64,000 bases of DNA. Origin: Pecten maximus (lineage: Eukaryota). The stretch covers positions 32,116,001 through 32,180,000 of the forward strand of contig NC_047027.1 in assembly GCF_902652985.1 (NCBI RefSeq), read 5' to 3'. The notes beneath the pieces were generated by a model. That model searched no databases. It was given only the letters and a program-made list of their open reading frames with translations, and was not told where the DNA came from. Shown here piece after piece: positions 1-64,000 of the stretch. Each line of letters opens with the position of its first letter. Within the stretch, counting starts at the first letter, position 1. The position numbers and the translations under genes are program-made.

Positions 1-13649: not shown

Positions 13650-13782
13650 CATCACCAGCAGGAAGAGCTGGAGGTGACCGACACTGACAGTACGGTCAAG
13701 GTTTACAGTGAACGTCCACATCTGGTCAGTTTGGGCAGTGGTCGGCTGTCCACAGCTGTCACCATAGTACCACTACAGGAAG
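13650..13782 (+). CDS. PHLDB1: PHLDB1/LL5-like coding exon 2 (start of FHA-like domain)
   Basis: Acceptor attttccAG|CAT and donor GAAG|GTCAGT. Encodes ...KVYSERPHLVSLGSGRLSTAVTIVPLQEG, which I recognise as matching the PHLDB1 N-terminus (KVQTDKPHLVSLGSGRLSTAITLLPLEEG). Ends in phase 1. Confidence 0.92.
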
Positions 13783-13844
13783 GTCAGTACTGTTCCTCAT
13801 TAAGGTCAGACATATCAGTAGCTACAGGTCATCATCACCATAAT

Positions 13845-14375
13845 ACTAGAGGTGAAGGTCACTATCACAGTCAGTACCAAAGGTCAAGGTCACTATCACT
13901 GTCAGTACCTAAAGTCACTATCACAGTCAGTACCAAAGGTCAAGTTCAGCATCACTTTCAGTACCAAAGGTCAAGGTCACTCTCCTGTCATTACCAAAGG
14001 TTAGCGTCACCATCACGGTCAGTACGAAAGGTCAAGGACACATCACTGTCAGTACCTATAAGGTCAAGGTCACTTTATATCACCATTAATACCAAAGGTC
14101 AACTTCACCATCACAGTCATTACCTAAGATCAATGTCACTTTGTATCATAATCAGTATCAAGGTCAACTTCACCATCACTGTCAGTACCAAAGGTCAAGG
14201 TCACTTGATATCATATTCAATAACAAGGTCACTATCACTTTTAATCCCAAAGTTAGGTCACCATTACTGACAGTACCAAAGTTCAAGGTCACTCTATATT
14301 GCAATTAGTACCAAGGTCAAGGTCACTATCACCTATTGTCCCAAAGTCAGGGTACAAACAGCATCAGGTCACTCA
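13845..14375. repeat. Degenerate ~31-bp repeat (cagtaccaaaggtcaaggtcactatcactgt)
   Basis: Directly visible downstream of the exon 2 donor. Confidence 0.85.
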
Positions 14376-14529
14376 CCTTAAGTATCCAAAATCTTAATAT
14401 CAGTTCATAGTAACAACTATTTTACTCTTTTGCACAAATATTTCCAAACGAACCTGTACACTTTCAATGCTGTAAATATTTACATTATAATCCATATCTA
14501 CAATCATGTTATGGATTTATGTGATGTAG

Positions 14530-14712
14530 GTCGCACAGATATCGGGACGGCAAACTGTGCCGTGATGCCGGATATAGTGATACAGGGTACAGGCATTGAG
14601 GATGAGCACTGCTATATCGACAACATCTACGGAACGATCACGCTGCACCCTATAGCCAGGATGTGTTCTATAGATGGAAAGATCATCACAGAGCCTACCA
14701 AACTGTCACAAG
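14530..14712 (+). CDS. PHLDB1: PHLDB1/LL5-like coding exon 3 (FHA-like core)
   Basis: Acceptor gatgtAG|GT and donor CAAG|GTCAGT; 183 nt, phase 1-1. Encodes GRTDIGTANCAVMPDIVIQGTGIEDEHCYIDNIYGTITLHPIARMCSIDGKIITEPTKLSQG, carrying the kinesin-3/PHLDB-type FHA motifs (DI.IQG.GI..EHC.I, L.QG). Confidence 0.92.
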
Positions 14713-15178
14713 GTCAGTGTCTTTATGTCTCAACACAAGTAAATCTAGCCCCATTTGTTAACTGTTTGTAGATAAATTTTCCCATTAGAATTTTCTTTTC
14801 CCTTGGCCTTACAAATTCATCTAACAACTGGTAAAAATTCCTCAAATATTTTGCTTCATTTTCCCCATAAAAACAAAGTTTTCATTTTTTTCTTAATATT
14901 TTTCTATCAATTGTTATGCCAATATATCTAGACCTTACAATTTCATTTATATCTTTTTTTCAATCAGGTTAGATAAATACCAAATTATCAAATTGAACCA
15001 TTGTAATTTACATGCCTGAATCATGTATGCTAACAATTTTAAAACAATTAAAAGGGAAAACCTTAAAATCAGATTCTGTTTGGTGAGAGGTAGTCTTCCT
15101 GTCCCCTAGGATCCCTGGCCTTTTCCTCTAGATATGAAAAAAGGTATACACTCTTAACCCTACCTTAATCCCGGGTCT

Positions 15179-16250
15179 AGGTCAGTGTGTGTACCTCATG
15201 GTTAGTGTGTGTACTTCAAGGTCAGTGTCTATATCTAAAGGCCAGTGTCTATATCTGAAGGTCAGTGTGTGTACCTCAAGGTCAGTGTCTATATCTGAAG
15301 GTCAGTGTGTGTACCTCACGGTCAGTGTGTGTACCTCAAGGTCAGTGTGAGTACCTCAAGGTCAGTGTCTGTACCTCAAGGTCAGTGTCTATATCTAAAG
15401 GTCAGTGTCTGCATTTGAAGGTCAGTGTCTGTACCTAAAGGTCAGTGTCTATATCTAAAGGTCAGTGTCTGCATTTCAAGGTCAGTGTCTGTACCTCAAG
15501 GTCAGTGTCTATATCTAAAGGTCAGTGTCTGCATTTGAAGGTCAGTGTCTGTACCTAAAGGTCAGTGTCTATATCTAAAGGTCAGTGTCGGCATTTCAAG
15601 GTCAGTGTCTGTACCTCAAGGTCAGTGTCTATATCTAAAGGTCAGTGTCTGCATTTCAAGGTCAGTGTCTGTACCTCAAGGTCAGTGTCTGTACCTCAAG
15701 TTCAGTGTCTATATCTAAAGGTCAGTGTCTGCATTTCAAGGTCAGTGTCTGTACCTCAAGGTCAGTGTATGTACCTTAAGGTCAGTGTCTGCCTCAAGGT
15801 CAGTGTCTATATCTAAATGTCAGTTCCTGTACCTCAAGGTCAGTGTCTGTACCTCAAGGTCAGTGTCTGTACCTCAAGGTCAGTGTCTGTACCTCAAGGT
15901 CAGTGTCTGTACCTCAAGGTCAGTGTCTGTACCTCAAGGTCAGTGTCTGTACTTCAAGTTCAGTGTCTGTACCTCAAGGTCGTTGTCTGTACCTCAAGGT
16001 CGGTGTCTGTACTTCAAGGTCAGTGTCTGTATCTCAAGGTCAGTGTCTACTTCAAGGTTAGTGTCTACCTCAAGGTCAGTGTCTGTACCTCAAGGTCAGT
16101 GTTTGTATCTGATAGCCAGTGTCTGTGACTGAAGGTCGATGTGTTTATCTGAAGGTCAATGCCTACTTCTCAATGTCAATATTTATATATCAATGTAAGG
16201 ATTTAAATCTCAAGGTCAGTGTCTCTATCTCAAGGTCAGTGTCTTTATCT
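15179..16250. repeat. 20-bp minisatellite (caaggtcagtgtctgtacct), ~50 copies
   Basis: Directly visible; unit matches the exon 3 donor junction. Confidence 0.95.
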
Positions 16251-16600
16251 GAGGGACATTGATAATAATGGGGTCAATGTTGGTATACCAAGGTCAATAT
16301 ATGGATGTCAATTTATTGATGACAATGATGATCTTTCCAGGAATCTTTCCTCTGAGGTCTGTTTCCCATTAGTCATTATTCAATCTTTGTTATGGCTACT
16401 TGGTCTGAAGAACCGACAAAAGAAGATGCTTTATCAGATTTCATTAGTAGCTGTCCTCTGGGTCTTTACCTGTGTATCTTTAATCTCTAGTATGATAAGG
16501 AGAGTAACAATTTTAGAAAGTTGTCTCTTTTTCTCATTATCCATAGCTTCAAATCAATAAGTCTTGGCTTACATGAACTACATGCACAGTCAAGTATTTC

Positions 16601-19600
16601 CATGGTAACAGTGTGACTACCATGGTAACATCTACTGTATCTTTGTGACAGTGTGACTACCATGGTAACATCCACTGTATCTTTGTCTGTGACAGTGTGA
16701 CTACCATGGTAACATCCACTGTATCTTTGTCTGTGACAGTGACTACCATGGTAACATCCACTGTATCGTTGTGACAGTGTGACTACCATGGTAACATCCA
16801 CTGTATCTTTGTCTGTGACAGTGTGACTACCATGGTAACATCCACTGTATCTTTGTCTGTGACAGTGTGACTAACATGGTAACATCTACTGTATCTTTGT
16901 CTGTGACAGTGACTACCATGGTAACATCCACTGTATCTTTGTCTGTGACAGTGTGACTACCATGGTAACATCCACTGTATCTTTGTCTGTGACAGTGTGA
17001 CTACCATGGTAACATCCACTGTATCTTTGTCTGTGACAGTGTGACTACCATGGTAACAACCACTGTATCTTTGTCTGTGACAGTGACTACCATGGTAACA
17101 TCCACTGTATCTTTGTCTGTGACAGTGACTACCATGGTAACATCCACTGTATCTTTGTCTGTGACAGTGTGACTACCATGGTAACATCCACTGTATCTTT
17201 GTCTGTGACAGTGTGACTACCATGGTAACATCCACTGTATATTTGTCTGTGACAGTGTGACTACCATGGTAACATCCACTGTATCTTTGTCTGACAGTGA
17301 CTACCATGGTAACATCCACTGTATCTTTGTCTGTGACAGTGTGACTACCATGTTAACATCCACTGTATCTTTGTCTGTGACAGTGTGACTACCATGGTTA
17401 CATCTACTGTATCTTTGTCTGTGACAGTGTGACTACCATGGTAACATCCACTGTATCTTTGTCTGTGACAGTGACTACCATGGTAACATCCACTGTATCT
17501 TTGTCTGTGACAGTGTGACTACCATGGTAACATCCACTGTATCTTTGTCTGTGACAGTGTGACTACCATGGTAACATCCACTGTATCTTTGTCTGTGACA
17601 GTGTGACTACCATGGTAACATCCACTGTATCTTTGTCTGTGACAGTGTGACTACCATGGTAACATCCACTGTATCTTTGTCTGTGACAGTGTGACTACCA
17701 TGGTAACATCCACTGTATCTTTGTCTGTGACAGCGTGACTACCATGGTAACATCCACTGTATCTTTGTCTGTGACAGCGTGACTACCATGGTAACATCTA
17801 CTGTATCTTTGTCTGTGACAGTGTGACTACCATGGTTACATCCACTGTATCTTTGTCTGTGACAGTGTGACTACCATTGTAACATCCACTGTATCTTTGT
17901 GACAGTGACTACCATGGTAACATCCACTGTATCTTTGTCTGTGACAGTGTGACTACCATGGTAACATCCACTGTATCTTTGTCTGTGACAGTGTGACTAC
18001 CATGGTAACATCCACTGTATCTTTGTCTGTGACAGTGTGACTACCATGGTTACATCCACTGTATCTTTGTCTGTGACAGTGTGACTACCATGGTAACATC
18101 CACTGTATCTTTGTCTGTGACAGCGTGACTACCATGGTAACATCCACTGTATCTTTGTGACAGTGTGACTACCATGGTAACATCCACTGTATCTTTGTCT
18201 GTGACAGTGTGACTACCATGGTAACATCTACTGTATCTTTGTCTGTGACAGTGTGACTACCATGGTAACATCTACTGTATCTTTGTCTGTGACAGTGTGA
18301 CTACCATGGTAACATCTACTGTATCTTTGTGACAGTGTGACTACCATAGTAACATCCACTGTATCTTTGTCTGTGACAGTGTGACTACCATGGTAACATC
18401 TACTGTATCTTTGTCTGTGACAGTGTGACTACCATGGTAACATCTACTGTATCTTTGTCTGTGACAGTGTGACTACCATGGTAACATCCACTGTATCTTT
18501 GTCTGTGACAGTGACTACCATGGTAACATCCACTGTATCTTTGTCTGTGACAGTGACTACCATGGTAACATCCACTGTATCTTTGTCTGTGACAGTGTGA
18601 CTACCATGGTAACATCCACTGTATCTTTGTCTGTGACAGTGTGACTACCATGGTAACATCCACTGTATCTTTGTCTGTGGCAGTGTGACTACCATGGTAA
18701 CATCCACTGTATCTTTGTGACAGTGTGACTACCATGGTAACATCCACTGTATCTTTGTCTGTGACAGTGACTACCATGGTAACATCCACTGTATCTTTGT
18801 CTGTGACAGTGTGACTACCATGGTAACATCTACTGTATCTTTGTGACAGTGTGACTACCATGGTAACATCCACTGTATCTTTGTCTGTGACAGTGTGACT
18901 ACCATGGTAACATCCACTGTATCTTTGTCTGTGACAGTGTGACTACCATGGTAACATCCACTTTATCTTTGTCTGTGACAGTGTGACTACCATTGTAACA
19001 TCCACTGTATCTTTGTCTGTGACAGTGTGACTACCATGGTAACATCCACTGTATCTTTGTGACAGTGTGACTACCATGGTAACATCCACTGTATCTTTGT
19101 CTGTGACAGTGTGACTACCATGGTAACATCTACTGTATCTTTGTCTGTGACAGTGTGACTACCATGGTAACATCCACTGTATCTTTGTCTGTGACAGTGA
19201 CTACCATGGTAACATCCACTGTATCTTTGTCTGTGACAGTGTGACTACCATGGTAACATCCACTGTATCTTTGTCTGTGACAGTGTGACTACCATGGTAA
19301 CATCCATTGTATCTTTGTCCGTGACAGTGACAACCATGGTAACATCCACTGTATCTTTGTCTGTGACAGTGATTACTATGGTAACATCCACTGTATCTTT
19401 GTCTGTGACAGTGTGACTACCATGGTAACATCCACTGTATCTTTGTCTGTGACAGTGTGACTACCATGGTAACATCTACTGTATCTTTGTCTGTGACAGT
19501 GACTACCATGGTAACATCCACTGTATCTTTGTCTGTGACAGTGTGACTACCATGGTATCATCCACTGTATCTTTGTCTTTGACAGTGTGACTACCATGGT

Positions 19601-22472
19601 AACATCCACTGTATCTTTGTCTGTGACAGTGACTACCATGGTAACATCCACTGTATCTTTGTCTGTGACAGTGTGACTACCATGGTAACATCCACTGTAT
19701 CTTTGTCTGTGACAGTGTGACTACCATGGTAACATCCACTGTATATTTGTCTGTGACAGTGTGACTACCATGGTAACATCCACTGTATCTTTGTCTGACA
19801 GTGACTACCATGGTAACATCCACTGTATCTTTGTCTGTGACAGTGTGACTACCATGGTAACATCCACTGTATCTTTGTCTGTGACAGTGTGACTACCATG
19901 GTAACATCTACTGTATCTTTGTCTGTGACAGTGTGACTACCATGGTAACATCCACTGTATCTTTGTCTGTGACAGTGACTACCATGGTAACATCCACTGT
20001 ATCTTTGTCTGTGACAGTGTGACTACCATGGTAACATCCACTGTATCTTTGTCTGTGACAGTGTGACTACCATGGTAACATCCACTGTATCTTTGTCTGT
20101 GACAGTGTGACTACCATGGTAACATCCACTGTATCTTTGTCTGTGACAGTGTGACTACCATGGTAACATCCACTGTATCTTTGTCTGTGACAGTGTGACT
20201 ACCATGGTAACATCCACTGTATCTTTGTCTGTGACAGTGTGACTACCATGGTAACATCCACTGTATCTTTGTCTGTGACAGCGTGACTACCATGGTAACA
20301 TCTACTGTATCTTTGTCTGTGACAGTGTGACTACCATGGTTACATCCACTGTATCTTTGTCTGTGACAGTGTGACTACCATTGTAACATCCACTGTATCT
20401 TTGTGACAGTGACTACCATGGTAACATCCACTGTATCTTTGTCTGTGACAGTGTGACTACCATGGTAACATCCACTGTATCTTTGTCTGTGACAGTGTGA
20501 CTACCATGGTAACATCCACTGTATCTTTGTCTGTGACAGTGTGACTACCATGGTTACATCCACTGTATCTTTGTCTGTGACAGTGTGACTACCATGGTAA
20601 CATCCACTGTATCTTTGTCTGTGACAGCGTGACTACCATGGTAACATCCACTGTATCTTTTTGACAGTGTGACTACCATGGTAACATCCACTGTATCTTT
20701 GTCTGTGACAGTGTGACTACCATGGTAACATCTACTGTATCTTTGTCTGTGACAGTGTGACTACCATGGTAACATCTACTGTATCTTTGTCTGTGACAGT
20801 GTGACTACCATGGTAACATCTACTGTATCTTTGTGACAGTGTGACTACCATGGTAACATCCACTGTATCTTTGTCTGTGACAGTGTGACTACCATGGTAA
20901 CATCTACTGTATCTTTGTCTGTGACAGTGTGACTACCATGGTAACATCTACTGTATCTTTGTCTGTGACAGTGTGACTACCATGGTAACATCCACTGTAT
21001 CTTTGTCTGTGACAGTGACTACCATGGTAACATCCACTGTATCTTTGTCTGTGACAGTGACTACCATGGTAACATCCACTGTATCTTTGTCTGTGACAGT
21101 GTGACTACCATGGTAACATCCACTGTATCTTTGTCTGTGACAGTGTGACTACCATGGTAACATCCACTGTATCTTTGTCTGTGGCAGTGTGACTACCATG
21201 GTAACATCCACTGTATCTTTGTCTGTGACAGTGACTACCATGGTAACATCCACTGTATCTTTGTCTGTGACAGTGTGACTACCATGGTAACATCCATTGT
21301 ATCTTTGTCCGTGACAGTGACAACCATGGTAACATCCACTGTATCTTTGTCTGTGACAGTGACTACTATGGTAACATCCACTGTATCTTTGTCTGTGACA
21401 GTGTGACTACCATGGTAACATCCACTGTATCTTTGTCTGTGACAGTGTGACTACCATGGTAACATCTACTGTATCTTTGTCTGTGACAGTGACTACCATG
21501 GTAACATCCACTGTATCTTTGTCTGTGACAGTGTGACTACCATGGTATCATCCACTGTATCTTTGTCTTTGACAGTGTGACTACCATGGTAACATCCACT
21601 GTATCTTTGTCTGTGACAGTGTGACTACCATGGTAACATCCACTGTATCTTTGTCTGTGACAGTGACTACCATGGTAACATCCACTGTATCTTTGTCTGT
21701 GACAGTGTGACTACCATGGTAACATCCACTGTATCTTTGTCTGTGACAGTGTGACTACCATGGTAACATCTACTGTATCTTTGTCTGTGACAGTGTGACT
21801 ACCATGGTAACATCCACTGTATCTTTGTCTGTGACAGTGTGACTACCATGGTAACATCTACTGTATCTTTGTCTGTGACAGTGTGACTACCATGGTAACA
21901 TCCACTGTATCTTTGTCTGTGACAGTGTGACTACCATGGTAACATCCACTGTATCTTTGTCTGTGACAGTGACTACCATGGTTACATCCACTGTATCTTT
22001 GTCTGTGACAGTGTGACTACCATGGTAACATCTACTGTATCTTTGTCTGTGACAGTGTGACTACCATGGTAACATCCACTGTATCTTTGTCTGTGACAGT
22101 GTGACTACCATGGTAACATCCACTGTATCTTTGTCTGTGACAGTGTGACTACCATGGTAACATCCACTGTATCTTTGTCTGTGACAGTGTGACTACCATG
22201 GTAACATCCACTGTATCTTTGTGACAGTGTGACTACCATGGTAACATCCACTGTATCTTTGTCTGTGACAGTGTGACTACCATGGTAACATCCACTGTAT
22301 CTTTGTCTGTGACAGTGTGACTACCATGGTAACATCCACTGTATCTTTGTCTGTGACAGTGACTACCATGGTAACATCCACTGTATCTTTGTGACAGTGT
22401 GACTACCATGGTAACATCCACTGTATCTTTGTCTGTGACAGTGTGACTACCATGGTAACATCCACTGTATCT
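16601..22472. repeat. 44-bp minisatellite (gactaccatggtaacatccactgtatctttgtctgtgacagtgt), ~135 copies, with 42- and 40-bp variants
   Basis: Directly visible. Confidence 0.98.
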
Positions 22473-22565
22473 TGTATAGATTAACATTGATTTTATAATA
22501 CATAGTTACATTTTATAATACATAGTTACATTTTATAATACATAGTTACATTTCCAGGATTAAAC

Positions 22566-24140
22566 TGATGTTTGTAAATTATTGTGTGAGTGATGGGGTA
22601 GGAATCCTGATGTTTGTAAATTATTGTGTGAGTGATGGGGTAGGAATCCTGATGTTTGTAAATTATTGTGTGAGTGATGGGGTAGGAATCCTGATGTTTG
22701 TAAATTATTGTGTGAGTGATGGGGTAGGAATCCTGATGTTTGTAAATTATTGTGTGAGTGATGGGGTAGGAATCCTGATGTTTGTAAATTATTGTGTGAG
22801 TGATGGGGTAGGAATCCTGATGTTTGTAAATTATTGTGTGAGTGATGGGGTAGGAATCCTGATGTTTGTAAATTATTGTGTGAGTGATGGGGTAGGAATC
22901 CTGATGTTTGTAAATTATTGTGTGAGTGATGGGGTAGGAATCCTGATGTTTGTAAATTATTGTGTGAGTGATGGGGTAGGAATCCTGATGTTTGTAAATT
23001 ATTGTGTGAGTGATGGGGGTAGGAATCCTGATGTTTGTGAATTATTGTGTGAGTGATGGGGTAGGAATCCTGATGTTTGTAAATTATTGTGTGAGTGATG
23101 GGGTAGGAATCCTGATGTTTGTAAATTATTGTGTGAGTGATGGGGGTAGGAATCCTGATGTTTGTGAATTATTGTGTGAGTGATGGGGTAGGAATCCTGA
23201 TGTTTGTAAATTATTGTGTGAGTGATGGGGTAGGAATCCTGATGTTTGTAAATTATTGTGTGAGTGATGGGGTAGGAATCCTGATGTTTGTAAATTATTG
23301 TGTGAGTGATGGGGTAGGAATCCTGATGTTTGTAAATTATTGTGTGGGTGATGGGGTAGGAATCCTGATGTTTGTAAATTATTGTGTGAGTGATGGGGTA
23401 GGAATCCTGATGTTTGTAAATTATTGTGTGAGTGATGGGGTAGGAATCCTGATGTTTGTAAATTATTGTGTGAGTGATGGGGTAGGAATCCTGATGTTTG
23501 TAAATTATTGTGTGAGTGATGGGGTAGGAATCCTGATGTTTGTAAATTATTGTGTGAGTGATGGGGTAGGAATCCTGATGTTTGTAAATTATTGTGTGAG
23601 TGATGGGGTAGGAATCCTGATGTTTGTAAATTATTGTGTGAGTGATGGGGTAGGAATCCTGATGTTTGTAAATTATTGTGTGAGTGATGGGGTAGGAATC
23701 CTGATGTTTGTAAATTATTGTGTGAGTGATGGGGTAGGAATCCTGATGTTTGTAAATTATTGTGTGGGTGATGGGGTAGGAATCCTGATGTTTGTAAATT
23801 ATTGTGTGGGTGATGGGGTAGGAATCCTGATGTTTGTAAATTATTGTGTGGGTGATGGGGTAGGAATCCTGATGTTTGTGAATTATTGTGTGGGTGATGG
23901 GGTAGGAATCCTGATGTTTGTAAATTATTGTGTGAGTGATGGGGTAGGAATCCTGATGTTTGTAAATTATTGTGTGAGTGATGGGGTAGGAATCCTGATG
24001 TTTGTAAATTATTGTGTGGGTGATGGGGTAGGAATCCTGATGTTTGTAAATTATTGTGTGAGTGATGGGGTAGGAATCCTGATGTTTGTGAATTATTGTG
24101 TGGGTGATGGGGTAGGAATCCTGATGTTTGTGAATTATTG
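22566..24140. repeat. Highly homogeneous 42-bp minisatellite (gatgtttgtaaattattgtgtgagtgatggggtaggaatcct), ~37 copies
   Basis: Directly visible; explains the 162/353/411-aa repeat ORFs. Confidence 0.98.
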
Positions 24141-24521
24141 TAATTGTGCAGTGCATTATATAATTGTTGGCAGTAGTCAAATGGTCCATAAAATTTAACG
24201 GATTATTGAGTTTCCCTTTTTTAATTGTGAACATTGTACATCAGTAAATGTTTAAAACTAGAAACTGTATCTACACTTGTAGTTTCCAGCTTTAAACAAT
24301 TAATCAATGTCTGTCAATATTTAAGGTGTGTAATGTCAGGACTGGTGATCATGCTGTCTGGGACACAGCCCAGATATACATTACTGTTACAGTTTTTTTG
24401 TTTTGAGTTTTGTTTGTTTTATTGATAATTGTTTTTATGGTTTTATATATAATTGGAGGAAGTTAGGAATTGTAACGGAAGTAAAATCTGGATCTTAAAG
24501 TGTATTAATTAGTCATGGCAT

Positions 24522-27500
24522 AGACTAAAATACAGAGTAAGGACAGACTAAATTCAAGGTAAGGACAGACTAAATTCAGGGTAAGGACAGACTAGATTCA
24601 GGGTAAGGACAGACTTAATTCAGGGTAAGGACAGACTAAATTCAGGGTAAGGACATACTTAATTCAGGGTAAGGACAGACTAAATTCAGGGTAAGGACGG
24701 ACTAAATTCAGGGTAAGGACAGACTTAATTCAGGGTAAGGACAGACTAAATTCAGGGTAAGAACACACTAAATTCAGAATAAGGACAGACTAAATTCAGG
24801 GTAAGGACAGACTAAAATACATAGTAAGGACAGACTAAATTCAGAATAAGGACAGACTAAATTCAGGGTAAGGACTGACTAAATTCAGAGTAAGGACGGA
24901 CTAAATTCAGGGTAAGGACATACTTAATTCAGGGTAAGGACAGACTAAATTCAGGGTAAGGACAGACTAGATTCAGAGTAAGGACAGACTAAATTCAGGG
25001 TAAGGACAGACTAAATTCAGAGTAAGGACAGACTAAATTCAGGGTAAGGACAGACTAAATTGAGGGTAAGAACACACTAAATTGAGGGTAAGGACAGACT
25101 AAATTGAGGGTAAGGACTGACTCAATTCAGGGTAAGGACACACTAAATTCAGGGTAAGGACACACTAAATTCAGGGTAAGGACAGACTAAATACAGAGTA
25201 AGGACAGACTAAATTCAGAGTAAGGACAGACTAAATTCAGGGTAAGAACAGACTAAATTCAGGGTAAGGACTGACTAAATTCAGGGTAAGGACCGACTAA
25301 ATTCAGGGTAAAAACACACTAAATTCAGAATAAGGACAGACTAAATTCAGGGTAAGGACAGACTTAATTCAGGGTAAGGACAGACTTAATTCAGGGTAAG
25401 GACAGACTAACTTCAGGGTAAGGACAGACTAAATTCAGGGTAAGGACGGACTAAATTCAGGGTAAGGACAGACTTAATTCAGGGTAAGGACAGACTAGAT
25501 TCAGGGTAAGGACAGACTAAAATACATAGTAAGGACAGACTAAATTCAGAATAAGGACAGACTAAATTCAGGGTAAGGACAGACTAAATTCAGGGTAAGG
25601 ACAGACTAAATTCAGGGTAAGGACAGACTAAAATACATAGTAAGGACAGACTAAATTCAGAATAAGGACAGACTAAATTCAGGGTAAGGACTGACTAAAT
25701 TCAGGGTAAGGACAGACTAAATTCAGGGTAAGGATGGACTTCATTCAGGGTAGGGACTGACTAAATTCAGGGTAAGGACTGACTCAATTCAGAGTAACGA
25801 CAGACTAAATTCAGGGTAAGAACAGACTAAATTCAGGGTAAGGACAGACTTAATTCAGGGTAAGAACAGACTAAATTCAGGGTAAGGACTGACTAAATTC
25901 AGGGTAAGGACCGACTAAATTCAGGGTAAGAACACACTAAATTCAGAATAAGGACAGACTAAATTCAGGGTAAGAACAGACTAAATTCAGGGTAAGGACA
26001 GACGAAATTCAGGGTAAGGACAGACTAAATTCAGAATAAGGACAGACTAAATTCAGGGTAAGAACAGATTAAATTCAGGGTAAGGACAGACTAAATTCAG
26101 AGTAAGGACGGACTAAAATTCAGGGTAAGGACAGACTAAATTCAGGGTATAAGGACAGACTTAATTCAGGGTAAGGACAGACTAAATTCATGGTAAGGAT
26201 GGACTTCATTCAGGGTAAGGACAGACTGAATTCAGGGTAAGGACAGACTAAATTCAGAGTAAGGACAGTCTCAATTCAGAGTAAGGACAGACTAAATTCA
26301 TGGTAATGACTGACTAAATTTATGGTAAGGACAGACTAAATTCAGGGTAAAGATAGACTAAATTTATGGTAAGGACAGACTAAATTCAGTGTTTGGACAG
26401 ACTAAATTCAGAGTAAGGACAGACTAAATTCAGGGTAGGGACTGACTAAATTCAGGGTAAGGACTGACTCAATTCAGAGTAACGACAGACTAAATTCAGA
26501 GTAAGGACATACCAAAATTTAGGGTAAGGACAGACTAGATTCAGAGTAAGGACAGAATAGATTCAGAGTAAGGACAGAAGAAATTCACAGTAAGGACAGA
26601 CAAAATTCAGGGTAAGGATGGACTTCATTCAGGGTAGGGACTGACTAAATTCAGGGTAAGGACTGACTCAATTCAGAGTAACGACAGACTAAATTCAGAG
26701 TAAGGACATACCAAAATTTAGGGTAAGGACAGACTAGATTCAGAGTAAGGACAGACTAAATTCAGAGTAAGGACAGACTAACTTCAGGGTAAGGACAGAA
26801 TAGATTCAGAGTAAGGACAGAAGAAATTCACAGTAAGGACAGACTAAATTCAGGGTAAGGACAGACTAAATTCAGTGTTTGGACAGACTAGATTCAGAGT
26901 AAGGACAGACTAGATTCAGGGTAAGGACAGACTAGATTCAGAGTAAGGACAGACTAAAATTCAGGGTAAGAACGGCTAAATTCAGAATAAGGACAGACTA
27001 AATTCAGGGTAAGGACAGACTCATTTCAGAGTAAGAACAGACTAAATTCAGAGTAAGAACAGACTAAAATTCAGGGTAAGGACAGACTAAATTCAGGGTA
27101 AGGATGGACTTCATTCAGGGTAAGGACAGACTAAATTCAGGGTAAGGACGGTCTAAATTCAGAGTAATTAGGACAGTCTCAATTCAGAGTAAGGACAGTC
27201 TAAATTCATGGTAATGACTGACTAAATTTACGGTGAGGACAGACTGAATTCAGGGTAAAGATAGACTAAATTTATGGTAAGGACAGACTAAATTCAGTGT
27301 TTGGACAGACTAAATTCAGAGTAAGGACAGACTACATTCAGGGTAGGGGCTGACTAAATTCAGGATAAGGACTGACTAAATTCAGGGTATAAGGACAGAC
27401 TAAATGCAGGGTAAGGACAGACTCAATTCAGAGTAAGGACAGACTAAATTCAGGGTAAGGACTGACTCAATTCAGAGTAACGACAGACTAAATTCAGAGT

Positions 27501-29748
27501 AAGGACATACCAAAATTTAGGGTAAGGACAGACTAGATTCAGAGTAAGGACAGACTAAATTCAGAGTAAGGACAGACTAAATTCAGGGTAAGGACAGAAT
27601 AGATTCAGAGTAAGGACAGAAGAAATTCACAGTAAGGACAGACTAAATTCAGGGTAAGGATGGACTTCATTCAGGGTAGGGACTGACTAAATTCAGGGTA
27701 AGGACAGACTAAATTCAGGGTAAGGACAGACTAAATTCAGTGTTTGGACAGACTAGATTCAGAGTAAGGACAGACTAAATTCAGGGTAAGGACAGACTAG
27801 ATTCAGGGTAAGGACAGACTAGATTCAGAGTAAGGACAGACTAAAATTCAGGGTAAGAACGGCTAAATTCAGAATAAGGACAGACTAAATTCAGGGTATA
27901 AGGACAGACTAAATTCAGGGTATAAGGACAGACGAAATTCACAGTAAGGACAGACTAAATTCAGGGTAAGGATGGACTTCATTCAGGGTAAGGACAGACT
28001 AAATTCAGGGTAAGGACGGTCTAAATTCAGAGTAATTAGGACAGTCTCAATTCAGAGTAAGGACAGACTAAATTCATGGTAATGACTGACTAAATTTGCG
28101 GTAAGGACAGACTAAATTCAGGGTAAGGACAGACTCATTTCAGAGTAAGAACAGACTAAATTCAGAGTAAGAACAGACTAAAATTCAGGGTAAGGACAGA
28201 CTAAATTCAGGGTAAGGATGGACTTCATTCAGGGTAAGGACAGACTAAATTCAGGGTAAGGACGGTCTAAATTCAGAGTAATTAGGACAGTCTCAATTCA
28301 GAGTAAGGACAGACTAAATTCATGGTAATGACTGACTAAATTTACGGTGAGGACAGACTGAATTCAGGGTAAAGATAGACTAAATTTATGGTAAGGACAG
28401 ACTAAATTCAGTGTTTGGACAGACTAAATTCAGAGTAAGGACAGACTACATTCAGGGTAGGGGCTGACTAAATTCAGGATAAGGACTGACTAAATTCAGG
28501 GTATAAGGACAGACTAAATGCAGGGTAAGGACAGACTCAATTCAGAGTAAGGACAGACTAAATTCAGGGTAAGGACTGACTCAATTCAGAGTAACGACAG
28601 ACTAAATTCAGAGTAAGGACATACCAAAATTTAGGGTAAGGACAGACTAGATTCAGAGTAAGGACAGACTAAATTCAGAGTAAGGACAGACTAAATTCAG
28701 GGTAAGGACAGAATAGATTCAGAGTAAGGACAGAAGAAATTCACAGTAAGGACAGACTAAATTCAGGGTAAGGATGGACTTCATTCAGGGTAGGGACTGA
28801 CTAAATTCAGGGTAAGGACTGACTCAATTCAGAGTAACGACAGACTAAATTCAGAGTAAGGACATACCAAAATTTAGGGTAAGGACAGACTAGATTCAGA
28901 GTAAGGACAGACTAAATTCAGAGTAAGGACAGACTAACTTCAGGGTAAGGACAGAATAGATTCAGAGTAAGGACAGAAGAAATTCACAGTAAGGACAGAC
29001 TAAATTCAGGGTAAGGACAGACTAAATTCAGTGTTTGGACAGACTAGATTCAGAGTAAGGACAGACTAAATTCAGGGTAAGGACAGACTAGATTCAGGGT
29101 AAGGACAGACTAGATTCAGAGTAAGGACAGACTAAAATTCAGGGTAAGAACGGCTAAATTCAGAATAAGGACAGACTAAATTCAGGGTATAAGGACAGAC
29201 TAAATTCAGGGTATAAGGACAGACGAAATTCACAGTAAGGACAGACTAAATTCAGGGTAAGGATGGACTTCATTCAGGGTAAGGACAGACTAAATTCAGG
29301 GTAAGGACGGTCTAAATTCAGAGTAATTAGGACAGTCTCAATTCAGAGTAAGGACAGACTAAATTCATGGTAATGACTGACTAAATTTGCGGTAAGGACA
29401 GACTAAATTCAGGGTAAAGATAGACTAAATTTATGGTAAGGACAGACTAAATTCAGTGTTTGGACAGACTAAATTCAGAGTAAGGACAGACTAAATTCAG
29501 GGTAGGGACTGACTAAATTCAGGATAAGGACTGACTAAATTCAGAGTAAGGACTGACTAAATTCAGGGTAAGGACAGACTAAATTCAGAGTAAGGACAGA
29601 CTAAATTCAGGGTAGGGACTGACTAAATTCAGGATAAGGACTAACTAAATTCAGAGTAAGGACTGACTAAATTCAGGGTAAGGACAGACTAAATTCAGGG
29701 TAAGAACAGACTAAATTCAGGGTAAGGACAGACTACATTCAGGGTAAT
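24522..29748. repeat. 22-bp minisatellite (ggacagactaaattcagggtaa), ~235 copies with higher-order structure
   Basis: Directly visible. Confidence 0.98.
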
Positions 29749-30409
29749 TGTATAGGCAGGGGGGGGGGGGGGGGAGTCACATCAAATCACTTATCTGATA
29801 CAACATAGTATTAATAAAAAAATATGTTGAATAATTTATGGTAATTTTGTTTTTTGGAAGGGAGTGTCATTTTATTATGAGGTGGTGGTGGGGGGTGGGG
29901 GGGGGGGTGGGGGGGGGGTGTCATTTCACTATAATGCTATTTTGACCCCGGGGTCATTTCACCATGCTTCAAAATGCCATGCTGCAATGTGTGTATGTGA
30001 GATACAGGTGTATTGGGCCTTTTGCTTTTTTACACCTCCTGTTTGGTTATGCTGTCTGACTGATCCAATCAAACTTTGCCGTAGTGATCTGCCACATTCC
30101 TTCATAACAGTAGATATTTTAGAATTCTGACAGACAGAATAAAAACATGGTACTAAATCCTGCCAAAAAAACCTACACAAGTCCAGAATGTTTCTCCGTC
30201 ATCTCGCATCTAATTACTGGGGTATCGTTACACAGCACACAGTCAATTACTTTAGCATTTCTGTCCTCCTTCTCACTGCCAAGTTATCTCCCCTTTATGA
30301 TCCTGTAATTGGAACCTGTTTCCTTGATGAGCAAACAGTCACGTTTTTCAACATCTCTTGTGATTTATATAGATACAATTTACACAAACCATGAATCATT
30401 ACCGCTGAT

Positions 30410-30670
30410 GTAAGGATGAGGGAGGTAAACGTAAGGTCCAACGATTGGTAGAGTATAAACAGGGGGGGGGGGGGGGAGGTAATTGTAACATCCTTCCATA
30501 GGTGGAGTATAAGCAGGGGGAGGTAATTTTAACATCCTTCCATAGGAAGAGTTTAAACTGGGGAGGCAATTGTAACATCCCTCCATAGTTAGAGTATAAA
30601 AAAGGGGGAGGTAATTGTAAGGTCCAACTGTAGGTAGAGTATAAACCGTGAGGGGGTTAAGTGTAAGGTA
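30410..30670. repeat. Degenerate G-rich repeat (gggggaggtaattgtaacatccttccatagg...agagtataa)
   Basis: About 5 diverged copies. Confidence 0.7.
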
Positions 30671-31344
30671 GGACTTCAGGTAGATATAAATGGGATAAGT
30701 CATTGTATGGTCTGAGAAGATGTAGAGTATAAATGAAATGAGCTGATCTTTTTATCAAATAACAATATTTTATTAATTAAGGGACCAGAGTCATGACAGA
30801 GGTTCTGTATGAGATAGAGACTCTCTACTATGTTAACAGTAGAAAAAGGCAGATGTTTGTCATCAGTGGATATCAGAAGGTTTGAGTCGTGTCAGGAATG
30901 GGAGGAGTGTTTTAGTTATTGTTAAATGCTACAGATCAGTCTGTAGATTTTGTTAAGATTGATCTGTAAATTACGTGAATATCTGTTACCAATGACTTTG
31001 TATGTAGTTTCCTTCCTTGGTCGAGTGGTTACAGAGAGAGGTACATCCCTATCACATTACTATATACAGTACTGGCATTGCTCCCTGTTTTACTGAGGTG
31101 AGGCTTCTGCTAAATGAGTCAATGAATTTTTCATCAGTTTCTGTTTTATTGGAAACACAGATTTGTTGGGAATTAGTGTCTTAATCACTGGTTGGTGTAG
31201 CAGCAACAATCTGACTAAAACAGGATACTATATAGTAACAATAAACCTCCAAGTCTGCGTTATGTTTTTATTCCAAACTCAGTATGGATCAATATATTAC
31301 CTCTATTCTTACACCTGTCCTAAGTCTGGTTTTTACCTGGATTC

Positions 31345-31569
31345 CCTACGGTGGCCCGGTGGTTAAGATGTACCAACACTTTATCACTAGCCCTCCACCT
31401 CTGGGTTGCGAGTTCGAAACCTACGTAGGGCAGTTGCCAGGTACTGACCGTAGACCGGTGGTTTTTCTCCGGGTACCCCAGCTTTCCTCCACCTCCAAAA
31501 CCTGGCACGTCCTTAAATGACCCTGGCTGTTAATAGGACGTTAAACAAAAACAAACCAAACAAACCAAA
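31345..31569 (+). mobile_element. tRNA-derived SINE (family A) with (AAAC)n tail
   Basis: A box tggcccggtgg, B box gagttcgaaac, core ggtttttctccgggtaccccagctttcctccacc, 3' ctggctgttaataggacgttaaac + aaac repeats. Homologous to 12601-12811. Confidence 0.88.
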
Positions 31570-31846
31570 TACTCATTTTTAGAATATCTATACATTTGCA
31601 TTTAGATAAATAAAATGGTTTAACTCTCTCGTTGCAACACTAATTTCCATAAAGGCATATGGGGGGGGGGGGGGGGGGGGGGGGGGGAACCCAAATACAA
31701 TTCTATGTATGATTTGTAAAACACAGGTAAATCTCAGGTAAAAAAAAGACAGCTTATATGAAGCAGTATATAATTACCCTCCCATTGTTTCCTGAAACAA
31801 CACCTACCTATTGTTAAAAAAAATGTTGGCGTTCAGAGAACACCCC

Positions 31847-32170
31847 GTTTTACCTGGATTCCCTACTCATTGTTTTACCTGGATTCCCTACTCCTTGTTT
31901 TTACCTGGATTCCCTACTCTTTGTTTTACCTGGATTCCCTACTCATTGTTTTACCTGGATTCCCTACTCCTTGTTTTACCTGGATTCCCTACTCCTTGTT
32001 TTTACCTGGATTCCCTACTCTTTGTTTTACCTGGATTCCCTACTCTTTGTTTTACCTGGATTCCCTACTCATTGTTTTTACCTAGATTCCCTACTTATTG
32101 GTTTTACCTGGATTCCATGGTCTTTGTTTTTACCTAGATTACCTTGTCCATGTTTTACCTGGATTCTATG
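31847..32170. repeat. 25/26-bp minisatellite (gttttacctggattccctactcatt)
   Basis: Directly visible. Confidence 0.92.
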
Positions 32171-32308
32171 CTCCTGGTATCTAGGTGCTTTACTTTACAT
32201 AGGCCACCTCTGGCAGTCAAAGCTGATCATGGAGAACCAAAACATTCAGAACTCCTGGGGGTTCAGCTATTGGGTGTTGTACATATTGAAGTACATGTAT
32301 TCCCAACT

Positions 32309-32575
32309 GATTATCACATGTCATTTATAAACTACATTGACCTTGACCTTGACCTTCCCAGCTAATTATCACATGTCATTAACAAACTACATTGACATTG
32401 ACCTTGACCTTCCCAGCTAATTATCACATGTCATTAACAAACTACATTAACATTGACCTTGACCTTCCCAGCTAATTATCACATGTCATTAACAAACTAC
32501 ATTAACATTGACCTTGACCTTCCCAGCTAATTATCACATGTCATTAACAAACTACATTTACATTGACCTTGACTG
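32309..32575. repeat. 55-bp tandem repeat with tgaccttgacct core, ~5 copies
   Basis: Directly visible. Confidence 0.9.
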
Positions 32576-32870
32576 ATTATTTTGGTCGTATGTATGTATA
32601 TTGGAGATATCTGGTCATCTCTGATCGAAGGGGTCATTACAATGCCTGTGTACGTGGGATTGCTTTTTGATGTGAAAGGTCAAAGGTAAGATTTGTATAA
32701 TAACATAAATGAGTAAAATGGTTAGCTGTTGATGTCACCACTGAAAATTATAAAACGAGGAACAAATTGGTGATTGACCTTGACCTTTTTTAACCCTGTT
32801 CATGTATGAGTTTGATTTCATAGTGACCAAAGATATACTCTGAGAACATCTACTTGCATATATTCTATGT

Positions 32871-33313
32871 AACCCTATATAACCTTGACCTTTAGTACAA
32901 GGTGAAGGTCCTGGTAGTATATGATTCTCCATTAACCCTATATAACCTTGACCTTTAGTACAAGGTGAAGGTCCTGGTAGTATATGATTCTCCATTAACC
33001 CTATATAACCTTGACCTTTAGTACAAGGTGAATGTCCTGGTAGTAAATGATTCTCCATTAACCCTATACAACCTTGACCTTTAGTACAAGGTGAAGGTCC
33101 TGGTAGTATATGATTCTCCATTAACCCTATATAACCTTGACCTTTAGTACAAGGTGAATGTCCTGGTAGTAAATGATTCTCCATTAACCCTATACAACAT
33201 TGACCTTTAGTACAAGGTGAAGGTCATGGTAGTATATGATTCTCCATTAACCCTATATAACCTTGACCTTTAGTACAAGGTGAAGGTCCTTCTAGTATAT
33301 GATTCTCCATTAA
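32871..33313. repeat. 63-bp tandem repeat, ~7 copies
   Basis: Unit aaccctatataaccttgacctttagtacaaggtgaaggtcctggtagtatatgattctccatt. Confidence 0.93.
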
Positions 33314-33552
33314 GTCTACATGTATCAGGGGACTCTTGTAGAGTTGGGTGATTGCTGACTGATTAAAGAAATCTTCCCTATTAAGAAAGCATTGGTGTAA
33401 TGAGTAGGGTGTGTTTTAGCCAGCTGGAGGTACACACATATGTGTTACATCTGTTGGAGTTACGGAGGCTGGCTCCTACAGCTGGAACTGTGTCTCTGTT
33501 ACTACTGGTGCTTACACCTCACTACACCTGAGTTCACATCAGGAGGCACCAG

Positions 33553-34535
33553 GCTAGTCCAATAACCTCGGAGACTGGTGTCATAGTCCAATAACCTCGG
33601 AGACCGGTGTCACAGTCCAATAACCTTGGAGACTGGTGTCACAGTCCAATAACCTCGGAGACTGGTGTTACAGTCCAATAACCTTGGAGACTGGTGTCAC
33701 AGTCCAATAACCTCGGAGACCGGTGTCACAGTCTAATAACCTTGGAGACTGGTGTCACAGTCCAATAACCTCGGAGACTGGTGTCACAGTCCAATAACCT
33801 CGGAGACTGGTGTCACTGGGCTAGTCCAATAACCTCGGAGACTGGTGTTACAGTCCAATAACCCCGGAGACTGGTGTTACAGTCCAATAACCTCGGAGAC
33901 TGGTGTCACTGGGCTAGTCCAATAACCTCGGAGACTGGTGTCACAGTCCAATAACCTCGGAGACTGGTGTCACAGTCCAATAACCTCGGAGACTGGTGTT
34001 ACAGTCCAATAAGCTCAGAGACTGGTGTCACAGTCCAATAACCTCGGAGACTGGTGTCACTGGGCTCAGTCCAATAACCTCGGAGACTGGTGTCACTGGA
34101 CTCAGTCCAATAACCACGGAGACTGGTGTCACTGGGCTAGTCCAATAACCTTGGAGAGGGGTGTCACTGGACTAGTCCAATAATCTCGGAGACTGGTGTC
34201 ACTGGACTATACTCACGGAGACTGGTGTCACTGGACTATACTCACGGAGACTGGTGTCACTGGACTTTACTCAAAGAGACTGGTGTCACTGGACAAGTCC
34301 AATAATCCCGGAGACAACTGTCACTGGACTATTCCAATAATTCTAGAAACTTTTGCCATTATATACTCCAGGAGACTGATGGCACTGGAGTGATACTCCC
34401 AGGACTGGTGTCACTGGAGTGATACTCCCAGGACTGGTGTCACTGGAGTGATACTCCCAGGACTGATGTCACTGGAGTGATACTCCCAGGACTGGTGTCA
34501 CTGGAGTGATACTCCCAGGATTGGTGTCACTGGTC
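33553..34535. repeat. 29-bp minisatellite grading from agtccaataacctcggagactggtgtcac to ctggagtgatactcccaggactggtgtca
   Basis: Directly visible; shared gactggtgtcac core. Confidence 0.92.
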
Positions 34536-36639
34536 TCTATTCTCCAAGACTCATTCCGTGCCAAAACTACAATCTCAGCTAACCTGAGGATAATATAGCC
34601 ATCTTTCGAATTACGGATTATTGAAGTCTGCTTTAAGATAACTTCTTCTATGAAATTTTGACGATAGTGGGAATGTGAAGTACCGTTTGTGGAATGAATT
34701 AATTGGTAAAAGCAGTTTAATTCCTCCTTACTAGTGTATCTTAGGACTGTTACAGGCCCTTTTGGCCTCTTTTAAGGAAAAAAAACTGGCCTTAAGAAGA
34801 ACCATTACTAACCTCAACATGTTCTGTGTGACATCAGATCAGTATCAATAAAAACCTTGTAATGGCTTAGAGTTATGTTTGTGTCAAGAACAAATGGGAC
34901 CGGGGTTACGACCAAGGCTTTACTGCTTTTAGTACAATTTGTCACAGGATGATAACCAGGACATTTTCAAGCTGACTAATGGAGGACAAAATGGAAGACA
35001 AAGTCCTGTGGAGATTTTAACAGATTCCTGTCAGAAAATCATCAATTATTCCACCATTGTGTCTACAAGGCTCTCAGAGTGGTCAGACTGTTTTTGTAGT
35101 GAAAACATATGAACCCTGAGCCAGAAACATTTAATAGAATATCAAAACATGCAAATAACTATTTTTTCTAACAAGACTTTCTAGCTCTACACAGAATAAA
35201 GACTGTCTGACAGAACGTAAGAAAAGCGGACATAACTGTCTGACAGAACGTAAGAAGAGCGGACATATATAATTATCATTAGTAGACATCAGACCTACAG
35301 AGACACCAGCACTTTGTGATTGACTGTGAGGTTTGTAGAGGTACAACGCCTTTGGTGTATTCCTCAACATCCCTAGCAACATGCTTTAACATTGTGGGTA
35401 CACGGCCCTCCCACCAGCAGCTTGGATCATCATCTCTCTATCGTCATTGCTGTAACAAATTAAAACATATCTGTGAGTGTGGAACTGTGGGGATCTTGGT
35501 GTGGAACATTTCGGGGGAAATTCCACCAAATACATTTTTCGGAACACACTTCAGATGAAAATAAGGATATCAAAATTTACGTGAGAGGATTTCTTTACCG
35601 ATGTTAGTGTGGTCCTTCTGATGTGTTTCCCATCAAAGAAAGGTATATTATCATCTACAAACATAATCTTCATTTTTTTAACATTTATGAATATTGCCAT
35701 GTTCAAATAGTAGTGATGATACCAGATATGGATTGGGAGCCATCTTGGTCCTGACAGACATCACCGATAACTTGAGATGTAGTAGAAGATACCAGCAATC
35801 TTTGTGTGTTTTCAGAAACTGAGAAGTACCCCATGTGGAGAATTGACTCACTGGTCAGTTTTTAAAGATTTCATTCTAAAATTAACCCTGGGAGACAGAT
35901 AGCAGTGACCTTGTAGTACTGCTTTTTACAAAAATCAAACAATTTCGTGAATTAAAATTCCACTCCAAGATGAAAAAGGAGCAAAAAATATGTGTTTATC
36001 AGTATGAAGTATAATTCTACAGGTGGTGGATAGAAATAACTAATATTCTACCGGAAACGCCACCAGCCAGGGAATAGATGGAGAGATTTAGTGGAAGGAT
36101 ACAGCGGACAGATGGGTTAATGGACAGATGGGTGAACAGAGAGGATAATTAGGCCTTTCTGGAGCAGACCTGAGGAAGGATATCCACAGATTTGTTTATT
36201 TTGGAGACTTTTTCCAACACCAGACCTGTACAGTTCCTCTCCACTGTTTACTCTGTAGGGTCTGTTGGAACATGTTATTTCAGAATTGAGGGAAACCTGG
36301 GCTGGACATAGAGATAACATTCTAATGGTCAGTTTCCTGGTCATTATAGATTCTCTGTACTAAGGTAGTAGATCTCAAAGCTCTACTGTCAGTCTGAACT
36401 ACTGACCAAAATTGTGAAAAGTAACTGGTTACAAAGTTTGACCATTACTTGAGTGGCTGACAGTTACAAAGTTTGACCATTATTAGATTTAGTGTAACAT
36501 TTTTTTTTCTGTCATGGTCTCCTGAGAAGACCATGTCTTAGTCCTCATTTATTGGTTAAATATTATTTCCAAGTATTGTGTGGTACCATTTAATCTGATT
36601 ACTACACCATGACCTATGGTTACTATGGAAACAGTTTTA

Positions 36640-36850
36640 TGTGGATAACCATAGTAACAAGTTGAGTGGATTACAACGGATACAATTTTGTGTGGATTAA
36701 TTACCATAGTAACAAGTTGAGTGGATTACAATGGATACAATTTTGTGTGGATTAATTACCATAGTAACAAGTTGAGTTGATTATAACGGATACAATTTTG
36801 TGTGGATTAATTGCCATAGTAACAAGTTGAGTGGATTACAGTGGATACCA
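36640..36850. repeat. 55-bp tandem repeat (accatagtaacaagttgagtggattac...), ~4 copies
   Basis: Directly visible. Confidence 0.88.
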
Positions 36851-37477
36851 AGCGATAATGGATAACCAGAAGTTCCAGGTGACAGCTCAGGCGGAAATGT
36901 CACCCAGCCCCGTCCTGCCGGTCAGAAGTAGGTATCAGCTGTAATTGATGTACCCTGTCATGGTCAGTCCCCTCCTATTCACTTCCTGTCATACTTTTCT
37001 TAATCTCTCACCTCCCTATAGTTTCCTAAGTAACTTGATAGTTGCCTCCCATTCCACTTCCTGTCAAACCTGCTACTTAGACAACTCTATCCTGCCATCC
37101 CCGTAATATCAGTAGTATAACCTTCTCCCCCCTACAGTTTAATAACTTAGTCATTTCCGATTCCACTTCCTGTCATACCCCCATGGCAACATTATCCTGC
37201 CATCCCCGGTTTATCAGTAGTATAACCTTCTCTACCCCACAGTTTCTTGACTTAGTGACCTCCCATTCCACTTCCTTTTTCTGATCATTGTAAAGAGCTA
37301 GCTGACATCCTGCCAGCATGTTGTTGAAACTTGACACAAAGCTGTTCCAGCATTGACAGAATACACTTGGAAAGTAATTATAAGGTCATTAAACATGTAC
37401 ACAGTGGGGAAATATAACTTAACACCATACATAAAGTCTCCCTATATCACAAGATGGGGGTGCTGGTCTACCATGTT

Positions 37478-37800
37478 AACCTCTGTGTTACTAAAATCTT
37501 GTACAAGTTGGTGACAGGACCACGTGACCTCTGTGTTACTAAGATCTCGTACAAGTTGGTGGTGGGACCATGTGACCTCTGTATTACTAAGATCTTGTAC
37601 AAGTTGGTGATGAGACCATGTGACCTCTGTATTACTAAGATCTTGTACAAGTTGGTGACAGGACCACGTGACCTCTGTATTACTAAGATCTTGTACAAGT
37701 TGGTGATGATACCATGTGACCTCTGTATTACTAAGATCTTGTACAAGTTGGTGGCAGGACCATCATGTTGCCTGTGTTACTAAGATCTTGTACAAGTGGG
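37478..37800. repeat. 48-bp tandem repeat with cttgtacaag palindrome, ~7 copies
   Basis: Directly visible. Confidence 0.92.
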
Positions 37801-38039
37801 TGATGGGACCACCACTCCAGATCTAACACAATTTGGTGGAGTTAGGTTTATACATTGTACCACTGTACTGGGCAGCCTGGGAGTAGTTAATTACCGAGGG
37901 ATTATAAGGCCAGTGTCCCTTTGATAGTAAACAAGCAGCAGATGTTGGGGATGAACTGCTTACAAACTGAGGGTGTCAAGGTACACGGTAGTCTGTTAGA
38001 GCTGAATTACTGAACCACTGTTATTGTACTATGGAAACA

Positions 38040-39313
38040 AAACAGGAAATGGTGTAGTCCTTCAGGGGAGATCAACAGGAAATGGTGTAGTCCTTCATGG
38101 GAGATAAACAGGAAATGGTGTAGTCCTTCAGGGGAGATAAACAGGAAATGGTGTAGTCCTTCAGGGGAGATAAACAGGAAATGGTGTAGTCCTTCAGGGG
38201 AGATAATACGGGAATGGTGTAGTCCTTCAGGGGAGATAAACAGGAAATGGTGTAGTCCTTCAGGGGAGATAAACAGGAAATGGTGTAGTCCTTCAGGGGA
38301 GATAACACAGGAAATGGTGTAGTCCTTCAGGGGAGATAAACAGGAAATGGTGTAGTCCTTCAGGGGAGATAAACAGGAAATGGTGTAGTCCTTCAGGGGA
38401 GATAAACAGGAAATGGTGTAGTCCTTCAGGGGAGATAACACAGGAAATGGTGTAGTCCTTCAGGGGAGATAACACAGGAAATGGTGTAGTCCTTCAGGGG
38501 AGATAACACAGGAAATGGTGTAGTCCTTCAGGGGAGATAAAACAGGAAATGGTGTAGTCCTTCAGGGGAGATAAAACAGGAAATGGTGTAGTCCTTCAGG
38601 GGAGATAAAACAGGAAATGATGTAGTCCTTCAGGGGAGATAAACAGGAAATGGTGTAGTCCTTCAGGGGAGATAAAGAGGAAATGGTGTAGTCCTTCAGG
38701 GGAGATAAAACAGGAAATGGTGTAGTCCTTCAGGGGAGATAAACAGGAAATGATGTAGTCCTTCAGGGGAGATAAACAGGAAATGATGTAGTCCTTCAGG
38801 GGAGATAACACAGGAATGGTGTAGTCCTTCAGGGGAGATAAACAGGAAATGGTGTAGTCCTTCAGGGGAGATAATACGGGAATGGTGTAGTCCTTCAGGG
38901 GAGATAAAACAGGAAATGGTGTAGTCCTTCAAGGGAGATAACACAGGAAATTATGTAGTCCTTCAGGGGAGATAAACAGGAAATGATGTAGTCCTTCAGG
39001 GGAGATAAACAGGAAATGATGTAGTCCTTCAGGGGAGATAACACAGGAAATGGTGTAGTCCTTCAGGGGAGATAAAACAGGAAATTATGTAGTCCTTCAG
39101 GGGAGATAACACAGGAAATGGTGTAGTCCTTCAGGGGTGATAAACAGGAAATGGTGTAGTCCTTCAGGGGAGATAACACAGGAAATGGTGTAGTCCTTCA
39201 AGGGAGATAACACAGGAAATGGTGTAGTCCTTCAGGGGTGATAAACAGGAAATGGTGTAGTCCTTCAGGGGAGATAACACAGGAAATGGTGTGGTCCTTC
39301 AGGGGAGATAAAA
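38040..39313. repeat. 33/34-bp minisatellite (acaggaaatggtgtagtccttcaggggagataa)
   Basis: Directly visible. Confidence 0.96.
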
Positions 39314-40289
39314 CAAAAATAAATAAATAAAAAAACAAATTTATAACTACAGAGGAGACAATTAACAGAAAATGTGATAAAAGAGAGAAAACAAGGGAGA
39401 CAACTCCAGATGTTTCTAATTTGAAATACTGACACTTTTCCTATAAATGAAATTTGACAAGGAATTCAAATCAGAGAATAGGCACTCCAAAGGGAGACAA
39501 CTGACAGGGGAGACAACTCAGAGAAAAAACATCTAACTCACAGAAATATACATCAAGGAAGACACCTCAAAGATATAATTCAACATGATGTTAATTTCGA
39601 GAAAAATAATCTACAATGGATTATAACAATACAGAGAAATACAATGCAATAGCTTTGTTCCTTTTGTGTGTCATGGTTCTGTAATCTTCAATAGACAGAA
39701 CATTTACCCTTACACAGTGTTGTCACAAGGCAAATTTATGGTATGTGTTTGAGAAGACATTAAAAATTCCTATGTTTTGGGTTAGTGCAGCACTTGTCTC
39801 TGTGGTAAATAGATAGTTGGGTTTTAATTGCATTCGTGGTTGCCTAGCAACCTAAGGATGACATAACTACAAGCACATTGATGAGCCTTGAGGAAAGTGT
39901 TTTACTTTTCAGAACACATGTGTTATAAGTGTAGCTTCCACGACTGACTCATGAATTAGCTCTAGTGATGATACATCCTTTAAACGATGTCTTCTTCATA
40001 TTTTCTAAACGAGAGGAAATGGAATATTTTAATTCCTCCCCTACTTAGCAGACTTAGGTTTGAATTTGTTACATCAGTGTAAATTTTTATGACGCAAATG
40101 GAGTAAGTAGTTTATTTCTGATTGTTAGATACAACAGTGCATATAGCAGTCTCTGTATCATATATGATCATAATATTTTTAATTAAAAGATTTAGTATTT
40201 TACATACAATCCATTACAATGATTTTGGTGTCTGGTTTCATCTGATATATTGTGCAGGCTGTATTGTAAAGTATTGGTGAGCTGGTATC

Positions 40290-40365
40290 TTAATGTAATG
40301 TAATGTAATGTAATGTAATATAATGTAATGTAATGTATTATAATATAGCATAACGTAATGTAATG
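40290..40365. repeat. (TAATG)n microsatellite
   Basis: Directly visible. Confidence 0.9.
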
Positions 40366-40944
40366 TTTTGATCGTTTAAACCTATATACAAACAATATAA
40401 AGTTGAATTTATTTTGCTACATTATGTAGGGGAAAAAAACATTGAAAAACTTACTGATTTAGGCTTGATAAAGTTGTTTGTGTAATACACATGTGAAACA
40501 CACATAAAGAAAATTGTACAGACATCCAGTGTTATATGTTAAACATTAACATTGAGGAGGGGAGATAAATCATATCAGCCTTAGGGGTCATTGGGGTCAC
40601 AGGTCATGAAGGTCATATTTTTACATTGAACTGATATGAACTCTACACTTTATTTACAGTTGCTAACATGAAGTGAGGGATACAGTCAGTACTAGAGCTG
40701 TTTCAGAGTATCTGATTCAATCTAACAGATTCCTGAATGGCTCCTGTAACTTTCGGTAGTAACATGGAAAAGATTTTTGATATTTTTGCGTTTTTTTATT
40801 TTGTTTTCTATTTTTCTGGAATACTTTTACATTAACCAGATTTAATTTGCCTGTAGGGGGGATTTCAGAAATCAACTTTGTAACATGAGTCTGCAGTCTG
40901 ATGAATAGCTTCTCATGATCAGTAAACCCCTATAAATCTTACTT

Positions 40945-43512
40945 ATACTGCAATAGAGCTGTGTGTTACCCTCCCCCACCCCCAGCCCTACCTACTACTG
41001 TAATAGAGGTGTGTGTTACCCTCCCCCACCCCCAGTCCTACCTACCTACTACTGTAATAGAGGTGTGTGTTACCCTCCCCCACCCCCAGTCCTACCTACC
41101 TACTACTGTAATAGAGGTGTGTGTTACCCTCCCCCACCCCCAGTCCTACCTACCTACTACTGTAATAGAGGTGTGTGTTACTCTCCCCCACCCCCAGTCC
41201 TACCTACTACTGTAATAGAGGTGTGTGTTACCCTCCCCCACCCCCAGTCCTATCTACTACTGTAATAGAGGTGTGTGTTTCCCTCCCCCACCCCCAGTCC
41301 TACATACCTACTACTGTAATAGAGCTGTGTGTAACCCTCCCCCACCCCCAGTCCTATCTACTACTGTAATATAGCTGTGTGTTACCCTCCCCACCCCAGT
41401 CCTATCTACTACTGTAATAGAGGTGTGTGTTTCCCTCCCCCACCCCCAGTCCTACATACCTACTACTGTAATAGAGGTGTGTGTTACCCTCCCCCACCCC
41501 CAGTCCTACCTACCTGCTACTGTAATAGAGGTGTGTGTTACCCTCCCCCACCCCCAGTCCTACATACCTACTACTGTAATAGAGGTGTGTGTTACCCTCC
41601 CCCACCCCCAGTCCTACCTACTACTGTAATAGAGGTGTGTGTTACCCTCCCCCACCCCCAGTCCTACATACCTACTACTGTAATAGAGGTGTGTGTTACC
41701 CTCCCCCACCCCCAGTCCTACCTACCTACTACTGTAATAGAGGTGTGTGTTACCCTCCCCCACCCCCAGCCCTACCTACTACTGTAATAGAGGTGTGTGT
41801 TACACTCCCTCACCCCCAGTCCTACCTACTACTGTAATAGTGGTGTGTGTTACCCTCCCCACCCCCAGTCCTACCTACCTACTACTGTAATAGAGGTGTG
41901 TGTTACCCTCCCCCACCCCCAGTCCTACCTACCTACTACTGTAATAGAGGTGTGTGTTACCCTCCCCCTCCCCCACCCCCAGTCCTACCTACTACTGTAA
42001 TAGAGGTGTGTGTTACCCTCCCCCACCCCCAGTCCTACCTATCTACTACTGTAATAGAGGTGTGTGTTACCCTCCCCCACCCCCAGTCCTACCTACCTAC
42101 TACTGTAATAGAGCTGTGTGTTACCCTCCCCACCCCCAGTCCTACCTACTACTGTAATAGAGGTGTGTGTTACCCTCCCCCACCCCCAGTCCTACCTACT
42201 ACTGTAATAGTGGTGTGTGTTACCCTCCCCCACCCCAGTCCTACCTACCTACTACTGTAATAGAGCTGTGTGTTACCCTCCCCCACCCCCAGTCCTACCT
42301 ACTACTGTAATAGAGGTGTGTGTTACCCTCCCCCACCCCCAGTCCTACCTACCTACTACTGTAATAGAGGTGTGTGTTACCCTCCCCCACCCCCAGTCCT
42401 ACCTACTACTGTAATAGAGGTGTGTGTTACACTCCCCCACCCCCAGTCCTACCTACCTACTACTGTAATAGAGGTGTGTGTTACCCTCCCCCACCCCCAG
42501 TCCTACCTACTACTGTAATAGAGGTGTGTGTTACCCTCCCCCACCCCCAGTCCTACCTACCTACTACTGTAATAGAGGTGTGTGTTACCCTCCCCCACCC
42601 CCAGTCCTACCTACTACTGTAATAGAGGTGTGTGTTACCCTCCCCCACCCCCAGTCCTACCTACCTACTACTGTAATAGAGCTGTGTGTTACCCTCCCCC
42701 ACCCCCAGTCCTACCTACCTACTACTGTAATAGAGGTGTGTGTTACCCTCCCCCACCCCCAGTCCTACCTACTACTGTAATAGAGGTGTGTGTTACCTTC
42801 CCCCACCCCCAGTCCTACCTACTACTGTAATAGAGGTGTGTGTTACCCTCCCCCACCCCCAGTCCTACCTACTACTGTAATAGAGGTGTGTGTTACCCTC
42901 CCCCACCCCCAGTCCTACCTACCTACTACTGTAATAGAGGTGTGTGTTACCCTCCCCCACCCCCAGTCCTACCTACCTACTACTGTAATAGAGGTGTGTG
43001 TTACCCTCCCCCACCCCCAGTCCTACCTACCTACTACTGTAATAGAGCTGTGTGTTACCCTCCCCCACCCCCAGTCCTACCTACCTACTGTAATAGAGGT
43101 GTGTGTTACCCTCCCCCACCCCCAGTCCTACATACCTACTACTGTAATAGAGCTGTGTGTTACCCTCCCCCCACCCCCAGTCCTACCTACCTACTGAAAT
43201 AGAGGTGTGTGTTACCCTCCCCCACCCCCAGTCCTACATACCTACTACTGTAATAGAGGTGTGTGTTACCCTCCCCCACCCCCAGTCCTACCTACTACTG
43301 TAATAGAGGCTGTGTGTTACCCTCCCCCCCCCCCAGTCCTACCTACTACTGTAATAGAGGTATGTGTTACCCTCCCCCCCCCCCAGTCTACCTACCTACT
43401 ACTGTAATAGAGGTGTATGTTACCCTCCCCCACCCCCAGTCCTACCTACCTACTACTGTAATATAGGTGTATGTTACCCTCCCCCACCCCCCAGTCCTAC
43501 CTACCTACTACA
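40945..43512. repeat. 50/54-bp C-rich minisatellite (tgtaatagaggtgtgtgttaccctcccccacccccagtcctac(ctac)ctactac)
   Basis: Directly visible; unit lengths shift frame, producing fragmented repeat ORFs. Confidence 0.97.
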
Positions 43513-43799
43513 GTAAAAGACAGGGGTATAAGATATATTTACCATGTGTCGTTTCCTAATCTCTCTCTGTTGGAGAAAGTGCTGTAGTATTTAAGTGTTG
43601 GCAACATTTCTAAAGATTTATTTTCTCAGACTTCAAGAAGCTTTTTCTAATGTTACATATATCAGACAGTAGCATTAGTATTGTAGCTGTATTTTTGTGA
43701 CAAACATCTGATGAATAAACAAACAATAAATAGATAAAGATGTGGTAAACAAAACAACGGAATTAAAGAAGATCAAGTAACAAAACAGTTTGCTAAAGA

Positions 43800-43980
43800 C
43801 TTTTTCATACTTTTTAAAAATATCTGGGCATGTGAATTAATCATTAATCTTTCTGTAATTTTTTTCTTACTTTTAAAAATATCTTGGCATGTGAATTAAT
43901 CATGAATCTTTCTGTAAACTTTTTCTGATTTTTTTAAAAAATATCAGGGCATGTGAATTAATCATGAGTATTATGTAATC
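43800..43980. repeat. ~60-bp tandem repeat, 3 copies (ggcatgtgaattaatcat)
   Basis: Directly visible. Confidence 0.85.
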
Positions 43981-44984
43981 TTTAGATTTAAAAGGTTTAT
44001 ATTAATTAATTCAATGTTCAAAGACATTAGTGATAGGAGAAATGTAGAGGAATCATTTTGGTTGACTACCAGACGACCTTTGGAAGGAGATGGTCCTTAG
44101 ATTATAGCGCTGTAGAATGAATGCCTAGATTTTAAAGGTGTCAGGTTCTGGAAAGTACTTAAATAATTATTTTTACTAAATTATGGATGTTGATGGGGTT
44201 TCAGTTCTGGTTAGGCTGTGTGTGTGTTGGCAGAGTTAAGCAGGCCTTGTTGTTTTCGTTGTGCCTATAAATAGTTTGTACTGTACATGATTCAGGCGTC
44301 TGTGGTGGTGTTTTGTGATAGAGAGGTATATTTTGATTACATCATTAACAGGAGGTGATGCACTCGCTGATAATATCTGATGTCAAATTCCCGCCTCTGA
44401 TGTGATAGGCTATTGGACATTTTCTTTGTCGGACATGAACCTCAGACATGGGCACGTGTCGTTTATCAAGTGTATAAAACGGTAGATTTCGCCAGCTAGG
44501 TCGAAATGGAATTCCTAGGATAATATATCACATTGTGTGTTTTATAAAAAAAAAAATGATGTGATGAACTACATAATAATTTCTTTGGCAGGATGATAAA
44601 ACATGTTTTTTATTGCTTAATTCTATTTCACGATAAAATATTTAGACTAGCGACAGAAAAGAATACGAGAATTCCAAATGGCTTTTTATCTCTGTATCAA
44701 TGCTGACTGTATGTTAGATTTAAAGTGTGGATGACCTGAGGGCCGTAAAAACTGGCATCCATTTTTACAGTGACCATGTCATTTAGGAATATACTTTGTT
44801 GTTGATGACGTAATCAATATAAATACATGGTTTTAAATGTAATAAAATATTCATTTCATTGGAGATTTTGTGAACCAATTATTAGAAGTGTTTGAAAGCC
44901 TTTTTATCAAATCAGAAACTTATATTTTGACAGAATTTGAAGTAAAATGCGGTGAAATATCAAACATTACATCATTGTCCATAA

Positions 44985-45195
44985 GTGTATTATGACATCA
45001 CAAGTACATTATTACATCATAAATATATTATGACATCACAATTCCATGATGACATCACAAGAAACTTGATATCATAAGTGTATTATGACATCACAATTCC
45101 ATTATGACATCACAAATATATGACATTACAAGTACATTATGACATCACAAGCATATTGTGACATCACATCACAAGTAAATGATGACCTTACAATT
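44985..45195. repeat. Degenerate ~20-bp repeat with tatgacatcacaa core
   Basis: Directly visible. Confidence 0.82.
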
Positions 45196-46004
45196 TCTGA
45201 CTTCAGCACTGTGGGCCAGTGAGTAGTGGGCGCTTTATTGATCAGCGCACTTACACAGAATTTATAAGAACAGACTTTTACTCTGGCAACAGAAAAAAAC
45301 CCACCAAAAACAAAACATCTGTTTGGTAATCATAATTAAGATCCTGTTATTTTTTGCTGCTGAAAAACTTGACCTGTCATCAATGTCTGTAAAATGTTTG
45401 ACTCTCAGCCTCTGTTATTGGACATACTATTGGGACTGTTATGATTATATATAACTAGGAAAACAAAATCTCATCGCAGAATTCTGTAAATTCAATTTAC
45501 ACATAATTTCATGCACGTGCCAAAAATTATTTACTCAGTGAGATGGCTGGTGAAGGCGTTTTTGTTTGAGATAGATTACTGCAGCATGCAAACTGAGAGA
45601 AAAATGTAATTTCCAAAATGCTCTATGGTCTATTTTCACCTTGCTGTCTGCATCTGGTAAATGTTTGAGTCTATCATCAAGTTACCTGGACCTTGAAAGC
45701 ACTACCAGGCATGTGATGGGGCTGAAGTGTGATATTTTTCTGGTATGTTGACTTAATCTGAACTAAGGCATTTAGGTGCTGCCTCTACAGGTACAGAGGG
45801 TGAGGAATTATCATCCCGTAGGGAAAACATTGCTACCAGGCGTTGAAAAAGTACAGTCAAACTGGAGAATGTTTTATACTAAATTGATATGTAGATAAGA
45901 TAATGTAAGCCTGCTGTGGCTGTGAAATAACCTTGATATATAACTTGGTGTAACGGTGTGGGCTTGTTAGTTTTGGTGATTCATCGGTCAAATTTACAGT
46001 TTAG

Positions 46005-46575
46005 TACAAATTAAACCATACCAAAAATTGCAGTCAAAACTTATCCCCCAGAATTAGTAAGACAAATCCACACCAAACTTTACAGTTAAAACATATCCTC
46101 CAGAATAGTAGAACAAATTTACACCAAACATTGCAGTCAAAACTTATCCTCCAGAATCCATACTAAACAGTGTAATCAAAACTTATCCTCCAGAATAGTA
46201 AGACAAATCCACACCAAACATTACAGTTAAAACATATCCTCCAGAATAGTAGAACAAATTTACACCAAATATTGCAGTCAAAACGTACCTCCAGAATCCA
46301 TACTAAACAGTGTAATCAAAACTTATCCTCCAGAATAGTAAGACAGATTTACACCAAACATTGCAGTAAAAACTTATCCTCCAGAATAGTAAGACAAATC
46401 CACACCAAACATTACATTTAAATCATATCCTCCAGAATTGTAGAACAAATTTACACCAAATATTGCAGTCAAAATTTATCCTCCAGAATGCATACTAAAC
46501 ATTGTAATCAAAACTTATCCTCTAGAATAGTACGACAAATCCAACCAAAACATTGCAGTCTAAACTTATCTCAGA
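46005..46575. repeat. Compound ~51/39-bp repeat (aaaacttatcctccagaat...)
   Basis: Directly visible. Confidence 0.88.
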
Positions 46576-46969
46576 ATGAGACTTGAATTCATAATGATTA
46601 TCCTGTGATATAACCATACCTTGCCAGTCCATGCCTATTACATATCAGCTAAAACACTACAGTACTTAAACTCTGCCCCGACCTTATGTTAAATTCCTGT
46701 GTTAAATGGATCTTCAGACTATTACAGGATATATCTCTCTACACATGTTTAAACGGGGTTGGATATAGACTTCTGGATAATAACTAAATGTCGATATCGA
46801 TGCATCGAACATAACCTGTTTTGACGAAGTGGGAACCAATGATTAGATAACGTTGTACATCGTGTCGAATCAATATGTAAGCTAAAACACTTTTCTTAAA
46901 ACTTTTATTACGGGAAAATCACAAAAATACTCTAAAATCAATTAAATTTTTTCAATTTTTTTGGAATTT

Positions 46970-47125
46970 TTATATGCATATAAGCGGGAGCCGGTGTTTT
47001 AGTCGATGCAAATACACGGGATTAAAATACAAAGATAAAGAAGAAAAAAATCGGGACCTGAGAATTTTATGCAAATAAGCGGGATATTCAAATAACCGAT
47101 ATGCAAATAAGTGGGCTCCTCTGTA
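46970..47125. mobile_element. Probable Tc1/pogo-like MITE right end with repeated atgcaaataagcggg subterminal motifs
   Basis: Ends ...gtgggctcctCTG|TA; four related atgca(a/t)at..cggg motifs. Left end not identified. Confidence 0.45.
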
Positions 47126-47867
47126 TATCATGAGTATTGAATACCCAAGTCTACTCACATTATAACTTACCAACCTAACATGTTTTATCTGATCCAAAAG
47201 GCTGTAAGTATTATATCATCAACTTTACTGCATTAAAATATATCAATTTTTAATGAAATAAAATACATGTAGATTAAATTTGAATATACAATGTATATTA
47301 CAAAATTTGAATTGTCTCAATTCTCTTAAGTCTAGGTATCTGAAAACCTCCCCGCTACAGAATCCCCATACCTATGCAACAGTATACTCTATGAAAAAGT
47401 TAGGAGGCATCTGCAAAACAGCTATATATGTCACAGTATCTATGATATTGACCTTTCATTGATGTTGATGACTTCTGAGTTTGTGGTTAAAACTGTGACC
47501 ATATCTTATAGTTTGATTCCAGAAATCAGAGCTTGTTTGATTTTCCTTGGCTAATTTCAACAGGCGTTTTCACTTTAGATGTGATATCTTGAAATTTACT
47601 TGGCAAAATAATAGAATCTTAAAATAACTCAACACGACATCCAGAGAGGCTTCAGGTCCATGAAAAAGCGTTTGCTTTCGATCAACTGCTTGTATTCGTA
47701 AAATCAATGTGAGAGAAGAAATGCTGCCAACACGATGAGATAATGGATTGTAGTACTGGTAGGTTTTCTCTTGTTTCTCTAGGAAAGTACCAGTTTGTTA
47801 GTTTGTAATGTACGTAATACTGTTTTATGTCGGTACCAAATGTTAGCTGTGAGAATTACAGCCAGAG

Positions 47868-48530
47868 TAATATTTACAGTGGTATAGTAATTGCCATGGT
47901 AACGGTGGGCCACCAAAGTAACTTTCTGTTACCATAGTAACGTTTACAGCGCTACAGTAATTGCCATGGTAACACTGGGTCACCAAAGTAACTTTCTGTT
48001 ACCATAGTAACATTTACAGTGGTATAGTAATTGCCATGGTAACACTGGGTCACCAAAGTAACTTTCTGTTACCATAGTAATATTTACAGTAGTTTAGTAA
48101 TTACCATGATAACACTGGGTCACCAGAGTAACTTTCTGTTACCAAAGTAACATTTACAGTGGTATAGTAATTACCATGGTAGCACTGGGTCACCAGAGTA
48201 ATTTCTGTTACCATAGTAACAGTTACCATGTGATACAGGTCACTTTTACTGCAATTACAATGGTACTTTGTTTCAGCTTAACACTTAATTACCATGGTAA
48301 CGATGGTAACACTGCTACTAGAGTAAAACTTGGTTACCATGGTAACACTGTTACTAGAGTAAAACTTGGTTACCATGGTAACAATAGTAACACTGTTACT
48401 AGAGTAAAACTTGGTAACCATGGTAACAATGGTAACACTGTTACTATAGTAAAACTTGGTTACCATGGTAACAATGGTAACACTGTTACTATAGTAAAAC
48501 ATGGTTACCATTATATTATTCTTGGTTACC
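47868..48530. repeat. 70-bp repeat (x5) followed by a 36/45-bp repeat, both built on ccatggtaac / gttaccat
   Basis: Period 70 at 47871, 47941, 48011, 48081, 48151; palindrome GTTACCATGGTAAC at 48333-48346 and later copies. Confidence 0.92.
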
Positions 48531-49349
48531 ACAGAAACATACTGTTATCATGTTAACATCGGACCACTATATTAACAGGTGTTCAGACATTGCATGGACC
48601 TTTTATTCGTTATATTTACTTTTAGAGGTTTAGAAATTCTTTACCTATAATTAATGTCTTACCTGTTTCCTGCCTTCCCTAGATGGCCCAGCAGGTGATG
48701 TATATATATATAATGTATATATATAATGTTGTTGAGGGGTGCTGTCTGTGTACTCTCTGTATGAGGAGCTACTGTAGTACTGATTGGAGTCTGGGAGAAA
48801 GTGTTTCTTTTAAAGATTGATTATGTTTCAATCACAGAAGTGCTTAATGTTTCTTTCAATGTTTTTGTTCTTCTGCTTCAATTTGGAAATCTAATTGGAA
48901 ATATCGAAAAACACGAAACACTTTGATGAAGTGATTTTATATGTTTTAAATGTCAGTAGTTCTGTCTGTAGTAACCGACTCTCTGTAGATCAGTATAACA
49001 CTTCTTATTCAATAGTCCTGGATATTGTACTGGCTAGAAATGGAGGTGCAGGAAAAAACATTACCTCAGGAATAAATTGGAAGTGGTTCATCTCAACTTT
49101 GAAAGATGCATATATTTTTTTCATATCACACAGAAATGATATGATTGACAGCTATAAGTAGAGGGAAACTTACAATTATAACCAATCAGAGGTCTTGTTG
49201 AATTCAGCTCTGACTGGTTTTGATGTCTTTGTTGATAAGAACTAAAGCTGTGTGCTTGTCTCTTATAAACATCACCTGATGATGTGGAAATGGTTTGGAC
49301 CATTCTTCATGATTTGTACTGATGGGAATGTTATTTTCTTGGACTGATA

Positions 49350-50372
49350 ATGAGACATTGGTAGCCATGGTTTGTACTGACGGTCGTTGAGACATTGTAG
49401 CGGTAATTTGTACTGACGGGTCGTTGAGACATTGGTAGCTATGGTTTGTACTGACAATCATTGAGACATTGGTAGCAATAGTTTGTACTGACTGTCGTTG
49501 AGACATTGGTAGCTATGGTTTGTACTGACGGTCATTGAGACATTGGTAGCCATGGTTTGTACTGACGGTCGTTGAGACATTGGTAGCCATGGTTTGTACT
49601 GATAGTCGTTGAGACATTGGTAGCCATGGTTTGTACTGACGGTCGTTGAGACATTGGTAGCTATGGTTTGTACTGACGGTCATTGAGACATTGGTAGCCA
49701 TGGTTTGTACTGACGGTCGTTGAGACATTGGTAGCCGTAGTTTATACTGATAGTCATTAAGACATTGGTAGCCATGGTTTGTACAGACGGTCATTGAGAC
49801 ATTGGTAGCCGTAGTTTGTACTGAAAGCCATTAAGACATTGATAGCCATGGTTTGTACTGACGGTCGTTGAGACATTGGTAGCCATGGCTTGTACTGAAG
49901 GTCGTTGAGACATTGGTAGCCATGGTTTGTACTGACGGTCATTAAGACATTGGTAGCCATGGTTTGAACTGACGGTCGTTGAGACATTGGTAGCCATGGT
50001 TTGTACTGACGGTCGTTGAGACATTGATAGCCATGGTTTGTACTGACAATCATTGAGACATTGGTAGCCATGGTTTGTACTGACGGTCATTGAGACATTG
50101 GTAGCCATGGTTTGTACTGACGGTCGTTGAGACATTGGTAGCCATGGTTTGTACTGACGGTCCTTGAGACATTGGTAGCCATGGTTTGTACTGACGGTCG
50201 TTGAGACATTGGTAGCCATGGTTTGTACTGACAATCATTGAGACATTGGTAGCCATCGTTTGTACTGACGGTCGTTGAGACATTGGTAGACATGGTTTGT
50301 ACTGACAGACGTTGAGACATTGGTAGCCATGATTTGTACTGACGGTCGTTGAGACAATGGTTGCCATGGTAC
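49350..50372. repeat. 37-bp minisatellite (gagacattggtagccatggtttgtactgacggtcgtt)
   Basis: Directly visible; degenerate copies trail to ~50615. Confidence 0.96.
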
Positions 50373-51399
50373 TTATGGGTCATTGGTTTTTGGACTGATA
50401 GAGATCCATTTAGTCATTGGTAACGAAAGTTCGTACTAACAGGTTGTTGGTTTTTGAACCATGTAGCTATGGTTTGTACTTTCATTCACACATTAGTAGC
50501 CATGGTACTTACAGGTCGTTGGTTTTCAGACCAATAGTGATTCATTCAGACATTGGTAGTCGTAGTTTGTACTTACGGGTCGTTGGGCTTTGGATCCATT
50601 CAGATATTGGTAGCCAGCGGTGTGTTTATAAGTGACTGAGTTTGCTGGTTTGTATTAAGGAATCATCCCCTGTGTTTGTATAAGACAGCCTCACCACCTG
50701 ATTCTTCACCAGGAGGACACATGTAGCTCATCACTCTCCTCCTCCAGTCACACAATCATATACGCTGGACTATAGTGGAAAATAATGGCTCTGTGTTAAT
50801 TTGAGCAACATTCTCAAAATTCCCATTTTAAAGTAATTTTGGGATTTTATTGTGTATTCTCTAGAATTAATGTTTATTATTATCGATGCCAGGACTTGCT
50901 CACATTCTGGGTCACTTTTATGAAGAAAGAAAAGACACCTGTATGTGTCACAATTTGGAGTGATACTTTCTTTTAGTTCATCTCCAATTCTGTGCTTCAC
51001 ATCATTGTGGATGTGTGATTACAAATCGGTGGAGACCTTTGTTTGATACAAACTCTTAAACCACAGATCTATATAAATGTTGGTTATTTCTAAGGAATGA
51101 TAAATGGTAAACAGCATACTCAGATACATCAGTGTGAATTTGAAGTGAGGAACCTTATGAAGATTGGGTGTGTTACGGTGTACAGATGTGAGCTGTTCCT
51201 CTAACCCATTTCCATCCGGATGTGTAAACTCAGGGTCTTTGAGGAAATATGATTGATTGATGGAGATGATGCTCACCATATCTTAGTTATCATCTTCGAC
51301 AGCTGACAAAACCATTCTAGTAACAAAAGTGTGTTTGGCTGTAGTAATGGATCGTGATAAGAGGATGGGGAAAAGGGCACTGAACCCACTGTATACTGG

Positions 51400-51962
51400 G
51401 AATACAGGTAATCTTTGTTGACATAGGTAACATAAGTTAAAACAGGTAGCCATTTTTAATACAGGTAACTATTGTTAATACAGGTAATCATTGTTAATAC
51501 AGGTAACTATTGTTAATACAGGTAACCATTGTCAATACAGGTAACTATCTTATATACAGGTAACCATCTTACATACATGTAACCTTTGTTAATACAGATA
51601 GCCATTGTTAATACAGGTAATTATCTTATATACAGGTAACTATCTTATATACAGGTAACCATCTTATATACAGGTAACCTTCGTTCATACATGTAACCTT
51701 TCATTGTTGATCAGGTAACTTCAGGTAGCTGTTGCTGATTCAGGTAACATATCCTATTGTTAATACAGGCTTTTTTCCCTCCAATCATTAATACAGGTAA
51801 TTATCTTATATACAGGTAACATATCCTATTGTTAATACAGGTAATTATCTTATATACAGGTAACATATCCTATTGTTAATACAGGTAACTATCTTATATG
51901 CAGGTAACATATCCTATTGTTAATACAGGCTTTCTTCCCTCCAATCGTTAATACAGGTAACA
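51400..51962. repeat. Degenerate ~20-bp repeat with atacaggtaac core
   Basis: Directly visible. Confidence 0.88.
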
Positions 51963-52124
51963 CTCGTGTCAACATTCAGTGTCAGGGATAGAAATCAATA
52001 TAACCACATCTTAGATTGTGGTAAAAGTCAAAACCAACTTTTGGGAGGGTCCATCAGAGTCTAGAAATTAGTCAATGTAGTTTGAAATATCTGGTTTAAT
52101 CATTTAATCAGTTAATATTTGGGA

Positions 52125-52832
52125 TGGAGGGATACTGGTGAGGAGAGGGGTTACCTGTGATGGGAGGGTGAAGTTGAGGATGTGGGGGTTACTGGTGAGG
52201 GGAGAAGTTTACTAGTGAGGGGAGAGTTACCATTGGTAGGGGTACGTACCAGAGAGCGGAGGGGGTTACTTAGTGAGGGGAGGGGTACGTACCGGAGAGA
52301 GGAAGGGTATGTACCAGAGAGGGGAGGGGTATGTATCAGAGAGAGAAGGGGTACGTATCAGAGAGGGGAGGGGTACGTATCAGAGAGGGGAGGGGTACGT
52401 ATCAGAGAGGAGAGGGGGTTACTAGTGAGGGGAGGGGTACGTACCGGAGAGAGGAGGGGTATGTACCAGAGAGGGGAGGGGTATGTATCAGAGAGAGAAG
52501 GGGTACGTATCAGAGAGGGGAGGGGTACGTATCAGAGAGGGGAGGGGTACGTATCAGAGAGGGGAGGGGTATGTATCAGAGAGGAGAGGGGGTTACTAGT
52601 GAGGGGAGGGGTACGTACCAGAGAGGGGAGGGGTACGTACCAGAGAGGGGAGGGGTACGTACCAGAGAGGGGAGGGGTACGTACCAGAGACGGGAAGGGT
52701 ACGTACCAGAGACGGGAAGGGTACGTACCAGAGACGGGAAGGGTACGTACCAGAGACGGGAAGGGTACGTACCAGAGACGGGAAGGGTACGTACCAGAGA
52801 CAGGAAGGGTACGTACCAGAGACGGGAAGGGT
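52125..52832. repeat. 22-bp purine-rich minisatellite (gggtacgtaccagagaggggag)
   Basis: Directly visible; explains the R/G-rich ORFs. Confidence 0.93.
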
Positions 52833-53149
52833 TGATATTCTGGATGAGTAACTCAGTCTGATAGTAACAATATGACGCTTTATGTTTGATGTAACTGTAA
52901 TGATTGGACTGCCCTGTCCATCAGGTCTCAATCAGTCAATCAGGGTCTCATTATAGGGCCACCAGGGGGCGTCAGCATCACAGCTTACCATCATCATTCA
53001 TTACCAGTGAGAGGCATTGGGCCTTAATTGATTTAGCAGGCAGTGTTAAGTGGTTCATAGCTGAGGAGGGCACTGGAGCATGAAATAGACTTTCTGAAAA
53101 TCTTATCTCTTATTCATTGTGAAGCAATTATATTAAGCTTCTTTACCAT

Positions 53150-53522
53150 GATAACCTTCTGTCTAATTTCTACTTTAATTCTGATAACCTAGAAAATTTC
53201 TACCCATGATTTGATGACCTCTTAAATAATTTCTACTCATGATTTGATAACCTCCTTAATAATTTCTACTCTAGATCTGATAACCTCCTAAATAATTTCT
53301 ATTCTAGATCTGATAACCTCTTAAATAATTTCTACTCTAGATCTGATAACATCCTAAATAATTTCTACTCCAGATCTGATAACCTCCTGAATAGTTTTCA
53401 CTCTAGATCTGATAACCTCCTAAATAATTTCCATTCTAGATCTGATAACATCCTAAATAATTTCCATTCTAAATCTGATAACCTTCTAAATAATTTCCAC
53501 TCTAGATCTGAAGACCTCCTAA
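53150..53522. repeat. 33-bp minisatellite (ctagatctgataacctcctaaataatttctact)
   Basis: Directly visible. Confidence 0.9.
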
Positions 53523-54106
53523 ACAAGCACAGGTGAGGAGAGCAGGCCCTTATCCAACCTCTTTGTAAGTCTTCATCCTTTCCATCTGGTGCCAGACTAT
53601 TATCAAGGTTAAGTGAAGCTCCCATATCCTCAAGGGTCCCTCAGCTTATGCAGGCACTCCACTTCTGCTCACTGCCACTGGTCAGATGCAACCAGTAAAG
53701 CTGACCAGTGCTGACCAGCAGCCATTCTTACCCCTGATACTGCTACTATTATGTTCTCAGTAAAGCTGACCAGCGCTGCCTGTTTAGTGCTGATAACCAT
53801 AATCTCTGGCTAATGACTCCCTAATGGGCCGTGTAGACCAGTGTAAGTCTGCGTCTATCAAGTGTCCAGTCATAGGAAGTGTTCAGCTGTCCAGTCTGAG
53901 ATAGGAAGTCCTGCTGTTCCTGGAGCAGACAGATCAGTGTAATGGCTGAGTACACTTAGTTATTACTCCCAGACCTCTCCACATCAGCAGGTTTGTGTAA
54001 ACAGAATGTGGTGCACATTATTGGTTAGTTAAGAGCATTTGAACCCTGCCATCAAAGATCTAAGTCAATAATGAAAGTCCTCTCTGTATAAACTGAGGAA
54101 TAGGTA

Positions 54107-54461
54107 AACTTTATTTATTTTATAACAATTGTGATACAAGTTATATCAAGCACTCTTGTTGGCCTGGATGGATATCTGCTGGGAGGGGTCGTTCTGTGGG
54201 AGGAAACCAGAGAGCTGTCCTTGATTGACCTTGGTTGTTAATATGAAGTGCTGTCCTTGAATGACCATGGCTGTTAACAGGACAGCTGTCCTTGGATGAC
54301 CTTGGCTGTTAATAGGAAGTTAAACAATTTTAAACCAAACCAAACCCAGAGAAACCTACATGGTCAGACAGGTCATTCCAATACTTTTTCACGTAGGATT
54401 GGGAATTGAACAATGGCTGCCTTGGTTAAAGACAAGTGTATAACTGCTGTGCCACCCGACC
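54107..54461 (-). mobile_element. tRNA-derived SINE (family B, V-like core) interrupted by a family-A 3' fragment
   Basis: Minus strand: ggtcgggtggcacagcagtta...gttcaattcc...gtaggtttctctggg [insert] ctctggtttcctcccacag...ataaaaataaataaag. Confidence 0.7.
54213..54344 (+). mobile_element. 5'-truncated family-A SINE tail, triplicated
   Basis: gtccttg.atgacc.tggctgttaa x3, then taggaagttaaac...aaaccaaacc, matching 31510-31569. Confidence 0.75.
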
Positions 54462-55125
54462 ATACTCACCCTGTAGAGTAGGTGAGATACAGGCCCAGAG
54501 AGCCTCTTGTATTTTGATGTACTTTATCAAGAATAAATGAAGCAACATGGAGGACACATTCCTCTTACTCAGTCTAAGGAACATGGCCATACACAATGTG
54601 TGACGGAGGCTATATCAAACACTCGGCTCCTGTACATAAGTCAACTTGTAACTTTATGTTACCCCTGTATGATATTATAGTGTTATCCTTCAATCCCAGC
54701 TTCGGTTTTGGTTTTTGCTTCTGTCTCGACTTTGACCTCTCTCTCGACCTCCGTCCTGACTATCTAGGGAGACACAGAATGGGCCTGATCTCTGGACAAG
54801 TATATCTGAACCAGAGTGCTGGCTTAGTGCTAGCCAGCCAAACTCTTACCCCAGGGCCTATGTTTGATTATTTTTTCGGCATAGCCATATATGCAATCTT
54901 ATTATCACCAAAAATGATTCAAACTGATTTGTTATCATTGCTGAAACCCATTAATTTGTTAATCTATTGAACCAGCAGTTTAACATTATAACCACCAGCA
55001 TTAAAACTATGCCGTTTATCTTTTTTAAAGATATTTCTTGTTCCACTTACTTAAAAAAACATAAGGTGTTGTGAAACCTTTTCATCATTAACCTTTATAA
55101 ATGTCCCATGAAATGTGCATCAAAA

Positions 55126-64000: not shown

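Follow-up and report, generated by a model that had tools for sequence, protein, structure and literature searches.

Human F7 intron 7 carries a 37-bp VNTR of 5–9 contiguous units, the first of which contains four exon bases and the splice donor, and its pseudo-sites are described as functional yet silent, without competing, since the site furthest upstream prevails (PMC1557585). The same study names CBS IVS13, 6-16, LMNB2 and PDGF as similar arrays, with silent pseudo-sites in F7, LMNB2 and PDGF and additional use of the two nearest copies in CBS and 6-16 (PMC1557585). In amphioxus, minisatellites called 'mirages' are described in the globin genes BflGb6 and BflGb9 and, as cited in the same study, in Adh3; these arrays appear by RT-PCR not to disturb splicing, their end units escape homogenisation, and the mechanism of their origin is called unclear (PMC3087553). 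A further source is a catalogue of human splicing-associated repeats that has no direct bearing here (PMC10078293). Our literature search, with most subscription journals outside its range, returned no paper describing minisatellites of this kind in bivalves or counting them across a genome, and the titles and opening lines of abstracts contained nothing to show that decoy donors in tandem can serve as a U1 shield.

We analyzed a related array in the scallop Pecten maximus, within a 64,000-nucleotide stretch of contig NC_047027.1 (hereafter the window, whose forward-strand positions are used throughout). By homology mapping, a PHLDB/LL5-like gene on the plus strand begins in the window and continues downstream on the same contig, with scallop proteins as the best homologues (93–98% over exon 2). 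Sequence reading and by-eye comparison with the N-termini of proteins P0001–P0003 place a putative coding exon 1 at 8496..8546 (MMDFYN...), and exon 2 (13650..13782), assigned by homology and junction placement, ends at a donor that likewise reads AAG/GTCAGT (slash at the exon–intron boundary). Exon 3, an FHA-like region at 14530..14712, is supported by 92% identity to P0001, spliced alignment and an RNA contig over 14562–14714, and exon 4 (62333..62455) was defined by spliced alignment. Homology joins the end of exon 3 at 14712 to the acceptor side at 62333, and this joint is present in the relatives' proteins; spliced alignment thus gives an intron of 47,620 nt, in agreement with the 47.6 kb estimated in a sequence-only reading of this DNA.

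Near the head of this intron lies a 20-bp minisatellite on the sense strand (15179..16250), for which repeat detection over 15179–16244 gives a period of 20, 53.6 copies and 83% matches. Exact AAGGTCAGT occurs in the array 39 times in sense and 0 times in antisense, bearing out the description of a sense-strand array of about 50 decoys. The decoy GT dinucleotides run from 15181 to 16235 and the real donor GT lies at 14713, a present distance of 468 nt from donor to first decoy. With a donor matrix that was itself trained on the scallop genome, 46 array GT sites reach at least 5.5 bits, and the 39 exact copies have the same score as the real donor, 10.0 bits. Positions 14709–14726 and 16231–16248 are identical over exactly 18 nt, as the sequence-only reading had reported, and the identity extends no further; among 52 units compared with the donor 18-mer, one matches at 18/18, 47 at 14–17 positions and 4 at 12–13, and the best match is the last array unit. 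Alignment to this terminal unit shows that the first 21 nt of the intron equal one whole array unit plus 2 nt, with similarity running to +21, through CTCAA, after a 2-nt gap. The segment 14709..14733, comprising the real donor and the first 21 intron bases, is likely a stranded first array unit on the strength of the 18-nt identity and the terminal-unit alignment.

The interval between donor and array (14727–15178) had been taken for unique sequence and instead holds an old, dispersed, non-coding repeat of about 436 bp (14737..15172, plus strand; profile match 14738–15171). This element is 67–77% identical to other genomic loci, aligns with 11 other copies (12 in all) whose ends are common to most, and has a short inversion at its termini of the form GGGTCAA...TTGACCC; dispersed copies with terminal inverted repeats make it MITE-like, and no target-site duplication is readable by eye in the diverged copies. 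The start of the element lies about 24 nt past the donor GT, and some 8 nt separate its end from the first decoy GT; without it, the donor–decoy spacing would shrink from 468 nt to 27–32 nt, the lower figure applying to ends placed 2–3 nt further out. Because its removal brings the donor to about 30 nt from the first decoy, the present arrangement of the sequence suggests that the array was likely a junction-spanning minisatellite, once contiguous with the exon and later split from it by this old insertion.

Comparison with the described systems reveals shared architecture and several differences. Like the amphioxus mirages, which copy the donor or acceptor side, the scallop array is a tandem series of exon–intron boundary copies with splice signals in its units, and its 20-bp unit is within the 10–72 bp range given for amphioxus Adh3 (PMC3087553). 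Unlike the mirages, it is detached by the ~436-bp insertion, has only 4 exon bases per unit and resides in a mollusc; end units escape homogenisation in amphioxus, whereas the last scallop unit is the one that matches the donor best, and normal splicing in amphioxus is backed by RT-PCR, whereas the silence of the scallop decoys is a prediction. As in F7, the scallop unit combines the last 4 exon bases with the intron start, and pseudo-donors of equal sequence follow the real donor, but F7 has 5–9 contiguous units and the scallop gene has about 54, starting 468 nt away. Pseudo-site silence is likewise demonstrated for F7, LMNB2 and PDGF and predicted for scallop. The repeat unit contains the gene's own exon–intron boundary, as shown by at least 14/18 matches in 48 of 52 units and by a locus-specific 14-mer (below), and copies retain intact splice signals (39 exact AAG/GTCAGT, 46 of at least 5.5 bits); the array and the real boundary are at present 468 nt apart, of which ~436 are dispersed element. 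Lacking present-day contiguity with the exon, the scallop array is best regarded as a variant of the mirage/F7 type.

We searched the 918-Mb genome for the 14-mer CAAGGTCAGTGTCT and found 40 occurrences, 24 of them at this locus (1 donor and 23 units) and 16 as scattered singles, compared with 10 for the control. No second array of this 14-mer is present in the genome, and the distribution of one unit over many unlinked loci that marks a dispersed satellite is absent. Because the 14-mer is largely confined to this locus, the array is not a dispersed satellite, which the sequence-only reading had listed among the findings that would refute its interpretation. A whole-array genome search, in which the best candidates were scored, returned look-alikes that are 65–78% identical and built of different units. 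Of the 11 best matches from this search, four (L002, L008, L009 and L011) begin, as judged by eye, at an apparent exon ending in AG/GTCAGT, and these exons read by eye as ArfGAP-like, BEACH-like, unnamed and Ig-like, respectively; another, L010, is antisense inside an ABC-transporter-like gene. The look-alikes appear to have arisen independently, each from a donor of this common type. The sequence AAG/GTCAGT is found at 11 of 681 surveyed donors, and AAGGTCA is frequent on both strands of the window.

To place the locus in context, we annotated scallop introns ourselves by spliced alignment to homologues, in a first set of 521 introns from 15 dynein heavy-chain regions and a full set of 681 introns from 18 dynein regions, 10 myosin regions and the PHLDB-like gene, with contig C29 excluded from counts. 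The survey is a sample and not the genome, because only GT-AG junctions between conserved exons were retained. Among the 681 introns, 26 have donor-spanning arrays (~4%) and 13 have acceptor-spanning arrays (difference p = 0.053), with 24 and 12, respectively, in 607 dynein introns and 2 and 1 in the 14 introns of the PHLDB-like gene; the 60 myosin introns from 10 regions have 0, a result that counts against our best explanation. When donors were swapped between genes, an array match arose in 0.00% of trials. The junction–array association that had been predicted from this locus is real in the sampled introns. A donor's own −4..+10 14-mer recurred in the exon-3 array for 1 of 680 other donors, and for 3 of 680 at a looser threshold. 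In the first set, tandem repeats account for 31% of the intronic sequence. Introns with donor arrays have a shorter non-repeat backbone (median 199 vs 380 nt, p = 2e-5; dynein regions L060–L247). Birth of the array from the junction, as originally proposed, is supported by the dispersed spacer, the unit at the intron start and the recurrence of junction-spanning arrays.

Several further arrays came to light in the course of this survey. The PHLDB-like gene has more boundary-linked arrays at L024:860-1150, L021:793-1181, L017:1692-1749, L025:857-1531 and L026:868-1185; two of them span donors (units of 37 and 21 bp), one is a short copy of a donor (22 bp), one spans an acceptor (72 bp) and one resembles an exon end. 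On another contig, an FHA-like exon has its donor spanned by a 22-bp array of 8.3 copies (L028:1648-1829). Within the window, degenerate repeats of ~100–190 bp at 62400–63070 copy the end of exon 4 and its donor, with exon-4-end copies at 62657, 62799 and 62990 that match at 32–34 of 50 bases. A degenerate 31-bp array at 13850–14332 begins 70 nt past the exon-2 donor, contains words from the exon-2 end and is possibly an older junction array, and a 12-bp array at 8575–9224, 28 nt past the exon-1 donor, has no evident donor match. Dynein exons at G000:C29:13544-17514 and C13:6825370-6834083, on a small and a chromosome-scale contig, give identical scores, which suggests a retained haplotype duplicate.

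We examined whether the junction is a preferred birthplace of arrays, giving most weight to a metagene because it is matched per intron. The rate of first copies in this analysis was 29/412 (7.0%) at donors vs 99/1368 (7.2%) at comparison positions pooled from +60, +100, +160 and +200 (p = 1.0), and 20/413 at acceptors (p = 0.54). A further run of the metagene agreed with this outcome. Along the profile, the rate was 0.5% within the exon, 40 nt from the junction, 7–11% at +20 to +80 and 5–7% at +100 to +200, and a slight excess across the introns' first 80 nt may remain. An unmatched random-position control gave first copies at 5–11% of donors vs 3–4% of random intron positions (about two-fold), and was ranked below the metagene because it overweights long introns and counts positions within arrays; a seed-density test gave 23 donor-spanning arrays vs 7–9 expected (2.6–3.2-fold, p about 5e-5 or less). 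That donor arrays are as frequent as seeding just inside the intron points to ordinary minisatellite birth, with selection on the exon as the filter, and not to a junction-targeting mechanism.

RNA evidence was drawn from 7 of 23 listed runs, compared with 14340–15170 and exon 4. Against 14340–15170, contigs of 4 runs gave 1 over exon 3 (run X1), 1 that matched the spacer repeat and 2 with none, and exon 4 was uncovered by the RNA contigs of 4 runs. The X1 contig spans 14562–14714 and stops at 14714 without a loose end; it has a T>C difference at 14675, likely an allele. An in-frame stop lies 19 codons past the real donor (14769..14771), and because it follows that donor, splicing from any decoy would produce a 651–1705-nt exon with a premature stop. 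In the same intron, a 54-bp array at 40946–43520 carries a sense donor-like GAG/GTGTGT, its 5-kb bin has 37 strong sense sites, and no obvious exon upstream of it was seen by eye.

These data are best read as the record of a neutral by-product. The array is real, and we consider it quite likely that it is junction-derived, probably split by insertion and probably neutral. The exon-3 donor would have been duplicated in tandem to give the 20-bp minisatellite, and the ~436-bp dispersed element would later have inserted and cut the array off from the exon. Scallop introns appear to keep producing minisatellites from any duplicated local sequence, of which the donor would be one such seed, and a duplication across it would be tolerated because the upstream copy leaves the exon end intact. 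As in human F7, the spliceosome is expected to take the first donor, leaving the decoys predicted silent, and rare decoy use would bring the stop at 14769 into the transcript, exposing it to probable removal by NMD. In a different history, a copy of the donor would have reached the far side of the element during or after its insertion, for example through a target-site-type duplication or a long initial one, and expansion would have been confined to that copy; the array would be equally junction-derived and neutral, with array and exon never contiguous. The weakly similar flanks gtctcaa at 14727 and gtctag at 15175 fit such a copy, but no target-site duplication is readable by eye in other copies of the element and later splitting is the simpler course because contiguous junction arrays are common; we consider this history quite unlikely. 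Coincidence, with an independent AGGTCA-rich minisatellite behind a common donor type, could draw on the frequency of AAG/GTCAGT among donors and of AAGGTCA in the window, on the 3/680 other donors that match the array loosely and on the similar antisense array L010. However, 16 stray 14-mers per 918 Mb imply a probability of roughly 1e-5 for a same-strand match within 1.6 kb, the similarity continues to +21 and the element occupies nearly the whole gap, and coincidence is highly improbable and already largely refuted.

The junction-derived decoys may instead be under selection to load U1 snRNP where the 47.6-kb intron begins, in support of elongation, protection from premature cleavage or NMD tuning. 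Of the 20 possible 9-mers in this array's unit, the one that forms the donor core (−3..+6) is conserved best (mismatch 4.6% vs 17.6% in the rest), the sole result favoring the functional side of the sequence-only reading, and 39 copies match the real donor's score. Weak leanings on the sense strand and the donor excess in the cruder tests point the same way: conservation leans to the core in 13 of the 21 donor arrays (p 0.06–0.09) and in other sense arrays (p 0.03–0.06; antisense p 0.5–0.85), and a strong donor motif occurs in sense in 14 internal arrays vs 3 in antisense, with about 4 of the 14 junction-derived by eye and one double-counted. Against selection, the matched metagene has no donor excess, the conservation rank of donor-like 9-mers within units is flat (0.47 sense, n = 69; 0.48 antisense, n = 52; p = 0.79), and donor arrays reside in short-backbone introns. 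The first sense AATAAA lies at 29813, 13.5 kb beyond the array (ATTAAA at 15047 and 22559), and this distance together with the short backbones argues against a shield for long introns. An abundant snRNP is not expected to be titrated by about 40 sites on two alleles. The F7 pseudo-sites do not compete with the real donor (PMC1557585). We consider selected decoys unlikely, and of the earlier interpretation the junction origin stands while the proposed roles as U1 sink or recruiter, NMD switch and polyadenylation shield find no support in the matched tests, the flat core ranks, the short introns or the distant AATAAA.

That the array, once detached, was kept as a U1 loading platform of about 40 tandem sites heading the 47.6-kb intron is a distinctly doubtful proposition. 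If it were true, junction-born minisatellites in scallop would repeatedly give rise to new elements for splicing or anti-termination, and decoys that loaded U1 would mark a new path from junk repeat to regulatory element. The intron count is a more useful result than the locus, itself a variant of a known oddity. Scallop genes offer many natural tests of the F7 first-donor rule, to which this locus adds decoys 0.5–1.5 kb away.
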